Assembly (NCBI GenBank): GCA_963775425.1
Contig: CAVZJB010000016.1
Coordinates: 128,001-192,000, forward strand
Length of the DNA: 64,000 nt
Origin: an uncultured delta proteobacterium
GTDB lineage: Bacteria; Myxococcota; UBA727; VGSZ01
Direction of reading: 5' to 3'
In this document: positions 1 to 64,000 of the stretch, piece after piece
Numbering within the stretch: position 1 is the first letter of the stretch
Layout: each line of letters opens with the position of its first letter
Translations under genes and position numbers: made by a program
Notes under the pieces: model-generated
What the model was told of the DNA's origin: nothing
The model's input: the letters and a program-made list of their open reading frames with translations, nothing else
The model's database searches: none

Positions 1-1
1 C

Positions 2-331
2 GATCCGCAGACGCGCGCCAAGCTCTTCGCCGCCACCCGCGACGCCGCGTACGAGATCATCGAGCGCAAGGGGTCCACCGCGTACGCCATCGCCGCCGCG
101 CTCGTGCGCGTCGTCGAGGCCGTGCTCAGAAACGAGCGCAGCGTCCTGCCGGTGTCGAGCGTGATCGACGGCGCCTACGGCATCGAGGGCGTGTGCTTGA
201 GCCTGCCGAGCATCGTCGACGAGACCGGGGTAGCCCACGTGCTTCGGCCCGAGATCACGCCGAGCGAGCTCGCGGCGCTGCGCCTGTCCGCCGCCGCCGT
301 CCGGCGCGTCATCGACGACGTCACCGGCTAA
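2..331 (+). CDS. ldh: L-lactate dehydrogenase, C-terminal part (5' end outside window)
   Basis: Frame from nt 2 reads ..RDAAYEIIERKGSTAYAIA..VLRNERSVLPVS..YGIEGVCLSLP, typical of the LDH C-terminal domain. Confidence 0.85.
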   Translation, partial: DPQTRAKLFAATRDAAYEIIERKGSTAYAIAAALVRVVEAVLRNERSVLPVSSVIDGAYGIEGVCLSLPSIVDETGVAHVLRPEITPSELAALRLSAAAVRRVIDDVTG

Positions 332-462
332 AGGCGGCCACCCAGGGCCATCCAAACGCCCACGGCGATGGGCGCGATGATGGCGATCCAGAACCACAGC
401 GGCACGTTCTTGAGGAGCGCGCCGTAGCTCTCGCCTCGCTCGGTGTCGCGTTCGTCGGCCAT
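328..462 (-). CDS. Small single-TM hypothetical protein (44 aa)
   Basis: ATG at 462; MADERDTERGESYGALLKNVPLWFWIAIIAPIAVGVWMALGGRL has one hydrophobic helix. Confidence 0.5.
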   Translation of the reverse strand: MADERDTERGESYGALLKNVPLWFWIAIIAPIAVGVWMALGGRL

Positions 463-540
463 GGCATCACCATAGCCGCGCGCGCCGCGCCGTCCAGTCG
501 TGACCCGGCCCGCTGACCGTGGCCCCGTCACCGCGGCCCG

Positions 541-3500
541 TCACCCCGGCTCGGCCTCGCCCGTCGGGGCCGTGACCGGCAGCGCCACCTCTTCGGTGCG
601 CTCGTCGACGACGGGCGGGGGCGGGGGCGGGGGCGGGGGCACCGTGGGCAGCCCGCGGCCGCGCCACAGCGCGAAGATCGCGGGGTAGACCGTGAGCTCG
701 AGCAGGAACGACGTGACGATTCCGCCCACCATGGGCGCGGCGATGCGCTTCATGACGTCGGCGCCGGTGCCGTCGCTCCACAGGATGGGGACGAGGCCGA
801 TCCCCATGGTCAACACCGTCATCAGCTTCGGCCTGATGCGGCGCGCCGCGCCGTCGACGATGGCGTCCTCGAGGTCGCCGCGGTGGACGAGCAAGCCGTG
901 GTCGAGGCGCCTCCGGTGCGCGAGCTTCAGGTACAGGAGCATCACCACGCCGGTCTCGGCGTCGAGGCCGGCGAGCGCGATGAGGCCCACCCACACCGCC
1001 ACGCTCACGCTGTAGTCGAGCCCGTACAGGAGCCAGAACGCGCCGACGAGCGAAAACGGTACGGCCAGCAGCACGATGCCCGTCTCGGCGACGGAGCGCG
1101 TGTTCATGAACAGCAGGATGGCCACGAGCACGAGGGTGAACGGCACCACCCACAGGAGCTTGTCCTTGGCGCGCTCGAAGTACTTGAACTGCCCCACCCA
1201 CTCGATGCGCGTGCCGGCGGGCAAGGTCACGGCGGCGTCGACGGCGGCCTTGGCGTCCTTCACGTAGTCCGCGATCGGACGCGTGGTGTCGATGAAGACG
1301 TAGCCGACGAGGGAGCCGCCTTCGCTCTTCACCATCGGCGGCCCCGTCACGAACGACACGGACGCCACCTCCGACAGTGGCACCTGCGCGCCGCCTGGCG
1401 TGGCGACGAGGATGCGGCCGAGCGCCGACGGATCGTCGCGCAGCTCGCGGGGGTAGCGCACGTTGATCGGGTAGCGCTCGCGGCCCTCGACGACCTGATC
1501 GATGTTCATCCCGCCGACGGCGCTCTGCACCACGTCGTTGATGTCGGCGACGTTGAGGCCGTAGCGGGCGGCGCGGGCGCGGTCGACGTGGACGTCGACG
1601 TAGAAGCCGCCCGTCGATTGCTCGGCGAACGCGCTGCGCGTGCCCGGGACGCCGCTCACGGCCTTCTCGATGGCGACAGCGGCGCGCTCGATCTCGGCGA
1701 GGTCGTCGCCGAAGATCTCGACGCCGAGCGGGCTGCGGACGCCGGTGGCGAGCATCTCGGTGCGCGTCTGGATGGGCATCCAGAACACGTTGGGCATGCC
1801 CGGGGTGCGGACCTTCGCGTCCATCTCCTTGATGAGGTCGTCCCACGACAGCCCCTCGCGCCACTCGTCCTTGGGCTTGAGCAGCACGGTGGCCTCGACC
1901 ATGCCGATGGGCGCCGGGTCGGTGGCGGTCTCCGCGCGGCCCATCTTTCCGAACACGCGCTTCACCTCGGGGATCGCCTTCAGATCGCGGTCCATCACCT
2001 GGAGCGCGTTTTCGGCCTCCGTCGTCGACATCCCCGGCGGCGCCGTGGGCATGAACAGCACGGCGCCCTCGTTCAAGGGCGGCATGAACTCGCTCGACAG
2101 CGACAGGACCACCGGCACCGTCGCCACCACCACCGCCGCCGCCACGATGACGACCACCACGCGCCGGCGCACGACGAAGCGAACCACGGGCTCGTAGACG
2201 GCGACGAGGAAGCGGTTGAGCGGGTTCCTCCCCTCGGCGAACGCGCGCCCGCGGATGACGAGCGCGGCCAGGGCCGGGGTGGCGGTGACGGCGAGGATGG
2301 AGGCGAAGCCCATCGAGTAGGTCTTGGTGAAGGCGAGCGGGCGAAACAGCCGCCCCTCGGTGCCCTCGAGGGTGAACACCGGCATGAACGACACGGTGAT
2401 GACCAGGAGCGAGAAGAACAGCGAGGGCCCCACCTCCTGCATCGCCCGGATGATCACCTCGCGGCGGTCGTAGGGCCGGCCGCCCTCGCCCGCGCTCTCG
2501 AGGCGCTTGTGGACGTTCTCGATGAGGATGACGGAGGCGTCGACCATGGCGCCGATGGCGACGGCGATGCCGCCGAGCGACATGATGTTCGCGTTGAGCC
2601 CCTGGTAGAACATGGGCACGAACGCCATCAAGACCGCGAGCGGCAGCGTGATGATGGGGACGAGCGCGCTGCGCGCGTGCAGCAGGAACAAGAGGATGAC
2701 CAGGCTCACGACGAGCATCTCCTCGAGGAGCGTGTGCTCGAGGGTGGCGATGGACTTCTCGATGAGCTCCGAGCGGTCGTAGGTGACGACGACGTCGACG
2801 CCCTTCGGGAGCCCCTTTTCGATGGAGGCCAGGCGGTCCTTCACCGCGTGGATGACGTCGAGTGCGTTTTCGCCGTAGCGCATGACGACGATGCCGCCGA
2901 CGACCTCGCCGTTGCCGTCGAGCTCGGCGAAGCCGCGCCGGTCGTCGGGGCCGAGGGTGACGAAGCCGACGTCTTTGACGCGTACGGGGACGCCGTCTCT
3001 GCCGGCCTTGATGACGGCGTCCTCGAGGTCTTTCACGTCCTTCACGTAGCCGCGGCCGCGGACGACGTACTCGTGCCCGGCTATCTCGAGCGTGCGCCCA
3101 CCCACCTCGCTGTTGGAGCGCCGGACGGCGCGGATGACCTCCTGGATGGTGACGCCGCGCGCGTAGAGGCGCACGGGGTCCACCTGCACCTGGTACTGCT
3201 TGACGAAGCCGCCGACGGTGGCGACCTCGGCGACGCCGGGGACGCTCTCGAGCGCGTAGCGCACGTTCCAGTCCTGGAGCGAGCGGAGCTCCTGCAGGTC
3301 GTGCTGCCCGGTCTTGTCGACGAGCGCGTACTCGAAGACCCAGCCGACGCCGGTGGCGTCGGGGCCGAGGGTGGGGACCACGCCCGGCGGCAGCTTGGCC
3401 TGCGCGGAGCTCATGTACTCGAGCACGCGGCTGCGCGCCCAATAGATGTCGGTGTCGTCGTCGAAGATGACGTAGACGAAGGACATGCCGAACATGCTCT

Positions 3501-3777
3501 GGCCACGCACGGCCTTGACGTGCGGCGCCGCCAGCAGCGACGACGAGATGGGGTAGGTGACCTGGTCCTCGACGAGGTCGGGGCTCTGTCCCGGCCACTC
3601 GGTGAAGACGATGACCTGCACCTCGGAGAGATCGGGAATGGCGTCGAGGGGCACCTTCTTCAAGGACAAGAAACCCCACGCCCCCATCGCCACGACGAGG
3701 AGCATGGTGATGAGCGGCTTCTCGGCGCTCAGCCGGATGACCCGCGCGACCGGCCCCTTCGCCTCGCCGGCGCTCAC
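541..3777 (-). CDS. cusA: CusA/CzcA family heavy-metal efflux RND transporter
   Basis: PLDAIPDLSEVQV, LGPDATGVGWV, NIMSLGGIAVAIGAMVD, EFMPPLNEG, RIRPKLMT, MKRIAAPMVGG; GTG start overlaps the upstream TGA. Confidence 0.95.
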   Translation of the reverse strand: MSAGEAKGPVARVIRLSAEKPLITMLLVVAMGAWGFLSLKKVPLDAIPDLSEVQVIVFTEWPGQSPDLVEDQVTYPISSSLLAAPHVKAVRGQSMFGMSFVYVIFDDDTDIYWARSRVLEYMSSAQAKLPPGVVPTLGPDATGVGWVFEYALVDKTGQHDLQELRSLQDWNVRYALESVPGVAEVATVGGFVKQYQVQVDPVRLYARGVTIQEVIRAVRRSNSEVGGRTLEIAGHEYVVRGRGYVKDVKDLEDAVIKAGRDGVPVRVKDVGFVTLGPDDRRGFAELDGNGEVVGGIVVMRYGENALDVIHAVKDRLASIEKGLPKGVDVVVTYDRSELIEKSIATLEHTLLEEMLVVSLVILLFLLHARSALVPIITLPLAVLMAFVPMFYQGLNANIMSLGGIAVAIGAMVDASVILIENVHKRLESAGEGGRPYDRREVIIRAMQEVGPSLFFSLLVITVSFMPVFTLEGTEGRLFRPLAFTKTYSMGFASILAVTATPALAALVIRGRAFAEGRNPLNRFLVAVYEPVVRFVVRRRVVVVIVAAAVVVATVPVVLSLSSEFMPPLNEGAVLFMPTAPPGMSTTEAENALQVMDRDLKAIPEVKRVFGKMGRAETATDPAPIGMVEATVLLKPKDEWREGLSWDDLIKEMDAKVRTPGMPNVFWMPIQTRTEMLATGVRSPLGVEIFGDDLAEIERAAVAIEKAVSGVPGTRSAFAEQSTGGFYVDVHVDRARAARYGLNVADINDVVQSAVGGMNIDQVVEGRERYPINVRYPRELRDDPSALGRILVATPGGAQVPLSEVASVSFVTGPPMVKSEGGSLVGYVFIDTTRPIADYVKDAKAAVDAAVTLPAGTRIEWVGQFKYFERAKDKLLWVVPFTLVLVAILLFMNTRSVAETGIVLLAVPFSLVGAFWLLYGLDYSVSVAVWVGLIALAGLDAETGVVMLLYLKLAHRRRLDHGLLVHRGDLEDAIVDGAARRIRPKLMTVLTMGIGLVPILWSDGTGADVMKRIAAPMVGGIVTSFLLELTVYPAIFALWRGRGLPTVPPPPPPPPPVVDERTEEVALPVTAPTGEAEPG

Positions 3778-5465
3778 GGCGCACCTCCGGCGTCGGGCAT
3801 CCCCATCGAGGCCCCGCACGCCATGCCCTTGGAGGGCGTGCCGGCGTCAGGGGGGCGCGCCGCGCCCTTGGGGGGCGCGGCGGCTTCGGGGGGGCGCTTC
3901 GGCCGCGTGGCGGCTTCACGGGGGCGCGCCGCGACGTCGTCGTGAGGCGCCGCGACGTCATCGTGGGGCGCCGCCTCGGGGGCCAGCGTCTCGCCCTCGC
4001 TCCAAAAGCCCGTGGCGCTCCTCAGGCGGCTCTCGGCGGCGACCACGAAGTTGCCGGACGTGACGACGAGGTCGCCGGGCGAGAGCCCCGCGGTGACCGC
4101 GACGGCGTCCGCGGTCTCGCGACCGAGCCGCACCTCGACCGGGGCGAGGTTGCCGCCGCCGCGGTCGACGAACACGATGCGGCGCTTGCCGGTGTAGATG
4201 ACCGCCTCGCGCGGGATCTGGAGCACGTCGGGGCCGCGCTCCTCGATGGCGACGTCGGCGAACATGTCGGGCAGCAGCGAGTGGTCCTTGTTCGGCAGCT
4301 CGATGCGGATGCGGCCCGTGCGCGTCTTATCGTCGAGGTACGGGTAGATGAACGACACCTTGCCCGGGAGCGTGCGCGCCCCGTAGGAGAGCGTGACGAC
4401 GGCGGGATCGCCGACGTGCACCTGCGGCAGGTCCTGCTCGTAGACGTCGGCCTCCACCCAGACCGTGTCGAGGCCCGCGATGCGGAACACGGTCTTGCCG
4501 GCGTCGATCTTCGAGCCCTCGACCACGTCCTTCACGACCACCACACCCGATGATGGCGCCGTGATCGGCCAGCGCCGCTTGGGCTTGCCCGACGCGATCA
4601 CGTCGTCGATCTGCGCGGGCGAGAGGTCCCACAGGTCCATGCGCCGCCGCGCGGCTTGCGCGAGGCTCGCCTGCATCGCGCCCGCCGCGGTCTTGTCGAT
4701 GCGCTCGGCGGCGAGCAGCTCCACCTGCGCCGCGTACAGCTCGGGGCTGTACAAAAGGAGCAGCGTCTGGCCCGCCTTCACCTTCTGCCCGGGCTTGTCG
4801 ACGAGGAGCTTGTCGACGTAGCCGCCGATCTTCAGCGTGACGTCGTGGAGCTTGGTCTCGTCATAGGTCACGCGACCCACCGCGTGGAGGGTCGCCGACA
4901 GCGGCCCCGTCTTCGCGGGCGTCGTGCGCACGCCCAGCTTCTGCCGTCGCACGGCCTCGATGACGACCGCGCCGCTGTCGCTGGCCGCCGGCTGCGCCGT
5001 CGTCGTCCCGCTCGTCGACGCGGCCCCGTCGGCGGTGAGGCCCTTGATCCCGGTGGTGATGCGATACCGCGCGCGCGCGCCGGCGACGTCGACGTCGAGG
5101 GTCCACGCGCCCTTCATCGGGAGGTCGAACGAGGCGCGGTATACGCCGGGCTTCTCCTCGACCACCGTCGCCGGCGACCGCATCTCCGACATCGAGCCCA
5201 TCGCGGGCATCACGGCCGTGAGCGCGACGTGGGCGCCCGCGAGCGGGGCGCCGCCGCGCTCGACGTCGATGACGAGCGCGTTGTTCTCCTGTCGCGACGG
5301 GTCGGGGTCGAGGTGCGCGCGCAAGGTGACGCCGCCGGCGCGGGTCTCGACCGGAGCGCCGCCGCCGGAGCAACCGGCGACGGCGAGCGCGGCGCTCACG
5401 AGCACGGCGGCGACGACGACGACGACGCGTGAGGGGGCGGCGGGGGGGCGCGGATCAGCGTGCAT
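3774..5465 (-). CDS. cusB: CusB-like RND periplasmic adaptor with N-terminal YtkA/FixH-like Met-rich domain
   Basis: YSPELYAAQ.E, LDTVWVEADVYE, IYPYLDDKTRT, LLPDMFA; N-terminal MPAMGSM motif; lipoprotein-like signal. Confidence 0.9.
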   Translation of the reverse strand: MHADPRPPAAPSRVVVVVAAVLVSAALAVAGCSGGGAPVETRAGGVTLRAHLDPDPSRQENNALVIDVERGGAPLAGAHVALTAVMPAMGSMSEMRSPATVVEEKPGVYRASFDLPMKGAWTLDVDVAGARARYRITTGIKGLTADGAASTSGTTTAQPAASDSGAVVIEAVRRQKLGVRTTPAKTGPLSATLHAVGRVTYDETKLHDVTLKIGGYVDKLLVDKPGQKVKAGQTLLLLYSPELYAAQVELLAAERIDKTAAGAMQASLAQAARRRMDLWDLSPAQIDDVIASGKPKRRWPITAPSSGVVVVKDVVEGSKIDAGKTVFRIAGLDTVWVEADVYEQDLPQVHVGDPAVVTLSYGARTLPGKVSFIYPYLDDKTRTGRIRIELPNKDHSLLPDMFADVAIEERGPDVLQIPREAVIYTGKRRIVFVDRGGGNLAPVEVRLGRETADAVAVTAGLSPGDLVVTSGNFVVAAESRLRSATGFWSEGETLAPEAAPHDDVAAPHDDVAARPREAATRPKRPPEAAAPPKGAARPPDAGTPSKGMACGASMGMPDAGGAP

Positions 5466-6921
5466 GGTGGGCTCCGGCGGCGGCGGCGGTGTCTTTGGGA
5501 GGGTGCGGGAGGGAGACGCCGGCGGCGCGCTCGAGGGCGGCGACGCGGCGGAACAGCTCGGCCCACTCCAGCTTCTCGTCGAGGGTGAGGCGCAAGAGCT
5601 CGGTTTCGGCGTCGACCAGGTCGCGCCAGCTCCCCGGTGCCGCGCCTACCTCGACGGCCGCCTGCGCCGCCTCGATCTCGGCGCGCGCGGAGGGGAGCAG
5701 GCGCTCTTCGTAGACGCGCACGACCTGGACGGCCTCCTGGGCGTCGTTGTGCGCGGTCTCGATCTCGGTGCGCACGCGGTCGAGGAGCGCGGCCTCTTCG
5801 CTCTCGGCGTTGGCGCGACGCGCGTCCGCCTCGTCGACGGCGGCGTCGCGCCGCGGGATCTGCAAGGGCAGGGCGACGGACGCCCCGAGCATCCATTGAT
5901 GCTGCGGCATCGGCCACATCGAGTCGTAGTTGCCGCTGACGGTGACGTCGGGGATGTACGCGAGCTTCGCGCGCCGCCGCTCGGCCTCCGCGCGCTCGAT
6001 GCGCGCGCGCGCAGCCTGCAGCTCCGGCCGCGCCTTGGCGGCGTCGTCGAAGAGCTTCTGCGGCGCCTCGTCGACGATGGCGGGCACGGCGAGCGCCTTC
6101 GGCGGCGGTGGAAGGGGCGCGTTTGGCGGGCGATGCAACAGCGCGTTGATGCGCGCCACGACGTCGTCGTGCTGGTGCGTGAGGATGACGCGCTCACGCT
6201 CGGAGTGCGCGAGCGCGACGTCGAAGCGGAGCGGGTCGGCGAGGCCGGCGCGGCCCGCCTCGAAGCTGCCGGCGGCGCTCTTTCGGAGCGCCGCGAACAG
6301 CGCCGTGAACTCTGTGTTGGTCTCGAGCGCGCGCGCATTTCCGTAGAGCGCCGCGTAGAGCTGACCCGCCGTCTCCGCGAGCGCCTGCGCGGCCTCGCGG
6401 TAGCCCTGGCGCGCGACTTCGACGTCGGCGAGGGCGACGCCGCCCTCCGCGTCGAGGCGCCCCGGGATGGGGAGCTTCTGGCTCAGCTTGACGTTGTGGC
6501 CGAAGGGCACCGGACCCACGCCGACGATCCCCGGGACGCTCAGCGGCGCGAAGCTGTACGAGAGCATCGGATCCTCGAACGCCGTGTCCTGCGGAACCTC
6601 GGCGAGCGCCGCGCGCCACGCCGCGCGAGCCGCCTGCAGGGTCGGGTTGCGCGCGGCGACGGCGCGCACGAGCGCGGCGCGGTCGAGGGCGCCGTCGTCG
6701 CCGGCGACGCAGCCGCCGTCGTCGCACGCGTCGTCGTCGTCGCGCGCCCCGCCGGCGCCGCGGCCCGCGGGCGGCGCCGCGGGGACGGCCTCGCGCTGGA
6801 AGGTGTGTTGGGCCTCGATGAGGTCGGCGTGGGTGGTGCTGGCGCAGCCTCCCACGAGGAGGCCCACGAGGGGGGCGGCGAGCGCGGCCGGTCCGCGCGC
6901 GAACCGGAGGAACCGAGACAT
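5455..6921 (-). CDS. TolC family outer-membrane efflux protein (CusC-like)
   Basis: Lipobox LVGGC, ARNPTLQAAR, LSQKLPIPGRL, RPELQAAR; first structural gene of the RND operon. Confidence 0.88.
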   Translation of the reverse strand: MSRFLRFARGPAALAAPLVGLLVGGCASTTHADLIEAQHTFQREAVPAAPPAGRGAGGARDDDDACDDGGCVAGDDGALDRAALVRAVAARNPTLQAARAAWRAALAEVPQDTAFEDPMLSYSFAPLSVPGIVGVGPVPFGHNVKLSQKLPIPGRLDAEGGVALADVEVARQGYREAAQALAETAGQLYAALYGNARALETNTEFTALFAALRKSAAGSFEAGRAGLADPLRFDVALAHSERERVILTHQHDDVVARINALLHRPPNAPLPPPPKALAVPAIVDEAPQKLFDDAAKARPELQAARARIERAEAERRRAKLAYIPDVTVSGNYDSMWPMPQHQWMLGASVALPLQIPRRDAAVDEADARRANAESEEAALLDRVRTEIETAHNDAQEAVQVVRVYEERLLPSARAEIEAAQAAVEVGAAPGSWRDLVDAETELLRLTLDEKLEWAELFRRVAALERAAGVSLPHPPKDTAAAAGAHHAR

Positions 6922-7011
6922 GCGGAGCTCCTGGTCTGCAGGGCAAGCGCGCGCACGCAAGGCGCGCGCCTTGGCGCCGGTCCGCGCACGAGCGCGGGCC
7001 GGTCGTGCCCG

Positions 7012-7437
7012 TCAGATGAGGAGCGCGCAGTTCTTCAGGTGAAGCGGCGGCCCCGCCGTGGAGCGCGGTGTGAGCGGCGGCGCGTCGCCGGTGGGGAGCG
7101 GGGCCGCGCGCGCGGGCAGCGCGAGCGCCACCAGCGCCACGGCCGGCGGGGCGTCGACGACGACGCGCGCGACGCCGGCCTGCGCCGGGGCGGGCGTGGC
7201 GTCCATCTCGACGCCGGTGCAGCAGTCGCGGCGGCCGACGCTGTCCTGCGCAGGCGCCGCGTGGTGCTTGTGGGAGCAGCAGGAGCGCGCGTGGACGGCG
7301 CGGTCCATCGAGCAGGAGAAGACCTCGAGGTGCGCGCCGGCGCTCGTCAACAGCGCGACGGGCAGGAGCAGCGCGGCGAGCCAGCCGCCGGCGCGGAGCC
7401 GGCGGACGTCGGGCCTGGGGGGCTCACCGCGTGCCAT
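7012..7437 (-). CDS. Cys/His-rich exported leader-type protein (HYC_CC_PP/DUF2946-like)
   Basis: Signal-like segment, FSC, SCCSHKHH, DCC, C-terminal GPPLHLKNCALLI; directly upstream of the efflux operon. Confidence 0.6.
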   Translation of the reverse strand: MARGEPPRPDVRRLRAGGWLAALLLPVALLTSAGAHLEVFSCSMDRAVHARSCCSHKHHAAPAQDSVGRRDCCTGVEMDATPAPAQAGVARVVVDAPPAVALVALALPARAAPLPTGDAPPLTPRSTAGPPLHLKNCALLI

Positions 7438-7579
7438 GCATCCCGAGAGTAACCACGACGAGCGCACGTGTCATTTCCCTCACGCCTCGAGCAAGCGACG
7501 ACCGTGCCACCCGCCCGGGCGCGGTCCGGGCGCCTGGCGCGTGTGCGTTCGCCCGCAGTCCCCGGTGGAAATCGCACCA

Positions 7580-7653
7580 CGCGATCTCGTCGCGGACGGC
7601 GCGCACGCCATCGAGGTCGCCCGCGGCCATGAGCGCGACGAGGCGGCTGTCAT
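7580..7653 (-). pseudogene. Possible remnant of LMWP-type arsenate reductase arsC
   Basis: ATG overlaps the aquaporin stop (ATGA). A nearby out-of-frame DLDGVRAVRDEI resembles the ArsC C-terminal (V/F)RxxRDEI; no CxxNxxRS catalytic loop. Confidence 0.35.
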
Positions 7654-8318
7654 GGGAGCTCCTCGGCGTCGACGAGCAGCCGGAGCGCCAGGGCGGCGAG
7701 CACGGTCCCGGCGCCCTGCGCCACGAGGAACGCCGGCGCGTCGGTGGGGCGGATGCCGGCGAAGGTGTCGCTGAGCGTGCGCGCGAGGGTGATCGCGGGG
7801 TTGGCGAACGACGTCGACGCGGTGAACCAGTAGGCGGAGCCGATGACCGCCGCCACCGCCGCCGGCACCGCGCGCGGGTGGAAGCGCGACACGAGCGCGA
7901 CGACGAGGATGAGGCTGAACGTGGCGACCGCCTCGCTCAACCACAAGGGCGCGCCCGCGCGCGCGTGGGCGGACAGGGTCACCGGCGCGAGCCCGAACAT
8001 CACGTTGGCGACGACGACACCGGCGGCGGTGCCCGCGATCTGCGCGCCGGTGTAGGCGGCGGCGTCGCGCGCGGGCAGGCGACGGCGCGCGGCCTGAAAG
8101 AGCGTGACGGCGGGGTTCATGTGGGCGCCGGAGATCGGGCCGAAGGTCCAGATGAGCACCACGAGCGCCGCCGACGTCGCCAGCGTGTTCGCGAGCAGCG
8201 CGACGGCGCCGTCGTGGGTCAGCCGCTGCGCCATGATGCCAGAGCCGACGACGGCGCAGCCGAGGCCGGCGCTCGCGAGGGCCTCGGCGAGGACGCGCTT
8301 CCCGAGCGGCGCGCTCAC
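7650..8318 (-). CDS. MIP/aquaporin family channel (AqpS-like arsenite channel)
   Basis: GPISGAHMNPAV and YWFTASTSFANPAIT (two NPA motifs), VVGSGIMAQRL; GTG overlaps the sigZ stop. Confidence 0.9.
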   Translation of the reverse strand: MSAPLGKRVLAEALASAGLGCAVVGSGIMAQRLTHDGAVALLANTLATSAALVVLIWTFGPISGAHMNPAVTLFQAARRRLPARDAAAYTGAQIAGTAAGVVVANVMFGLAPVTLSAHARAGAPLWLSEAVATFSLILVVALVSRFHPRAVPAAVAAVIGSAYWFTASTSFANPAITLARTLSDTFAGIRPTDAPAFLVAQGAGTVLAALALRLLVDAEELP

Positions 8319-8935
8319 TCCGCGCACCCGCACGCGCAACTCTCCGCCGCGCAGGGCTGGGCGGCGCGGGGCCACGGCTCGCACGCGACCACCCTGCCGC
8401 GCGCGTCCTGCGGCGTGTGGCAGCAGCGCTCGAAGAGCGCGCGCAGCATGCGCCGGCCGCGCTGTACGCGCGACTTCATGCCCGAGACGGAGATCCCCTC
8501 CATGTGCGCGGCCCGCTCCTGCGTGAGCCCCTCGAGCTCCGTGAGGACGAGGGCCTGCCGGTACGGGCCCGGCAGCTCGGCGACGAGCCCGGACAGGCAC
8601 GCGAGCAGGCCCCGCTGCACGTCGCGCTGCTCATCGTCGTCGTCGTCGCCCGCGGCCCACGGCGGGCCCGCGTCGACGTCGACGGCGTCGATGTCGACGG
8701 CGACCGGCGCGCGCACGCGGGCCCGGCCGCGGTCGGCGACGCAGTTTCTGGCGATGCGGGTCACCCACGGGCCGAAGCGCTCGGCGTCCTCGAGGCCGGC
8801 GACGCCGCGCTGGACGCGCAGGAGGATCTCCTGCACGACGTCGTCGACGTCGGCGGCGGGCACGCGGCGGGCGACGAAGCGCCTCAGCTCGGCGGCGAGC
8901 GCGCTCCAGGACGCGCGGGTGCGGCGGTCGATCAT
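8315..8935 (-). CDS. sigZ: ECF RNA polymerase sigma factor, SigZ-like
   Basis: VDDVVQEILLR, WVTRIARN, LPGPYRQALVLTELEGL, SGMKSRVQRGR..L...CC, characteristic of SigZ. Confidence 0.88.
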   Translation of the reverse strand: MIDRRTRASWSALAAELRRFVARRVPAADVDDVVQEILLRVQRGVAGLEDAERFGPWVTRIARNCVADRGRARVRAPVAVDIDAVDVDAGPPWAAGDDDDDEQRDVQRGLLACLSGLVAELPGPYRQALVLTELEGLTQERAAHMEGISVSGMKSRVQRGRRMLRALFERCCHTPQDARGRVVACEPWPRAAQPCAAESCACGCAE

Positions 8936-8936
8936 G

Positions 8937-9758
8937 TCAGCAACACGATGACGTCGACGCGGACCCGCAGCAACCTCCCCCCTGCGGGCGCACCGCGCGG
9001 ATCTCGGCGGAGGCGACGAAGCCCTCGGCGCCGGATCCGGGGAGCCAGTCGCGGATGAAGGAGCGGCTCTCCTCCTTGACGTCGATGACGACGTCGACGA
9101 AGCCGGCTTCCTCGATCATGGCGCGCAGCTCGTCGATCGCGGGCGCGCCCGCGACGCAGCCGGCGAGCGCCCCGGGATCGTCGCGGAGCGCCGCGGGGAT
9201 CGGCGCCGACGCGACGATGTCCGCCACGGCCACGCGGCCCCCGGGGCGCAGCACGCGGAACGCCTCGCGAAACACGGCGCGCTTGTCGGGGGAGAGGTTG
9301 ATGACGCAGTTGGAGATGACGACGTCGGCGCTGCGGTCGGCGAGCGGCAGCCGCTCGATCTCGCCGAGGCGGAGCTCGACGTTCTTGGCGTCGACCCGTG
9401 CCGCGTTCTCGCGAGCCTTCGCGAGCATCTCGGGCGTCATGTCGACCCCGACGACGCGGCCGCCGTCGCCCACCTGCCGCGCCGCGAGGAAGCAATCGAT
9501 GCCCGCGCCGCTGCCGAGGTCGACGACCACCTCGCCGGCGGCGAGCCGGGCGAAGGACAGCGGGGTGCCGCAGCCGAGCCCGAGGTCGGCTCCTTCGGGG
9601 GCGGCGGCGAGGTCGTCGGCGGCATACCCCAAGCGCAGCGACGCCCCCGGCGCGGGCGCGCAGCACCCCGGGCCGCAGCCGCAGGCGCCGTCGGTGCGGG
9701 CGACCTCGGCGTAGTGGGTGCGGACAACGGCACGGATCTCGTCTTCGTTCGTGGCCAT
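8937..9758 (-). CDS. arsM: Arsenite S-adenosylmethionine methyltransferase
   Basis: LGLGCG.P, VVDLGSGAGIDCFLAA, GVDMTPEML, ISNCVINLSPDK, GCVAGA; Cys-rich termini. Confidence 0.93.
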   Translation of the reverse strand: MATNEDEIRAVVRTHYAEVARTDGACGCGPGCCAPAPGASLRLGYAADDLAAAPEGADLGLGCGTPLSFARLAAGEVVVDLGSGAGIDCFLAARQVGDGGRVVGVDMTPEMLAKARENAARVDAKNVELRLGEIERLPLADRSADVVISNCVINLSPDKRAVFREAFRVLRPGGRVAVADIVASAPIPAALRDDPGALAGCVAGAPAIDELRAMIEEAGFVDVVIDVKEESRSFIRDWLPGSGAEGFVASAEIRAVRPQGGGCCGSASTSSCC

Positions 9759-9865
9759 GGCTTCCTCTCTGTTCCCCCACCAAGACGCGGCTGCCGCCAA
9801 AAGGACGCAGATCGTCGGCGATCCAGGCGTCACGGGGCAAGGCGGACCCCCGTACACTGGGGACG

Positions 9866-10754
9866 ATGGCGCGCGCCAAGTCCTGGTTCCTGAGCATCGG
9901 CATCGCTGTCCACAGCGTCGCCGCGGTGGCGGCCGTCTACGAGGCGGTCAGGCTGCGGGCGAGCGGCGCGTCGTGGCTGCCGGTGGTCGCCTGGCTGTGC
10001 GCGGCGGCGGCGGCGGTCGCGTTCCCCGCGCGCATCGGCGTCTACTACGCCGTCACCACGCCGACGACGTCGCCGCGAATGCCCCTGCTGCTCGCGCTCA
10101 CCGCGGGCGCCGCGCTCGCCGCCGCCGTCACCGGCGCGCTGTCGGGCGCGTGGGCGCCCCTCGCGCCCGCCGCCCTCGGCGTCGCGGGCACGGTGACCTA
10201 CGTCTTGTGGTACTCGCGGCTGGGTCGGGCGCACCAGGTCTCGCTCGACGTGGGCCGGCCGCTGCCGGCGTTCACCGTCGAGGACGCCGCGGGCAACGCG
10301 GTCGACAGCGGCTCCTATCGCGGGGGGCCGGTGCTCTTCCTGTTCTATCGCGGCAACTGGTGCCCCCTGTGCATGGCGCAGATCCGCGAGGTGGCCAAGG
10401 CGTACGGCGAGCTCGAGCGTCGCGGCTGCCGCGTGGTGCTCGTGAGCCCGCAGCCCGCGACGCACTCCAAGGATTCTCGCGGAGAAGTTCGGCGTCAGCA
10501 TGGACTTCCTCGTCGACCCCGACGCGCGCGCCGCGCGCTCGCTCGGGATCCTCCACGAAGGCGGCTTGCCCGCCACCCTCGACGTCCTCGGCTACGACCA
10601 GGACACGGTGTTGCCCACGGCCGTCCTCGCCGACGCCGCGGGCACCATCATGTTCTCCGACCAGACCGACAACTATCGGGTCCGGCCCGAGCCCGAGACG
10701 TTCCTCGCCGCGCTGGACGCGGCGGCGCAGACGTCTCCGCCTGCGGCGGGGTGA
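9866..10754 (+). pseudogene. Membrane-anchored AhpC/TSA (peroxiredoxin-like) protein, frameshifted
   Basis: Four N-terminal hydrophobic segments, then FYRGNWCPLC. An extra T near 10474 (AAG GAT T CTC GCG) shifts the frame; the C-terminus FLVDPD..VLPTAVL..NYRVRPEP is in ORF 10500-10754. Confidence 0.8.
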
Positions 10755-10760
10755 TGTGAC

Positions 10761-11537
10761 TCAGCCCGCGGCGGGGTGCGCTCGCAGCCACAGCACACGC
10801 CGGTGATCGGCCACGAGCCCGCGGTCTTCGAAGAGCTTCACGAGGAGGGCGCCCGCGAGGAACCCGCCGATGTGTGCGAGCACGGCGACGCCGTTGGGCA
10901 CGGCCTGCTGCACGCCCGCGAGCTGCGGCAGCGCCGACACCACCTGCAGCCCGAACCAGTACAGGAGCACCAGCCACGCGGGCACGAAGAAGAAGAGCGG
11001 GAAGATGACGATGATGAGCAGCATCCGCACGCGCACGCGCGGGTAGAGCACGAGGTACGCGCCCATCACCGCCGAGATGGCGCCCGACGCGCCGACCATC
11101 GGCACCGGTGACGCCGGCCCGCCCGCGATCTGCGCCGCCGCCGCCACGAGGCCGCCGAGCAGGTAGAAGGCGAGGAAGCGGAAGCGCCCCATGCTGTCCT
11201 CGACGGTCCTGCCGAACGCCCACAGGAAGATGCCGTTGCCGAGGATGTGCAGCCAGCTGCCGTGGAGGAACATCGAGGTCAGCGGCGTGAGCACGTTGAT
11301 GGGGTCGTTGTCGACCACGCACAACAGACCCGGCGCGATGGGCACCGCGGTGCCCACCGCCGCGCGGTGGGTGATCTCGCCGGCCACCATGCCGAGATTG
11401 CACACGCTCGCCGCGAGCCGCGTGGCGTCGAGCCCCGCGCCCTGAACGAACAGCCACACCGCCAGCATCGTCACGAGCAACCCGATGGTGACCACGGGGG
11501 TGCGAAACGTCCGGTTCTCATCGCCGAGGGGAAACAT
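10761..11537 (-). CDS. Rhomboid family intramembrane serine protease
   Basis: TSMFLHGSWLHILGN, VGASGAI (catalytic Ser), AHIGGF (catalytic His). Confidence 0.93.
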   Translation of the reverse strand: MFPLGDENRTFRTPVVTIGLLVTMLAVWLFVQGAGLDATRLAASVCNLGMVAGEITHRAAVGTAVPIAPGLLCVVDNDPINVLTPLTSMFLHGSWLHILGNGIFLWAFGRTVEDSMGRFRFLAFYLLGGLVAAAAQIAGGPASPVPMVGASGAISAVMGAYLVLYPRVRVRMLLIIVIFPLFFFVPAWLVLLYWFGLQVVSALPQLAGVQQAVPNGVAVLAHIGGFLAGALLVKLFEDRGLVADHRRVLWLRAHPAAG

Positions 11538-11579
11538 CTCGGCTCGAACGCACGCAAGTCCCTTGCCAGGGCGCGGGCG

Positions 11580-13061
11580 TCAGCCGGAGGCGACGAGCGC
11601 GGCGATGAGGTCGACCCAGTGGATCACCTCGCGCAACAGGAGGAAGTGGTCGCGCACGCGCCGCCGGCCCGAGCGCGCCATGCGCTCGGCCTCCTTGACG
11701 AGGACGAGCGTCTCGGTCACCGCCGCGGCGAACGCGTCGACGTCGTCGGCGCGGTCGATGATCTTGCCGTCGACGTCGGCGCGGATCTGTTGGGCGATGC
11801 CGCCGACGTTGGTCCCCACCACCGGCACCGCCTTGTACAGGGCCTCGGTGACGGTGAGCCCGAAGCCCTCCTGGATGCTCGGCTGCACGATGACGGACGC
11901 GATGCGTTGCAGCGCGTTCACCATCAGCGCGTTCTGCTTCGCCCGCGTCATCGGCAGCCTCACGATGTGCACGCGCTCCGCCGTCGCCGGCGGCAGCGCG
12001 TCACGGCGGCGGCAGAGGTCGGCGAGCACCGCGGTGGCTTCGGGATCGTCGCTCACGCCGCTCGGGTCGGGGCCCGCGAGCACGAGCCGGCAGCGCGACA
12101 GCTCGTCAAACGCCCTCGCCGAGGACGCGCGCAGCCGGCGCGCACGCTCGGCGCCGGTGGCGACGACGGCGTCGAACGCCGCCAGCGAGCACTCGAAGCC
12201 CTTGAGCGGATCGAAGCGCGACACGTGCAGGACGATGGGCGCCGACAGCAGCGCGTCGATGGGAACGGGCGCGAAGCGGCCACCCACGTATTGCTCCGAC
12301 TGCGCCTCGAAGCGCGCCCAATCCGGCACGTCGCCGGGAGCGAGCCCCGACGCGCGCAGGATGCCCAGGAGCTTGTACGGCGACAGCGGCCGGTTCTTGT
12401 GCGACAGCGGATCGATGGTGGGTTGCATCGCCGTCGTGAGGTCCTTGTACGCGGCGGGCACGTAGCGCGCCGACGTGAACACCATGCGGGCATACGGCTC
12501 GAGCCACGGCCGAAGGAACGTCCAGGCGGCCTCGGTGCCCTCGTTTTTGAACGGCACGCCGATGTGGCAGCGCCACACCAGCCTTCGGCGCAGCGGCTCG
12601 GGCAGGAGCGCCGCGATGCCGCAGGGCTGCGGGTCATGCACGACGACGACGTCGCCGACCTCGAGGTGCTCCTTGAGCGCGCGCGCCCCCTCGCCCGACA
12701 CGCGGGCGAAGGTCGCCTGGGCGCTCGCCGCGAAGCCCTCGGGGCTGCCGCGCCCGTGCAGCAGGTGGTGGAGGCGCTTGGTGAGCGGGAAGAACGTGTC
12801 GTCATCGGGCTCGAGCACGAGCCAGCGCACGTCGAGGCCGAGCTCGCGCAGCTTGCCGCAGGTGTGCGGCAGCGTGGCGGCGACGCCGCCCCCGGTGGAC
12901 GTGGAGCTGAGCATCCAGATGCGGCTGCCGTTGAGCCTGTCGGCGAGCGCGTGCGCCTTGGCGATGAGCGGGTCGACGAGGGCGTCCTGGCCGTCGACGA
13001 GGCGATACTCCTCGAGGCGGTGGCCGGTGGCGAAGTCGACGCGGCGAAGTCGGGCTCCCAC
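11580..13061 (-). CDS. GT4 glycosyltransferase, trehalose synthase (TreT)-like
   Basis: STSTGGGVA, VHDPQP, WRCHI, VSRFDPLKG, DDPEA, EGFGLTVTEALYK, VGGIAQQI; start uncertain. Confidence 0.85.
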   Translation of the reverse strand: MGARLRRVDFATGHRLEEYRLVDGQDALVDPLIAKAHALADRLNGSRIWMLSSTSTGGGVAATLPHTCGKLRELGLDVRWLVLEPDDDTFFPLTKRLHHLLHGRGSPEGFAASAQATFARVSGEGARALKEHLEVGDVVVVHDPQPCGIAALLPEPLRRRLVWRCHIGVPFKNEGTEAAWTFLRPWLEPYARMVFTSARYVPAAYKDLTTAMQPTIDPLSHKNRPLSPYKLLGILRASGLAPGDVPDWARFEAQSEQYVGGRFAPVPIDALLSAPIVLHVSRFDPLKGFECSLAAFDAVVATGAERARRLRASSARAFDELSRCRLVLAGPDPSGVSDDPEATAVLADLCRRRDALPPATAERVHIVRLPMTRAKQNALMVNALQRIASVIVQPSIQEGFGLTVTEALYKAVPVVGTNVGGIAQQIRADVDGKIIDRADDVDAFAAAVTETLVLVKEAERMARSGRRRVRDHFLLLREVIHWVDLIAALVASG

Positions 13062-13137
13062 CCCCTGAGCCTAACCACGCACCCCCTCCCGCGCGGCATT
13101 GAACATGTGTATCGGGCGCGCACAGCCCGCCCCTCGC

Positions 13138-13644
13138 ATGCACGCCGTCTATCTGCTGTCCGTCACGCTCCACATCCTCGCCGCCATGACGTGGACCGGC
13201 GGCATGATCTTCCTCGTCGTCGTCGTCGTTCCGCTCCTGCGCCGCGGCGACCGCGCCGCCGCCGCGGCGTTCCTGCGCGAGAGCGGGACGCGCTTTCGCG
13301 CCGTCGGGTGGACCTGCTTCGCCGTCCTCCTCGTCACCGGCGCCGTGAACCTCTCGTTTCGCGGGGTCCACGCCGCCGACCTCGTGAGCGCGGCGTGGCT
13401 CGGCAGCGCGGCCGCCCGTCCCATCGTGCTCAAGCTCGCCACCTTCGCCGCCATCTTGGGCGCGAGCGCGGTGCACGACTTCGTCCTCGGCCCGCGCGCC
13501 ACCGCCGCCGTGGAGCGCGACCCTGCGTCGGCCGAGGCGGAGCGCCTGCGCCGACGCGCCTCGCTGCTCGGCCGCGTCGAGGCACTCCTCGCGCTGGTGG
13601 CCGTCGGACTCGGCGTCGTGATCGTGCGGGGCTGGCCGTGGTGA
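13138..13644 (+). CDS. CopD/DUF4149-like membrane protein
   Basis: LHILAAMTWTGGMIFL, KL, HDFVLGP; four TM segments. Confidence 0.75.
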   Translation: MHAVYLLSVTLHILAAMTWTGGMIFLVVVVVPLLRRGDRAAAAAFLRESGTRFRAVGWTCFAVLLVTGAVNLSFRGVHAADLVSAAWLGSAAARPIVLKLATFAAILGASAVHDFVLGPRATAAVERDPASAEAERLRRRASLLGRVEALLALVAVGLGVVIVRGWPW

Positions 13645-13709
13645 GCGTGTCGACCCGCGCCCGCTGCGCGCCGTGGCCGTCGTCGCGGCCGTCCGCGCCG
13701 CCGCCGGGG

Positions 13710-14327
13710 TCACTCCCCTCGCGCTGCTCTTGTGGGCGGCGCACCCGCGTCGCGGGCTGTGGGCGCGCTCTTCCCCTGCACGAGCCCCGTGAGCAGGCGC
13801 GCGTTCCCCGCGGGGTCCTGCTTCACGCCCGCCGTCTGTTCCCGGATGACGCCCTGGGCGTCGAGCACCGAGATGATGCTCGAGTGCACGAACTGGGCGC
13901 CGGCGGCGCGGAACTTCATGCCGAGCACGGCGGCGAGCTCGCGCACGTCGTCGTCGCGGCCGGTCAGGAGCGTCCAGCGCGCGAGGTCGAGGCCGTCACC
14001 CTTGGCGAGCTTCAGGAGCGCGGCGGGCGTGTCGCGCTTGGGGTCGAAGGACACGAGCACGAAGCGCACCTTGGCGCGCGTGGCCGGGTCGAGCCTGCGC
14101 TCGACCGCCTTCATGTCCTGCACGGTGAGCGGGCAGGCCGCGCGGCACGTCGTGTAGATCATGGCGACGAGGACGGGCTCGCCCGCGAGCGCCTCGAGCT
14201 TCATGGACTTCCCCGCCTGGTCCGTCCACGTGCTCTCGAGGGCGTAGATGGAGTCTCCCCCACCAGCCGAAGGGGCGAGGGCAGGGGCGGCCACGGCGCC
14301 TGCGGCGAGGGCGAGGGCGAGCATCAT
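13710..14327 (-). CDS. SCO1/SenC copper chaperone
   Basis: YTTCRAACP (CxxxC), VSFDPKRDTP, FVHS (His ligand). Confidence 0.92.
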   Translation of the reverse strand: MMLALALAAGAVAAPALAPSAGGGDSIYALESTWTDQAGKSMKLEALAGEPVLVAMIYTTCRAACPLTVQDMKAVERRLDPATRAKVRFVLVSFDPKRDTPAALLKLAKGDGLDLARWTLLTGRDDDVRELAAVLGMKFRAAGAQFVHSSIISVLDAQGVIREQTAGVKQDPAGNARLLTGLVQGKSAPTARDAGAPPTRAARGE

Positions 14328-15109
14328 GGGTGGATCTCCTTGGCGCAGCGAAACCCGAGGTTCCGCACGGTGTAGCGCGCCTTCAAGCTGCCGCGGAACG
14401 CGTAGCGCATGAAGGTCGCGTAGTCGGAAGGGTCGACGGAGCGGACGCCCGCGCTGCCGCAAAACAACTGCGAGGCGCCGCCGCGGCCCTCGTCGGAGGT
14501 CATGCTGTCGTTGAAGTCGAGCACCCACTCCCAGACGAGCGCGTGCAGGTCGTGCACACCGAAGCGGTTGGCCGCCGTGCGCCCGACGGCGGGCAGGACG
14601 TCCGGGGTGGGCGCGCCGTACCAGGTGAGGATGCGCTCCGACGTCTCCCTGGCCTCCTTTACCGACGCGCTCTCGGCCGCGCGCTCCCACTCGGCTTCGG
14701 TCGGCAGCCGCTTGTTGAGCGACCTGCAGTACGCCTTGGCCGCGAACCAGCTCACCTCTGTGACCGGCGACGTCGCGGGGTTCTTCGGGCCGGGCTCGAG
14801 GTCCGACTTCCACGAGCGCAGGTAGCCGACGTCGGCGAACAGGTGCTTGATGCGCGAGCGGCGCCACCTGGGGTGCGCCCGCACGAACGACGCGAAGGCG
14901 CCGTTGGTCACCGGCTCCGCGTCGAGCGCGAACGCCGCCACAGGGATCTCCGCGCTCTGCGGCGGCGGCTCCGGCGCGCTCGCGCTCGTCGACGACGTCT
15001 GCGCCGCGGGGATGTCCTTCAGGAACCGGCGAAACGTCCCCGCGGGCACGGCGACCATCCCGTGCGGCAGCGACCCGAGGGCCAGGCAGAAGAGGGGCGC
15101 GGCGAGCAT
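14324..15109 (-). CDS. Formylglycine-generating-enzyme family protein (NirV-like)
   Basis: PVTNGAF, PVTEVSW, RLPTEAEWE, VWEW, NLGFRCA; immediately downstream of nirK. Confidence 0.88.
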   Translation of the reverse strand: MLAAPLFCLALGSLPHGMVAVPAGTFRRFLKDIPAAQTSSTSASAPEPPPQSAEIPVAAFALDAEPVTNGAFASFVRAHPRWRRSRIKHLFADVGYLRSWKSDLEPGPKNPATSPVTEVSWFAAKAYCRSLNKRLPTEAEWERAAESASVKEARETSERILTWYGAPTPDVLPAVGRTAANRFGVHDLHALVWEWVLDFNDSMTSDEGRGGASQLFCGSAGVRSVDPSDYATFMRYAFRGSLKARYTVRNLGFRCAKEIHP

Positions 15110-15110
15110 G

Positions 15111-16574
15111 TCACTCGGCGTGGACGCTGCCGTCCTTCGCCCGGTTGGCGGCGATGTCCGCGGGCGTCACCTCGACGCCCGCGTTCCCCCAACTGTGGGA
15201 GACGAAGGTGAGCACGTTGGCCAGGTCCTCGTCGGGCAGGTGCCACGCGGGCATGACGCCGTTGAAGTCCTGCCCGTTCACCGTCACCTTGCCGCTGAGG
15301 CCCCCCGTGACGACCTTGATGGCGCGCTTGATGTCGGCGTTCAGGAAGTCGCTCTTGGCGAGCGGCGGGAACGCGTGCGGGATGCCCACGCCCGTCGCCT
15401 GGTGACACGCCATGCAGTTTTGCTGGAACACCTGCTCGCCGCGCGCGATGCGCTCCTTCAAGGTCTTGGCCGGCGGCGCCGCCGTGGACGCCAGCTCCAC
15501 GTTTCGCATGGCCGAGCCCTCGGGCAGGTACACGGTGTCGCTGATCTTGCCCGAGTAGATCTCTTTGTTCTCGGGGCCGGCGACCTTGAGCTGGGCCATG
15601 GCGCCCTTGTTGAACGCGCGCGTGATCGAGTGGTCGACCATGATGTACGTGCCCGGCGTGTTGAGCTTGACCTCGACGACGGTGGCGCCGCCCGAGGGCA
15701 CGAGCGTGGTCTGCACGTCATGGCTGACGGTGGTGCCGCCCTCGGGGCGCACGGTCTCGAAGATCTCGCCGATCATGTGGAACGAGCTCACGAGGTTGGG
15801 GCCGCCGTTTCCGACGAAGAGCCGTACGCGCTGACCGACGTCGGCCTTGAGCGCCTTGTCATCGAGCATGGAGCCGACGGAGCCGTTGAAGACCACGTAC
15901 TCGGGCTTCTCGTCGATGGCCTTCTCCATGCTGAACGATTGAAGGCCGCGCTCGCCGTACTTGCCCTTGGTGTAGAGCTCGCCCTGCATGACGTAGAACT
16001 CGTGGTCGACGGGCGCCAGCCCCTCCGGCGGCTCGACGAGGATGAGGCCGTACATGCCGTTGCCGATGTGCATGCCGATGGGAGCGACGGCGCAGTGGTA
16101 GACGAACAGCCCCGCGTTCAACGCGCGGAACGAGAACGTCGACTCGTGGCCGGGCGCCGTGAACGTGCTGGCGGCGCCGCCGCCCGGGCCGTTCACCGCG
16201 TGCATGTCGATGTTGTGCGGCATCTTGTTGTCGGGGTGGTTTTGCAGGTGGAGCTCGATGAGGTCGCCCTGCCGGACGCGGATGAACTTCCCGGGCACAT
16301 GGCCGCCGAAGGTCCAAAACGTGTAGTCGACGCCGTCGGCGAGGCGCTGCACGAGCTCCTTCACCTCGAGGTGCACGACCACCTTGGTGGGGTGCTTGCG
16401 GGTGATGGGTGGCGGGACGTTGGGGGCGTCGGTGAGGACGGCCTCCTCCTCGCCCACGATCGGTTGCTCCTCGGGCGGCACCGGTGCCGCCGCCTGCTGG
16501 GCGGGTGCCGAGGGGCACGCGCCGAGGGCCAGGGCGAACGGGACGACGGCGACGCGGAACATCTGACTCGGCAT
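15111..16574 (-). CDS. nirK: Copper-containing nitrite reductase with C-terminal cytochrome c domain
   Basis: [13 protein letters not shown]...[22 protein letters not shown] copper motifs; C-terminal CMACH heme motif; lipobox ALGAC. Confidence 0.95.
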
Positions 16575-16676
16575 GCGCGGATCTCCTCCGAAGGCGAGGC
16601 CGGATGCTAGCCGGAATCGCTCGCGGCGACGTGAATACCGATGCCGATGCCACAGCGGCATGGGAGGGGGCGCCCT

Positions 16677-17666
16677 TCACCGCCTCGTCTGGAACAGAAG
16701 GATCATGCCGATCAAGACCGCCAGCAGCGCGGCGGAGATGGCGATCGCGATGCGCGTCGCCTTGGTGGCGCGGCCTTTCTCCCACCAACTGACGGGGTGA
16801 ATGCCTTGAACGACAAACGTGGTGACGCCCGCGAGGTTCACGCAGATCAGGTTCACGAGAAACAGCGAGAGTGCTCCCAGCGCCGCACCCGGTTGGCCGC
16901 TTCCGAGCAGCAAGCCGGACACCGCCAGTGGGGGCAGGAGCGCGACGGCCACCATCACGCCGATGAGCGCCACCGACACGCCCGTCGTGAACGCCAGCGC
17001 GCCGGCGCAGCCCGACGCCAACGCCACGGCGACTTCGCCGACGGCGACATGCGTGCGGGCGGCGAGCTCGGGCGCGGACGCGTCGACGGGGGTCACGGCG
17101 CCTGCGATCACCGACAACACCGCGACGACCGCGACCCCGGCAAGCGTCGTGCGGAACGCGCGCCACAGGAGTGACAAGTCGCCCAGCGTGGTGCCGAGCG
17201 CCAAGGCGACGCTCGGTCCGAGCAACGGTGCGATCACCATGGCGCCGATGATGACGGCGACGTTGCCGTTCTCCACGCCGACGATCGCGACGATCGTCGA
17301 GAGCAAGACCATCACGAGATAGACGCGCGTACACTCCGCCGCGCCGCGGATGTCTTCGACGAGCTCCTCTCGGCTGACCCTTGCGGGCTTGTCATTCGGC
17401 GGAGGCGCTTGCTCCGGCAGAGCGCGCGGCAGCGTCGCCTCCACGGGGAGGACCACGACTCGATTCCCGGGCGCATCGGCGAAGCGCTGTTCCAGGAGAT
17501 CGAGGACCGACTCGCTCTGCTCGGCCTCCACCAGGATGCGCACCAGCATCTGGTCGTCGGCCAATTGCACCTGGCGATGCTCGAGCACTTCGTGCTCCTT
17601 GAGGAGATCGAGGAGCGCGGCGCTGTCCTGCCCCGCCATCACGGTCTCAATCAAACGCAGCGGCAT
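16677..17666 (-). CDS. TIGR00341/DUF389 family membrane protein
   Basis: VIIGAMVIAPLLGP, VALASGCAGA, GVMVAVALLPPL. Confidence 0.9.
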   Translation of the reverse strand: MPLRLIETVMAGQDSAALLDLLKEHEVLEHRQVQLADDQMLVRILVEAEQSESVLDLLEQRFADAPGNRVVVLPVEATLPRALPEQAPPPNDKPARVSREELVEDIRGAAECTRVYLVMVLLSTIVAIVGVENGNVAVIIGAMVIAPLLGPSVALALGTTLGDLSLLWRAFRTTLAGVAVVAVLSVIAGAVTPVDASAPELAARTHVAVGEVAVALASGCAGALAFTTGVSVALIGVMVAVALLPPLAVSGLLLGSGQPGAALGALSLFLVNLICVNLAGVTTFVVQGIHPVSWWEKGRATKATRIAIAISAALLAVLIGMILLFQTRR

Positions 17667-17792
17667 GATCGCTTCTCCTCGCGGGCTTCGCTCCCGCATC
17701 GCCGCCGCGTTCACCAAGAAGCATGCCAGCGGCGAGGCGCGCACCCGCTCGTGCTCGGCGCGCGAACATCCCGCGGCTGTGCCATCGCAACC

Positions 17793-20477
17793 TCAGCTCG
17801 AATGGGATCGCGCTGCGTCGGCTTGTCGAATCTCGCCCTCCGCCTCGACCCAGTCCTCGAGGGCGTGCCCCTCTCGTTGTCCCCCGCGCTCGTAGAGCTC
17901 GTACGCGCGCTCGGCAATTCGCGGGGCCGAGTCGGAGCCGCTCTTTTGCAGGAGCGGCGCGGCCGTCGGATCGAAGATCCGGTAGGCGAGCAGCTTGATG
18001 CGATCGTTGACGAGGAACCAAACGAGCGCGTAGCCCCACACGAGGAGCGCCCATCCCCATCCGAGCGGCGTCATGAACAGCCCATAGACCGCGATGAGGG
18101 TGGCGACGGTCTGCGTGCCGAAGACCGCGCCGACGAGGAGCCACGCAGGGCGGATGGACCAGAAGGGGCCGCGGGTCCGCGTGAGGAAGATCGTCAGATG
18201 GCCCGCCACCGACAGCTTCAGGTACATCATGGTCTGGATGTGCGCGCGGTCCAGGTGAAAGACGCGCTCGGCCAGAAAGAACAAGCCGAACGCGGCGACG
18301 ACGCCGATCACGCCGAGGACCGAGGAGACCCCGAGCACCATCCGCATGTTCCAGGACTCGGGCTTGTCCTTGAAGTGCACGTTGTCGTAGGCGATCGACA
18401 AAATCGCGCCGTCGTTGAGGAGCGCGAGCATCACGATCATCACTGCGGTCAACGGGTAGAAGTTGAACGTCAAAATCGCGAGCGTCATGAAGAGCAGCAC
18501 GCGCAGCGTCTCGGCGATGCGATAGATCGCGTAGCTGTTCATGCGCTGAAAGATCTTCCGGCTCTCCTTCATGGCGTCGATGATCACCGACAAGCCCGTT
18601 GCCATGAGCACGATCGACGCTGCCGCACGCGCCGCGTCCGTCGCGCCGGAGACGGCGACGCCGCAGTCCGCCTTCTTGAGCGCCGGCGCGTCGTTCACGC
18701 CGTCCCCGGTCATGCCGACGATGTGGCCCCGCTTCTGCAGGACGTCCACGATGTGGAATTTGTGCTCCGGAAAGACCTGCGCAAAGCCATCGGCCTTCTC
18801 GATGGAGTCCGCCAACTGCGCCGTCTCGTGGTGCTTGGTGTCACCGAAGCCGCTCGCGTCGAGGATGTTCGTCGACATCCCGATCTTCGTGGCGGTCTCC
18901 CGGGCGATCGCGAGCTGGTCGCCCGTCACCATCGTCACCTTCACACCCATCTTGCGGGCCGTGGCGATCGTCGCCTTGGCTTCGTCGCGCGGGGGATCGA
19001 ACAAGGGCAGAACGCCGACGAATTGCCAGGGCCCGTCGCCGTCCGCGCGCGCAACGCCCAACGACCGGAACCCGCGCGCGGCGAAGCCGTCGACGGCCTC
19101 GTCGACGGCGGCCTTCACGGCCGCTGCGTTCGCCGACAGCGCCATGATCACCTGCGGGGCACCCTTGGTGACCTTGAGCTCCTTGCCGTCGGCGTCTCTG
19201 ACGGACGCTTCCGTTCGCTTGTGCACGGGGTCGAACGGCTGGAAGTGGGTGACCTCGAAGCTCTTGAGCAGAGCGTCGTCCTTCACGCCCCCGAGCACGG
19301 CAAGATCGATGGTGTCCTTGTTCTCGGCGCGCGACGCGAGGGCCGCGCTGAGGAGGACTTGATCCGCCGGGACGTCGTCGACGCAGAACGGATCGCCGAG
19401 CGTGAGCTTGTTCTGGGTCAGCGTGCCGGTCTTGTCGGCGCACAACACGTCGACGCCGGCGAGCTCCTCGATCGCTGCCAGGCGCGTGACGATGGCCTCC
19501 TTCTTGGCGAGCAGGCGCGCGCCCACGGCCATGGTCACGGACAACACGGTGGGCATCGCCACGGGGATCGCGGCCACCGTCAGAACCAAGGCGAACTGCA
19601 GCGTGGTCAGGATCGGGTCGCCGCGGAAGATGGCGACCCCGATGATCACCGCGACCAGAGTCGCCGCGAGGACGATCAGGTAATTCCCGATCTTCAAGAC
19701 CGCGCGTTGAAAGTGGCTCGCGGTTCGCGCTCCTTGCACCAGCTCGGCAGTCTTGCCGAAGTACGTGTTGGAGCCTGTGGCATAGATGACGGCATCGGCC
19801 TCACCCTGGCGAATGATCGAACCGGAGAACACGGCGTCGGCGACCTTGCGCGAGACGGGCAGCGACTCCCCGGTCAAGGCCGACTGATCGACCTCGAGCG
19901 GGTCGCCCGAGAGCAAGCGCGCATCGGCCGGCACGATGTCCCCGAGGCGAACGCGGATGACGTCGCCCGGCACGACGTCACGTGCCTCGGGGTCCGTCCA
20001 CTCTCCATCGCGCTTCACGCGGGCTTTGACCGCCAGCTTCGCTTTCAGCGCGGCGATGGCGTTGCCGGCTTGATGTTCTTCCCAGAAGCCGACGACGGCG
20101 TTGGCCAGGAGCAAAGCCAGGATGATGCCGAAGTCCGGCCAATGGCGGGCGACGGCCGACAAGACGACCGCTGCCTCGATCATCCATGGGATCGGGCCCC
20201 ACAAGTACGTCAAGAACTTGAGGAAGGGGTTGGTCTTCTTGTCCTCGATCGCGTTCGGCCCTACGTCGGCGAGCCGCTTTTGCGCCTCGGCCTCGCTCAG
20301 CCCATCAGCCGACGACTCGAGCTTCTTCAGAAGCTCCGGCATCGGGAGCGACTTCAGCGCGTCGTTGGCCGACCTGTCGACGGGCACACTCCCATGAGCC
20401 TTCTTGGCCTTCGGCTGTCTCTTCGCGTGTCTCGGCAGGGCGGGGATCTTCGGCATCTGCTGGGTCGTGCTCGTCAT
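17793..20477 (-). CDS. Plasma-membrane proton-efflux P-type ATPase (type IIIA) with C-terminal DUF2934-like domain
   Basis: WGPIPWMIE, DQSALTGESLPV, IPVAMP, DKTGTLT, KGAPQV, DPPR, TGDGVNDAPALK, ALLNDG. Confidence 0.93.
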   Translation of the reverse strand: MTSTTQQMPKIPALPRHAKRQPKAKKAHGSVPVDRSANDALKSLPMPELLKKLESSADGLSEAEAQKRLADVGPNAIEDKKTNPFLKFLTYLWGPIPWMIEAAVVLSAVARHWPDFGIILALLLANAVVGFWEEHQAGNAIAALKAKLAVKARVKRDGEWTDPEARDVVPGDVIRVRLGDIVPADARLLSGDPLEVDQSALTGESLPVSRKVADAVFSGSIIRQGEADAVIYATGSNTYFGKTAELVQGARTASHFQRAVLKIGNYLIVLAATLVAVIIGVAIFRGDPILTTLQFALVLTVAAIPVAMPTVLSVTMAVGARLLAKKEAIVTRLAAIEELAGVDVLCADKTGTLTQNKLTLGDPFCVDDVPADQVLLSAALASRAENKDTIDLAVLGGVKDDALLKSFEVTHFQPFDPVHKRTEASVRDADGKELKVTKGAPQVIMALSANAAAVKAAVDEAVDGFAARGFRSLGVARADGDGPWQFVGVLPLFDPPRDEAKATIATARKMGVKVTMVTGDQLAIARETATKIGMSTNILDASGFGDTKHHETAQLADSIEKADGFAQVFPEHKFHIVDVLQKRGHIVGMTGDGVNDAPALKKADCGVAVSGATDAARAAASIVLMATGLSVIIDAMKESRKIFQRMNSYAIYRIAETLRVLLFMTLAILTFNFYPLTAVMIVMLALLNDGAILSIAYDNVHFKDKPESWNMRMVLGVSSVLGVIGVVAAFGLFFLAERVFHLDRAHIQTMMYLKLSVAGHLTIFLTRTRGPFWSIRPAWLLVGAVFGTQTVATLIAVYGLFMTPLGWGWALLVWGYALVWFLVNDRIKLLAYRIFDPTAAPLLQKSGSDSAPRIAERAYELYERGGQREGHALEDWVEAEGEIRQADAARSHSS

Positions 20478-20785
20478 GTGAAAGAGACCTCCCGTCTCGG
20501 CGTGATGCCGCCGCCCAAGGCACGGCGAAGCTCCGGAGTCATCGTTTGCGACGCCACGTTTGCGGACTCGTGCACCTGAGTGCGTCAGCAGGAGTCGTGC
20601 CTGCAACGGCGCCGCCGTGAGCGGGAAAGGTGCCCCACGCTCCGAAAGACTCGCCGTGATTCGATGGACGAATCGACGAAGTCGAGGCGGCGCCGAACGG
20701 GAAGCGCATCGCCGACTCGGCCGCCGCCGACACGCACGGACAGTCCTCCCTCGTTCGCACCTGTCTACGAGCGAGGGGTTTCACG

Positions 20786-20914
20786 ATGCGCGCGCTGCTT
20801 GTTCATGCACAGACGCCTCTGACCGTTTGGGACTACCAGCACAGCCTTCATCTCACCGGCAGCGTGCTCACCTCCGCCGCTGGCATTCCGCGCGCGCGAG
20901 CTCCTTGGCGCTGA
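20786..20914 (+). pseudogene. 5' fragment of a B12-binding radical SAM gene
   Basis: GAGGGG RBS, then MRALLVHAQTPLTVWDYQHSLHLTG, resembling the MxxLLxxPxxPxTxWxxxHxLxxxG N-terminus of that family; similarity stops near 20860. Confidence 0.45.
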
Positions 20915-21125
20915 CGAGGGTCTTGATGGTCGTGGTCATGAGACCCCTCGCGCGTTCGGGTGGGTGGTGACGATGACGACGATGTTCTTGCCCTCGTGCC
21001 GTCCGTCCTGGCGCAGATCGGCGTCTTCATCCACCTTTGGTGGATCGCCGTGCGCGTCGACAGGAACGACCACGACGATCTGCCAAGCCTTCTTTTGTCC
21101 GCGATAGGATTGCCTGGTGCAAGGA
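20870..21125 (-). pseudogene. Degenerate second copy of the DUF4258-like/MqsA-like TA pair
   Basis: ..IVVIVTTHPNARGVS* overlapping MTTTIK-TLVSAKELARAE; nucleotide similarity to 22535-22695 with an internal deletion. Confidence 0.7.
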
Positions 21126-21938
21126 CTCTATCGTGTCGACGATATCGTCGTGACGACCGAGCTCGCCGATGGTCATAACGAGGGCGTGGTCCGGAGCCGT
21201 TGGGGAATCGACGGGAACGGAGCGTTGGCGCTCGTCGAGGATCTCGACGAGTCGCGCAAGCGATCGCGCGACCGTCGCCGTTTTCTCGAGGAGATCGGTG
21301 TTCGCGCGCAGGCAGAGCCGAGGCTCCGAGCGTTTCATCGCGGCGGGCTCCCCCTCACCGTGCGTCCCGCGTATCCCGGGTTGCGGCTCGATCGATTCCT
21401 CACCGAGAACGCGGCACAGCGAGGACAGCCGCCCAAAGAGCTCTGCCTCGCTGTTGCAAGGGCGTTGATGAACGTCGCGCGCGCGGAGGCGCGCGACGTA
21501 CCGAGGTCGAGCCTCGTATGGCTCGGTTTCGACGGCACCGTCACCGGTTTGCCGGCGCTCCTGCCGCGCTACGCGACGTGGAACGGCGACTACGAGCTTG
21601 AAATCGCGGTTGGACCCGGCCAAGACGCGCTCCACAGCGTTGGCGTGAACCTCTGCCGCCTCGTCTTCGGGCACTACGACGCGACCGCGACCTCGGCCGA
21701 GAAGCTCCGGAAAGCGCGGTCGCTCGGGAACGAGGACTTCATCGCTGAGTTTGCGCTGACCTCGACCGTGCAGCTGGATCCCGCGTCCCTCAACCTGCTC
21801 ACCGGCAACGCGCTACGCATTGCCCACCACTACGCGAAGCTCCCAGGGCACCACCCCGAGATCACGCGCGTGCTCGCCGGGCTCTTTCCAAAGCAGCACG
21901 CCGCGGCTCGAAACCTCGTCGAGGAGGCGTCGATGTAG
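21117..21938 (+). CDS. Hypothetical protein, kinase-fold-like (putative pseudokinase)
   Basis: RFLEE, PGLRLDRFL, LAVARAL, VWLGFDGTV, DALHSVGVNLCRLVFG echo Hanks subdomains, but HRD, DFG and APE are absent. Confidence 0.55.
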   Translation: MQGLYRVDDIVVTTELADGHNEGVVRSRWGIDGNGALALVEDLDESRKRSRDRRRFLEEIGVRAQAEPRLRAFHRGGLPLTVRPAYPGLRLDRFLTENAAQRGQPPKELCLAVARALMNVARAEARDVPRSSLVWLGFDGTVTGLPALLPRYATWNGDYELEIAVGPGQDALHSVGVNLCRLVFGHYDATATSAEKLRKARSLGNEDFIAEFALTSTVQLDPASLNLLTGNALRIAHHYAKLPGHHPEITRVLAGLFPKQHAAARNLVEEASM

Positions 21939-22239
21939 ACAACGTCGCCACCGCCGGAGCGGAAAGGAGCGGAGAGCTCGGCGCCCCGGCGCTCAACTCG
22001 GCGCGCGTCTTCGTCGCCGAGCTCGGAGCTCCTTTCCGCTCCGCCGTGTGGCCGTAGCACCGTCCCCTTCCGGGTGGCTCGGATCAACGGTCCATCGGGC
22101 CAGCCCTCGTCGCCACTCGGGTGCCGGTCCCCGACGTAGTAGCCAATGACCTGAAGTGCGGCGAAGGCACATCCCGCGCCCAGGATGACGCTCACGATGC
22201 GAAGATATCGCGCGGAAAGGCGCTCGGCGTTGCTCCAGG

Positions 22240-22650
22240 TCAGCTCTCGACCCGACGTTCCCTCGGCACCTTCTTCCCGCGCGCGATGTCTTCCATCCGC
22301 GCGCGCGCTTGCACCGGTTTGCCGGCGGCCTCGAGCACGAGGTCGCCAAGGGCGAGCCACGCCGTGCGCGCGACCTCGGTGGCGTCGGTCTCCCAGCGCG
22401 AAACCGTGCGGGGCTTCACGTCGAGGAGCACAGCGAGCTGTTCGGCCGTGAGCCCGAGCGCGCGACGCATCCACGCGAACGCCTCGCCGCTCGGCGGGCC
22501 GTCGACGGCGACGGCGGCCGCGATGGCGATCTCCGCGCGGGCGAGCTCGTTGGCGCTGACGAGGCTCTCGCCGGTCTCCGGGTCGGCCTCATCGGCGACG
22601 TCGACGGAGTACTTGCGACCGGCGATCTTCCTCTTGATGGTCGTGGTCAT
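22240..22650 (-). CDS. MqsA-like XRE HTH antitoxin
   Basis: GEAFAWMRRALGLTAEQLAVLLDVKPRTVSRWET HTH; YgiT-like N-domain; ATGA-coupled to the upstream gene. Confidence 0.8.
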   Translation of the reverse strand: MTTTIKRKIAGRKYSVDVADEADPETGESLVSANELARAEIAIAAAVAVDGPPSGEAFAWMRRALGLTAEQLAVLLDVKPRTVSRWETDATEVARTAWLALGDLVLEAAGKPVQARARMEDIARGKKVPRERRVES

Positions 22651-22862
22651 GAGACCCCTCGCGTGTTCGGGTGGGTAGTGACGACAACGGCGACGTCATC
22701 GGCGCAGCGCAGACCGGACAGCAGGTTCCCGACGGCCCTCCACTTCCGACCGGTGTCGTCGTGCGCGTGCAGCTCGTCGTGGATGGCGAGCACATGGAGG
22801 ACGTCGTCGACGAAGACGCCGTCGGCAGGCATGGAGACGTTGCTTGCGTGTTTCGTGAACAA
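22647..22862 (-). CDS. DUF4258/RelE-like putative toxin (start uncertain, may be 5'-truncated)
   Basis: VLFTKHA...M..DGVFVDDVLHVL...KWRAVG...VVVTTH; toxin-before-antitoxin layout. Confidence 0.55.
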   Translation of the reverse strand: MFTKHASNVSMPADGVFVDDVLHVLAIHDELHAHDDTGRKWRAVGNLLSGLRCADDVAVVVTTHPNTRGVS

Positions 22863-22887
22863 GACCGTTCGCGCTGCTGCGCTCCCG

Positions 22888-23029
22888 AGACGGACCCACG
22901 CCGCGGCCTTCGGCGACGTCCTCGAGCGGTCGGGGGGAGTTCCCGGTGGACCTGGAGCGGTCCCACCGAAAAGCGCTTGCCGGCCTGAGCGTTCGCCAAA
23001 GAAAAACCCCGCTTCTCAGCGGGGTTGCT
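22888..23029 (+). pseudogene. 3' remnant of a second related tyrosine integrase
   Basis: Encodes HAAAFGDVLER...PKKNP, matching the C-terminus of integrase 30113-31399, at the same position relative to the att copy. Confidence 0.8.
23001..23026 (-). terminator. Intrinsic terminator after the tRNA 3' duplicate
   Basis: AACCCCGCT-tctc-AGCGGGGTT stem followed by a T-run on the minus strand. Confidence 0.7.
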
Positions 23030-23074
23030 TGGAGCGGGAAACGAGATTCGAACTCGCGACTTCAACCTTGGCAA
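23030..23074 (-). repeat. att site: 45-bp duplicate of the tRNA-Gly 3' half
   Basis: TGGAGCGGGAAACGAGATTCGAACTCGCGACTTCAACCTTGGCAA is identical to 31417-31461. Confidence 0.95.
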
Positions 23075-23172
23075 ACGAGCCAGGGGGTTCCGCGTGACGA
23101 GGGGATTCGTGGAGAATCAACAGCTTAGCTGACGTCGACACCACGGACCGCCACCCCAGATCACGCGGAATT

Positions 23173-23237
23173 TCCCACCGAATTGGGACTGCCCGGTGGG
23201 AGCGGCGAACGCTCCCACCGGGCGCTCGCTCCCACCG
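23173..23237. repeat. Cluster of TCCCACCG motifs (putative integrase arm-type sites) with a 14-bp inverted repeat
   Basis: Copies at 23173, 23194 (inverted), 23213 and 23230; perfect stem 23191-23204/23210-23223. Confidence 0.65.
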
Positions 23238-23357
23238 ACGACGGTGCCGACGAGCGCGTTTGGACGTCGAGGTGCGAAGGCGCGACGCGATTGAGGTCGG
23301 CCTTGCACTCTCGGGTTCGCGTCGCGGCGACGCGCCATGCTCTGTACACTCACCCTG

Positions 23358-23693
23358 GTGAAGCGCTTCGCCCTCCTCCTGCTCGTCATCGGCGGGCCCG
23401 CCTGCAGCGCGCGTCCTGACCCCAACTGCGGGCAGCCATCCGGTTGCGCGGCCGACGAGCTCTGCGTGTTCAGCGCGGCCTATGGGTTCCTGGAAGACGG
23501 CAACCCGAACCTCATCAACACCGATTCCTATTCCTGCGTGCCGCTGCCCGAGCGTTGCTCGGTGTCGACGTGCGAATGCCTCGAGTGTCGCGGCGAGTTC
23601 GCGTGCGATGCGGGGCCGTCGTGCACATGCGGCATAGGCGGTGCGTGCAGCGACGGCCCGCACGGCGCCATCGTCACGGCGTTCAAAGAATAG
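23358..23693 (+). CDS. Cys-rich putative lipoprotein
   Basis: KRFALLLLVIGGPAC signal/lipobox; more than 10 Cys in about 95 mature residues. Confidence 0.65.
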   Translation: MKRFALLLLVIGGPACSARPDPNCGQPSGCAADELCVFSAAYGFLEDGNPNLINTDSYSCVPLPERCSVSTCECLECRGEFACDAGPSCTCGIGGACSDGPHGAIVTAFKE

Positions 23694-23785
23694 GTGCGCC
23701 TCATCGGCGGCTAGCGTCCGCCGAAGTCGAAGCGGCAGTCCGCGACGTCGTCCGCCGGGTCGCCGGCGTCGAGCAGAATGAGTGG

Positions 23786-23968
23786 TCACGAGAGAGCTAG
23801 GCCCGGCGCACCGCCCTGGCACTCGGGGCACTTCCGCTGGAAGTTGTCGGAACCGTTCGAGCCGTAGCTGTGTCCGCAGTCTCCGCAACGCAGCTCGTAC
23901 ACGCGCTGCAGATGATCGTTGCCAGCGAGTCCGGTCGCTCGAACGACCTCCTGGCGGTTGCGGTTCAC
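23786..23968 (-). CDS. Small zinc-ribbon protein (in frame with the upstream ParE-like ORF)
   Basis: LRCGDCGHSYGSNGSDNFQRKCPECQGG (two CxxC); the reading frame is open upstream to the TAG at 24068. Confidence 0.65.
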   Translation of the reverse strand: MNRNRQEVVRATGLAGNDHLQRVYELRCGDCGHSYGSNGSDNFQRKCPECQGGAPGLALS

Positions 23969-24067
23969 GAAGCCGGGGGCCGTCGTCGGGTGTTCCGGCG
24001 AGGCGAGCGCGCCGCGTGTCGACGTCGCGCGCTTGCGGAAGCTCGGCGTGATCCCGCGGGTCGCGCC

Positions 24068-24337
24068 CTACACGCCGACGATGGCGACGATGTCGTCGTT
24101 GTACGTGTAGTAGACGTGGTAGCGGCTCGCCCTGAGCAGCATGCGGTGCAGCCCTGGAATCGCGCGCGATGCGTAGCGAATCCCGACGCCGGGCTCGATG
24201 GCGAGCAACGCGATGGCGTCCGCGAGCTCTTCGACGAACAGATTCGGTGCAGCTGGCCGGTTGCTCATCCACCACAGGTCGATGCCGCGGGCATCGTCGT
24301 CAGCCTCGCGCGTCGTGACCACGCGGCGCTTCTTCAT
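24068..24337 (-). CDS. RelE/ParE family toxin, probably truncated by TAG
   Basis: ADDDARGIDLWW..NRPAAPNLFVEEL..PGVG..RMLL..SRYHVYY; stops at V-TAG where V-W is expected. Confidence 0.8.
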   Translation of the reverse strand: MKKRRVVTTREADDDARGIDLWWMSNRPAAPNLFVEELADAIALLAIEPGVGIRYASRAIPGLHRMLLRASRYHVYYTYNDDIVAIVGV

Positions 24338-24561
24338 CGGCGGGCGCGGAGCTCTGCGATCAGGTCCTCGGCAGGGCGGACGCGACCGGCCCCGACGCTC
24401 TCCCACGACTGCTGAAGGTGGGCGTGGAGAGCCGCGCGCTCCTCGGCGTCGAGGTCGTCGCCCTCGTCATCGACCACGAGATCGAGGGTTGTGCCCTCGG
24501 GAAGCAGGGTCGGCTCGTCGACGACGATGCGACCGTTGGAAACGCGTCCCCGAATAGCCAT
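24334..24561 (-). CDS. Putative antitoxin of the ParE-like toxin
   Basis: GRVSNGRIVVDEPTLLPEGT..LDAEERAALH..GRVRPAEDLIAEL; ATGA coupling to the toxin. Confidence 0.75.
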   Translation of the reverse strand: MAIRGRVSNGRIVVDEPTLLPEGTTLDLVVDDEGDDLDAEERAALHAHLQQSWESVGAGRVRPAEDLIAELRARR

Positions 24562-24586
24562 GTCCGATCTTAGCAGCCCCAGGCGG

Positions 24587-25686
24587 TCAAGGCACGCAGC
24601 CCCGAGTCCGGCGACGGCCCTGCCGCATCAGGAGGCCGAGCATTGCCGCTGCCGGCACAGGGGCGGCGCCGCCCGAAGACGCGCACCCGCCGTCGAGCGA
24701 CGCGGCCTCGGCCTGGCTTACGACAACGTCGACGCACACGGGTTCCGCGCGTGCGACGTTGCCGGCCCAGTCCGACGCGGACAGGGAGTAGCACGCACTC
24801 TTGGCCCCGGACGCGGCCGGGATCTGGTCGGTGACCTCGAGGAAGTCGGGCCTCAAGCGATCGAGCGCATGCTCCTCGCCGCCGTCGATCGTGCGGAAGA
24901 CGTCGATGGTGGCGACGCCGTAGTCATCGACTGGCAGGCTCGCGTCGAGCGTGACCACTTTCACGAGGATCCCGTTTGCTTTCGCGACGCTTGCGCCGAT
25001 CAGCGTGAACGGGACCACGCTGGGCGCGGTGACATCGTCGCCGTCGCCCGTGGTCCAAGAGATGTCGTCGATCCCGGATGACGGCGCGAAGTGGAACGCG
25101 ATGTTGGCGTGCGGGGGCAACGGAGGGCCCACGTCGAGGGCGCTCGGGCAGCCGGACCGAGCGCAGCGCGCAGTGTCGGTCCTAATGGTCACGGCGCGCG
25201 GCGCGTCCTCGCCCTCGACCGCGAGGGTGACGGTGAGCTCTTGCGCGGGGTCGGTGCCTGGAGCGATGACGCCGGCGAAGATGGTGTCGGTCGGGATCGT
25301 CGTCGCTGCGATGGGGTTCGCCCAGCTCCACGAGACGTCTCTCGTCGGGATCGGCGCAGGCTCGATACCGCACACACCACTCTCGCACGTCGTCACCACA
25401 TCCGGCCCACCGCAGAGGGCGCACTCGACGAGCTGCGGCCGCAGAGCGCGGTCGCGCTTCGCGTGTCTTCCTCGAGCCGGGCGAGAGAGACCTGGTTGAT
25501 CGCGCCGTCGGGGCCTGGCCCACAGCCCGGGTTGCAAGTGGTCGCGAACGACACCGCCACGCAGTCCGAGGCTGCAGTGCACGTCCGGTCATAGTCATTC
25601 GGATTGAGCGATCCTGGGCCACACCCGGCGTGTAGCGGCCCGACGACGCTTGCAACTACGAGCGCGAGAGCGTCGGTGGGGCGCAT
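24587..25686 (-). pseudogene. Cys-rich surface protein with MYXO-CTERM-like tail, frameshifted near 25438
   Basis: N-part MRPTDALALVV..HAGC..YDRTCTAASDCVAV joins ..QLVECALC..CESGVC after a 1-nt shift; C-terminus GGCASSGG..AAMLGLLMRQGRRR. Confidence 0.6.
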
Positions 25687-25731
25687 GAGCAAGCGTAGCT
25701 CGTTCGAGCGCTCGAGGCGAAAGCGAGCGCG

Positions 25732-26661
25732 ATGCGGCAGACTTGCGAGGTGCGACAGCTCGTCACCGGTCTCCTCGTCTTCGGTTTGGGATGCGACCCG
25801 CTATTCGTCGTCGCCGTCGACGCGGGCGCGCCGGGCGATGCGGGCCCCACGGACGCCGGTGTCGGCACCTCCGTCATCGACGGAGGCACCGAGCTGGATG
25901 CGGGGCCGCTTGACTCAGGAGTTGCCCCGGACGCGGGGCTGCCGAGCGAGGACGCAGGTCGCTCTTGCCTGGGCGATTTCAGTAGCGAGGCTTGGCCGTG
26001 CGAAAGTGACGCGGACCTCTGCGACACGATGGGCGACAACAGCAGTATCTCGCCAACTCGTGATTTCATAGAGACATGGTCTCGTGAAGATGCGGCGTAC
26101 TTTGACCTTGATATCCGTGTCGCCGCGCCAGTCTTTACGTTTGGCAGCTCTCAGTTCGCCATCAGCTTGCGCTATGCGGGTGAAGCGAACGACATCGGCC
26201 AGCCTTGTGGTGGGGCGACCCTCGACTTCTCGTCTCGGCTGGTAGACATCCTCGAGCACCCACCACAGTACGTCCCGAACGCGGTGTCTATGGACCTGTC
26301 GCTGGATCCACATGACACGATCTTCTTGGACTCATGTTCAACTCTGATGGTGAGTGAAGACGGGAGAACACTCAGGGTCCACATTCCCCTGAATCCCGGC
26401 GACAGCGTGGACGCGTACCGCGTATCCCTCGCAGGCAGTCCTTGCGACGAGCCCGATGGGTTGGCGCCAACGGCCTTCATTGTGCCCAAGGGGGAGAGCA
26501 GGATGGGGCGACGTTCGTGTCGCTCTGCGACGCCCAATGCCCCACGGGATGACGACGGCGGTTGCGCTGCGCCAGCCTTACAGCTGCTGCGGGAGAAAGC
26601 AGAGATCGTCGATTCGCTGAGCCCGATGAGCTGGGCCGTCGTGTGGAACGATCGGCGTTGA
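25732..26661 (+). CDS. Putative lipoprotein with DAG-repeat linker
   Basis: LLVFGLGC lipobox, repeated DAG/DGG/DSG, Cys-containing domain; noticeably lower GC; 3' end may be frameshifted at the G-run near 26490. Confidence 0.65.
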   Translation: MRQTCEVRQLVTGLLVFGLGCDPLFVVAVDAGAPGDAGPTDAGVGTSVIDGGTELDAGPLDSGVAPDAGLPSEDAGRSCLGDFSSEAWPCESDADLCDTMGDNSSISPTRDFIETWSREDAAYFDLDIRVAAPVFTFGSSQFAISLRYAGEANDIGQPCGGATLDFSSRLVDILEHPPQYVPNAVSMDLSLDPHDTIFLDSCSTLMVSEDGRTLRVHIPLNPGDSVDAYRVSLAGSPCDEPDGLAPTAFIVPKGESRMGRRSCRSATPNAPRDDDGGCAAPALQLLREKAEIVDSLSPMSWAVVWNDRR

Positions 26662-26686
26662 ATCCGACGACCCGCGACTTCGTTGC

Positions 26687-27181
26687 TCAAGGCCCCGTCG
26701 CGGTGAGCGCGATCGCGACGCTGCCTTGCGACGACGGTGGAAGGTTGGCCGCGTCCGTGGAGATCCGCAGCACGGCCGAGCCCGGCCCCTCAGAGATATT
26801 GGAGGCGACGACTCCAACCACGGCCGTGGACACGGCAGGCACCGAAACTTCCACGGGCGGTGCGAGCGCGAACACCACGCCGGTCCCGCCCGGCAGCTCG
26901 ACGTCGACGATCACGCTGACGCTGAGCTGGCCTGTGTTTGTAAGGGTGATGTCGCGACGGGTCGGCGACGAAACCTCGCCGAAGTCGAGCGCGCATCCCG
27001 TCACGCCCCCGATGACGCGGCCGTTGACCTCGTTCGCAGGCTCGGCGCACGCGTCAACCGAAAGGGGACCCGGGGAGAAGCACTGACCCACGTCAGGGCA
27101 ACTGTCCGGAGCGCACCCGGCGCCGCCACCAAGGAACGCCGACAGCGCGGCGGCGACGAGGCGCATCCCTACGGCGGTCAT
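26687..27181 (-). CDS. Putative lipoprotein with Ig-like (ASH/choice-of-anchor D-like) domain
   Basis: Signal + GAGC; LDFGEV...ITLTNTG...AVLRISTDAAN...IALTATG. Confidence 0.65.
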   Translation of the reverse strand: MTAVGMRLVAAALSAFLGGGAGCAPDSCPDVGQCFSPGPLSVDACAEPANEVNGRVIGGVTGCALDFGEVSSPTRRDITLTNTGQLSVSVIVDVELPGGTGVVFALAPPVEVSVPAVSTAVVGVVASNISEGPGSAVLRISTDAANLPPSSQGSVAIALTATGP

Positions 27182-27954
27182 GGCAGGAACGCCGGTGGGC
27201 ACCCCACCAGCCAGTCGGGGCACACGGCGTCGGGCACGTTCGCGTAGGTGTCGACGATCGTGGGCGTGCCGCCCACGACCTCGACAAGTGACGCCTGCAG
27301 CCGCTGGCAACCCTCGGGACAATCCTCGGACCAATTGAGGAAGCGATAGCGGGCGCTGTCTCCGTCGGCGTCGACGGAGAACAGGTCGATCGTGGGACCC
27401 TCTTCGAAGTCGTCGGGCCCGACGTGGCTCTCCGACAGCGCCGTCACGCCGGCGAGGACCGATGCGGTCTTGTTGGGTTGAAAGATCCCGGGCCACGAGA
27501 GCAGCCCGCCGACCTCGTTGCCGAGGTTCGGCGGCACGGCGTAGGGCTGCACGCTGCCGTCAAACGGCGCCATCAAGGCGGTGAGCGTTCGCGTGCACGC
27601 AGCCGCGTCGGCGTCGACGCACATGACGAAGGCGTTTTGCGCGAGGCGCGCCTGGCGGACGTCGAAGTCGAGCTCTGGGAAAGCTGCGCGCGCGGCGGGG
27701 ACGTCGCGAGCCACGCGGGCGTAGGTGTCGTCGTCAGCGATCCACCGCTCGGGCGTGTGCACGAGCGCGATGTACTCGAGCTCGACGTCGCCCGGGCGCG
27801 GGGTGGACGCCGCTTCCTCGGCGGTCGGTAGCGCGCTGAGATCGAGGCCCGCGACATCGCCGGGGGTGCCGGCGTCCGGCGTCGCGGGCGACTCGCTCGA
27901 CGGGGTACACGCGCCGGTGAGCGTGAACGCGATCGCGACAGCGACAAGCTGCAT
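27178..27954 (-). CDS. Putative lipoprotein
   Basis: MQLVAVAIAFTLTGAC lipobox; WSEDCPEGC motif; ATGA-coupled to the next gene. Confidence 0.65.
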   Translation of the reverse strand: MQLVAVAIAFTLTGACTPSSESPATPDAGTPGDVAGLDLSALPTAEEAASTPRPGDVELEYIALVHTPERWIADDDTYARVARDVPAARAAFPELDFDVRQARLAQNAFVMCVDADAAACTRTLTALMAPFDGSVQPYAVPPNLGNEVGGLLSWPGIFQPNKTASVLAGVTALSESHVGPDDFEEGPTIDLFSVDADGDSARYRFLNWSEDCPEGCQRLQASLVEVVGGTPTIVDTYANVPDAVCPDWLVGCPPAFLP

Positions 27955-28069
27955 CCCCGTCACGGTGTCACGCGCCGGGCGCGTCGAGCTTAGAAGCCGC
28001 ATGGATGGTCCCATTGGTTGCACGTTCAGCTTACCTCACACACGAAGGTCTGCCCGCCGTTGCGCTTCC

Positions 28070-28263
28070 GACATTGCCAGGGACCTCGCGCCGCACGTCG
28101 CTGTTGCGACACGCGCTCTGCGCGTGCGGCGAGCGATGGCCGAGGGCGCCTTTGCGCTCTCGACCATCGCGTCCCGGCCCGTTGCGCTCCTGCGCAACAC
28201 GCGAAGCGTGCCGGCTGCCGAGCGCCCCTGTTGGGCGTGAGGCAGGTGGTCCTGGCAAATGTC
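28070..28263. other. Highly structured non-coding element (candidate ncRNA or folded ssDNA origin/promoter)
   Basis: Closing stem 28070-28085/28248-28263 encloses four arms (28089-28131, 28133-28170, 28174-28214, 28215-28245), paired by eye. Confidence 0.6.
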
Positions 28264-28463
28264 CTCACCATGTCCACATGTGATTTTTCAAGCCTTTGGC
28301 TCACTTGAAAATGTCCTCTCTGGTCCCACGTCATGAGGACACGACAAGGCAGTCGTGGTGCACGCCGTCGTCGTCGGTGCGCGCGGTGCGCGTGGTGTCC
28401 GGCGCGATGCCGGGTGCATCGCTGTGGTTGTCGATGACCTCGGTCGACGTCGACCCGCGTATC

Positions 28464-29483
28464 TCAGGTTTTGACGACGACGACGCGGAAGCCCACGTCC
28501 GTGAGCACGTCCATGATCTCGGCGGCGAGGATCTCGCGCGCGGCTCCCGTCGCTGACCGTGCACGGCCGAGATGGAGCACGGCCCTCTCGTTGGACACGT
28601 CGAGCGGCGATATCAAAGCTGCCGGCGCTCGCTCGCGCGGCGCGGTCTCGCGCGCCTTCTTGATCTCCGCGCGCAGCCTCGTGATGCCCCACCCCTCTGC
28701 GGCAGCGAGGCCGGCGAGGCGCCGAACGATCCGCTCGGCGCGCGGCTGGAATCCGTCGCCGTCGCCGTCGCTTCCTTCAGCAAGGCGAAGCGCATCCTCC
28801 TCGCGCAACACGTTGTAGCTCGTGATCAGCTCGGACACGTGGCTGAACGCGAGGCCCGCGTGACGCTCCACGTCGACGACCGGGCGCCGCGTGACCGGAT
28901 CGATCGCTGCCGCACCCGTCGCGTCCATCCGCTGCTTCTGCACCTTCACCTCGACGAGCGCGTCCTTGAGCCACTGCGGCGCTTCGTTGAGCTGGAGGTA
29001 GCGGTTCAACTGCCGTCGGTTCCATCCGAGGCTCGCCGCCACTTGGTCCGCGCTCGCGCCGTTCTCGATGGCGCGCGCCGCACCCTCGGCGATCTCGAGC
29101 GGCGCGAGGTCGGCGCGGTTCACGTTCTCAGCGAGCTGCAGCACGGGCAGGAGCGCATCGTCGACCTCCACGGCCATGGATGCGATGCGACGGAAGCGCG
29201 CGTCATCGGGTTGCTCGCGTGCAAGCTGACTCACCGCGGCGAAGCGCCGGTGTCCGCCGATGATCTCGTAGCGGTCGCCCGCCGCGCGCACGACGATGGG
29301 CTGCAAGAGGCCGTTCTCGCGGATGCTCTTCTTCAGCTCGGCGAAAGGCTCTTTGTCGAGGTGAAGCCGCGGGTTGCTTGTCGACGGAACGACCCGATCG
29401 AGCGGCAGGTGGACGAGCTCGCCGCCAACACGCTCGCGAGCGTTCATGTTGATCTTGTCCGTGACCTCGGTGTCCTCGTGCAT
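28464..29483 (-). CDS. ParB/RepB/Spo0J family protein (orphan, no ParA)
   Basis: NPR, LKKSIRENGLLQPIVVR, YEIIGGHRRF (Arg patch), LAENVNRADL, HTH. Confidence 0.92.
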   Translation of the reverse strand: MHEDTEVTDKINMNARERVGGELVHLPLDRVVPSTSNPRLHLDKEPFAELKKSIRENGLLQPIVVRAAGDRYEIIGGHRRFAAVSQLAREQPDDARFRRIASMAVEVDDALLPVLQLAENVNRADLAPLEIAEGAARAIENGASADQVAASLGWNRRQLNRYLQLNEAPQWLKDALVEVKVQKQRMDATGAAAIDPVTRRPVVDVERHAGLAFSHVSELITSYNVLREEDALRLAEGSDGDGDGFQPRAERIVRRLAGLAAAEGWGITRLRAEIKKARETAPRERAPAALISPLDVSNERAVLHLGRARSATGAAREILAAEIMDVLTDVGFRVVVVKT

Positions 29484-29719
29484 AGCGCCTCCGTTTCGGG
29501 ACGATGTGTCCCTCTAAAGGGACACGTCGGAGGCTCCGCGCCTCGCGCTCAGCGCGACACGCTGGACCGATCACATGAAGCCATCGCCGTCGACGTCGCC
29601 CTCAGCGAAGCGGGCGACGTCGACGCGGCCATCGCCGGAGACCGAGCCCTAAACATCTTCATCACTCGCCGCTGAGCAATGCGCCCTCGATCTCCGACGT
29701 GTCCTTGTAGGAGGTCAGC

Positions 29720-29896
29720 ATGCTCAACCTCATCACCGTGTCGACCGCGGCGGAGCGGCTCGCGGTCTCGAAGTCCATGATCCGAAAGCTCTTGCGGCTC
29801 GGCCGGCTCACGCCGGTCCGCATCGGCCGCTGCGTGCGCGTGCGGCTCGCCGACGTCGATGCTTTGGCGGCGGCGGGTGAGCGGCGCGCGACGTGA
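29720..29896 (+). CDS. Excisionase-like HTH_17 protein (58 aa, not in the ORF track)
   Basis: AGGAGG RBS; MLNLITVSTAAERLAVSKSMIRKLLRLGRLTPVRIGRCVRVRLADV. Confidence 0.85.
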   Translation: MLNLITVSTAAERLAVSKSMIRKLLRLGRLTPVRIGRCVRVRLADVDALAAAGERRAT

Positions 29897-30648
29897 ACGC
29901 GGCCTACCTGACAAGCGCACAGGCCGCCGCGCACCTCGGGCTCAGCGTGAACGCGCTGCGCATGGCGCTGTGCCGCGGCACCCTCGCGCCGACCGGCAGG
30001 ATCGGCCGGCGCCTGTTCTTCACCGTCGATGACCTGCATCGCCAGTTGAGCACCCACGGCGCTAGGATCGAGGCGCGGTCCGTGGTGCTCGACTCGGCGA
30101 CGGAGACTGCACATGCCGAGAAGAGGAACGCCGACGGAGATCCCGGGGATCACCCGGGACGGAACGAAGTGGATCTTGCGGGCCGTGGTGAAGGGCCCGA
30201 ACGGAAGGAGGTACGAGAAACAGAAGCAGATGGAGGGCGCGCACGAGAACACGAAGCGCGCCGAGGTGCGGCTGCTCGAGGACGAGCTCGAGAAGCTGCG
30301 CGAGGAGCTCCGGCAGGAAGCGAAGGCCGAAGCGAAGGGGACGTCGACGAGAGAGACCGTTGGGGCCTTCGCGCCGCAATGGCTCGAGCATACGGCGACG
30401 ACCGGGAAGACCAGGAAGCACGTCGTGGAGAAGCGGTTGCATCACCTCGAGCACTTCATCCTGCCGTTCATCGGCGACAAAGAGCTGCGCGCTCTGCGTC
30501 GGTCCGACGTCGCCGCATGGATGCAGGCCGCGGCGGGCCTCCGCCAACAAAGCGGCAAGCTCTATGGGCGCGTCACGCTCATGGGCGCCTGGTCGACGCT
30601 GCGGGCGATGCTCAGGCGCGCGGTGATCTTGCGCGACCTGGAGCATGA
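29893..30648 (+). CDS. Second excisionase-like HTH protein (ORF runs out of frame into the integrase)
   Basis: GTGA-coupled; YLTSAQAAAHLGLSVNALR....GTL..GRRLFFTVDDL in the first ~55 aa; the remainder overlaps int. Confidence 0.65.
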   Translation: MNAAYLTSAQAAAHLGLSVNALRMALCRGTLAPTGRIGRRLFFTVDDLHRQLSTHGARIEARSVVLDSATETAHAEKRNADGDPGDHPGRNEVDLAGRGEGPERKEVRETEADGGRAREHEARRGAAARGRAREAARGAPAGSEGRSEGDVDERDRWGLRAAMARAYGDDREDQEARRGEAVASPRALHPAVHRRQRAARSASVRRRRMDAGRGGPPPTKRQALWARHAHGRLVDAAGDAQARGDLARPGA

Positions 30649-31399
30649 CCCGACGTCGGGGATCGTGTTCGACATCGGCGATCACATGGGCGGCGAGAGC
30701 CGGCCCGCGAAGAAGCCGAAGGACGCGCTCACCCTCGACGAGGTCGGTCGCCTCATCGACGCCGCCAAGGACGAAGCGCTCGACGTGCGGGCGATGATCG
30801 TGGTGCAGGTGGCCACGGGCATGCGCTTCTGCGAGGTCTCCGCGCTCGAGTGGCGGGACATCGACCTCGAGAAGGCTTCGCTGCGCATCGAGCGCTCGCA
30901 GGTCGGCGGCGTGGCAGGCGCGCCGAAGACCGAGTCCACGCGACGGCGCGTGTACTTGCCGGACGTGGTTGTCGAGGTCCTGCGCAGCCACAAGGCCGAG
31001 CAGGAGCGCGACCCTGGACCGCCGTGCGACGTGCCCGGGCTCGTGTTTCCGTCGAGGGCGGGCACGTACCGGACGCCGGCCATGCTCACGAAGCCGCTCA
31101 CGCGTTGCTGCCAGATCGCGGGCATCGACAAGCGGCTCTCGTCGCACGGGCTGCGGCGCACCGCCAACGACCTGCTGAGGCGCGCGAACGGCGACACCGT
31201 CGTCCGCGCGATGATCGGGCACGCCACGAGCGAGATGACGCGCCTGTACAGCAACGTGGACCACGACGAGCGCGCCAGGGCGCACGCCGCGGCGTTCGGG
31301 GATGTCCTCGAGCGGGCAGTGGGAACGAAGGGTGGGACTCTCGTCGAGTCCCACCGAGAATTGAGGCCGGACCGAAAACGGCCAAAGAAAAACCCCTGA
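30113..31399 (+). CDS. Tyrosine recombinase / phage-type integrase
   Basis: TGMRFCEVSALEWRDID, APKT, HGLRRT, MIGH, TRLYS: catalytic R-K-H-R-H-Y residues intact; GGAG RBS. Confidence 0.95.
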   Translation: MPRRGTPTEIPGITRDGTKWILRAVVKGPNGRRYEKQKQMEGAHENTKRAEVRLLEDELEKLREELRQEAKAEAKGTSTRETVGAFAPQWLEHTATTGKTRKHVVEKRLHHLEHFILPFIGDKELRALRRSDVAAWMQAAAGLRQQSGKLYGRVTLMGAWSTLRAMLRRAVILRDLEHDPTSGIVFDIGDHMGGESRPAKKPKDALTLDEVGRLIDAAKDEALDVRAMIVVQVATGMRFCEVSALEWRDIDLEKASLRIERSQVGGVAGAPKTESTRRRVYLPDVVVEVLRSHKAEQERDPGPPCDVPGLVFPSRAGTYRTPAMLTKPLTRCCQIAGIDKRLSSHGLRRTANDLLRRANGDTVVRAMIGHATSEMTRLYSNVDHDERARAHAAAFGDVLERAVGTKGGTLVESHRELRPDRKRPKKNP

Positions 31400-31413
31400 G
31401 GTCATCAGGGGTT
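31385..31413 (-). terminator. Intrinsic terminator of tRNA-Gly, supplied by the element
   Basis: AACCCCTGA-ggtca-TCAGGGGTT stem, then TTTCTTT on the minus strand. Confidence 0.75.
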
Positions 31414-31416
31414 CGG

Positions 31417-31491
<75 letters not shown>

Positions 31492-31504
31492 AGCGGCTCC
31501 CTCT

Positions 31505-31534
31505 GGTTTAAGCGAGCCGGAGGAGCGCCGTCAA
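31505..31534 (-). promoter_or_regulatory. Putative sigma70 promoter of tRNA-Gly
   Basis: TTGACG-N18-TAAACC ending 13 nt upstream of the mature 5' end. Confidence 0.45.
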
Positions 31535-31586
31535 CGGGTTTCCCGTCGATCGAACCGCGGCTGTGCCACGCGCCCCACCGGCGGCG

Positions 31587-32006
31587 TCAGGGCGCGGTGT
31601 GGAACGAGACGGTCAGCTCGCTGTCGAGCTTCACCCCGTCGGCGCTCTTGACCGTCCCCGCGACGCGGAGGTCGACGTCGGTGTCCGCGGGGAGGGCGCG
31701 ACGCACGTTGAGCTGGATGACCTTGCCCCCGCCCCCCTCGGTGGCGAACGGGGTGACCTCGTCGACGATGCTGCCGTCGGCGGACAGCGTGATGCCACCG
31801 TTTCCGGTGCTCGCCACGTCGACGACCTTGTTGAAGAGCACCTGCGGCTGGACGCCGACCTCGACGGCCTGGCTCGCCTCGAGGCCCGCCTGCGGCACGG
31901 TGCCCACGATGGTGAAGGGCTCGCCGACGTTGAAGGTGGGCGGCCCGCAGCCGACGAGCAAGGCGGCGAGGCCCACCCCCGATGCCAGCGCGAGGACCCG
32001 CGTCAC
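31587..32006 (-). CDS. Ig-like (Big_5-type) lipoprotein
   Basis: LLVGC lipobox; TVP....V.V...V.FNK.VD; GTVKSADG..L..SFHT. Confidence 0.7.
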   Translation of the reverse strand: MTRVLALASGVGLAALLVGCGPPTFNVGEPFTIVGTVPQAGLEASQAVEVGVQPQVLFNKVVDVASTGNGGITLSADGSIVDEVTPFATEGGGGKVIQLNVRRALPADTDVDLRVAGTVKSADGVKLDSELTVSFHTAP

Positions 32007-32758
32007 AGCCGCTGCCCCGGGCGCCAACGCAGGACCGCGTCGAGGTGCTCGTCGAACCACGCGTCGGCCTCCTTGGCCCCGGCGAAGAGCGCTTCATCCG
32101 CGCGAAAGGCGCGCGAGTGGACCACGCGGCGGCCCCCGTGCGCGCGCTCCTCGCCGTGGACCTGGTGGAGCATCTCGTGGTGGACCACGCGCGCGACCGC
32201 CAGGGCAGGGACGTCCCGCTGGTCGAGCACCGGGTGGATCACGATGCGGCGCGCGCGGGCGTCGTAGCTGCCGAAGGTGATGCTGCGGCGCTTCTTGCGC
32301 GACGGCGAGCCGGCCTGGCCCCACCCAATCTCGGCGTCGACGACGCCCGCGAAGTAGTCGCGGTTGAGGCCGTCGTACATGGGCAGGAGGTCGTGAACGC
32401 ATCCGCGGTGCGCGCCCTTCGGCAGCGGCTTCACCGCCATCTCGAGCAGGTGCTCCTGCGCGTCGACGAAGGCGTCGACGACCCGGCCGCTCTTCTTGTC
32501 GCCGTGGGCGAGGAAGTGCCCGACGGCCTTGCGCACGGGCTCGGGCGCGTCGAGGAACATCTGGTGCGCGCGCACCGTGCGCACGCCGCCCTTGGTCGCC
32601 TGCGACAGCAGCACCGTCCGGTTGTCCGTGATGACGACACGCGCCCCGGGCATGGCGTGCTGGATGGCGTCGACGAGGCGCTTGGTGCGCGAGACGGGCC
32701 GCTCCGGGGCGGCGGGCGCGTCGAACGGGAGGGCGAGCTGGAAGAACGCCTTCGTCAC
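32003..32758 (-). CDS. SprT-like zinc metalloprotease domain protein
   Basis: [27 protein letters not shown] (HExxH), HSRAFR. Confidence 0.8.
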
Positions 32759-32835
32759 GGGCGGCAGCGTCGCACGAAAGCCGCGGCCGGGTCCACGCGG
32801 TTGACACGGGCAGGCTCCGATCCGAGACAAAGCCC

Positions 32836-34167
32836 ATGTCGGATCCCGGCAGCACGCTGGCCCTCCTCACCATCATCCTCTTCTTCGCGGCGTTCGCCGT
32901 GCTGGGCTTCGTCTACCTGCGCAAGAAGCGCGCGGAGCGGATCGACGTCCTCGCCCGGGAGCTCGAAAAGCCCGTCGAGGAGGACGCGCCGCAGTTGCCG
33001 GAGCCGGGCGCCGAAGCGCCCGTGCCCCGGCCGGCCACCTCGAGCCCGGAGGGCGCGCCCAAGGCCGACGCCCTCGCCGCCGCCGAGCGCGACGCGCTCC
33101 TCAAGCGCGCCCAGGAGGACGAGGCCCGCCGCGCCCGCGAGCGCCTCGAAAAGGACGAGGCCGACGCCGCCGCGATCGCGGAGGCCAAGGCCAGGGAGAC
33201 CAGCGCCGCGGCCGCCGCCGACGAGGCCCGCGCCCGCGCCAAGAACCTGCGCGTCGCCCTGAGCGCCACACGGGAAGGCATCGTCGGCAAGCTCCACAAG
33301 GCCATCGGCGGCAAGCAAATCGACGCCTCGGTGATGGACGACGTCGAGGCCGTGCTCTTCGGCGCCGACATCGGCGCGCGCACCGCCAACCGCCTCGTGG
33401 AGGCCGTGAAGCAGCGGCTGTCGGCGAAGGAGCTGTCGTCGCTCGACAAGGTCGAGGACACGCTGCGCGACGAGGCCAAGGGCATCCTCGCCGCCGTCGA
33501 GAACAAGCCGCTCGCGCTCGAGGGCGACAAGCCGCGGGTCATCCTCGTCCTCGGGGTCAACGGCTCGGGCAAGACCACCACCATCGGCAAGCTCGCGGCG
33601 CAGCTCAGGGCCGACGGCAAGAAGGTGCTCCTCGGCGCCGGCGACACCTTCCGCGCCGCCGCCGCCGAGCAGCTCGAGGTGTGGGCCAAGCGCGCCGACG
33701 TCCCCGTCGTCAGCGGCGCCGACGGCGCCGACCCCTCGAGCGTGCTGTTCGACGCCTGCAAGCGCGCGAAGACGGAGGGCTTCGACGTCGTCCTGTGCGA
33801 CACCGCCGGCCGCCTGCACACCAAGGTGAACCTCATGGAGGAGCTCAGGAAGGTGGCGCGCAGCATCGGCAAGGCCGTCGAGGGCGCGCCCCACGAGGTG
33901 CTGCTCGTCCTCGACGCCACCGTCGGCCAGAACGCCATCGCGCAGGCCAAGGAGTTCGGCGGGGCGGCGCCGCTCACGGGGATCGTGCTGACCAAGCTCG
34001 ACGGCACCGCCAAGGGCGGGGTCGTCCTCGGCATCATCGACGAGATGAAGGTGCCCGTCCGCTACATCGGTGTCGGCGAGAAGATCGGCGACCTGCGCCC
34101 GTTTTCGCCCGAGGACTTCCTGTCGGCCCTGTTCGCCGACGACGGCGCCCGCGCCGCCGCGGAGTGA
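32836..34167 (+). CDS. ftsY: Signal recognition particle receptor FtsY (N-terminal TM anchor)
   Basis: [40 protein letters not shown]. Confidence 0.97.
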
Positions 34168-34222
34168 GCCGGCGCCGGGAGAGGGCCGGCGCGCCACGTC
34201 GGGGCTCTGCTAGATTCGCGGC

Positions 34223-35761
34223 ATGAGGCTCGGCAGCTACGAGGTCGTGCGCCCGCTCGGGTCCGGCGGGATGTCGGACGCGTTCCTCGCGCGTTCACCG
34301 ACGGGCCGCGTCGTCGTCCTCAAGCGTCCGCGCAGCTACGACCCGGAGCTCCTGGCGCGCATGCGCGACGAGGGCCGGCTCGGGGCGCGCATCTTCCACA
34401 CGAGCCTCGTCGAGACGCTCGACGCGTTCGAGCACGAGGGCCTGCCGGTGCTCGCGCTCGGCTTCGTCGAGGGCGTCACCGTCGACGAGCTGCGGCGCGC
34501 GGCGCCGCTGCCCGCGGGGGCGGTGGCGCGCCTCGGCTGCCAAATCGCCGAGGCGCTCGGCGCCATCCACGCGGCCCTCAGCGACGACGGCGGCCCGCTG
34601 CGCGCGGTCCATCGCGACGTCAGCGCGCGGAACATCCTCGTTACCCGGGACGGCGACGCGGTGCTCATCGACCTGGGCATCGCTCGCACCGACGAGCTGC
34701 GCGACGCGCGCACCGAGACGGGCATGGTGCTCGGGACGCTGCGTTACATGGCGCCGGAGCTCATCGACGGCGTACCGGCGTCGCCGGCGTCGGACTTCTA
34801 TTCGCTCGGCTGTGTGCTCATCGAGGCGGCCACGGGCGTGCCCGTCTTCACCGGCGTCCCGAGCGAGATCGCGGCCGCCATCGTCACCAAGGGCGCGATG
34901 GCGTCGGACGCCGCCAAGCGCATCGAGCCCCGGCTCGCCGCCGTCCTCACGCGCATGACGGCGATGTCGCCGGCCGCGCGCTTCCAGGAGGCGCACGAGC
35001 TCTCCGCCGCCCTGCGCGGCGTCGAGGACGGGCCGGCCAAAGGCGACCTCGGCCGCCGCGCGGCGCGCGCGATGGCGAAGGCCGAGGCCGCCGCCGCCGC
35101 CGCCGAGGCCGCCGGCCCGGCGCCGGCGCCCGTGTCGCTCGCGCAGGCGCCCGCGCCAATCGCGCCGCCGCCCGGGACGGGCGGAGGGACCACCGATGTC
35201 CTCGGCGCGACCGCTCCGTCCGTCGAGCCGTCGTCCCCTTCGCGGCCGTCCCCTTCGCCGCCGCCGTCGCTGTCGTCGCTGCCGCCGCCCGCCTCGTTCC
35301 CGCCGCCGCCGCCGTCGCTGGCCGGGCCGCTGGCGGGACCCATCGGCGTGCCGCGGCCAAACGACGCGCCGCTCGAGCTGGCGATGGCGCCGCGACCGCC
35401 GAAGAACCGCACCATCCAGGGCAGCAACGAGTGGTACCCGCGGCCGCAGCGCGACTACAGCGCGCTGGGCAACGCCCTCAAGACCGTCGTCGTCCTGGCG
35501 GTGCTCCTGGTGGGGGGCACGCTCGCGTGGCGCTGGTACGACGGAAAGCAGCAGCAGGAGACGCAGGACGCGCTCGAGCGCAAGGCCGAGCAGGAGGCGG
35601 GGCTCATCCGCAAGGCGCTGGCCGACACCGACGAGTGCCGCGCCGCGGGCGCGCTCTGGGCCTACAAGGACAAGCGCGGCCACGACGTCATCGTGGACTC
35701 GCTCGGCAAGGTGCCCAAGCGGTACCGAACGACCGCGCGCTGCGCGGTCCCCGCACACTGA
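34223..35761 (+). CDS. Hanks-type Ser/Thr protein kinase with Pro-rich linker and TM
   Basis: LGSGGMS, VLK, HRDVSARN, DLG, GTLRYMAPE, SDFYSLG. Confidence 0.92.
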   Translation: MRLGSYEVVRPLGSGGMSDAFLARSPTGRVVVLKRPRSYDPELLARMRDEGRLGARIFHTSLVETLDAFEHEGLPVLALGFVEGVTVDELRRAAPLPAGAVARLGCQIAEALGAIHAALSDDGGPLRAVHRDVSARNILVTRDGDAVLIDLGIARTDELRDARTETGMVLGTLRYMAPELIDGVPASPASDFYSLGCVLIEAATGVPVFTGVPSEIAAAIVTKGAMASDAAKRIEPRLAAVLTRMTAMSPAARFQEAHELSAALRGVEDGPAKGDLGRRAARAMAKAEAAAAAAEAAGPAPAPVSLAQAPAPIAPPPGTGGGTTDVLGATAPSVEPSSPSRPSPSPPPSLSSLPPPASFPPPPPSLAGPLAGPIGVPRPNDAPLELAMAPRPPKNRTIQGSNEWYPRPQRDYSALGNALKTVVVLAVLLVGGTLAWRWYDGKQQQETQDALERKAEQEAGLIRKALADTDECRAAGALWAYKDKRGHDVIVDSLGKVPKRYRTTARCAVPAH

Positions 35762-35767
35762 GCGAGC

Positions 35768-36166
35768 TCAGCCTTCGCCCTGGCGCTTCTGCTCGCGCTC
35801 GAGCTCTTCCTTGTACGTGACGCTGTAGCGCGTCCACGGACGGAGCTTGAGGCGGGCGTAGCCGATGGGCTCCTCGGTGCCTTCACACAGGCCGTAGGTG
35901 CCGTTCTTCACCTTGTCGAGCGCGCGCTCGACCTCCCGCAGCAGCTTGGCGTCGCGGTCCATCAGGCGGGTCTCGAGCGCGACCTCGGCGTCTTCGCTCG
36001 CCTGGTCGGCCTCGTCGCCGGTGCCCGCGCGTTGCTCGCCCTGCTGGCTGCCCGACCGGCGGTTCTTGAGCGCGGCCATGAGCTCTTCGCGCTTGGAGTG
36101 GAGCGCCGCGATGAGCTCCTTTTGCTGCGCGGGGGTCAGATCTCTTTCACGGGGACGGGCCGCCAT
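35768..36166 (-). CDS. dksA: DksA/TraR family transcription factor (single-Cys type)
   Basis: DEADQA (DxxDxA) coiled-coil tip; GTYGLCEGTEEPIGYARL. Confidence 0.85.
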   Translation of the reverse strand: MAARPRERDLTPAQQKELIAALHSKREELMAALKNRRSGSQQGEQRAGTGDEADQASEDAEVALETRLMDRDAKLLREVERALDKVKNGTYGLCEGTEEPIGYARLKLRPWTRYSVTYKEELEREQKRQGEG

Positions 36167-36226
36167 TGCGTGCCTCCATCTTGAGGGGCGCAGCAATATA
36201 GGGACGACCCGGGTCTACCGCAAGGA

Positions 36227-38134
36227 TCAGTCGATGTCTTCGAGGTAGGTGTAGCCGGCGAGGCCCTCTTCGTAGCGCCGCATGAAGGCGGCGGACTGCT
36301 CGAAGCTCATCCGGCCGGCCCGGACCGCCCGCTCGGCGGCCTGGCGCACCCGGCGCACGAGCTCTGCGCGGTCGTACTCGACGTACTCGAGGACCTCGCC
36401 GACGCGGTCGCCCTCGACGACGTGCTCGAGCTGGTAGCCGCGCCCGCCTTCGGGCAGGGCCACGTGCACCACGTTGGTGTCGCCGAAGAGGTTGTGGAGG
36501 TCCCCGAGGGTCTCCTGGTACGCCCCGACGAGGAACGCGCCGAGGAAATAGGGCTCGCCGTTCATGGCGTGCAAGCGAAGCGTGGGCTTGACGTCGCGCA
36601 GGTCGATGAAGTTGTCGACCTTGCCGTCGGAGTCGCAGGTGAGGTCGGCGAGGATGGCCTCGCGGTGCGGCTCCTCGTCGAGCCGGTGCAGCGGCACGAT
36701 GGGGAAGAGCTGGTCCACGGCCCATGAGTCCGGCAGCGACTGGAACACGGAGAAGTTGCAGTAGAAGGTGTCCGAGAGGGTCTTCTTCAGGCCCGCGAGG
36801 TCGTCGGGGACGTAGTCGAGCGCCTCCGTGGTGCGCTGGACCTTCTCGCAGACCGCCCAGAAGAGGTCCTCGACGCGCGCGCGGGTGCGCAGGTCGATGA
36901 CGCCGGCGGAGAAGAGCGTCTCGGCCTCGTCCTTGATGGTGACGGCGTCGTTGTAGCTCTCCTGGAACGTCTTGTTGTTGACGCCCTGGTACGCCTCCCA
37001 CATCGCCTCGATGGTGGCGTGCTCTCCCGCCGCGGGCTTCATGTCCGGCTGCACCTTGGGGTTGGCCATCTCGTTGGTGCCGAGGACGTTGAACACGAGC
37101 ACCGCGTGGTGCGCGACGAGCGCGCGGCCGGCCTCGGTGACGATGTTGGGGTGGGGGACCGAGGCCTGGTCGCAGGCGTCCTGGATCGCGGAGACGATGT
37201 CGGCCGCGTACTCCTGGTTCGAGTAGTTCCTCGACGAGTGGAAGTTGGTCTTGCTGCCGTCGTAGTCGACGGCGAGGCCGCCACCGACGTCGACGTAGTT
37301 CAGGTTCTCGGCGCCCATCTTCCGGAGGTCCTGGTAGACGCGCGAGGCCTCGCGGATGGCGTCCTTCACGGAGCGGATGGCGGTGATCTGCGAGCCGATG
37401 TGGAAGTGCAACAGCTCGAGGCAGTCGAGCATGTCGCGCTCGCGCAGCACGTCCACGGCGCGGCAGATCTCCGACGCCGACAGCCCGAACTTGCTGCGCT
37501 CGCCGCTCGACTCCTGCCACTTGCCGGCGCCCTTCGACGACAGGCGCGCGCGGATACCGATGTGCGGCCGCACGCCGAGGAGCCTGCCGAGCTGGAGCAC
37601 GAGCTCCAGCTCCGCGAAGCGGTCGAGCACGAGGAACGGCTTGAGGCCTATCTGTTGTGCCTGCAGCGCGGTCTCGACGTACTCGCTGTCCTTGTAGCCG
37701 TTGCAGATCAGGAGGCGCTCGTCGCCGTCGAGGAGCGACATGGCGACGAGGAGCTCGGCCTTGCTGCCCGCCTCGAGGCCGAGGTTGTACTTCTTGCCGG
37801 CGCGGACGAGCTCCTCGACGACGTGGCGCTGTTGGTTGACCTTGATCGGCATCACGCCGCGGTAGCTGCCCTGATAGCCGTATTCCTGAATGCGCGCGTT
37901 GAAGGCGCCGGTGAGGTCCGCGACGCGGCTCTCGAGGATGTCGTTGAAGCGCAGCAGGATCGGGGCATTGATCCCCCGCTTGCAGAGGTCGTCGACGAGG
38001 TCCTTGAGATCGATCTCGTCGCCACCGCCGTTCGGCTCGCCCCGCGGGCGGACCGTCAGGTGCCCGCGCTCGTTGACGCCGAAGTACGGGCTGCCCCAGG
38101 CGGGGATGTGGTACAGCTCGGCGCTGTCTTGCAC
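36227..38134 (-). CDS. speA: Biosynthetic arginine decarboxylase
   Basis: PIKVNQ (PLP Lys), GLEAGSKAEL, CNGYKD, HFHIGSQI, DVGGGL.VDYDG, FQSLPDSWAVDQLFP, DLTCDSDG; start ambiguous (see findings). Confidence 0.96.
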   Translation of the reverse strand: MQDSAELYHIPAWGSPYFGVNERGHLTVRPRGEPNGGGDEIDLKDLVDDLCKRGINAPILLRFNDILESRVADLTGAFNARIQEYGYQGSYRGVMPIKVNQQRHVVEELVRAGKKYNLGLEAGSKAELLVAMSLLDGDERLLICNGYKDSEYVETALQAQQIGLKPFLVLDRFAELELVLQLGRLLGVRPHIGIRARLSSKGAGKWQESSGERSKFGLSASEICRAVDVLRERDMLDCLELLHFHIGSQITAIRSVKDAIREASRVYQDLRKMGAENLNYVDVGGGLAVDYDGSKTNFHSSRNYSNQEYAADIVSAIQDACDQASVPHPNIVTEAGRALVAHHAVLVFNVLGTNEMANPKVQPDMKPAAGEHATIEAMWEAYQGVNNKTFQESYNDAVTIKDEAETLFSAGVIDLRTRARVEDLFWAVCEKVQRTTEALDYVPDDLAGLKKTLSDTFYCNFSVFQSLPDSWAVDQLFPIVPLHRLDEEPHREAILADLTCDSDGKVDNFIDLRDVKPTLRLHAMNGEPYFLGAFLVGAYQETLGDLHNLFGDTNVVHVALPEGGRGYQLEHVVEGDRVGEVLEYVEYDRAELVRRVRQAAERAVRAGRMSFEQSAAFMRRYEEGLAGYTYLEDID

Positions 38135-38251
38135 GGTCCACCGTCAATCCATCGACATCTTGCGCACTCCTTCGCCGACGCTACGTCACACACTCACGCC
38201 GCGAACGCAAACCGTCATGCGCTAAGCTTCTTGTTGCCGGAGGAACCTCGC

Positions 38252-40009
38252 GTGCTCTCGCTGCCGTTGCTCTTTGCGCTCGCGCTCCCCCCCGACCCCT
38301 CCGCCGGCGCCGCCGTCGTCGAGGACCCACCTGTCTTCCCGTTGAAGGACATCAAGGCCGGCCTGCACGGCACGGGCTACACCGTCTTCGAGTCACGCAA
38401 GGGACTCGAGTCGTTCGACGTCGTCATCCTCGGGGTGATGCAGGGCTACCTCGGCCCCGGCGAGGACCTCATCATCGCGCGCCTCGAGGGCAAGCAGATC
38501 GAGCGCACCGGTGTCATCGCCGGCATGTCGGGCAGCCCCGTGTACATCGACGGCAAGCTCGTCGGCGCCGTCGGCTACCGCTTCGGCCAGTTCACCAAGG
38601 ATCCCATCGCGGGCATCACGCCCATCGAGCGCATGATGACGGCGGCGACGCCGTCGCCGCATCGCTCACCGGCGTCGCCGCGGGTGGCCGGTGCGATGAC
38701 GGCGTGGGGGCAGGGCGAGCCCATCGCCACCCCCATCAGCATCTCGGGGCTGTCGCCCGCCATCCTCGAAGCGTTCCGCCCCGAGCTGCAAAAGCGCGGC
38801 TTCGGGCCGGTGGTCGCCGCCGGCGGCGCCGGCTCCGCCCGCGATCACAAGCCGATGCGCCTGTACGCGGGCGGCCCCATCGCCGGCAACCTCATCGAGG
38901 GCGACATCAACATGGGCGCCATCGGCACGGTGACCTGGGTGAAGGGCGACCGCTTCCTCGCCTTCGGCCACCCCTTCCTCGGCACCGGCGAGACGTCGAT
39001 GCCCGTGGCCGACGCCGAGATCATCACCACCGTGGCGTCCGACGCCGGGAGCTGGAAGATGGGGCAGCCCACGGCGCCCGTCGGCATGCTCTCCGACAAT
39101 CGCCTGCACGCCATCGCCGGCACCATGGGGGAGACGCCGCCGCTCGTTCCGCTCACCGTCAAGATGGAGCTCGCCAGCCCTCGGCGCGCCGCCGACGCCA
39201 AGAAGATGCTGCGCTACCAGGTCTTTCAGCACGAGACCGACACGCCGCTGTTCGTCGCCATCGCGGTCGCCAACACGCTCGCCAACCGCGTCGCCGCGGA
39301 GAAGTCCGGCGGCACCGTCGACGTCACCCTCGACGCCAAGCTCGACACCGGAGACACGCTCCCCTACACGTTCCGCGCCGCCGACGAGGGGCAGGGCTTC
39401 GAGATGCCGGTGGCGTTCGGCGTGCTCGGCCTGCTGAACGCCGCCATCGACCAGGACTTCGTGAAGGCCAAGCTCGCCTCCGTCGACGTCACGGTGAAGA
39501 GCCGCTCCGTCGTCGACAAGGCCCGCGTGGTCTCCGTCGACGCCACCCGTCCGCTGGTCGCCGGCAAGCCAGGCGAGGTGCGGGTGCGGCTGCAGACGTG
39601 GCAGGGCCCCATCGTCGAAAAGCGCGTCGCGGTCCGCGTGCCCGCGGGCGTCTCGGCCGGCGCCTACCAGCTCGTCGCCGCCGGCCAGCAGGACGCCGCG
39701 CACGTCGAGAAAGAGGGCGGGCTCGTGCCGCTGTCCACCAACTTCAAGGGCTACCTGCAAAACCTCCTCGCGGCGCCGCCGCCGGGGTCGCTGTCGGTCT
39801 ACCTCGTCGCCGACGAGCCCTCTTTGCGCATCGAGGGGAAGCCCCTGCCGAACCTGCCGGCGTCGCTGCAGGGCCTGCTCGCCGACGGCGGCGGCCTCTC
39901 CGGCGGCACCGTCGAGGCCAAGGCCGCGCGCATCTCGCGCATCGTCGAGGACGGCGTCATCGTCGGCCAGAGCACCGCCAAGGTCCACGTCCGCGACGAC
40001 GACGAGTAA
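38252..40009 (+). CDS. SpoIVB peptidase S55 domain protein
   Basis: GGAGG RBS; GYTVF, GVIAGMSGSPVYIDGKLVGAV, AGITPIE, GTVT, AFGHPF. Confidence 0.88.
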   Translation: MLSLPLLFALALPPDPSAGAAVVEDPPVFPLKDIKAGLHGTGYTVFESRKGLESFDVVILGVMQGYLGPGEDLIIARLEGKQIERTGVIAGMSGSPVYIDGKLVGAVGYRFGQFTKDPIAGITPIERMMTAATPSPHRSPASPRVAGAMTAWGQGEPIATPISISGLSPAILEAFRPELQKRGFGPVVAAGGAGSARDHKPMRLYAGGPIAGNLIEGDINMGAIGTVTWVKGDRFLAFGHPFLGTGETSMPVADAEIITTVASDAGSWKMGQPTAPVGMLSDNRLHAIAGTMGETPPLVPLTVKMELASPRRAADAKKMLRYQVFQHETDTPLFVAIAVANTLANRVAAEKSGGTVDVTLDAKLDTGDTLPYTFRAADEGQGFEMPVAFGVLGLLNAAIDQDFVKAKLASVDVTVKSRSVVDKARVVSVDATRPLVAGKPGEVRVRLQTWQGPIVEKRVAVRVPAGVSAGAYQLVAAGQQDAAHVEKEGGLVPLSTNFKGYLQNLLAAPPPGSLSVYLVADEPSLRIEGKPLPNLPASLQGLLADGGGLSGGTVEAKAARISRIVEDGVIVGQSTAKVHVRDDDE

Positions 40010-40049
40010 CGGCGCCGTCGACGACCTCGCAAGGAACCGGAGAAGACAA

Positions 40050-42164
40050 GTGAAGCGAATCGCAGTCGTCCTCGTCGCCCTGGCCGCGGCCATGCCGGCG
40101 GCGGCCAGCCAGAGCCAGGTGCACGTCGTCGAGGGGTTGAAGGACCTGATGGACGGGGACCTCGACGGGGCCCGCATCTCCCCCGCCGGCGTCGTCACGG
40201 TCGCGCCGCAGACGTCGGTGATCGCCGAGGGGCTGACGGGCCCCGTGCTCGCCGTCGCCCGCGGCGGCGACGGGCAGCTCTACGCCGCCAGCGCCAGCCC
40301 CGGCCGCGTGTGGCGCATCGTCGACGGCAAGGCCCCCGAGTCCGTCTTCGAGACCGAAAAGCCGCTCGTCACCGCGCTCCTCCCCGTCGGCAAGGACAAG
40401 CTCGTGGCGCTCACCGCCCCCGACGGCGGCGCAGAGGTCATCGACCTCAAGACCAAGAAGCACGACACCGTGCTCGCCAAGGACGCCAAGATGCTCCTCG
40501 CGGGCGCGGTCCTCGACGGCACCGTCTACGCCGTCGGCGGCGGCGAAGAGGGCGTGTTGATGAAGCTCGCCCCGGGCGCCAAGGCCTTCGAGGTGCTCGC
40601 GCGCACCAAGGAGGCCCAGCTGCGCTCGGTGGCCGTCGGCCGCGTCGGGGGCGCGCTCAAGATCGTCGTGGGCGGCGGCGAAGAGGGCGTGGTCTACGAG
40701 GTCACCGCCGGCAAGGTGCGCGCGCTCGTCGACGCGGCGCCGTCGGAGATCACGTCGCTCGCGCTCGGCAGGGACGGCACCATCTACGCCGCCGCCGTCG
40801 ACGGCGAGGGCAAGCTCAGCAAGGGCGCCGTCAGCAAGGTCAAGGACGACGACGACAAGAAGGACAAGAAGGATCAGAAGGCGCGCAAGGTGAAGAGCGC
40901 CGAGATCTGGCGCATCGATCCGCACGGCCGCGCCACGGTGCTGTGGCAATCCAAGGACCACGGCGCGTACGCGCTGGCCCTCTATGATGGCGAGCTCGTC
41001 GCCGGCACCGGCCCCGAAGGGCGCATCTACGAGCTCGACCCGGCGGGAGGCCGCCCCGCGGGCATCCTCACGCGCATCAAGGATCACGACGAGGTCACCG
41101 CGCTCCTCGTCGACAAGACCGGCCTCGTGTTCGGCACCGCCCACGCCGCGGCGGTGGCGCGCGCGGCGTCGTCGAAGGCCGCGCGCGGGACGTACCTGAG
41201 CGGCGCGCTCGACGCGTCGGCGCTCGCCCGCTACGGCTCCGTCACCGCGCGCAGCCGCGGCTCCGTCGAGCTCTCGGTGCGCACCGGCAACACCAAGGAG
41301 CCCGACGACACGTGGTCGTCGTGGGCGTCGTCGCCGTCGGCGGCGCCGGCGGGCCAGTACGCCCAGGTGCGCGCGCAGCTCTCGGGCGCGGCGTCGCTCG
41401 AGGGCCTGACGCTGAGCTATCTCGTCGACAACCGCGCCCCCGACATCGACCGCGTCGAGGTGCTCGCGCCCGGCTGGAAGGTGATCGCGAGCCAACACGA
41501 CGCGTCCGAGACGCGCTCGGTGACGTTCAACGAGAAGCCCTTCGCCAAGTTCCTCGACCGTCGCGGCGGACAGAACCCCACGCTCGAGGACCGGCCCTTC
41601 GGCAAGCAGAGCTTCGACAGCGGCTACCGCACCGTCTACGCCTACGTCGAAGACGCCGACAAGGACGCGCTGCGCTACCGCTTCTTCCTCGGCAAGGTCG
41701 ACGCCGCCGGCGGCGTGAAGAAGTGGACGCCGCTCAAGGAGTGGTCCGACGAGCCGTTCGTGAGCTTCGAGGCGAGCCGCCTCGCCGACGGCGACTACAA
41801 GGTCAAGGTCGAGGTCGACGACCTCCCCACCAACGGCCCCGCCCGCAAGCTCACCGACGAGGACGTGAGCCCCGCGTTCGTGGTGAGCCACGCGCCGCCG
41901 CGCCTGTCGGGCGCGCAGGCCCGCCGGGACAAGAACGGCATCCACGTGAAGCTCGACGTCGCCGGCGCCCTGCCGCTCACCGTGGTCCGTTGCTCCGCCG
42001 GCGGCGACGACTGGGTGCCGCTCAATCCCAAGGACGGCATCATCGACGGGCCGCGCGAGAGCTTCGACGTCGAGCTCGACGCAGGCGGCAAGCTCGACGC
42101 GGTGTCCTGCGAGGTCTACGACGAGGCCTTGAACTTCAACCGCATCGACATCCCCGTGAGTTGA
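40050..42164 (+). CDS. Secreted beta-propeller + FN3/Ig-like protein
   Basis: Signal peptide; repeated blade motifs (DGQLYAAS, DGTIYAAA, GTGPEGRIY); RTGNTKEPDDTWSSW; directly after the S55 gene. Confidence 0.75.
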   Translation: MKRIAVVLVALAAAMPAAASQSQVHVVEGLKDLMDGDLDGARISPAGVVTVAPQTSVIAEGLTGPVLAVARGGDGQLYAASASPGRVWRIVDGKAPESVFETEKPLVTALLPVGKDKLVALTAPDGGAEVIDLKTKKHDTVLAKDAKMLLAGAVLDGTVYAVGGGEEGVLMKLAPGAKAFEVLARTKEAQLRSVAVGRVGGALKIVVGGGEEGVVYEVTAGKVRALVDAAPSEITSLALGRDGTIYAAAVDGEGKLSKGAVSKVKDDDDKKDKKDQKARKVKSAEIWRIDPHGRATVLWQSKDHGAYALALYDGELVAGTGPEGRIYELDPAGGRPAGILTRIKDHDEVTALLVDKTGLVFGTAHAAAVARAASSKAARGTYLSGALDASALARYGSVTARSRGSVELSVRTGNTKEPDDTWSSWASSPSAAPAGQYAQVRAQLSGAASLEGLTLSYLVDNRAPDIDRVEVLAPGWKVIASQHDASETRSVTFNEKPFAKFLDRRGGQNPTLEDRPFGKQSFDSGYRTVYAYVEDADKDALRYRFFLGKVDAAGGVKKWTPLKEWSDEPFVSFEASRLADGDYKVKVEVDDLPTNGPARKLTDEDVSPAFVVSHAPPRLSGAQARRDKNGIHVKLDVAGALPLTVVRCSAGGDDWVPLNPKDGIIDGPRESFDVELDAGGKLDAVSCEVYDEALNFNRIDIPVS

Positions 42165-42309
42165 TTGTGAGCGCGCTTCGCGCGCGGCTCCCTCTCGCCG
42201 CGTTCGAATCACGGGGCTTGACGTCGTCGACCACTCCGCGCGCCCGGGAGAGGCAGGGCGCCTCCCTGGAGCGGGTTGCGCGTCCGGCCTCGGGCCGCCA
42301 TCGGGGGGC

Positions 42310-43389
42310 ATGCCGTGGTCGACACCCGCTCGCCGCCCCCCCGTCAGCGCGCTCGCCGTCGTCGCTCTCGCCGCCCTCGCCGTCGCGGGATGCCAGAAGC
42401 GGCCCGCCGACTGCGAGCTCGCCCCCGCGCTCGCCACGCTCGATAAGGCCGCCACCGGGGGCCTCGCGAAGAAGGCCGTGGCGGAGGCGGACGCCCTCGC
42501 CAACAGGGCCCTCGACGACGCCAACGCGCAGGACAGCCGCCCCGGCTTCCTGCGCCGCTACGACGGCGCCCTGTGCCTGAAGGCGAAGGCCAAGCTCGCC
42601 GACGCCCAGCGCGCCGTGGAGCGGGCGGACAAGGCCAAGGCTCCCGTCGAAGCGTCCTTCAAGGAGGCGCGGGCGTCGCTCGACGACGCGCTCAAGCACG
42701 TCGAGGCCGGCATCGAGTGGCTCGACGCGATGCCGCCGCCGCCGGGCGCGGGCCCCAAGGACGCCGCCGGCCCGCGCGACCTCGTAGGCGAGTCGCGCGC
42801 CCTGCAGCAGGCGGTGAAGAACGACGAGGATCGCATCGAGCGCGCCGCCCACGACGCCGAGCTTGCCGGGTGGGACGTGCCGCCGGAGATCGCGATGGCG
42901 CTGTCGCGGGACGCCGACAGGCGCCTGCCGGTGGCCAAGGACATCGAGAAAAACGCCAAGAAGGCCGCGCTCGATCGCTGCCACGAGAAGCGCACCGACG
43001 TCACCGGGATCCGTCTCGCGGAGCCGTTCGTGGTGATGACCGCGCCGAACGCCACCCTCGTGTTCAGGAAGGACACCGACGGCAAGTGCCACCCGGTGCA
43101 CGTCGAAAAGCGCGCCCTCGACGTCGGCACGCTGCGCGTGTGGAAGATCGTGCGCCCGCGCGTGGAGCCGGTGCTCGTCGGCTGGACGCCGAAGCGCGCG
43201 TGGTTCGTGACCGTCGACGGCGGCTTCGCGTCGTTCGCGCACACCGCGCGCACGCCGTGCAAAGCCGGCGGCACCTGCGACGCTCCGAAGCTCGGCGAGT
43301 CCGTCGAAGCCACGTGCACCTGCGGCGACGGCAGCCGCTTCACCGCCCGCTACGCGTGGGACGGCCACGCCCCGTTTCCCGAACCGTAA
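42310..43389 (+). CDS. Hypothetical lipoprotein
   Basis: LAVAGC lipobox; helical N-region; Cys-containing C-region; GC3-biased codons. Confidence 0.65.
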   Translation: MPWSTPARRPPVSALAVVALAALAVAGCQKRPADCELAPALATLDKAATGGLAKKAVAEADALANRALDDANAQDSRPGFLRRYDGALCLKAKAKLADAQRAVERADKAKAPVEASFKEARASLDDALKHVEAGIEWLDAMPPPPGAGPKDAAGPRDLVGESRALQQAVKNDEDRIERAAHDAELAGWDVPPEIAMALSRDADRRLPVAKDIEKNAKKAALDRCHEKRTDVTGIRLAEPFVVMTAPNATLVFRKDTDGKCHPVHVEKRALDVGTLRVWKIVRPRVEPVLVGWTPKRAWFVTVDGGFASFAHTARTPCKAGGTCDAPKLGESVEATCTCGDGSRFTARYAWDGHAPFPEP

Positions 43390-43471
43390 GGCTCGCCCGC
43401 GCCGCGCGAAACGCCGGCGCCCGCACGACGACGGTGGTTGCGCCGCGCGGCGTGGGCCGCGATCAGGACGC

Positions 43472-43852
43472 ATGCCGTGGTCGAAGCTCGCCCGCCGCCT
43501 GCGCGCCCGCGAACAGAAGCTCGCCGCCCGGTCCTCGACGGTGGACCGGCGCGTCGTCGCCCGCGCGCGGTTTTCGATGTGGCTCGTCGACGTCGCCCGC
43601 GTCGCCGTCGTGCTCGCCGTGGTCCTCGCGTGTGTGCGCGCCGGCGGCTTGTCCCCCATCGTCTCCGTCGGCGCAGGGCTCGCCGCGTACGCGATCGCCA
43701 GCCTCCCTCGCATGGCCGCCTGCGACGCCATCCTCGGCCGCGCGCTCGCCACAATCTCCCCGCGCACCGCCGCGTCCCTCGCGTCCGCCGGCGCTTCGCC
43801 CATCCCCGGCCCCGTCGATCGCGACGCCGTCGACTTCGACGACGCGGCCTGA
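43472..43852 (+). CDS. Hypothetical membrane protein
   Basis: AGGA upstream of ATG; two hydrophobic segments. Confidence 0.45.
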   Translation: MPWSKLARRLRAREQKLAARSSTVDRRVVARARFSMWLVDVARVAVVLAVVLACVRAGGLSPIVSVGAGLAAYAIASLPRMAACDAILGRALATISPRTAASLASAGASPIPGPVDRDAVDFDDAA

Positions 43853-43905
43853 TCCCGCCGCGCGCCCGCGCGGTCGCCCGGCGCAGGGCTCGGCGCGCGC
43901 AGGGC

Positions 43906-44985
43906 TCAGCGCACGCCGGGCGCGTGGGGCAGGTCGGGGCGGGCGGCGCCTTTGCTCAACAGCGCAAAGCCGATCATCTTGTAGAGCAGCCGGGCGCCGA
44001 CGTTGCCGTCCCAGGACGAAGCGAGCGCGTCGTCGGACAGGGCGGGGTCGGGCGCGACCTCGACGAGGTCCATGCCCACGATGCGCTTGCCCGCGGCGAC
44101 GACGGCGTCGAGGAGCGCGACGATCTCGTCGAAGGACAGGCCGCCCGGCACGGGCGTCCCCGTGTGCGGGCACAGGCCCGGGTCGAGCCCGTCGATGTCG
44201 AAGCTCAGGTAGATGTTCTCGGGGAGCTCGTTGGCGATGGCGCGGCACACCGTGGCCCAGTCGCCGCGCTGCCGCGCAGCCCGCAGGTGCGCGTCGAAGT
44301 ATGTGGTCACGCGCCCCGGCTGCGCCTTGATGAAGTCGAGCTCGCTCTCGCAGAAGTCGCGGATCCCGACCTGGACGAGCCGCACGAGCGGCATGCGGTC
44401 CATCACGTTTCGCATGATGGACGCGTGCGACCACGTGAAGCCCTCGTACGCCGGCCGCAGGTCGGCGTGCGCGTCGAGATGCAACACGCCGAGGGGGCGC
44501 TCCCCGACGTGCGCGGCGCAGGCGGCGATGGCCCCGTAGGGCACCGAATGATCGCCGCCGACGACGACGGGGATCTTGTTGTCGCGCAGCAGCGCGCTCG
44601 CCCGCTCCGTCAGCTCCTTGTTGATCGCGGCGCCCGCCTCGTCGACGAGCGCGCGATCCGCCGCCGGCGCTTCGCGCCCCGCCACGACGGCCTCCATGCA
44701 CCGCTGCGCCGCCGCCCGCGCCGCGGCGTTCTTGTCCCGCGCGGCCGCCACCGGCGCGGCGAGCGCGATGCCCGCCTCGTATGGGCGTCCGACGTCCGCG
44801 TCGAGCAGGTCCACCTGGCGGCTGGCGGCGAGCAGCGCCGCGGGCCCCCGCGCCGTCCCCGCGCTGTATGAGACCGTGGCCTCGAAGGGCACGGGCACAA
44901 TCACCACGAGCGCGTCTGCGATCGGTGTCACAAGCCCGTACATTTCCGAATCGGGCGACGAGGGGGCGTTTACGTCGAGCGTCAT
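43906..44985 (-). CDS. speB: Agmatinase (arginase/ureohydrolase family)
   Basis: GGDHS, HLDAHADL, SHAS, SFDIDGLDP, TGTPVPGG, DLVEV. Confidence 0.9.
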   Translation of the reverse strand: MTLDVNAPSSPDSEMYGLVTPIADALVVIVPVPFEATVSYSAGTARGPAALLAASRQVDLLDADVGRPYEAGIALAAPVAAARDKNAAARAAAQRCMEAVVAGREAPAADRALVDEAGAAINKELTERASALLRDNKIPVVVGGDHSVPYGAIAACAAHVGERPLGVLHLDAHADLRPAYEGFTWSHASIMRNVMDRMPLVRLVQVGIRDFCESELDFIKAQPGRVTTYFDAHLRAARQRGDWATVCRAIANELPENIYLSFDIDGLDPGLCPHTGTPVPGGLSFDEIVALLDAVVAAGKRIVGMDLVEVAPDPALSDDALASSWDGNVGARLLYKMIGFALLSKGAARPDLPHAPGVR

Positions 44986-45076
44986 CAGATCCCCCCATGA
45001 CACGTCGTTCGCGCCATGGAAACGTTCACCCCGTCATGACGGTCCGCACGCCCATCCTCGCTGCGCTGGTCGGCCC

Positions 45077-45853
45077 ATGAGCCCCGAGGCCTCGGAGCAC
45101 CGAACCTCCTTCTGGGAGAACGACGACGCGTGGCAGGTGACCTGGCCCGCGGCCATCGCGTTCGCGATGCTGTTTCACGGCGTCGCGTTCGTGATGAGCG
45201 AGAAGGCGCCCCAGCAGGTGCACAACGTCCCGATCACCATGGCCATCGCCATGCCGCCGCCGCCGCCCCCGCCGCCGCCGCCGCCGGAGCCGCCGCCGCC
45301 CCCGCCGCCCAAGAAGAAGCCGCCGCCGCCGCCCAAGGTGAAGGAGCTGCCGCCGCCGCCCAACGAGACGCCGCCGCCGGACCCGACGCCCGTCGAAGAG
45401 GTGAAGCCGGTGACGGGCGTGACCAAGGAGTCGGTGGTCGCCGCCAACAACGGCGGACCGCAGGTGCGCGTGGGCAACACCACCTACGGCGACCCCGACA
45501 AGGAGAAGCTCACGCCGCCGCCCCAGGTGCAAGAGCCGGTGCTGCAGCCCTTCGACCTGGCCGGCTACCGACAGAGCGTCTACCAGACCATGAACCACGA
45601 GAAGCGTTACCCCCGGCGCGCGCGCGTGCTCGGCCTCGAGGGCAAGTGCCTGGTCACGCTCATCATCAACCGCGACGGCTCGCTCGCGCGCCCGCCGCGC
45701 CTGTTGAAGGGCACCGGCCACGACGCGCTCGACGCAGAGTGTCTGCGCATGGCCAAGGCGCACGCCTTTCCGCCCATCGTCGGCGACGTCGAGACGCCCT
45801 TCAGGATGACGCAGGCCATTGCCTTCAGCCTGCTCGACGGCGACCGCTACTGA
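45077..45853 (+). CDS. TonB family energy transducer
   Basis: TM with His (AMLFHG), poly-Pro linker, YPRRARVLGLEG, TGHDALD. Confidence 0.88.
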   Translation: MSPEASEHRTSFWENDDAWQVTWPAAIAFAMLFHGVAFVMSEKAPQQVHNVPITMAIAMPPPPPPPPPPPEPPPPPPPKKKPPPPPKVKELPPPPNETPPPDPTPVEEVKPVTGVTKESVVAANNGGPQVRVGNTTYGDPDKEKLTPPPQVQEPVLQPFDLAGYRQSVYQTMNHEKRYPRRARVLGLEGKCLVTLIINRDGSLARPPRLLKGTGHDALDAECLRMAKAHAFPPIVGDVETPFRMTQAIAFSLLDGDRY

Positions 45854-45901
45854 CGCGGCGCGCTCGCTGCGCCGCCTGCACCGGCCGGCTACACTCACGC
45901 G

Positions 45902-46462
45902 GTGTGCCGGGCGGCCCTCCTCCTCGTCGTTTTTGCGGTCGCCGCATGCGCGTGCGCGGAAGACGTCAACCTGCGCGTCGAGGCGCCGCACACGCAGGTG
46001 CTCCTGAACGGCACCGACATCGGCGCCGTCCCCGACGAGGGCGCCAACGTCGCCATCCGCCCCGCGATGACCCCGCTGCGCTACGAGGTGCGCGACGGCG
46101 GCAGGAGCGTCGTCGGCGAGATCCCGCGGACGGAGCCCGTGTGGTGGCTCGTCGCCGCGGGCGTCGCGGGCGCCGCGTGCGGCGCGCCCGCCCTCGCCGC
46201 CGCCGGCTTCTGCATCGCCAACCCCGCCGTCCTCGGGGCGCCGCTCGTCTTCGCGCTCACCGGCGACGTGTCGGCGCTGACGGCGTCGTGCGTGGCGCCG
46301 TCGTGGTTGACGCTGCCGCTTTCGACGTCGTGCGGCGCGGTGGGCCTCGCGCCGCTCGGCCTCGCGTTCATGGCGGAGAACGTGCCGCCGAAGGTCGTCA
46401 TCCAGGCGGCCGCGCTCAGCTCGCCCCAGGCGGCGAGCAGCCGCGGGGGCGTGAGGTACTGA
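45902..46462 (+). CDS. Hypothetical exported/membrane protein
   Basis: Signal-like N-terminus; PEGA-like segment; Cys-containing hydrophobic C-half. Confidence 0.55.
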   Translation: MCRAALLLVVFAVAACACAEDVNLRVEAPHTQVLLNGTDIGAVPDEGANVAIRPAMTPLRYEVRDGGRSVVGEIPRTEPVWWLVAAGVAGAACGAPALAAAGFCIANPAVLGAPLVFALTGDVSALTASCVAPSWLTLPLSTSCGAVGLAPLGLAFMAENVPPKVVIQAAALSSPQAASSRGGVRY

Positions 46463-47727
46463 TGCGCGCGCCCGCCCTCGCCGTCGTCGCCGTCCTCGTC
46501 CCGGTCCTCGCCGTCGGGTGGGTGGGGTGCGCCCCGTCGGGGCCCGTGGTCGTCGAGGCGCTCGTCGCGGACCCGTCCGCCGACGACGGCGTCCGCCTCG
46601 ACGACGTCGAGCTCACCACCCTGCTCGACATCAACACGGGGAGGGGCTCGCTGTTCGACGCCCGCGGCGGCCTGCAGATGGCGGGGCTCACCGTGAGCGA
46701 CTCCGCCAAGGCCGACGACAGCTTCACCGTCATGCGCGACAAGACGCGCGGCGACGGCGGCAGCTCCATGGCGCCGAACATGAGCTTCGACGGCACGCGC
46801 TACGTCGCCGAGGACCTCGACACGCTCACGTACTTCACGGCGTGGCACGCGCTCGAGCAGGCGTGGCTGTTCGCGCGCGACGACCTGAAGGACACGTCGC
46901 CGGCGGTGAAGGAGCACTCGTTGCTCGGCATCAACTCGTCGGTGGTGGCCGCGGACCTCCTGCCGCTGCCCATCCTCACCGCCGACAACGCCGCCTACGC
47001 CGCTCCCCTCGACGCCTGGCTGACGCTGCGGGCGGTGACGCAGGACGGGGTGCCGTTCGCCATGGCGCTGCCCGTCATCGCGCACGAGTTCCACCACCGC
47101 GTCTTTCACAGGAACGTGTTCGCGAGCGACGCCGCCTTCGAGGTCTGGAAGAGCCGCGTGCTCGACCAGACGCAGCCGCAGCGCACGGCCACGCGCATCC
47201 TCCAGGGCGTCGACGAGGGCCTCGCCAATCTCTACTCGCTCGCCGCCACCGGCGACCCCGACGGCTTGAAGCGCACCTTCACCCTCGCCGGCGGCCGCTT
47301 CGTCGCCGAGGGCGAGCGCCGCGCGCTCGACGGCGAATTCGCCGACGCCGCGACGTACGACGGGCTGAGAACGAACACCCTCGACGCCAAGTTCCTGCGC
47401 GCGTGCAACTCCGCGGGCAGCGACGACCTCTTCGCCGAGGACGGCTTCAACTTCTACTGCCTCGGCACCGTGCTCGCGCGAGCCCTGTGGGACGGCAGCG
47501 ACAACGACATCGCCACCCTGCGCGCCGACGTGCTCCCGGCCGTGGACCGCGCGCTCCCCCGCGTGGGCGACACGCTCGCCGCGGGGACGCTCTTCGACGT
47601 CGACGTGCTCCTCGCCCCGCTGGTCGACGAGCTGCCGCCCGGCGCTCGCCGCGACGCGGTCTGCGCCCGCCTCGAGGAGCGCTTCACGAGCGTCCTCGAC
47701 GCCGGCAAGGTCCCCGGGTGCCTCTGA
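46462..47727 (+). CDS. Putative zinc metalloprotease lipoprotein (gluzincin-like)
   Basis: WVGC lipobox; DNAAY; VIAHEFHH (HExxH) with downstream DEGLAN. Confidence 0.7.
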   Translation: MRAPALAVVAVLVPVLAVGWVGCAPSGPVVVEALVADPSADDGVRLDDVELTTLLDINTGRGSLFDARGGLQMAGLTVSDSAKADDSFTVMRDKTRGDGGSSMAPNMSFDGTRYVAEDLDTLTYFTAWHALEQAWLFARDDLKDTSPAVKEHSLLGINSSVVAADLLPLPILTADNAAYAAPLDAWLTLRAVTQDGVPFAMALPVIAHEFHHRVFHRNVFASDAAFEVWKSRVLDQTQPQRTATRILQGVDEGLANLYSLAATGDPDGLKRTFTLAGGRFVAEGERRALDGEFADAATYDGLRTNTLDAKFLRACNSAGSDDLFAEDGFNFYCLGTVLARALWDGSDNDIATLRADVLPAVDRALPRVGDTLAAGTLFDVDVLLAPLVDELPPGARRDAVCARLEERFTSVLDAGKVPGCL

Positions 47728-48353
47728 CGCGGCCCTCGACGCCCGCCGGGCGGGGCCCTCCGCGCGTCGTCGGCCTCCTCGCGGTGCTCCTGACGTCGAC
47801 GGCGTCGTCGTCGGCGGCGGCGGCGGCGCCCGCGCCGACGACGGAGCGCGCGCCGGCGGTCGAAGGCTTCACCCTCGAGGTGCCGCTGGTGCTCACGGCG
47901 AGCGCGCCCGCGTCGAACGTGGGGACCTCGCTGGTGCCCTGGCTCTCCGTGCGCGCCGGGGCGCTGTTCCCGCTCGCGCCGGGCGGCTCCGCGTGGGGCT
48001 TCGACGTCGCGCTCCTCGGCTCGTGGGCGCGCGACGGCACCAACGCGGTCGCCGCCACCCGCGCGCTGCTCGCCGTGGAGGGCAGGGGCCTCGTGTCACC
48101 GGGGCGGCTGTCGTCGACGTACTCGGCTTTCGTCCCCTACGGCTTCGTGGGGCTGCTCGGCGGCGGCGGCGTCGTCGACATCGAGGCGTTCAAGGACAGC
48201 CGCGTCGGCGCGCTCGGCACCTGGGGCGCGCGCGCCGGCGCCGGCGGCCGCGTGGAGATCCACCAGGTGACGACGACGCTCGAGCTCGCCGCCGGCGTCC
48301 GCGATCTCAAGCTCGAGGTGTCGTCGTCGTTCGCGATCGGCGTCCGTTTCTAA
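47718..48353 (+). CDS. Putative outer-membrane beta-barrel protein
   Basis: Signal segment, alternating strands, PYGFVG, terminal FAIGVRF; start uncertain. Confidence 0.6.
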   Translation: MPLTRPSTPAGRGPPRVVGLLAVLLTSTASSSAAAAAPAPTTERAPAVEGFTLEVPLVLTASAPASNVGTSLVPWLSVRAGALFPLAPGGSAWGFDVALLGSWARDGTNAVAATRALLAVEGRGLVSPGRLSSTYSAFVPYGFVGLLGGGGVVDIEAFKDSRVGALGTWGARAGAGGRVEIHQVTTTLELAAGVRDLKLEVSSSFAIGVRF

Positions 48354-48384
48354 CGGCCGCGCCGACGCTCCCTCCGGTCGCTGA

Positions 48385-48986
48385 TCAGGGTGACGGACGC
48401 GCGCGCCGGGCGGGGCCGCGCGTCGACAGCGTGCGCTCGACCATCGCGCGGAAGGGGACGAGGAGCGCCTCGGCGACGGCGGGGCCCTCGAGGATCTCGA
48501 GGGCGCGCGCGATCGCCTCGAGCGTCGCGAGCCCCCCGGGCGCCGCTCGGCGCGCAGCAGGTACCCGGTGGGCGGGCCCGCCGGGAGCACGGCGCACGGC
48601 AGCCCCGACAGCCCGGGGACGCGCGCGGGCATCTTGCGCGTCTGGCGCCAGGTGCCGTCGGGCACCACCAGCGTGACCGGGCCGGGCCCCGCAGCCGCGC
48701 CCTCGAGCGGGACGGCGCCGGCGGCGGGGAACAGCAGCAGCGGGCGCTCCCCGGGGCCGAAGGTCACCGTCGCGCGCGGGCCGTCGCCGACGCGGTGGAC
48801 GGCGCTGTTCACGAGGCAGCGCGCCGCCAGCAGGCCGGTGTTCGTGGTCTTCTTCAGCTCGTCTTCGTGGATCACGAGCACCAGGCGGGTCGGCGTCTCG
48901 ATGCGCGGCACCAGGGCGCAGATGCAGCCGTCGTCGAGCATCTTGCACGCGACGCAGCGGCGGTGGCCGTTTTCCCGCCGGCTCAC
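48385..48986 (-). pseudogene. DTW domain tRNA aminocarboxypropyltransferase (TapT-like), frameshifted
   Basis: RCVAC..CIC, HEDELKKTTNTG, LLFP, PDGTWRQ. The frame switches at the C6 run 48532-48537 to LATLEAIARAL. Confidence 0.85.
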
Positions 48987-49030
48987 GGCGCTTGCCTTGG
49001 CGACGTCGCCGCGATACCCGTCTGCACAGC

Positions 49031-49104
49031 GGTGCTGTGCCCGAGTGGCCAGGGAGCGGTCTGCAAAACCGCGTACGCCGGTTCGATTCCGGCCAGCACC
49101 TCCA
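49031..49104 (+). tRNA. tRNA-Cys (GCA)
   Basis: GGTGCTG/CAGCACC acceptor stem, GCGGT-CTGCAAA-ACCGC anticodon arm, GGTTCGATTCC, TCCA end. Confidence 0.96.
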
Positions 49105-49154
49105 CCATCCCATCGATCTAGCAGCAGGCGCGCGCCTCTGATACGCGCCCGCTG

Positions 49155-50243
49155 ATGAGCCCCATTCGCATCGCGGTCGTCCCCGGGGACGGCATCGGCA
49201 AAGAGGTCGTCGCCGAGGGGGAGAAGCTCCTCGAGCTCGTCGACGCCAAGCTGGATCTCGGCCTCGTCCTCGAGCGCAAGGACTGGGGCGCCGAGCGCTG
49301 GCTCAAGGACAAGGTGGGCCTGCCCAAGGGCGCCCTCGACGAGCTGCGCGCCACCACCCGCGCCGTGTACTTCGGCGCCCTCGGCGACCCGCGCGTCCCC
49401 GACATGGCCCACGGCCGCGAGATCCTCCTCGGCATGCGCCAGGGGCTCGACCTGTACGCCAACTTCCGCCCCGTGAAGTGTCCCCACGAACGCATGTCGC
49501 CGCTGAAGGGCAAGGGCCCCAAGGAGATCGACATGCTCGTGTTCCGCGAGAACACCGAGGACATGTACGTCTCCGTCGGCGGCACCTTCAAGCAGGACAC
49601 CGCCGACGAGGTGGCCCAGGACGTCAGCGTCAACACGCGCAAGGGCGTCGAGCGCATCTTGCGCTACGCGTTCGAGGTCGCGCGAAGCCGCCCGCGCCAC
49701 GACGGCGTGAAGCGCGTGACGATGACCGACAAGCACAACGCCATCCGCTTCGGCGGCGGGCTGTGGAAGCGCACCTTCGAGGCGGTGAAGAAGGACTTCC
49801 CCGACGTCGAGACCGATCACCTGTTCGTCGACGTCTGCGCCATGGAGATGGTGCGAAAGCCGGAGCGCTTCCACGTGGTCGTCGCCAACAACCTCTTCGG
49901 CGACATCCTCACCGATCTCGGCGCCGCGCTCATGGGCGGCCTCGGCCTGGCGGCGTCGGCCAACGTGAACCCCGGAAAGATCGGCCTGTTCGAGCCGGTG
50001 CACGGAAGCGCGCCCGACATCGCGGGCAAGGGCATCGCCAACCCGCTGGCGGCGTTTTCGACGGCGGCGCTGCTCCTCGACTTCGTGGCGCCCACAAAGG
50101 CGGGCGGCGCCGTGAAGGCCATCGACGCCGCCGTCGCCGCCTGCGTCGCCGACGGCCCGCACACGCCGGACCTCGGCGGCGACGCCACCACGGCGGCCGT
50201 GACGGAATTCGTCCTCGACCGCGTGCGCGCGGCGTTCGCATGA
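49155..50243 (+). CDS. Isocitrate/isopropylmalate/tartrate dehydrogenase family protein
   Basis: PGDGIGKEV, RENTED, NLFGDILTD, FEPVHGSAPDIAGKGIANP. Confidence 0.92.
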   Translation: MSPIRIAVVPGDGIGKEVVAEGEKLLELVDAKLDLGLVLERKDWGAERWLKDKVGLPKGALDELRATTRAVYFGALGDPRVPDMAHGREILLGMRQGLDLYANFRPVKCPHERMSPLKGKGPKEIDMLVFRENTEDMYVSVGGTFKQDTADEVAQDVSVNTRKGVERILRYAFEVARSRPRHDGVKRVTMTDKHNAIRFGGGLWKRTFEAVKKDFPDVETDHLFVDVCAMEMVRKPERFHVVVANNLFGDILTDLGAALMGGLGLAASANVNPGKIGLFEPVHGSAPDIAGKGIANPLAAFSTAALLLDFVAPTKAGGAVKAIDAAVAACVADGPHTPDLGGDATTAAVTEFVLDRVRAAFA

Positions 50244-50268
50244 AGACAGCGGCGCTAGACTCGCTTTC

Positions 50269-51384
50269 ATGAACGGGGCCGTGGAGCGCACCACCGGGAA
50301 GGCGCCGTCGGCGGCGCCGGTAGGGACGCCGGCGCTGCAGGCGCGCCCTGCGCCGCCGCCGGATCCCGAGGAGCGCGACGCCCGGCGCCGCTTCGCGTTT
50401 CGCGCGAGCGCCGTCCTCATCGCCGCCGGCGTCGTCGCGTTCGGGGTCGCGCTGGCCGTCGTCGCGCCGCGCGGCCAGGCGGCGGCGCGCCGGGGCGTCG
50501 CCGTCTTGGTCGACGTCCCCGTGCGCGCCGACATGCGCGCGGCCCGGGCCGCGGCGATCCTCCAGGCGGCGGCGCGTGCGCCGGACCGCCTGCCGCTCCT
50601 GCTGCTCGAGCCGCGCACCGTCGACGAGATCACCACCGGCGACCGGCCGCTCGAAGCGGAGCGCCTGACGAACGACGGGGGCGTCCGCCGCTTCGAGGCG
50701 AACGTCGACGTCGACGCCGTCGCCGCTCGGCTGTGTGCGCGCGTCGCGGCGAACCACGACGCCACCCTGCAGGTCGCCCTCGCCGACGGCGGGGGCGCAC
50801 CCGACGCCGGCGACCGCCTGGCGCGCGCGTTGGCCGACGCGTGCATCCGCGCCTCCGCCGTCACGGCGACGCCGCGCGAGGGCGAGATCGGAGCGGGCGA
50901 GCGGCGCGTGCCCGGCAATCCCCTCCGTCGCTCGACGCAGGCGCGGTGGCTCGTCGAGGGGACCGTGGCGCGCGACGCCTCCGGCGAGCTCCGCGGCGCC
51001 TTGCGCCTGCGCGAGGTCGTGCCCGACCGCGCCGTCGACGTCGTCTCCGCCCGCACCGGCGTCGGCGACGCCGCCGCCATCGTGGCCTGGCGCGACGCCT
51101 TCGTGCACGCCATCGCGGCCTCGTGGCGCCCGCGGCCCTTCACGATCACAATCAAAGGCCTGCACGGAGACGACGACGCCGGCGTGGGCGACGCGCTCCG
51201 CGGGCTCGCCGTCCTTTCGGAGGTCCGCCCGCTGCCCGGTCGCGACGGCGCCGCCGCCTTCGACGTCGTGTCCTTCGCCGATCACGAGACGCTCGCGGAC
51301 GCGATCGACGGTGTGCACGCCGGTGCCGGCGCCATCGTGGTGCTCGAGGTGTGGGACGGCAACATCGTCGGCCGGCTGCGGTGA
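50269..51384 (+). CDS. Hypothetical membrane-anchored protein
   Basis: 371-aa ORF filling the intergenic space; one N-terminal TM. Confidence 0.55.
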   Translation: MNGAVERTTGKAPSAAPVGTPALQARPAPPPDPEERDARRRFAFRASAVLIAAGVVAFGVALAVVAPRGQAAARRGVAVLVDVPVRADMRAARAAAILQAAARAPDRLPLLLLEPRTVDEITTGDRPLEAERLTNDGGVRRFEANVDVDAVAARLCARVAANHDATLQVALADGGGAPDAGDRLARALADACIRASAVTATPREGEIGAGERRVPGNPLRRSTQARWLVEGTVARDASGELRGALRLREVVPDRAVDVVSARTGVGDAAAIVAWRDAFVHAIAASWRPRPFTITIKGLHGDDDAGVGDALRGLAVLSEVRPLPGRDGAAAFDVVSFADHETLADAIDGVHAGAGAIVVLEVWDGNIVGRLR

Positions 51385-51457
51385 TTTCTCCGCGCCGGCC
51401 GACGGCGCGCGATCCGTCCTGACGAGACGCGGCGAGGCCGCTAGGATAGCCGAGCCC

Positions 51458-52156
51458 ATGGACGCCTCGTTCATCCAACGCCTCGTGTTCAACGAGGTGA
51501 CCATCCTCATCCCGCTCATCCTCGCCATCGCGGTGCACGAGTGGGCCCACGTCGCCATGGCGCGCTTCCTCGGCGACAGCACCGGCACGGCGATGGGCCG
51601 GTTCACGCTGAACCCCCTCGTGCACATCGACCCGGTGTGGACGCTGCTCGTACCGGCGGTCTTCGTCTTCATGCAGACCGGCGCCACGTTCCCGGTGCCC
51701 TTCTTCGGCGCCGGGCGCCCGGCGCCCTACAACCCCGTGAAGCTCGACCGGAAATTCCGCGGCAAGCGCGTCAGCATGCGCACGGGCTCCGCGCTCGTCG
51801 CCGCCGCGGGGCCGGCGTCCAACGTCGTGCTCGCCGCGCTCGCCGTCGTCGCCGTGGTGGCGCTGAACCAGGCGGGCATGTCCGTCTACGCGCCGCACTC
51901 TGCGGCGTCGCTCCTGTTTCGCTTCGCCCTCTTGAACATCGGGCTCGCCATCTTCAACATGATCCCCATCCCGCCGCTCGACGGGAGCAAGGTGCTCGAG
52001 GGCGTGCTCCCGCGGGCCGTGGCGGATCGCTACGCCGTGATCGCCCAGCAACTGTCGTGGGTCCTCCTCATCGCCCTCTTCGCCGGCGGAGCGCGCTACG
52101 TCCTGGCGCCGATCCAGGGCTTCGTCATCGACCTGTTGCTCCTCGTCGTTCGCTGA
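51458..52156 (+). CDS. Site-2 protease (M50) family protein
   Basis: HEWAH, GRFTLNPLVHID, AAAGPASN, FNMIPIPPLDG. Confidence 0.93.
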   Translation: MDASFIQRLVFNEVTILIPLILAIAVHEWAHVAMARFLGDSTGTAMGRFTLNPLVHIDPVWTLLVPAVFVFMQTGATFPVPFFGAGRPAPYNPVKLDRKFRGKRVSMRTGSALVAAAGPASNVVLAALAVVAVVALNQAGMSVYAPHSAASLLFRFALLNIGLAIFNMIPIPPLDGSKVLEGVLPRAVADRYAVIAQQLSWVLLIALFAGGARYVLAPIQGFVIDLLLLVVR

Positions 52157-52172
52157 AATACCCCCTGACCCG

Positions 52173-53120
52173 ATGAGCGAGCCCACGACGCCGAAGTCGG
52201 CGCCTCCGCTGGCGGCCATCAAGGCCGGCACGGAGGACCTCTACGTCGAAGCCCGCGGCGCTTTCGGCGAGGGCGACGTCAAGGACTACATGCCCTCCCC
52301 CGAGAGCGATCACCTCCGGGTGAGCCTCTCGCAGTTCGAGGGCCCGCTCGACCTGCTGCTGCACCTCATCGGCAACCACGCGCTGCAGATCTTCGACATC
52401 CCCATCAAGGTGATCGTCGCCGAGTACATGAAGGCGCTCGACGACATGCGCGAGCCGAACCTCGACGTCGCCGGCGAGTTCCTCGTGATGGCGGCGCAGC
52501 TCGCGCACATCAAGTCGAAGATGCTCCTGCCTCGCGAGGAGCGCCCCACGGAGGTCGAGCCCGAGCTCGATCCCCGCGCGGAGCTCGCCCGCCGGCTCCT
52601 CGAGTACCAGCGCTTCAAGGACGCGGCGCTGCGCATCAACCAGCTCCCGATGCTCGGCCGTGACGTCTTCGACCACGCCGGCGCCGTCGCGTACGACGGC
52701 CCCGTCGACGAGGTCGTGGAGGACGTGCGCACGGCCCTGAACCTCGCGGCCGTCGACCCCTTCGACCTCATCCGCCTGCTCGACCAGATGCTGAAGAAGC
52801 AGCAGAAGCTGGTGGTGCACGAGGTGCTCGTCGAGCGCATCTCGGTGGGCGCGCGCATCAACGAGATGGTCGACCTCCTCGTCGAGAGGGCCCGCGGCGC
52901 GTCCTTCGCCGAGCTGTGCGATTCGTTCGGCCCGCGCAGCAAGCGCGGGATCATCGTGACGTTCCTCTCCATCCTCGAGATGACCCGCCTGAAGCTCGTC
53001 CGCGTCGCGCAGGACGCCGAGGGCAACATCACCATCGAGCCCGTGATGGACAACCTCAAAGCCGACGATGAGCTCGCCGTCGTCGACGACTACGACAAGC
53101 AGCCCGAGGAAGCCGCATGA
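52173..53120 (+). CDS. scpA: Segregation and condensation protein A
   Basis: FEGPLDLLLHLI, GEFLVMAA.L..IKSKMLLP, DPR.EL..RLLEY, VTFLSILE. Confidence 0.95.
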   Translation: MSEPTTPKSAPPLAAIKAGTEDLYVEARGAFGEGDVKDYMPSPESDHLRVSLSQFEGPLDLLLHLIGNHALQIFDIPIKVIVAEYMKALDDMREPNLDVAGEFLVMAAQLAHIKSKMLLPREERPTEVEPELDPRAELARRLLEYQRFKDAALRINQLPMLGRDVFDHAGAVAYDGPVDEVVEDVRTALNLAAVDPFDLIRLLDQMLKKQQKLVVHEVLVERISVGARINEMVDLLVERARGASFAELCDSFGPRSKRGIIVTFLSILEMTRLKLVRVAQDAEGNITIEPVMDNLKADDELAVVDDYDKQPEEAA

Positions 53121-54358
53121 CCGACCCCGCCGACGCTCCCCCCGACGACGCCGACGACGAGATCGAGGCCGACGACGAGGTCGAGGCCGACGACGAGGTC
53201 GAGGCCGACGACGAGGCCGATGACGAGGCCGAGGCCGACGACGACGGCTTCGATGAGGACGACGAGGACGGCGACGCGGTGCTTGCTGACAACGGCGACG
53301 CAGCCGACGCACCCGAAGCAGCCGAAGCAAGCGCTGCAGACGCCGTCGACGCCGCCTCCGTCGACGCCGCCTCTGGCGAACCCGCCGAGAGCGTGCCTGC
53401 CGAGCCGGGCGCGACCGAAGCTGACGGCGGTGCCGTCGAGGCACAGGTCGCCGGAGCCGAGGCCGCGGTCGAGGCGAACGGCGACGTCCCCCCTGAGCCC
53501 GGCACCGGCGACGAGGGCCCCGCGTTCGTCGCCGAGGAGTGGGTGTTCGGGGCGCTCGAGGCGCTGGCGTTCGCGTCGAACGAGCCGTTGTCGCCGTCGC
53601 GGGCGCGCGAGGTGATCGCGGGCGAGATGGCCACGATGGAGTCCATGGAGGGCAAGGCACAGCCCACGCTCGCCGACGTCAAGGCGTGCTTCCGCACGCT
53701 CCTCGAGCGCTGGAGCAATCCCACGCGCGCCGTGGCGCACGGCTTCCGCCTCGTCGAGGTCGACGGCGGGCTGTGTTTCCGCACCGTCGCCGCCAACGCG
53801 CGCTTCATCCGCCGCATGCAGATGGGCAAGCCGCAGAAGCTCTCGCGCGCCACGCTCGAGACGCTGTCGGTGATCGCGTACAAGCAGCCCGTGACCAAGC
53901 CGCAGATCGAGGAGGTCCGCGGCGTCGACAGCTCCGGCGCGCTCAAGACGCTCCTCGACAAGAAGCTCATCCGCGTCCTCGGCAAGGCCGAGGAGATCGG
54001 GCGCCCGCTCCTGTACGGCACCACCAAGACGTTCCTCGAGCTGTTCGAGATGAATTCGCTCACCGACCTGCCGACGCTCAAGGAGCTGCACGAGCTCGAG
54101 CACGGCGTGGTCGAGGCCCCCGCCGTCGACGACGATCGTCCGGCCGTGGTCATGGACCTGTTCAACGCCGACCAGGTCAGCGCCGTCTCCGCCGAGACCG
54201 AGCGCGAGAGCACCGAGGCCATGGAGGCCCTCGAGCGCGCCCTCGGCGAAGCCAAGGACGTCGCGAAGCGTGCCTCCACCCTCGTCTTCGGCATGAACGT
54301 CGACGAGGAAGGCGAGCAGAAGGGCGACGACAAGCCCAAGACCGACGACAAGGGGTGA
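53117..54358 (+). CDS. scpB: Segregation and condensation protein B with long acidic N-terminal extension
   Basis: LEALAFAS, LSRATLETLSVIAYKQPVT, RGVDS, GRPLLYGTT..FL..F...SL.DLP. Confidence 0.95.
   Translation: MTDPADAPPDDADDEIEADDEVEADDEVEADDEADDEAEADDDGFDEDDEDGDAVLADNGDAADAPEAAEASAADAVDAASVDAASGEPAESVPAEPGATEADGGAVEAQVAGAEAAVEANGDVPPEPGTGDEGPAFVAEEWVFGALEALAFASNEPLSPSRAREVIAGEMATMESMEGKAQPTLADVKACFRTLLERWSNPTRAVAHGFRLVEVDGGLCFRTVAANARFIRRMQMGKPQKLSRATLETLSVIAYKQPVTKPQIEEVRGVDSSGALKTLLDKKLIRVLGKAEEIGRPLLYGTTKTFLELFEMNSLTDLPTLKELHELEHGVVEAPAVDDDRPAVVMDLFNADQVSAVSAETERESTEAMEALERALGEAKDVAKRASTLVFGMNVDEEGEQKGDDKPKTDDKG
53150..53221 (+). repeat. 18-bp coding tandem repeat (ADDEVE)
   Basis: GCCGACGACGAG(A/G)TCGAG three times plus one degenerate copy. 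Confidence 0.8.
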
Positions 54359-54402
54359 CACGGTTCTCCAGCACCGACGGGAGTCGGAGCGAGGCGGGGT
54401 AG

Positions 54403-55140
54403 ATGGTCGAAGAGAGATTGCAGAAGGCGTTGGCCAGGGCAGGCGTGGCGTCGCGCCGCGCGGCCGAGCAGATGATCGTCGCCGGGCGGGTCCGGGTGAA
54501 CGAGAAGGTCGTCACCGAGCTCGGCACCAAGATCGATCCGGGGAAGGACGACGTGCGCGTCGACGGGCGCCGCATCCAGGTCACGAGCCCGGACAAGCAG
54601 GAGAAGGTTTACTTCCTCCTGAACAAGCCCGCCGGCTTCCTCACCACCACCAAGGACGACCGCGGGCGAAAGACCGTCATGGACCTCGTCATCGGGGCGT
54701 CGCAGGCGCGCATCTATCCCGTCGGCCGCCTCGACTTCGACGCCGAGGGCGCGCTCCTGCTCACCAACGACGGCGAGCTCGCGAACCTCCTGACGCACCC
54801 GCGCTACCACGTGCCCAAGACGTACCTCGCCAAGGTGAAGGGCTCGCCGAGCGAGGACAAGCTCGACAAGCTGCGCCGCGGCATCTACCTCGAAGACGGC
54901 CCGACCAAGCCCGCCCACATCGAGGTCGTCGAGAAGGCCAAGGTCAACACGTGGGTGGAGATCACGGTGACGGAGGGTCGCAACCGGCTGATCAAGCGGA
55001 TGTTCTGGCGCATTCAGCACCCGGTCTTGAAGCTGGTCCGCACACGCTTCGGCGCCCTCGACACCGAGAAGCTCCGGCTCGGCGATTACCGGGAGCTGTC
55101 CAAGAAGGAGATGCAGGAGCTCCGCCAGTTCATCGCGTGA
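54403..55140 (+). CDS. rluB: 23S rRNA pseudouridine synthase, RluB/RsuA family
   Basis: S4 domain RLQKALARAGVASRR, NKP.G, PVGRLD, EGRNR; follows scpB. Confidence 0.9.
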   Translation: MVEERLQKALARAGVASRRAAEQMIVAGRVRVNEKVVTELGTKIDPGKDDVRVDGRRIQVTSPDKQEKVYFLLNKPAGFLTTTKDDRGRKTVMDLVIGASQARIYPVGRLDFDAEGALLLTNDGELANLLTHPRYHVPKTYLAKVKGSPSEDKLDKLRRGIYLEDGPTKPAHIEVVEKAKVNTWVEITVTEGRNRLIKRMFWRIQHPVLKLVRTRFGALDTEKLRLGDYRELSKKEMQELRQFIA

Positions 55141-55150
55141 ATGACCGCCT

Positions 55151-57175
55151 GTGAGACAGGCGGCGGAATTCGTTGCTGCTCCCGTAGACTCGCCCGGCGT
55201 GACCAAGCCGCCGAGCACCGACGAGATCATTCGGCAGGAGGCGCTCGACCTCCTCGCCAACGCGGATCTGACCGAGGTCTTCGACGCCTTCCAGGGCACG
55301 CTCGACACGCGCCCTACGCCGCTGCCGATCCCGCGGCGCCTGGGGCGGTACCTCGTGCGCCGCCGCCTCGGGATGGGGGGCATGGCCGAGGTGTTCCTCG
55401 CCGACAGGCAGGGGCCCGCGGGCTTTTCGAAGAAGGTGGTCCTCAAGCGGCTGCTGCCGCACCTCGCGATGGACGAGAGGTTCGTCGAGCTCTTCGCGCG
55501 CGAGGCGCGCATCGTCGCCGGGCTCTCGCACCCGAACGTGGTTCAAGTCTTCGAGCTCGGCGAAGAGGGCGGGCAGTACTTCCTGGCGATGGAGTACATC
55601 GACGGCATCACCCTTCACCAGCTCGCGCGGCGCCTGTGGGGCGCGAGCAAGCCGCTGCCGCTCGAGGTGAGCCTGCGCGCCGTCGCCGACGCCGCCCTCG
55701 GGCTGCACCACGCGCACGAGCGGGGCATCGTTCACAGGGACGTCAGCCCCGACAACCTCATCATCACCAAGGGCGGCATCACCAAGGTGCTCGACTTCGG
55801 CATCGCGCGGCCGGAGGACGCGGAGTCATTGACCAAGACCGGCGAGGCCAAGGGCAAGGTGGCTTTCATGGCGCCGGAGGTGCTCCGCGGCGAGCGCCCC
55901 GATCGCCGCGCCGATCTCTACGCGCTCGGGGTGTCGCTGTATTGGCTGCTCACCGGGCGGCGGCCGTTCGCGGGCGCGTCGGACTACGTCACCATGGATC
56001 TCGCGCTGCGACACGAGGCGGCGCCGCCGAGCGAGGTGGCGCCGTCGGTGCCGCCCGAGATCGACGCGCTCGTGATGAAGCTCCTCGACAAGGACCCCGA
56101 CGCGCGGTTTCAGACGGGCGAGGAGCTGCACCGCGCGCTGTCCGACCACCTCGCCATCGACACCGCGCTGTCGCAGTGCGTGGTGGAGCACGCGCTCGCC
56201 TTGCCGGAGCGCCCCGTCGGCGAGGTCGACGATCCGTGCGACGCCCCCATCAGCACCGCCTCCGCGGCCCGGCCCCGCAAGAGCCGGGCGCTCCGCATCC
56301 CGCTCGCGGCCGCGGCGCTCGTGGTGCTCGGCGTGACGTTCGCGATCGTGGCGTCGTCGAGCGGGGACACGTCCTCGGCTGACCCGTTCGCGCGCGCCGC
56401 GTCAGCCCCCGCCGCCACCACCGCAGGCGCAGCCGTCGCCGCGGCCGACGAGCACGCGGCCGGCGACGCCGCAGCCGACGCCGCAGCCGACGACCAAACA
56501 GCCGGCGACCAAACAGCCGGCGACCAAACAGCCGACGCCGCAGCCGCCGACGACGCAGCGGCCGGCGCCCCAGCCGACGCCGCAGCCGCCGACGACGCAG
56601 CCCACGCCGCAGCGGCCGGCGCCCCAGCCGACGACGCAGCCGCCGACGACGCAGCCCACGCCTCGGTCGCCGACGACGCAGCCCACGCCGCAGCGGCCGG
56701 CGCCCCAGCCGACGACGCAGCCGGCGCCACAGCCGACGACGCGGCCGCAAGCCATCGCGCTGCGGCCGGCCCCTCGGCGCGCGCGGCGAGGCTGCGGGTG
56801 AAGGCGCCGGCGCGCATCGTGTGGCGGAGCATGCGCGGGCGGCCCTTGCTGCGCGGCAGCGGGACGCTCGCGCTCCCCGCCGGCGCGAAGCACGTCGTCG
56901 CGTTCGACCCGGAGGTCTGGGCGTCGACCATCGTCCCCGTCGGCCGCCCCGTCGACTACGACCGCCTGCCGCACGGGACCCTCGACGTCCGCGCCCTCCC
57001 GTACGCCCACGTCTACCTCGGCCACGCCGACCTCGGCGTCACCCCGTTGAAGCCGAAGGCCCTCGTCGCGGGCATCTACTGGGTGAAGCTCGTCTACGGA
57101 AAGAAGGTCGTCAGCCGGCGCGTCCGCGTCCCCCCCGGGCGCGTCGGGCGCCTCGCGGTTCGCATGACCGACTGA
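55151..57175 (+). CDS. Hanks-type Ser/Thr kinase with TM, Ala/Asp repeat linker and PEGA-like C-terminus
   Basis: LGMGGMAEV, VLKR, HRDVSPDN, DFGIA, FMAPE; C-terminal PYAHVYLG...GVTPL; start may be 55199. Confidence 0.92.
   Translation: MRQAAEFVAAPVDSPGVTKPPSTDEIIRQEALDLLANADLTEVFDAFQGTLDTRPTPLPIPRRLGRYLVRRRLGMGGMAEVFLADRQGPAGFSKKVVLKRLLPHLAMDERFVELFAREARIVAGLSHPNVVQVFELGEEGGQYFLAMEYIDGITLHQLARRLWGASKPLPLEVSLRAVADAALGLHHAHERGIVHRDVSPDNLIITKGGITKVLDFGIARPEDAESLTKTGEAKGKVAFMAPEVLRGERPDRRADLYALGVSLYWLLTGRRPFAGASDYVTMDLALRHEAAPPSEVAPSVPPEIDALVMKLLDKDPDARFQTGEELHRALSDHLAIDTALSQCVVEHALALPERPVGEVDDPCDAPISTASAARPRKSRALRIPLAAAALVVLGVTFAIVASSSGDTSSADPFARAASAPAATTAGAAVAAADEHAAGDAAADAAADDQTAGDQTAGDQTADAAAADDAAAGAPADAAAADDAAHAAAAGAPADDAAADDAAHASVADDAAHAAAAGAPADDAAGATADDAAASHRAAAGPSARAARLRVKAPARIVWRSMRGRPLLRGSGTLALPAGAKHVVAFDPEVWASTIVPVGRPVDYDRLPHGTLDVRALPYAHVYLGHADLGVTPLKPKALVAGIYWVKLVYGKKVVSRRVRVPPGRVGRLAVRMTD
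56455..56750 (+). repeat. Low-complexity coding repeats (AGDQT x3; ADDAA(H)AAAAGAP units)
   Basis: 15-bp GCCGGCGACCAAACA tandem and longer imperfect GCAGCC..GACGACGCAG units. Confidence 0.8.
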
Positions 57176-57199
57176 CCGATCTCGGGATAGCGTGCGCGC

Positions 57200-57814
57200 A
57201 TGCGCGCCCTCCTCGTCTTCGCCGTGCTCGCCTCCGCCGCCGCCCACGCCGCCGCCGACGCACCCGCACCCGCAACCGCACCTGCGCCCGCACCCCGTGC
57301 GGTCTCCGTCCCCGTCCCGGTCAACCCGCCGACGCGCCCGGCGGCGAAGGAGACGACGGCCCACGCGCGCACGCACGCGGCCGCCGTCGTCGGCATCAGC
57401 GGCGCTGCCGTGAACCTGGTCGGCTACGCGGCGCTCATGGGCGGCGCCTTCCTCACCGCCGGCTATATCGGCACCGGCGCCTTGCTCATCCCCATCATCG
57501 GCATGCCCGTCATCGTCGGGCTCGCCGTATACATCGCGTCGACGTTCGTCACGGACGCCCCCGGCGCCCTCGCCAACACCGGCGGCGCGCTCCTCGGCCA
57601 CTACGTGGGGCTCTTCCTCGGGCTCGTGTCCGGCATCGGCGCCGGCATCGCGTACCAGGCGGCCAACAAGAGCGACGTATCGGGCAACGACTTCAACGTG
57701 AACCTGCTGACGTTCGGCGGTGTCGGAGCCCTGGTGGGCGGCGCCCTCGGCGGAACCGTCGGGACCGCCGTCGGCGGCGGCGCCGTAGCGGCGCTGACCG
57801 TGGGTGACGAATAG
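57200..57814 (+). CDS. Hypothetical Gly-rich membrane protein
   Basis: Signal peptide, Pro/Ala linker, glycine-zipper-like TM segments. Confidence 0.65.
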   Translation: MRALLVFAVLASAAAHAAADAPAPATAPAPAPRAVSVPVPVNPPTRPAAKETTAHARTHAAAVVGISGAAVNLVGYAALMGGAFLTAGYIGTGALLIPIIGMPVIVGLAVYIASTFVTDAPGALANTGGALLGHYVGLFLGLVSGIGAGIAYQAANKSDVSGNDFNVNLLTFGGVGALVGGALGGTVGTAVGGGAVAALTVGDE

Positions 57815-57853
57815 GCCGACACCGGGGTAGGGTCCCCGCCGAGAGGTATTCGC

Positions 57854-58795
57854 GTGAAGAACACGTTCGCGTTCATCGTCGGCGCGCTGGTCCTCGTGGC
57901 CGGTGGGCTCTACATCGTGTTGGGCTTGCAGGATCGCGCCGAAGAGGCCGAGATGTGGCGCGACATCAACGACGCCCGGACCGAGACCGCGCGTCAGCTC
58001 CCCATCTTCATCCAGGCCGCGGACGACAAGATCGGCTACGACCGGCAGCAGTTCATGCGCAAGCACCTCGACCGCATCGAGGAAGCCTTCAAGAAGTACC
58101 CGGGACAAAAGCCGAAAGAGGACGCCTTCATCCTCGACCTCGAGGAGAAGGCCAAGGCCGGCAAGAAGGACAAGGCCAAGACCGCCGAGTACCGCGAGCG
58201 CTACGACTACGTGAAGAAGGTTTGGAACGACTACCTGAAGACCGGCACGTACAAGCCGGTGCTCACGGGGTATTCGCACGGCATCCGCATGGACATCCTG
58301 TCCATGAAGCAGAGCAACGACGGCGGGCAGCAGGGCATCCGGATGGACGTCCTGTTCTACGGCCCCGTGAAGGATCAGTTCACGGCGGGCCCGCTCAGCA
58401 TCAAGAGCGCCATCGAGGTCGACGACCCCAAGCACCCGAACAAGCCCAAGGTGGGCCTGATGAAGGTCGACGGCACGGCGACGCCCTACGTCCTCGTCGA
58501 CAAGCCGTGGGAGTGGATCCCCGAGTGGCCGCCGGGCGTGATGGTCGGCTACTACATCGGCCTGCCGCTCTTTCACCCGAAGGCCTCCAAGTACAACTTC
58601 GAGATGCACTTCAACACGCGTGACGAGGGCGGCAGCACCATCCCCGTCGACTTCGCGTGGAAGGACCTCCCCGTCGATCCCAGCATCCGCGGCGCCCCCG
58701 GCTCCTCCTGGGACGCGCCCGTCGAGGCCGTCGACGAGGAGCAGCTCAAGGAAGAGGGCCTCGTCGAGGACAAGGACAAAAAGAAGGACAAATGA
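57854..58795 (+). CDS. Hypothetical exported/membrane-anchored protein
   Basis: GAGAGG RBS, N-terminal TM, strong GC3 codon bias. Confidence 0.75.
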   Translation: MKNTFAFIVGALVLVAGGLYIVLGLQDRAEEAEMWRDINDARTETARQLPIFIQAADDKIGYDRQQFMRKHLDRIEEAFKKYPGQKPKEDAFILDLEEKAKAGKKDKAKTAEYRERYDYVKKVWNDYLKTGTYKPVLTGYSHGIRMDILSMKQSNDGGQQGIRMDVLFYGPVKDQFTAGPLSIKSAIEVDDPKHPNKPKVGLMKVDGTATPYVLVDKPWEWIPEWPPGVMVGYYIGLPLFHPKASKYNFEMHFNTRDEGGSTIPVDFAWKDLPVDPSIRGAPGSSWDAPVEAVDEEQLKEEGLVEDKDKKKDK

Positions 58796-59061
58796 GCATC
58801 AAGGACAAGGGGATGCAGCTCGGGATGAAAGCCATGGGCAAGCTCATGGAGAAGCCCGAGCGCGCCGAGCGGGTGATGAAAGCGGTGCAGAAGGTCCAGC
58901 AGGGCAGGGAGGCCGTCGACGAGGCCGCCGCCCGCATGCTGAACCTCTCGCAGCTCCCCGCGAAGAGCGACCTCAAGGAGATCGGTCGCCAGGCGGGCCG
59001 GCTCAAGCGTGAGGCCAAGAAGATCCTGGCGCTCCTCGACGACATCGAAGAGAAGCTGTAA
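58792..59061 (+). CDS. Small coiled-coil hypothetical protein
   Basis: ATGA overlap with the upstream gene; ..MLNLSQLPAKSDL..; helical, charged. Confidence 0.7.
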   Translation: MSIKDKGMQLGMKAMGKLMEKPERAERVMKAVQKVQQGREAVDEAAARMLNLSQLPAKSDLKEIGRQAGRLKREAKKILALLDDIEEKL

Positions 59062-59070
59062 CCACGCGGC

Positions 59071-60840
59071 GTGACCACGCTTCGTGCACACGCCACCCTG
59101 GTCGCCGGCGCGCTGTGGGCGGCGCTCGCGGTCGCGGGGTGTCACGGCAAGGACGGCAAGCACGCCGCGCCGCACAAGCCGCTGGTGGCCCGGCGCGCGT
59201 CGCCGCCCAAGCAGCCGCTCGCGGCGCTCGCGGCCCGCGTGCCCCCGCGCACGGGGAGCTGCGCCCAGGTCAAGAGCGTCAAGGACAAGCGCGAGGCCCG
59301 GCGCGTCGCCGACGCCGTGGAGAAGGCGCTGTCGGTGCCCGTCGACGTCGTCAAGGCCGACCTCGGCGCCCGCGGCGTCTGGTGGCGCGTCTGCGTCGGC
59401 GACGAGGACAGCGAGGCGCGCCTGGTGGCGCTGGCGACGAAGTGGACGGCGCCCGGCGGCCCGCTCGATCGCTGGCTCGACCCGCAGCCCGGGGGCGCGC
59501 CGCGCTTCTTCGTCCTGTCGCACGACGACGCCGACCGCCGCCGGGGCACGCCCGCGCAGGCGCGCGCGCTGTTCTCCTTCAGGCTGAAAAGCGGCGCGCC
59601 CGCGGTGTTCTTCGGCGGGCCGGCGCAGAGCGCGCTCGCCATCGCCTCCACGGCGCTCACCGAGAGCGGGGCCACCGACGTCGTCGCCATCGGCCCCAAG
59701 GGCAAGCGCGCGCTGTTCGACGACGCCCCCGCGCCGGGCTGCGCGGCGTGCGAGGTGGCGCTCAAGGAGTCGGCCGTGACCGCGCGGCGCGTCATGGGCG
59801 CCGGCGACGTCGATCCCGCGCCCGGCGAGGAGCTGCTCGTCGAGGAGCGCACCGAGGGAGGCGTTCGCCTGCTCTCCGTCGCCGAGCTCGCGAACGGCGC
59901 GCTGCACCGAACGGCGTCGCTCGTCCTGCAGAGCGTCGGCCGGCCGGGCTATGCGTCGACGGGGACGGCGTCGGTGGTGCAGGCCGACCTCGACCGTCAC
60001 AAGGAGATCGCCCTCGCGACCACCGAGCTGCTCACCGACGGCGACGCCGCCTGCTCGGTGGCGCAGCACGTCGCCATCTACGACCTGCGCAAGGGCAAGG
60101 GCCTGGTGCGCATCGACCCGCTCAAGCTGCCCGCCGAGCCCGCCGACGCCGTCGTCAACGTCATCACCGTGCTCGACGCGTACGGCGACCACGCCGCCGC
60201 ATCCAGGGCGTGTGCCGCGCAGCTCGCGCACGATCCGCAGGCGGGCACGGCGCAGCTCTGCTTGCAGCGCGTGCGCCGGCTCATCGACGCCGACGCCCTC
60301 GTCGACGCCGTGAACGCCGCGGGTCTGCTGGCGGAGACCTCGGAGGCGCTGCGGCCGGTGGTGGCGGGCCCGTTTCACGACGCGGCGGTGGCGCTCGACA
60401 AGGACCCGCGCCTGTTCGCCGGCGAGGTCGACTGCAAGACCTCACCGCTCGTCGACAAGCTCTCGTCCAGACCGCTCGACGCCTCGGCCAAGCTCGCGCG
60501 TGACAAGGCGCGCGACCGCCTGCTCTTGTCGGACATCGACGACGCCGTGTTCGTGACGGGGGCGCGCGACTTCGGCGCCGACACCCCCCTCGGCGTCATC
60601 ACCGCCCGCTGGCTCGAGCGCGCGAAGGTCGCGCTGCCGGCGCGCTACGCGGCGGTGGAGGCGCTCCTGCTGCCGCCGGCGCCCCCGCCGCCTCCCCCGC
60701 CGCCGCCCGACGCTGGCCCCGCCGACGCGGGCCCCGCCGACGCCGGCCCCGCCGACCCCGCCGACGGGGGCGGCGGGGCAGGGCTCGTGGCGGGAGACGG
60801 TGCGGCCCGGGATGGAGCGGCCGGGGACGGCGGGCCGTGA
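59071..60840 (+). CDS. SPOR-like domain lipoprotein
   Basis: AVAGC lipobox; DLGARGVWWRVCVG resembles the SPOR G.WYRV.VG strand; C-terminal DAGP repeats. Confidence 0.65.
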   Translation: MTTLRAHATLVAGALWAALAVAGCHGKDGKHAAPHKPLVARRASPPKQPLAALAARVPPRTGSCAQVKSVKDKREARRVADAVEKALSVPVDVVKADLGARGVWWRVCVGDEDSEARLVALATKWTAPGGPLDRWLDPQPGGAPRFFVLSHDDADRRRGTPAQARALFSFRLKSGAPAVFFGGPAQSALAIASTALTESGATDVVAIGPKGKRALFDDAPAPGCAACEVALKESAVTARRVMGAGDVDPAPGEELLVEERTEGGVRLLSVAELANGALHRTASLVLQSVGRPGYASTGTASVVQADLDRHKEIALATTELLTDGDAACSVAQHVAIYDLRKGKGLVRIDPLKLPAEPADAVVNVITVLDAYGDHAAASRACAAQLAHDPQAGTAQLCLQRVRRLIDADALVDAVNAAGLLAETSEALRPVVAGPFHDAAVALDKDPRLFAGEVDCKTSPLVDKLSSRPLDASAKLARDKARDRLLLSDIDDAVFVTGARDFGADTPLGVITARWLERAKVALPARYAAVEALLLPPAPPPPPPPPPDAGPADAGPADAGPADPADGGGGAGLVAGDGAARDGAAGDGGP

Positions 60841-61910
60841 AGATCACGGCCAACCAGATCACCGTCGCGCGCATCCTGGCGCTGCCCTTTCCCTGCTGGG
60901 CGCTGATCGTGCGACCGCACCAGCCGTGGATGTGGGTGGCGTTCGTGTTCGGCGTGCTCGTCGGGGCCACGGACTTCGTCGACGGTTGGCTCGCGCGCCG
61001 CGACGGTCCCACCGTGCTCGGCTCCCTCCTCGACCCGGTGGCGGACAAGCTGTTCATCGCCATGCTGCTGTTGCCGCTGGTCGCCTCCGACGAGTGTCCG
61101 GGCTGGGCGGCGGGGGCGCTGTTCGTTCGCGAGCTGTTGATCACCGCGCTGCGCACCTCGCTCGCGGTGCGCAAGCGAAGCCTGAAGACGAGCCAGCTCG
61201 GAAAGCTCAAGACCGTCGTGCAGATGGGCGGGATTGCGACGTACTACCTCACGCTCTTCGTGCCCCGCGACGTGATGCCCTGGGTCCACCTCGCCTGCGC
61301 GTCGGGGATGCTCGTGTTGTGCTTCGTGTTCGGCGCCAGAAACGCGCGGCGCGGAAAGGGATTCCTGCCGCCGACGTGGCTGCTCGGCGGCACGCCCCTG
61401 TGGTTCGCGGTGTTCGCGCTCGCGCTCTTCCTCGAGCCGCGCGACGTGGGGTTCTGGCAGTTCATCACCATGGTCGTGCTCACGTGGGTGAGCGGCGCCG
61501 ATTACCTGTGGGGGGCCGGCCGCGCGCTGGTCCAGGAGGGGCTGCGGGTCGGCGACGTGCTGCGCGCGGCGTCGTCGGTGGTGCAGGGGCTCGCGCTGGT
61601 CCCGCTGCTCCCGGAGACGCCGGCGATCGTGGTGCCGACCATCGTCGCGCTCTGCTCCGAGCTTTCCTACGGCGGCATCGACAACGGCGTGGCGGCGGAG
61701 CGCGCGCGCTTCGCCAAGGGCTCGCCCGTACCCTCGATGCTCGCCGCCGTCGTCGTCGGCGCGCTGGCGCGCTACGGGCACGTGTCGCCCGAGGTGCTCC
61801 TGTGGCTCGCGTGGGGCATGGCCGCGGTGTCCTTCGGAAACGGCCTCGTCGCGTTCCTGCTCGATCGCGACGTCTTCCTGGCCACGCCCGACCGCCCCGT
61901 CCCCACGTAG
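60837..61910 (+). CDS. CDP-alcohol phosphatidyltransferase (PgsA-like) with extended membrane C-terminus
   Basis: NQITVAR, TDFVDGWLARR....LGSLLDPVADKL, RELLIT.LR, GKLKT..Q. Confidence 0.88.
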   Translation: MKITANQITVARILALPFPCWALIVRPHQPWMWVAFVFGVLVGATDFVDGWLARRDGPTVLGSLLDPVADKLFIAMLLLPLVASDECPGWAAGALFVRELLITALRTSLAVRKRSLKTSQLGKLKTVVQMGGIATYYLTLFVPRDVMPWVHLACASGMLVLCFVFGARNARRGKGFLPPTWLLGGTPLWFAVFALALFLEPRDVGFWQFITMVVLTWVSGADYLWGAGRALVQEGLRVGDVLRAASSVVQGLALVPLLPETPAIVVPTIVALCSELSYGGIDNGVAAERARFAKGSPVPSMLAAVVVGALARYGHVSPEVLLWLAWGMAAVSFGNGLVAFLLDRDVFLATPDRPVPT

Positions 61911-61983
61911 CCCGTGCACGGCGGCGGTCGTTTTTTTGGAGCCCGGTGGAGCCGGCGGTACTCCTTCTGTCACCGGAGGCCCC

Positions 61984-62583
61984 ATGCACCACACCTGCGA
62001 GCACTGCGACACCCGCTACGACATCCCCGACGACAAGGTCGCCGGCCGCTTCTTGAAGGTCCGCTGCAAGCGCTGCCAGCGCACCATGCACGTCGTCGGG
62101 CTCGTCCCCGAGACCGGCGCGTGGTGGGCCGCCATCGGCGCCGCACCGCGCGGGCCGTTCTCCGAAGACGACGTGCGCTTCCTGTGCGGCGCCGGCGACA
62201 TCCACGGCCGCACCCGCATGTGGTGCCGCGGCATGCCCGGCTGGCAGCGTGTCTGCGAGTCGGAGACGCTCGCCTGGGTCTATCGCGAGGTCATCACGGC
62301 CACCGCCGAGGACGCGGGCGACCCCTTCGGCCGCGCCGCGCTCCTGTCGGACGGCCACGGCTACTTCCCCGACCCGACGCTGCAAAGCGGCATCATCCTG
62401 CTCGACGAAGAGGCCCAAAGGAGCCTCGCCGCGCTGGCCAGGAAGAGCGCCGGGCGCGACGCGCGGGGCAAGGCCGTCGGCACCCGCGCGTGGCCGTCGC
62501 TGTTCGCCCCCGCCGTCGCCGCCGTCTTCGGCGCTTTCGCCGGCGCCGCCGGCATCCTGTGGTTCATCGCGTCGCAGGTCTGA
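61984..62583 (+). CDS. Zinc-ribbon + GYF_2 domain membrane protein
   Basis: CEHCDTRYDIPDDKV....KVRCKRC; GPFS....W..GM.GW; C-terminal TM. Confidence 0.8.
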   Translation: MHHTCEHCDTRYDIPDDKVAGRFLKVRCKRCQRTMHVVGLVPETGAWWAAIGAAPRGPFSEDDVRFLCGAGDIHGRTRMWCRGMPGWQRVCESETLAWVYREVITATAEDAGDPFGRAALLSDGHGYFPDPTLQSGIILLDEEAQRSLAALARKSAGRDARGKAVGTRAWPSLFAPAVAAVFGAFAGAAGILWFIASQV

Positions 62584-62674
62584 CGCGGCTCGAGAGTTGA
62601 ACCGCAAAAACAAATGGGTCGCGAAGCGGCGGGCGTGCCGGCACTGAGCCTTTCCCGCTATGCGGATCACTTCT

Positions 62675-63331
62675 CTAGAGGCGGAGCTGGGCGGCGCCGA
62701 GGATCGCGAGCGAGCTCGGGTCCTGCAGGAGCACCACCACCGCACTGGCCTCTTCGAGCGGGGCCGTCCCCGACGTCGCCGTGGACGACAGCGTGGACGT
62801 CGTCACCGAGCGGACGGCGCGGTCATGGTGCAGCGTGCGCCCCGCGTTTTCACCGCGCGGGATGCGGTGCACCACGTCGTCAATGACGAGCGCCACCGTG
62901 AGCGCGGCGCCGGGCGCGGGCTTGTCGAGCTTCCACGACAGCGTGTCCCCGGCGCGCGACAGCTCCACGTCGACGGCGGCGGGCGCCGCGAGCGCTCGCT
63001 TCACGGCGGCGCGCGCGGCGTCGCCGTCGGAGCCGATGAGCTGCGCGCGGCCGTTCACCACCATCTGCGGGGTGTAGTCGCCGCGCGCGAGCGCCCGCGC
63101 GTAGCGGTGCTGACGCGCCGAGGCCTGCGGCGACGACAGCGGGTCCTTCCAGCCGAGCCCGTCCCAGTAATCGACGTGGAAGCCCAGGGCGATCACACGC
63201 GGATCGCGCGCCAGCTCGCTCAAGACCGCGTCGGCGGGCGGGCAGGACGAGCAGCCCTCCGAGGTGAACAGCTCGACGACGGCGACGGGGTGCGCGGCGG
63301 CCAGCGCCAGCGCGGGGAGGAGCGGAAGCAT
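62675..63331 (-). CDS. DUF1223 thioredoxin-like protein
   Basis: VVELFTSEGCSSCPPAD, FHVDYWD.LGWKDP, YTPQMVVNG, RGENAGRTL. Confidence 0.92.
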   Translation of the reverse strand: MLPLLPALALAAAHPVAVVELFTSEGCSSCPPADAVLSELARDPRVIALGFHVDYWDGLGWKDPLSSPQASARQHRYARALARGDYTPQMVVNGRAQLIGSDGDAARAAVKRALAAPAAVDVELSRAGDTLSWKLDKPAPGAALTVALVIDDVVHRIPRGENAGRTLHHDRAVRSVTTSTLSSTATSGTAPLEEASAVVVLLQDPSSLAILGAAQLRL

Positions 63332-63411
63332 ATGCCCCCGTATACGAGCCGGCCGTTCGCGGTGTGACGGTCCCCGGCGACGCCGCCGCAGGGCCGTGAT
63401 AGGCCGACGGC

Positions 63412-64000
63412 ATGAAGATCGTCGTCGCCGCCGCCTGCGCCGCCCTCGTCTCCACCGCGGCCCACGCGGGGATCTACATGGAGCACGAGGCCGTCCTGCC
63501 GAACCCGGCGGACATGACCAAGTCCATCAAGCAGACCCTGCACTCCTGGCAGGAGGGCAAGCGCTACAAGCGCGAGAGCCCGCTCAAGAACGAGACCGTC
63601 ATCATCGACCTCGAAAAGGGCGAGGTGTACGGCGTCAACAGCGCCAAGAAGACCTACTGGAAGCTCTCCGCCGACAAGTATCAGCAGCTCGCGGTGGTCT
63701 CGCTCGTCGTCATGGGCGTGAAGCTCACCCCCCAGGGGCAGCCCGTCGTCCCCGATCCCATGTTCGCGCCCACCGGCCAGACCGCCACCATCGAGGGCAG
63801 GAAAGCCACCGAGCTCAAGGTGGCGGCGCCGCTGCCGCCGGGCGTGACGACGTCGATCTGGGTGAGCAAGGACGTCCCCGTGGATCCTTCGCGCCTCGTC
63901 GACATCATGCGGCTCAGCCTCGGCGACCCCAAGGGCCCCGCGTACGAGACGCTCTTTCGGCAGTGGGCGTCTTTGAAGGGCTACCCGGTGCAGAACGTCA
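63412..64000 (+). CDS. Secreted DUF4412-like protein (3' end outside window)
   Basis: MKIVVAAACAALVSTAAHAG signal; VIIDLEKG..Y.VN..KKTY; TGQTATIEGRKA; IWVSKDVP; open to the window end. Confidence 0.7.
   Translation, partial: MKIVVAAACAALVSTAAHAGIYMEHEAVLPNPADMTKSIKQTLHSWQEGKRYKRESPLKNETVIIDLEKGEVYGVNSAKKTYWKLSADKYQQLAVVSLVVMGVKLTPQGQPVVPDPMFAPTGQTATIEGRKATELKVAAPLPPGVTTSIWVSKDVPVDPSRLVDIMRLSLGDPKGPAYETLFRQWASLKGYPVQNV

What the first reader, a model, noticed from the sequence alone, without database searches (positions are those of the whole stretch)
28070..28263. ~194-nt almost fully paired multi-arm structure downstream of parB: candidate new ncRNA or ssDNA origin/promoter
Seen, paired by eye: closing stem GACATT-GCCAGG-g-ACC / GGT-CCTGGC-a-AATGTC encloses four arms. 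(a) Three-way junction CGCCGCAC/GTGCGGCG holding GTCGC-tgtt-GCGAC and GCGC-tct-GCGC. (b) 16-bp hairpin GCGATGG-c-CGAGGGCGC-cttt-GCGCTCTCG-a-CCATCGC. (c) Three-way junction CCGGC/GCCGG holding GTTGCGC-tcct-GCGCAAC and ACGC-gaa-GCGT. (d) CTGCC-gag-CGCCC-ctgtt-GGGCG-tga-GGCAG with a GAG/TGA internal loop. The arms abut with 0-3 nt linkers and no credible ORF covers the region. Known: GCGAAGC is an exceptionally stable ssDNA mini-hairpin, and sso/Frpo elements are multi-hairpin ssDNA folds. Inference: a functional folded nucleic acid of the element; strand and RNA-versus-DNA nature are unresolved. High GC raises chance pairing.
Basis: partly seen in the sequence, partly recalled or inferred. Interest (0 to 1): 0.78.

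Follow-up and report, generated by a model that had tools for sequence, protein, structure and literature searches.

The report
Conserved folded DNA/RNA core of defence islands
A 190-base stretch that folds into a many-armed hairpin structure is the one part shared by a family of small mobile gene islands in a few related soil and groundwater bacteria, and it matches no described RNA or DNA element, but what it does is still inferred.

Summary
Window 28070-28263 folds exactly as described (RNA -127 kcal/mol, z -7.7; DNA parameters z -8.4). It is not a chance palindrome. There are 25 copies: 21 in 4 related genomes and 4 on metagenome contigs. They keep the fold through compensatory changes (94-96% of cells paired, 19-34 of 68 pairs covary). 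Nothing in Rfam 15 matches, and nothing in the plasmid, phage or viral collections does.

The folding strand is the + strand (G·T 36-61 against A·C 12). The fold lies inside an 8.4-kb element integrated at tRNA-Gly. Each copy is followed by a roughly 90-nt array of short boxes whose sequence differs between copies. In 10 of 25 copies the array abuts the 3' end of a genuine ParB gene.

The fold is the only part common to islands that carry either tyrosine or serine recombinases and variable defence or toxin cargo. It is better conserved than the ParB coding sequence.

Best reading (about 0.4): a cis-acting single-stranded DNA fold of the excised island, most like a single-strand origin or priming site, beside a ParB-bound centromere or iteron array. 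The main rival (about 0.33) is a + strand structured non-coding RNA. No ssDNA-producing machinery and no transcription signals were found. The function remains unproven.

The parts
28070..28263 (+). Multi-arm fold. Closing stem 28070-28087 with 28246-28263; Y-shaped arm a 28089-28131; hairpin b 28133-28170; Y-shaped arm c 28174-28214; hairpin d 28215-28245.
   Evidence: MFE and z-scores. Covariation. + strand preference. CM R2 scores this copy at 166.7 bits.
28259..28277 (.). Box 1: two tandem direct copies of the copy-specific motif (ATGTCCTC at 28259-28266, ATGTCCAC at 28270-28277). It starts inside the last bases of the closing stem.
   Evidence: The same position holds a different motif in other copies.
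28278..28310 (.). Relatively A+T-rich spacer holding a small inverted repeat (TTCAAG 28287-28292 with CTTGAA 28304-28309).
   Evidence: Read. It is not specially stable as a fold.
28311..28341 (.). Box 2 (ATGTCCTC, 28311-28318) and inverted box 3 (GAGGACA, 28335-28341). They flank a stretch that contains the partly conserved CGTCATG.
   Evidence: Boxes 1, 2 and 3 change together from copy to copy.
28464..29483 (-). ParB/RepB/Spo0J-family gene (339 aa: ParB_N, HTH, GGHRRF arginine patch). It converges on the box array.
   Evidence: Same position and strand in 10 of 25 copies.
29662..30252 (-). 196-aa ORF with no family match. It sits where other copies carry an M23 peptidase and an orphan 360-390-aa protein.
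   Evidence: no hits. Synteny.
30113..31399 (+). Tyrosine integrase, on the same strand as the fold.
   Evidence: Phage_integrase 8.6e-21. Tyrosine-integrase hits on the same strand within 5.5 kb in 10 of 25 copies.
31417..31491 (-). tRNA-Gly(GCC). Its 3' part, 31417-31461, is the right-hand attachment repeat.
23030..23074 (.). Left-hand attachment repeat, a 45-nt exact copy of 31417-31461. The integrated element therefore spans about 23030-31461 (8.4 kb).
27178..28023 (-). First cargo-side ORF (281 aa by the longest start). A lipoprotein-like signal peptide follows the ATG near 27953. No family match.
   Evidence: The signal peptide was read by eye.

Best explanation
The 190-nt element is a cis-acting fold of one DNA strand (the + strand). 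It is the common core of a family of tRNA-integrated genomic islands. The proposed mechanism has four steps.

1. The island excises as a circle, using its tyrosine or serine recombinase.
2. The neighbouring array of copy-specific boxes is bound as double-stranded DNA by the island's own ParB-type protein, or by another sequence-specific protein. This acts as a centromere or iteron array with an A+T-rich spacer.
3. When the + strand becomes single-stranded, the adjacent G+C-rich sequence snaps into a closed five-helix structure with two Y-shaped junctions.
4. A factor common to all the islands, probably a host enzyme such as RNA polymerase or primase, recognises this shape. It starts or organises synthesis of the complementary strand, as single-strand origins (sso/ssi) do.

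Shown: the fold, its conservation by compensatory change, its strand, its fixed position next to the box array, and its presence in islands with unrelated recombinases and cargo.

Inferred: that the strand is DNA and not RNA, that ssDNA is produced at all, that the boxes bind ParB, and that priming is the activity.
For: 1. The structure is under selection.
- In 16 copies, 94.2% of cells are paired, 19 of 68 pairs change on both sides, and the covariation score is 0.197 against 0.088 in shuffles. For these three measures 0 of 500 shuffles reach the observed value (for further pair types, 39 of 500 do). Slid controls pair at most 44.6%.
- In 25 copies aligned to the model, 95.7% of cells are paired and 34 of 68 pairs show two Watson-Crick types that differ on both sides.

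2. One strand is favoured.
- G·T outnumbers A·C by 36 to 12.
- When the structure is instead derived from the - strand, that strand shows only 6-8 G·T against 15-21 A·C.
- The + strand folds better in 14 of 15 copies.

3. The loops look like DNA hairpin loops and lack the usual RNA motifs. Of 120 hairpin loops in 23 copies:
- 110 are closed by 5'C-3'G;
- 40 are triloops, 15 of them GNA;
- of 51 tetraloops, 13 are GNNA, only 2 are GNRA and none is UNCG.
GNA triloops with sheared purine pairs are the hallmark of the ssDNA folds at Streptomyces telomeres (PMC7205883, passages read).

4. No transcription signals were found.
- There are no sigma-70-like promoters or intrinsic terminators in 27800-28600.
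- The 5' flanks of the copies are not conserved.

5. It behaves like a cis site and not like a gene.
- It is the only part shared by islands with tyrosine integrases (10 of 25), large serine recombinases (7 of 25), ParB (10 of 25) and unrelated cargo.
- It is always followed in register by the box array.

6. It is more conserved than the coding DNA beside it. Comparing the window copy with the others:
- fold 0.70-0.76 identity;
- ParB codon positions 1+2 0.65-0.68;
- ParB codon position 3 0.47-0.58;
- box array 0.34-0.53.
This fits a shared (host) reader for the fold and island-specific readers for the boxes.

7. Its size and make-up resemble a proven single-strand origin in an integrated element. 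ICEBs1 sso1 is about 200 bp, has three stem-loops, works in one orientation only, and depends on structure more than sequence (PMC4595007, passages read).
Against: 1. No source of ssDNA was found. The 94.5%-complete genome gave no match to VirB4, VirD4, Relaxase, TrwC, MobA_MobL, TraI_2, Rep_trans or Zot. The Rep_1 search is uninformative because its control matched nothing anywhere.

2. The islands examined carry no recognisable replication or transfer gene. The conserved orphan protein gave no clue.

3. The loop argument is statistical and rests on predicted loops.

4. G·T asymmetry and covariation fit RNA just as well. The authors of a large motif survey state that ssDNA and RNA motifs cannot be told apart reliably by computation (PMC5737381, passages read).

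5. The copies are related, and many are close kin. Cell counts therefore overstate the number of independent events.

6. Relative to the tRNA end of the island, the fold points one way in tyrosine-type islands and the other way in serine-type islands. No single replication or transfer direction relative to the attachment site is therefore implied.
Confidence: 0.4

Rival explanations
1. It is a structured non-coding RNA transcribed from the + strand. That is the same direction as the integrase and convergent with the parB operon. It would act as a regulator or cofactor of island maintenance, excision or immunity, and might end at the palindrome that follows the box array.
For: - Covariation and G·U tolerance on the + strand are the classic signature of an RNA.
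- Most covarying bacterial motifs found this way are taken to be RNAs (PMC5737381, passages read).
- In 3 copies the fold lies 0.4-1.5 kb upstream of the integrase on the same strand.
- A hairpin-forming palindrome follows the boxes in most copies.
- The closing stem pairs an ACCUCC stretch with GGAGGU, i.e. an anti-Shine-Dalgarno-like with a Shine-Dalgarno-like sequence.
Against: - There is no promoter-like site, and no conserved sequence 5' of the fold.
- No intrinsic terminator was scored.
- There are almost no GNRA or UNCG loops, and triloops are in excess.
- The conserved bases lie in the helices, not in the loops or junctions.
- No Rfam family matches.
- The ATG that follows the GGAGGT is not conserved, and the short ORFs behind it are in different frames.
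Confidence: 0.33
2. It works as double-stranded DNA. It would be a cluster of nested inverted repeats bound by dimeric proteins, or extruded as a cruciform. One example would be a boundary that stops ParB clamps spreading from the box array into the cargo.
For: - It lies directly against a probable ParB loading array.
- The sequence of the helices is strongly conserved.
- Both strands fold almost equally well in the window copy.
Against: - Nested arms closed by a 13-bp stem 165 nt apart, and three-way junctions, are not what dimer-binding sites need.
- Compensatory changes keep pairing but not sequence.
- The 3:1 to 5:1 excess of G·T over A·C is not expected if both strands must fold, or if neither must.
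Confidence: 0.1
3. It is a selfish or inert repeat (MITE- or REP-like) that merely hitch-hikes in these islands.
For: - It is multi-copy: 8, 6, 5 and 2 copies in the four genomes.
- Several copies sit at contig ends.
- Shortened variants exist, of 158, 141, 107 and 102 nt.
Against: - The islands whose ends were mapped each hold a single copy, always in register with the box array. The exception is one tandem pair on C18.
- It was never found outside recombinase-bearing contexts where the flanks were available.
- It is better conserved than the neighbouring coding positions.
- The shortened variants keep the closing stem, one Y arm and hairpin d, which looks like a functional core.
Confidence: 0.07

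Closest known systems
Single-strand origins of rolling-circle plasmids and of ICEBs1 (sso1), and plasmid ssi priming signals
   Same: A non-coding stretch of about 200 nt in a mobile or integrated element. One strand folds into several stem-loops. It is orientation-specific. Function depends on shape more than sequence and on host enzymes (PMC4595007, passages read). Here the size, the multi-hairpin fold, the strand asymmetry and the higher conservation than island-specific parts all agree.
   Different: No Rep or relaxase, and no double-strand origin or oriT, was found in the islands or in the genome. The closed architecture with two three-way junctions is more elaborate than the three independent stem-loops of sso1. 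There is no sequence similarity to any plasmid or phage record.
Folded 3' overhangs of archetypal Streptomyces telomeres ('rabbit ears' or 'clover leaf')
   Same: About 180 nt of tightly packed palindromes. Loops are 3 nt long, of GNA type, with sheared purine pairs. Compensatory changes occur in the palindromes. The structure is recognised as ssDNA for priming (PMC7205883, passages read; PMC5449611 and PMC4513846, abstracts in the search listing only). Here 15 of 40 triloops are GNA, 110 of 120 loops are closed by C-G, and the arms are Y-shaped.
   Different: This element is internal to a circularisable island flanked by attachment repeats, not at the end of a linear replicon. The lineage is unrelated, and terminal-protein genes were not looked for.
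P1/F-type plasmid partition sites placed just downstream of parB (applies to the neighbouring box array, not to the fold)
   Same: Short boxes in direct and inverted orientation lie immediately 3' of a genuine ParB gene. Box sequences differ between coexisting elements. The comparison with P1 parS and F sopC is recalled, not tested.
   Different: There is no ParA gene next to it. 15 of 25 copies have boxes but no adjacent ParB. Binding is untested.
Plasmid-associated candidate ssDNA/RNA motifs of Weinberg et al. 2017 (ARRPOF, GEBRO, PAGEV)
   Same: Moderately long (223-349 nt) covarying motifs in mobile DNA that may act in replication, possibly as ssDNA (PMC5737381, passages read).
   Different: No Rfam family matched at E <= 10 over the fold. 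Whether those three motifs are in Rfam 15 was not checked. The host lineage and context (integrated islands, not plasmids) also differ.
Frpo/ssi ssDNA promoters of conjugative plasmid leading regions
   Same: An ssDNA fold in a mobile element that host RNA polymerase can use (PMC11541004, title and start of abstract in the search listing only; the mechanism is recalled).
   Different: Those are single long imperfect hairpins that mimic -35/-10 boxes next to oriT in conjugative plasmids. Here there are no promoter hexamers, the fold is many-armed, and no conjugation genes were detected.

Membership tests
Any Rfam 15 family | Match to a curated covariance model | tested here: not met
   No match overlapping 28070-28263 at E <= 10. 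At gathering score the whole window gives only two tRNAs.
Single-strand origin (sso) / ssi signal | A non-coding stretch of about 150-250 nt with extensive intrastrand pairing | tested here: met
   194 nt. z -7.7 with RNA parameters and -8.4 with DNA parameters. Non-coding by indel pattern.
Single-strand origin (sso) / ssi signal | Works on one strand only (orientation-specific) | tested here: inconclusive
   The sequence evidence favours the + strand: G·T 36 against A·C 12, and a better fold in 14 of 15 copies. Function in one orientation is untested.
Single-strand origin (sso) / ssi signal | Sits on an element that makes ssDNA (Rep or relaxase, with a dso or oriT) | tested here: not met
   No Relaxase, TrwC, MobA_MobL, TraI_2, Rep_trans, VirB4, VirD4 or Zot in the genome. 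The Rep_1 control was silent. Novel enzymes cannot be excluded.
Single-strand origin (sso) / ssi signal | Conserved sso sequence motifs (recombination site RSB, CS-6 loop) | not tested
   These motifs are only recalled, and no sequence from memory was used. No similarity to any plasmid record by blastn.
Single-strand origin (sso) / ssi signal | Lowers ssDNA accumulation or primes the complementary strand | not testable with these tools
   Needs a bench assay.
Streptomyces-type telomere fold | Lies at the physical end of a linear replicon | tested here: not met
   It is internal to an 8.4-kb element bounded by 45-nt direct repeats, and likewise internal in three other mapped islands.
Streptomyces-type telomere fold | Packed palindromes with 3-nt GNA loops | tested here: inconclusive
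   15 of 40 triloops are GNA and 110 of 120 loops are closed by C-G. However, TCT and other pyrimidine loops are just as common.
Frpo-type ssDNA promoter | One long imperfect hairpin carrying -35/-10-like boxes, in a conjugative leading region | tested here: not met
   Five-helix branched fold. No promoter-like hexamers. No T4SS or relaxase.
Retron msr-msd | A closing a1/a2 stem with an adjacent reverse transcriptase gene | tested here: not met
   A closing stem is present, but the three RVT_1 genes of the genome lie far from every copy.
Integron attC | Simple hairpins repeated between cassettes, next to an IntI integrase | tested here: not met
   Branched fold. One copy in each island whose ends were mapped. 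The recombinases are tRNA-targeting tyrosine or large serine enzymes.
IS110 bridge/seek RNA | DEDD recombinase next door, and loops complementary to target and donor | tested here: not met
   The recombinases are of tyrosine or serine type. In 4 of 4 islands with mapped att sites, module-to-att matches are no longer than chance.
ParB-parS partition site (box array only) | A genuine ParB/Spo0J-family gene adjacent | tested here: met
   TIGR00180 at 95 and 91 bits against a cut-off of 58. GGHRRF patch present. Adjacent in 10 of 25 copies.
ParB-parS partition site (box array only) | Repeated specific sites that ParB binds | not testable with these tools
   Boxes occur in direct and inverted orientation at fixed offsets and vary between copies. 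Binding is untested.

The most novel reading that the evidence does not exclude
The double-Y fold is the universal cis-acting handle of an undescribed way of replicating or moving genomic islands through a single-stranded DNA intermediate. This would occur in a bacterial lineage with no detectable type IV secretion system, relaxase, rolling-circle Rep or filamentous-phage genes. The shape would be read by a host enzyme or by the orphan 360-390-aa protein. The neighbouring copy-specific box array would give each coexisting island its own identity. Tyrosine- and serine-recombinase islands carrying BREX, GmrSD, RHS and other cargo would then all depend on this one 190-nt structure.
Probability: 0.15. 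Interest if true: 0.85.

Novelty: new variant of a known kind. Interest (0 to 1): 0.55.

Why it matters
Defence and toxin islands integrated at tRNA genes are common, but how most of them replicate or move after excision is unknown. Here a family of such islands (8 to 62 kb) swaps its recombinase and its cargo, yet always keeps one 190-nt fold plus a variable box array. This points to the cis-acting site on which their propagation depends and gives a concrete handle for experiments.

If the fold is ssDNA, it would be a rare example of a DNA structure more complex than a hairpin. It would also extend sso-like or telomere-like folds to an uncultured high-G+C lineage. If it is RNA, it is a new large structured RNA class tied to island biology. 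Either way it deserves a covariance model in public libraries.

The limits are that it is known from only four related genomes and four metagenome contigs, and that no function has been shown.

Tried and rejected
1. Known RNA family. Rfam was searched at E <= 10 and at gathering score. Nothing matched.

2. Homologues in plasmids, phages and viral contigs.
- blastn 'distant' with window 28000-28480 found nothing.
- An IUPAC pattern found 0 viral contigs.
- Eleven viral loci with distant ParB relatives (29-37% identity) gave no model match better than E 0.2.

3. The first genome contigs pattern was too strict. It fits only 3 of my 21 copies and returned 3 places in one MAG. That scan says little about distribution.

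4. Wider distribution with model R2.
- Hits in 4 of 38 genomes of the order, which is the same set as the class.
- Hits in 4 of 151 genomes in a sample of the phylum, with stricter filters.
- The 'class' search repeated the 'order' set and added nothing.

5. The first covariance model (R1) was built on the RNAalifold consensus. It had a poor structure and was not used.

6. RNA evidence. No RNA holder was listed for 27600-29000, and the single DNA run held 0.05 of the words.

7. Retron. The RT genes are not near any copy.

8. Conjugative leading region or Frpo, inovirus, rolling-circle plasmid. The marker families were not found.

9. HUH Y1 transposase. Three genes were found. One lies inside the C3 island about 6 kb from the fold, but it has no relatives in the other loci. 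No link.

10. Bridge-RNA-like guide. No complementarity to att sites beyond chance.

11. Small ORF behind the GGAGGT of the closing stem. The start codon is not conserved and the frames differ.

12. DnaA-box or sigma-54 readings of the boxes were considered by eye and dropped. The boxes differ between copies, whereas a host protein would need a constant site.

13. The orphan 360-390-aa protein.
- No Pfam, PHROG or NCBIfam match.
- Atlas gave no usable hit.
- The AlphaFold model is all-helical with mean pLDDT 61.
- No Foldseek PDB match at E <= 0.001.

14. Box zone as part of the fold. Its folding energy is unremarkable, with z from +0.4 to -5.2 and a median of about -1.5 (mononucleotide shuffles, 60 each, 20 copies).

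15. Earlier notes of this scan: none for this place or sequence.

16. Supplementary files of the papers were not available. Supplementary tables and figures of PMC5737381 may hold motif drawings that could be compared.
Full report
OBSERVATION. A closing stem encloses a Y-shaped arm (28089-28131), a long hairpin (28133-28170), a second Y-shaped arm (28174-28214) and a hairpin with an internal loop (28215-28245). None of 200 dinucleotide-preserving shuffles did as well in any of the four folding runs:
- + strand, RNA parameters: -127.0 kcal/mol, z -7.67.
- - strand, RNA parameters: -122.4 kcal/mol, z -6.93.
- + strand, DNA parameters: -78.2 kcal/mol, z -8.40.
- - strand, DNA parameters: -76.6 kcal/mol, z -7.60.

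No Rfam 15 family matches the fold at E <= 10. At gathering score the whole window holds only two tRNAs.

IT IS A FAMILY.
- blastn found 6 copies in the window's own genome, at 73-85% identity.
- blastn found copies in 4 of the 11 genomes of its family.
- I aligned 16 copies (A4) and derived a consensus structure from the majority of the single-sequence folds.
- I built covariance model R2 from that alignment and structure. An earlier model on the RNAalifold consensus was poor and was dropped.
- R2 finds 21 loci: 8 in G000 (one weak, 38.6 bits), 6 in G001, 5 in G002 and 2 in G003.
- R2 finds none in the other 34 genomes of the order, which is the same set as the class.
- R2 finds none in the other 147 genomes of a 151-genome sample of the phylum.
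- One metagenome pattern scan gave 11 loci, of which 4 are true members by R2.
- Plasmid, phage and viral-contig collections gave nothing.

Shortened natural variants of 158, 141, 107 and 102 nt keep the closing stem, hairpin d and, in those read in full, one Y arm. The two Y arms share the same junction sequence pattern, so the full form looks like an internal duplication.

THE FOLD IS SELECTED. On the MAFFT alignment, which is not fitted to any structure:
- 94.2% of 1044 pair cells are paired. The shuffle mean is 87.6%, and 0 of 500 shuffles reach the observed value.
- When the partners are slid by 1-3 columns, at most 44.6% are paired.
- 19 of 68 pairs change on both sides. The shuffle mean is 13.1, and 0 of 500 shuffles reach 19.
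- For further pair types, 39 of 500 shuffles reach the observed value.

On the 25 distinct copies aligned to the model (two reverse-strand rows dropped), 95.7% of 1567 cells are paired. In that set 34 of 68 pairs show two Watson-Crick types that differ on both sides. This alignment leans towards the model. The copies are kin, so cells are not independent events.

No reading frame is kept. The 14 full-length copies differ from the window copy by 57 one-base indel runs.

The fold is also better conserved than the gene beside it. Comparing the window copy with the other ParB-linked copies:
- fold: 0.70-0.76 identity (0.54 for the 107-nt variant);
- ParB codon positions 1+2: 0.65-0.68;
- ParB codon position 3: 0.47-0.58;
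- box array: 0.34-0.53.

WHICH STRAND. G·T pairs outnumber A·C mismatches by 36 to 12 in A4. In the 25 copies the count is 61 to 12, spread over 25 against 8 pair columns. I then derived the structure from folds of the - strand, to remove the bias of the folding program. On that structure the - strand shows 6-8 G·T against 15-21 A·C. The + strand folds better in 14 of 15 copies. The folded strand is therefore the + strand. That is the sense strand of the integrase and the antisense strand of parB.

CONTEXT IN THE WINDOW. A 45-nt exact repeat of the 3' part of tRNA-Gly (31417-31461) recurs at 23030-23074. The fold therefore lies inside an 8.4-kb integrated element. From right to left the element holds:
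- tRNA-Gly (- strand);
- a tyrosine integrase, 30113-31399 (+ strand);
- a 196-aa ORF with no family match;
- ParB, 28464-29483 (- strand). It carries a GGHRRF arginine patch;
- the box array and the fold;
- about 5 kb of ORFs with no family match.

CONTEXT ACROSS COPIES. Some flanks are short, so these counts are lower bounds.
- In 10 of 25 copies a ParB gene ends 75-210 nt beyond the fold, on the opposite strand. In one more copy it lies 2.5 kb away.
- In seven of these ten copies, an M23 peptidase and an orphan 360-390-aa protein stand upstream of ParB in the same operon.
- In 10 of 25 copies a tyrosine-integrase hit lies 0.4-5.5 kb further on, on the fold's strand. Wherever a tRNA gene was called in these loci, it lies next to the integrase.
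- In 7 of 25 copies a large serine recombinase starts 380-530 nt on the other side, on the opposite strand. Where the flank is long enough, that gene abuts a tRNA.

Other islands whose ends were mapped:
- G2_C6: 14.6 kb.
- G0_C3: about 10 kb.
- G0_C9: 61.8 kb. It carries BREX genes, GmrSD, ThiF/E2, UvrD/PD-(D/E)XK, IS66 and IS21.

Cargo elsewhere includes an RHS-repeat protein, SNF2 and DEAD helicases, a protein kinase, DUF2357/PDDEXK_7 and HSDR_N-AAA proteins. The fold plus its box array is the only part common to all these islands.

THE BOX ARRAY. Every copy is followed in register by short boxes:
- two tandem direct boxes begin in the last bases of the closing stem;
- a relatively A+T-rich spacer follows;
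- a third direct box lies near +62;
- an inverted box lies near +87;
- one subtype has three inverted boxes at 10-nt spacing.

The box sequence differs between copies: ATGTCCTC in the window, and TGTCAC, CGTCCTC, GGACCAT, GATGCCA and others elsewhere. All the boxes of one copy change together. The zone has no unusual folding energy.

Arrays of this kind, placed just after a genuine ParB gene, are most simply protein-binding sites on duplex DNA, i.e. a centromere or iteron array. ParB is the obvious candidate binder. This is inference. The likeness to P1- and F-type partition sites is recalled, not tested.

After the boxes, most copies carry a short palindrome. It may terminate the parB operon.

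RNA OR DNA. This cannot be settled by computation, as the authors of a large motif survey also state (PMC5737381, passages read). Several observations lean towards ssDNA.
- Of 120 predicted hairpin loops in 23 copies, 110 are closed by 5'C-3'G.
- 40 of them are triloops, 15 of GNA type.
- Of 51 tetraloops, 13 are GNNA, only 2 are GNRA and none is UNCG.
- GNA triloops with sheared purine pairs mark the folded ssDNA of Streptomyces telomeres (PMC7205883, passages read).
- There is no promoter-like or terminator-like site.
- The 5' flanks of the copies are unrelated.
- The conserved bases sit in the helices, not in the loops or junctions.

Against ssDNA, I found nothing that would make it.
- VirB4, VirD4, Relaxase, TrwC, MobA_MobL, TraI_2, Rep_trans and Zot gave no match in this 94.5%-complete genome.
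- The Rep_1 search had a silent control.
- Three RT genes and three Y1-transposase genes show no link to the copies.
- The orphan protein is all-helical, with no structural or family match.
- It occurs only in the same 4 of 401 genomes searched.
- No RNA sequencing run holds the region, which is no evidence either way.

MECHANISM PROPOSED (confidence about 0.4). After excision, the island circle is handled at a composite site. Island-specific proteins bind the box array on duplex DNA. The adjoining + strand, once unwound or displaced, folds into the closed double-Y structure. A factor shared by all the islands, probably a host enzyme, recognises that structure to prime or organise complementary-strand synthesis.

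The nearest proven analogue is the roughly 200-bp, three-stem-loop, orientation-specific sso1 of the integrated element ICEBs1, where structure matters more than sequence (PMC4595007, passages read). The origin of plasmid pRN1 is also reported to need 166 bp downstream of the replication operon (PMC4234260, abstract in the search listing only).

Rivals:
- a + strand structured RNA (0.33);
- a duplex or cruciform site, for example a boundary for ParB spreading (0.10);
- an inert repeat (0.07).

A bridge-RNA-like guide is unlikely. In 4 of 4 islands with mapped att sites, the module matches the att site no better than chance.

VERDICT. The element is real, under selection for its fold, strand-specific, undescribed, and the common core of a family of tRNA-integrated defence and toxin islands. 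The 'functional folded nucleic acid of the element' part holds. The 'ssDNA origin' part is the best but unproven reading. The 'ssDNA promoter' part is not supported. The element is known only from a narrow uncultured lineage. Interest 0.55.

Noticed in passing
window 23030-23074 and 31417-31461; also 22995-23010 and 31381-31396: A 45-nt exact direct repeat of the tRNA-Gly 3' part bounds an 8.4-kb integrated element. A second 16-nt exact repeat lies 20-21 nt to the left of each copy.
   Followed up: partly
L010 17167-17627 (G000:C3, about 261166-261626): The far end of the C3 island carries five tandem copies of a 63-nt (last copy 45-nt) att-like repeat of the tRNA-Met 3' region, with a 104-nt period. 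This is an unusual multiplied attachment site.
   Followed up: no
G000:C9 4962-66815 (loci L083, L084, L085, L045): A 61.8-kb island integrated at tRNA-Pro. It carries a BREX system (BrxB, BrxC, PglZ, BrxL), GmrSD, ThiF/E2-like genes, a UvrD/PD-(D/E)XK pair, IS66 and IS21, and a second, longer ParB paralogue. No conjugation or phage structural family was seen among the 25 of 35 matched families that were listed.
   Followed up: partly
L009 15515-15698 and 17011-17192 (G000:C18, last 2 kb of the contig): Two copies of the fold stand in tandem 1.5 kb apart, with a DUF429 gene between them. Four copies (C16 start, C5, C18 and G002:C223) lie within 1.2 kb of a contig end. Where this could be judged (C16 start, C18, G002:C223), the end lies on the 5' side of the fold. 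This may reflect assembly breaks at the repeat or real variation there.
   Followed up: no
window 28081-28086 and 28247-28252; all copies, alignment A4 columns 12-17 and 183-188: The closing stem pairs a nearly invariant ACCTCC with GGAGGT. These resemble the anti-Shine-Dalgarno and Shine-Dalgarno sequences. The window copy has GGTGGT instead. The ATG that follows in some copies is not conserved.
   Followed up: partly
L046 10027-10223 (G000:C15): A divergent member (38.6 bits) keeps the architecture but has a different closing-stem sequence. It lies 1.3 kb upstream of an integrase-like gene. More distant relatives may therefore escape model R2.
   Followed up: no
L059, just 5' of the copy at 9206-9398 (- strand): One copy (G3_C46) has a perfect TATAAT about 12 nt upstream of the closing stem. 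No other copy shows it.
   Followed up: no
G000:C3 259095-260156 (L010 15096-16154): A Y1 (HUH) transposase-like ORF with an HVH motif lies inside the C3 island, about 6 kb from the fold. Its C-terminal 21-23 residues recur four times at about 150-nt spacing in L009 (9053-9573).
   Followed up: partly
window 27953-28023 (- strand): The ORF next to the fold starts with a lipoprotein-like signal peptide and lipobox (read by eye). It has no family match.
   Followed up: no
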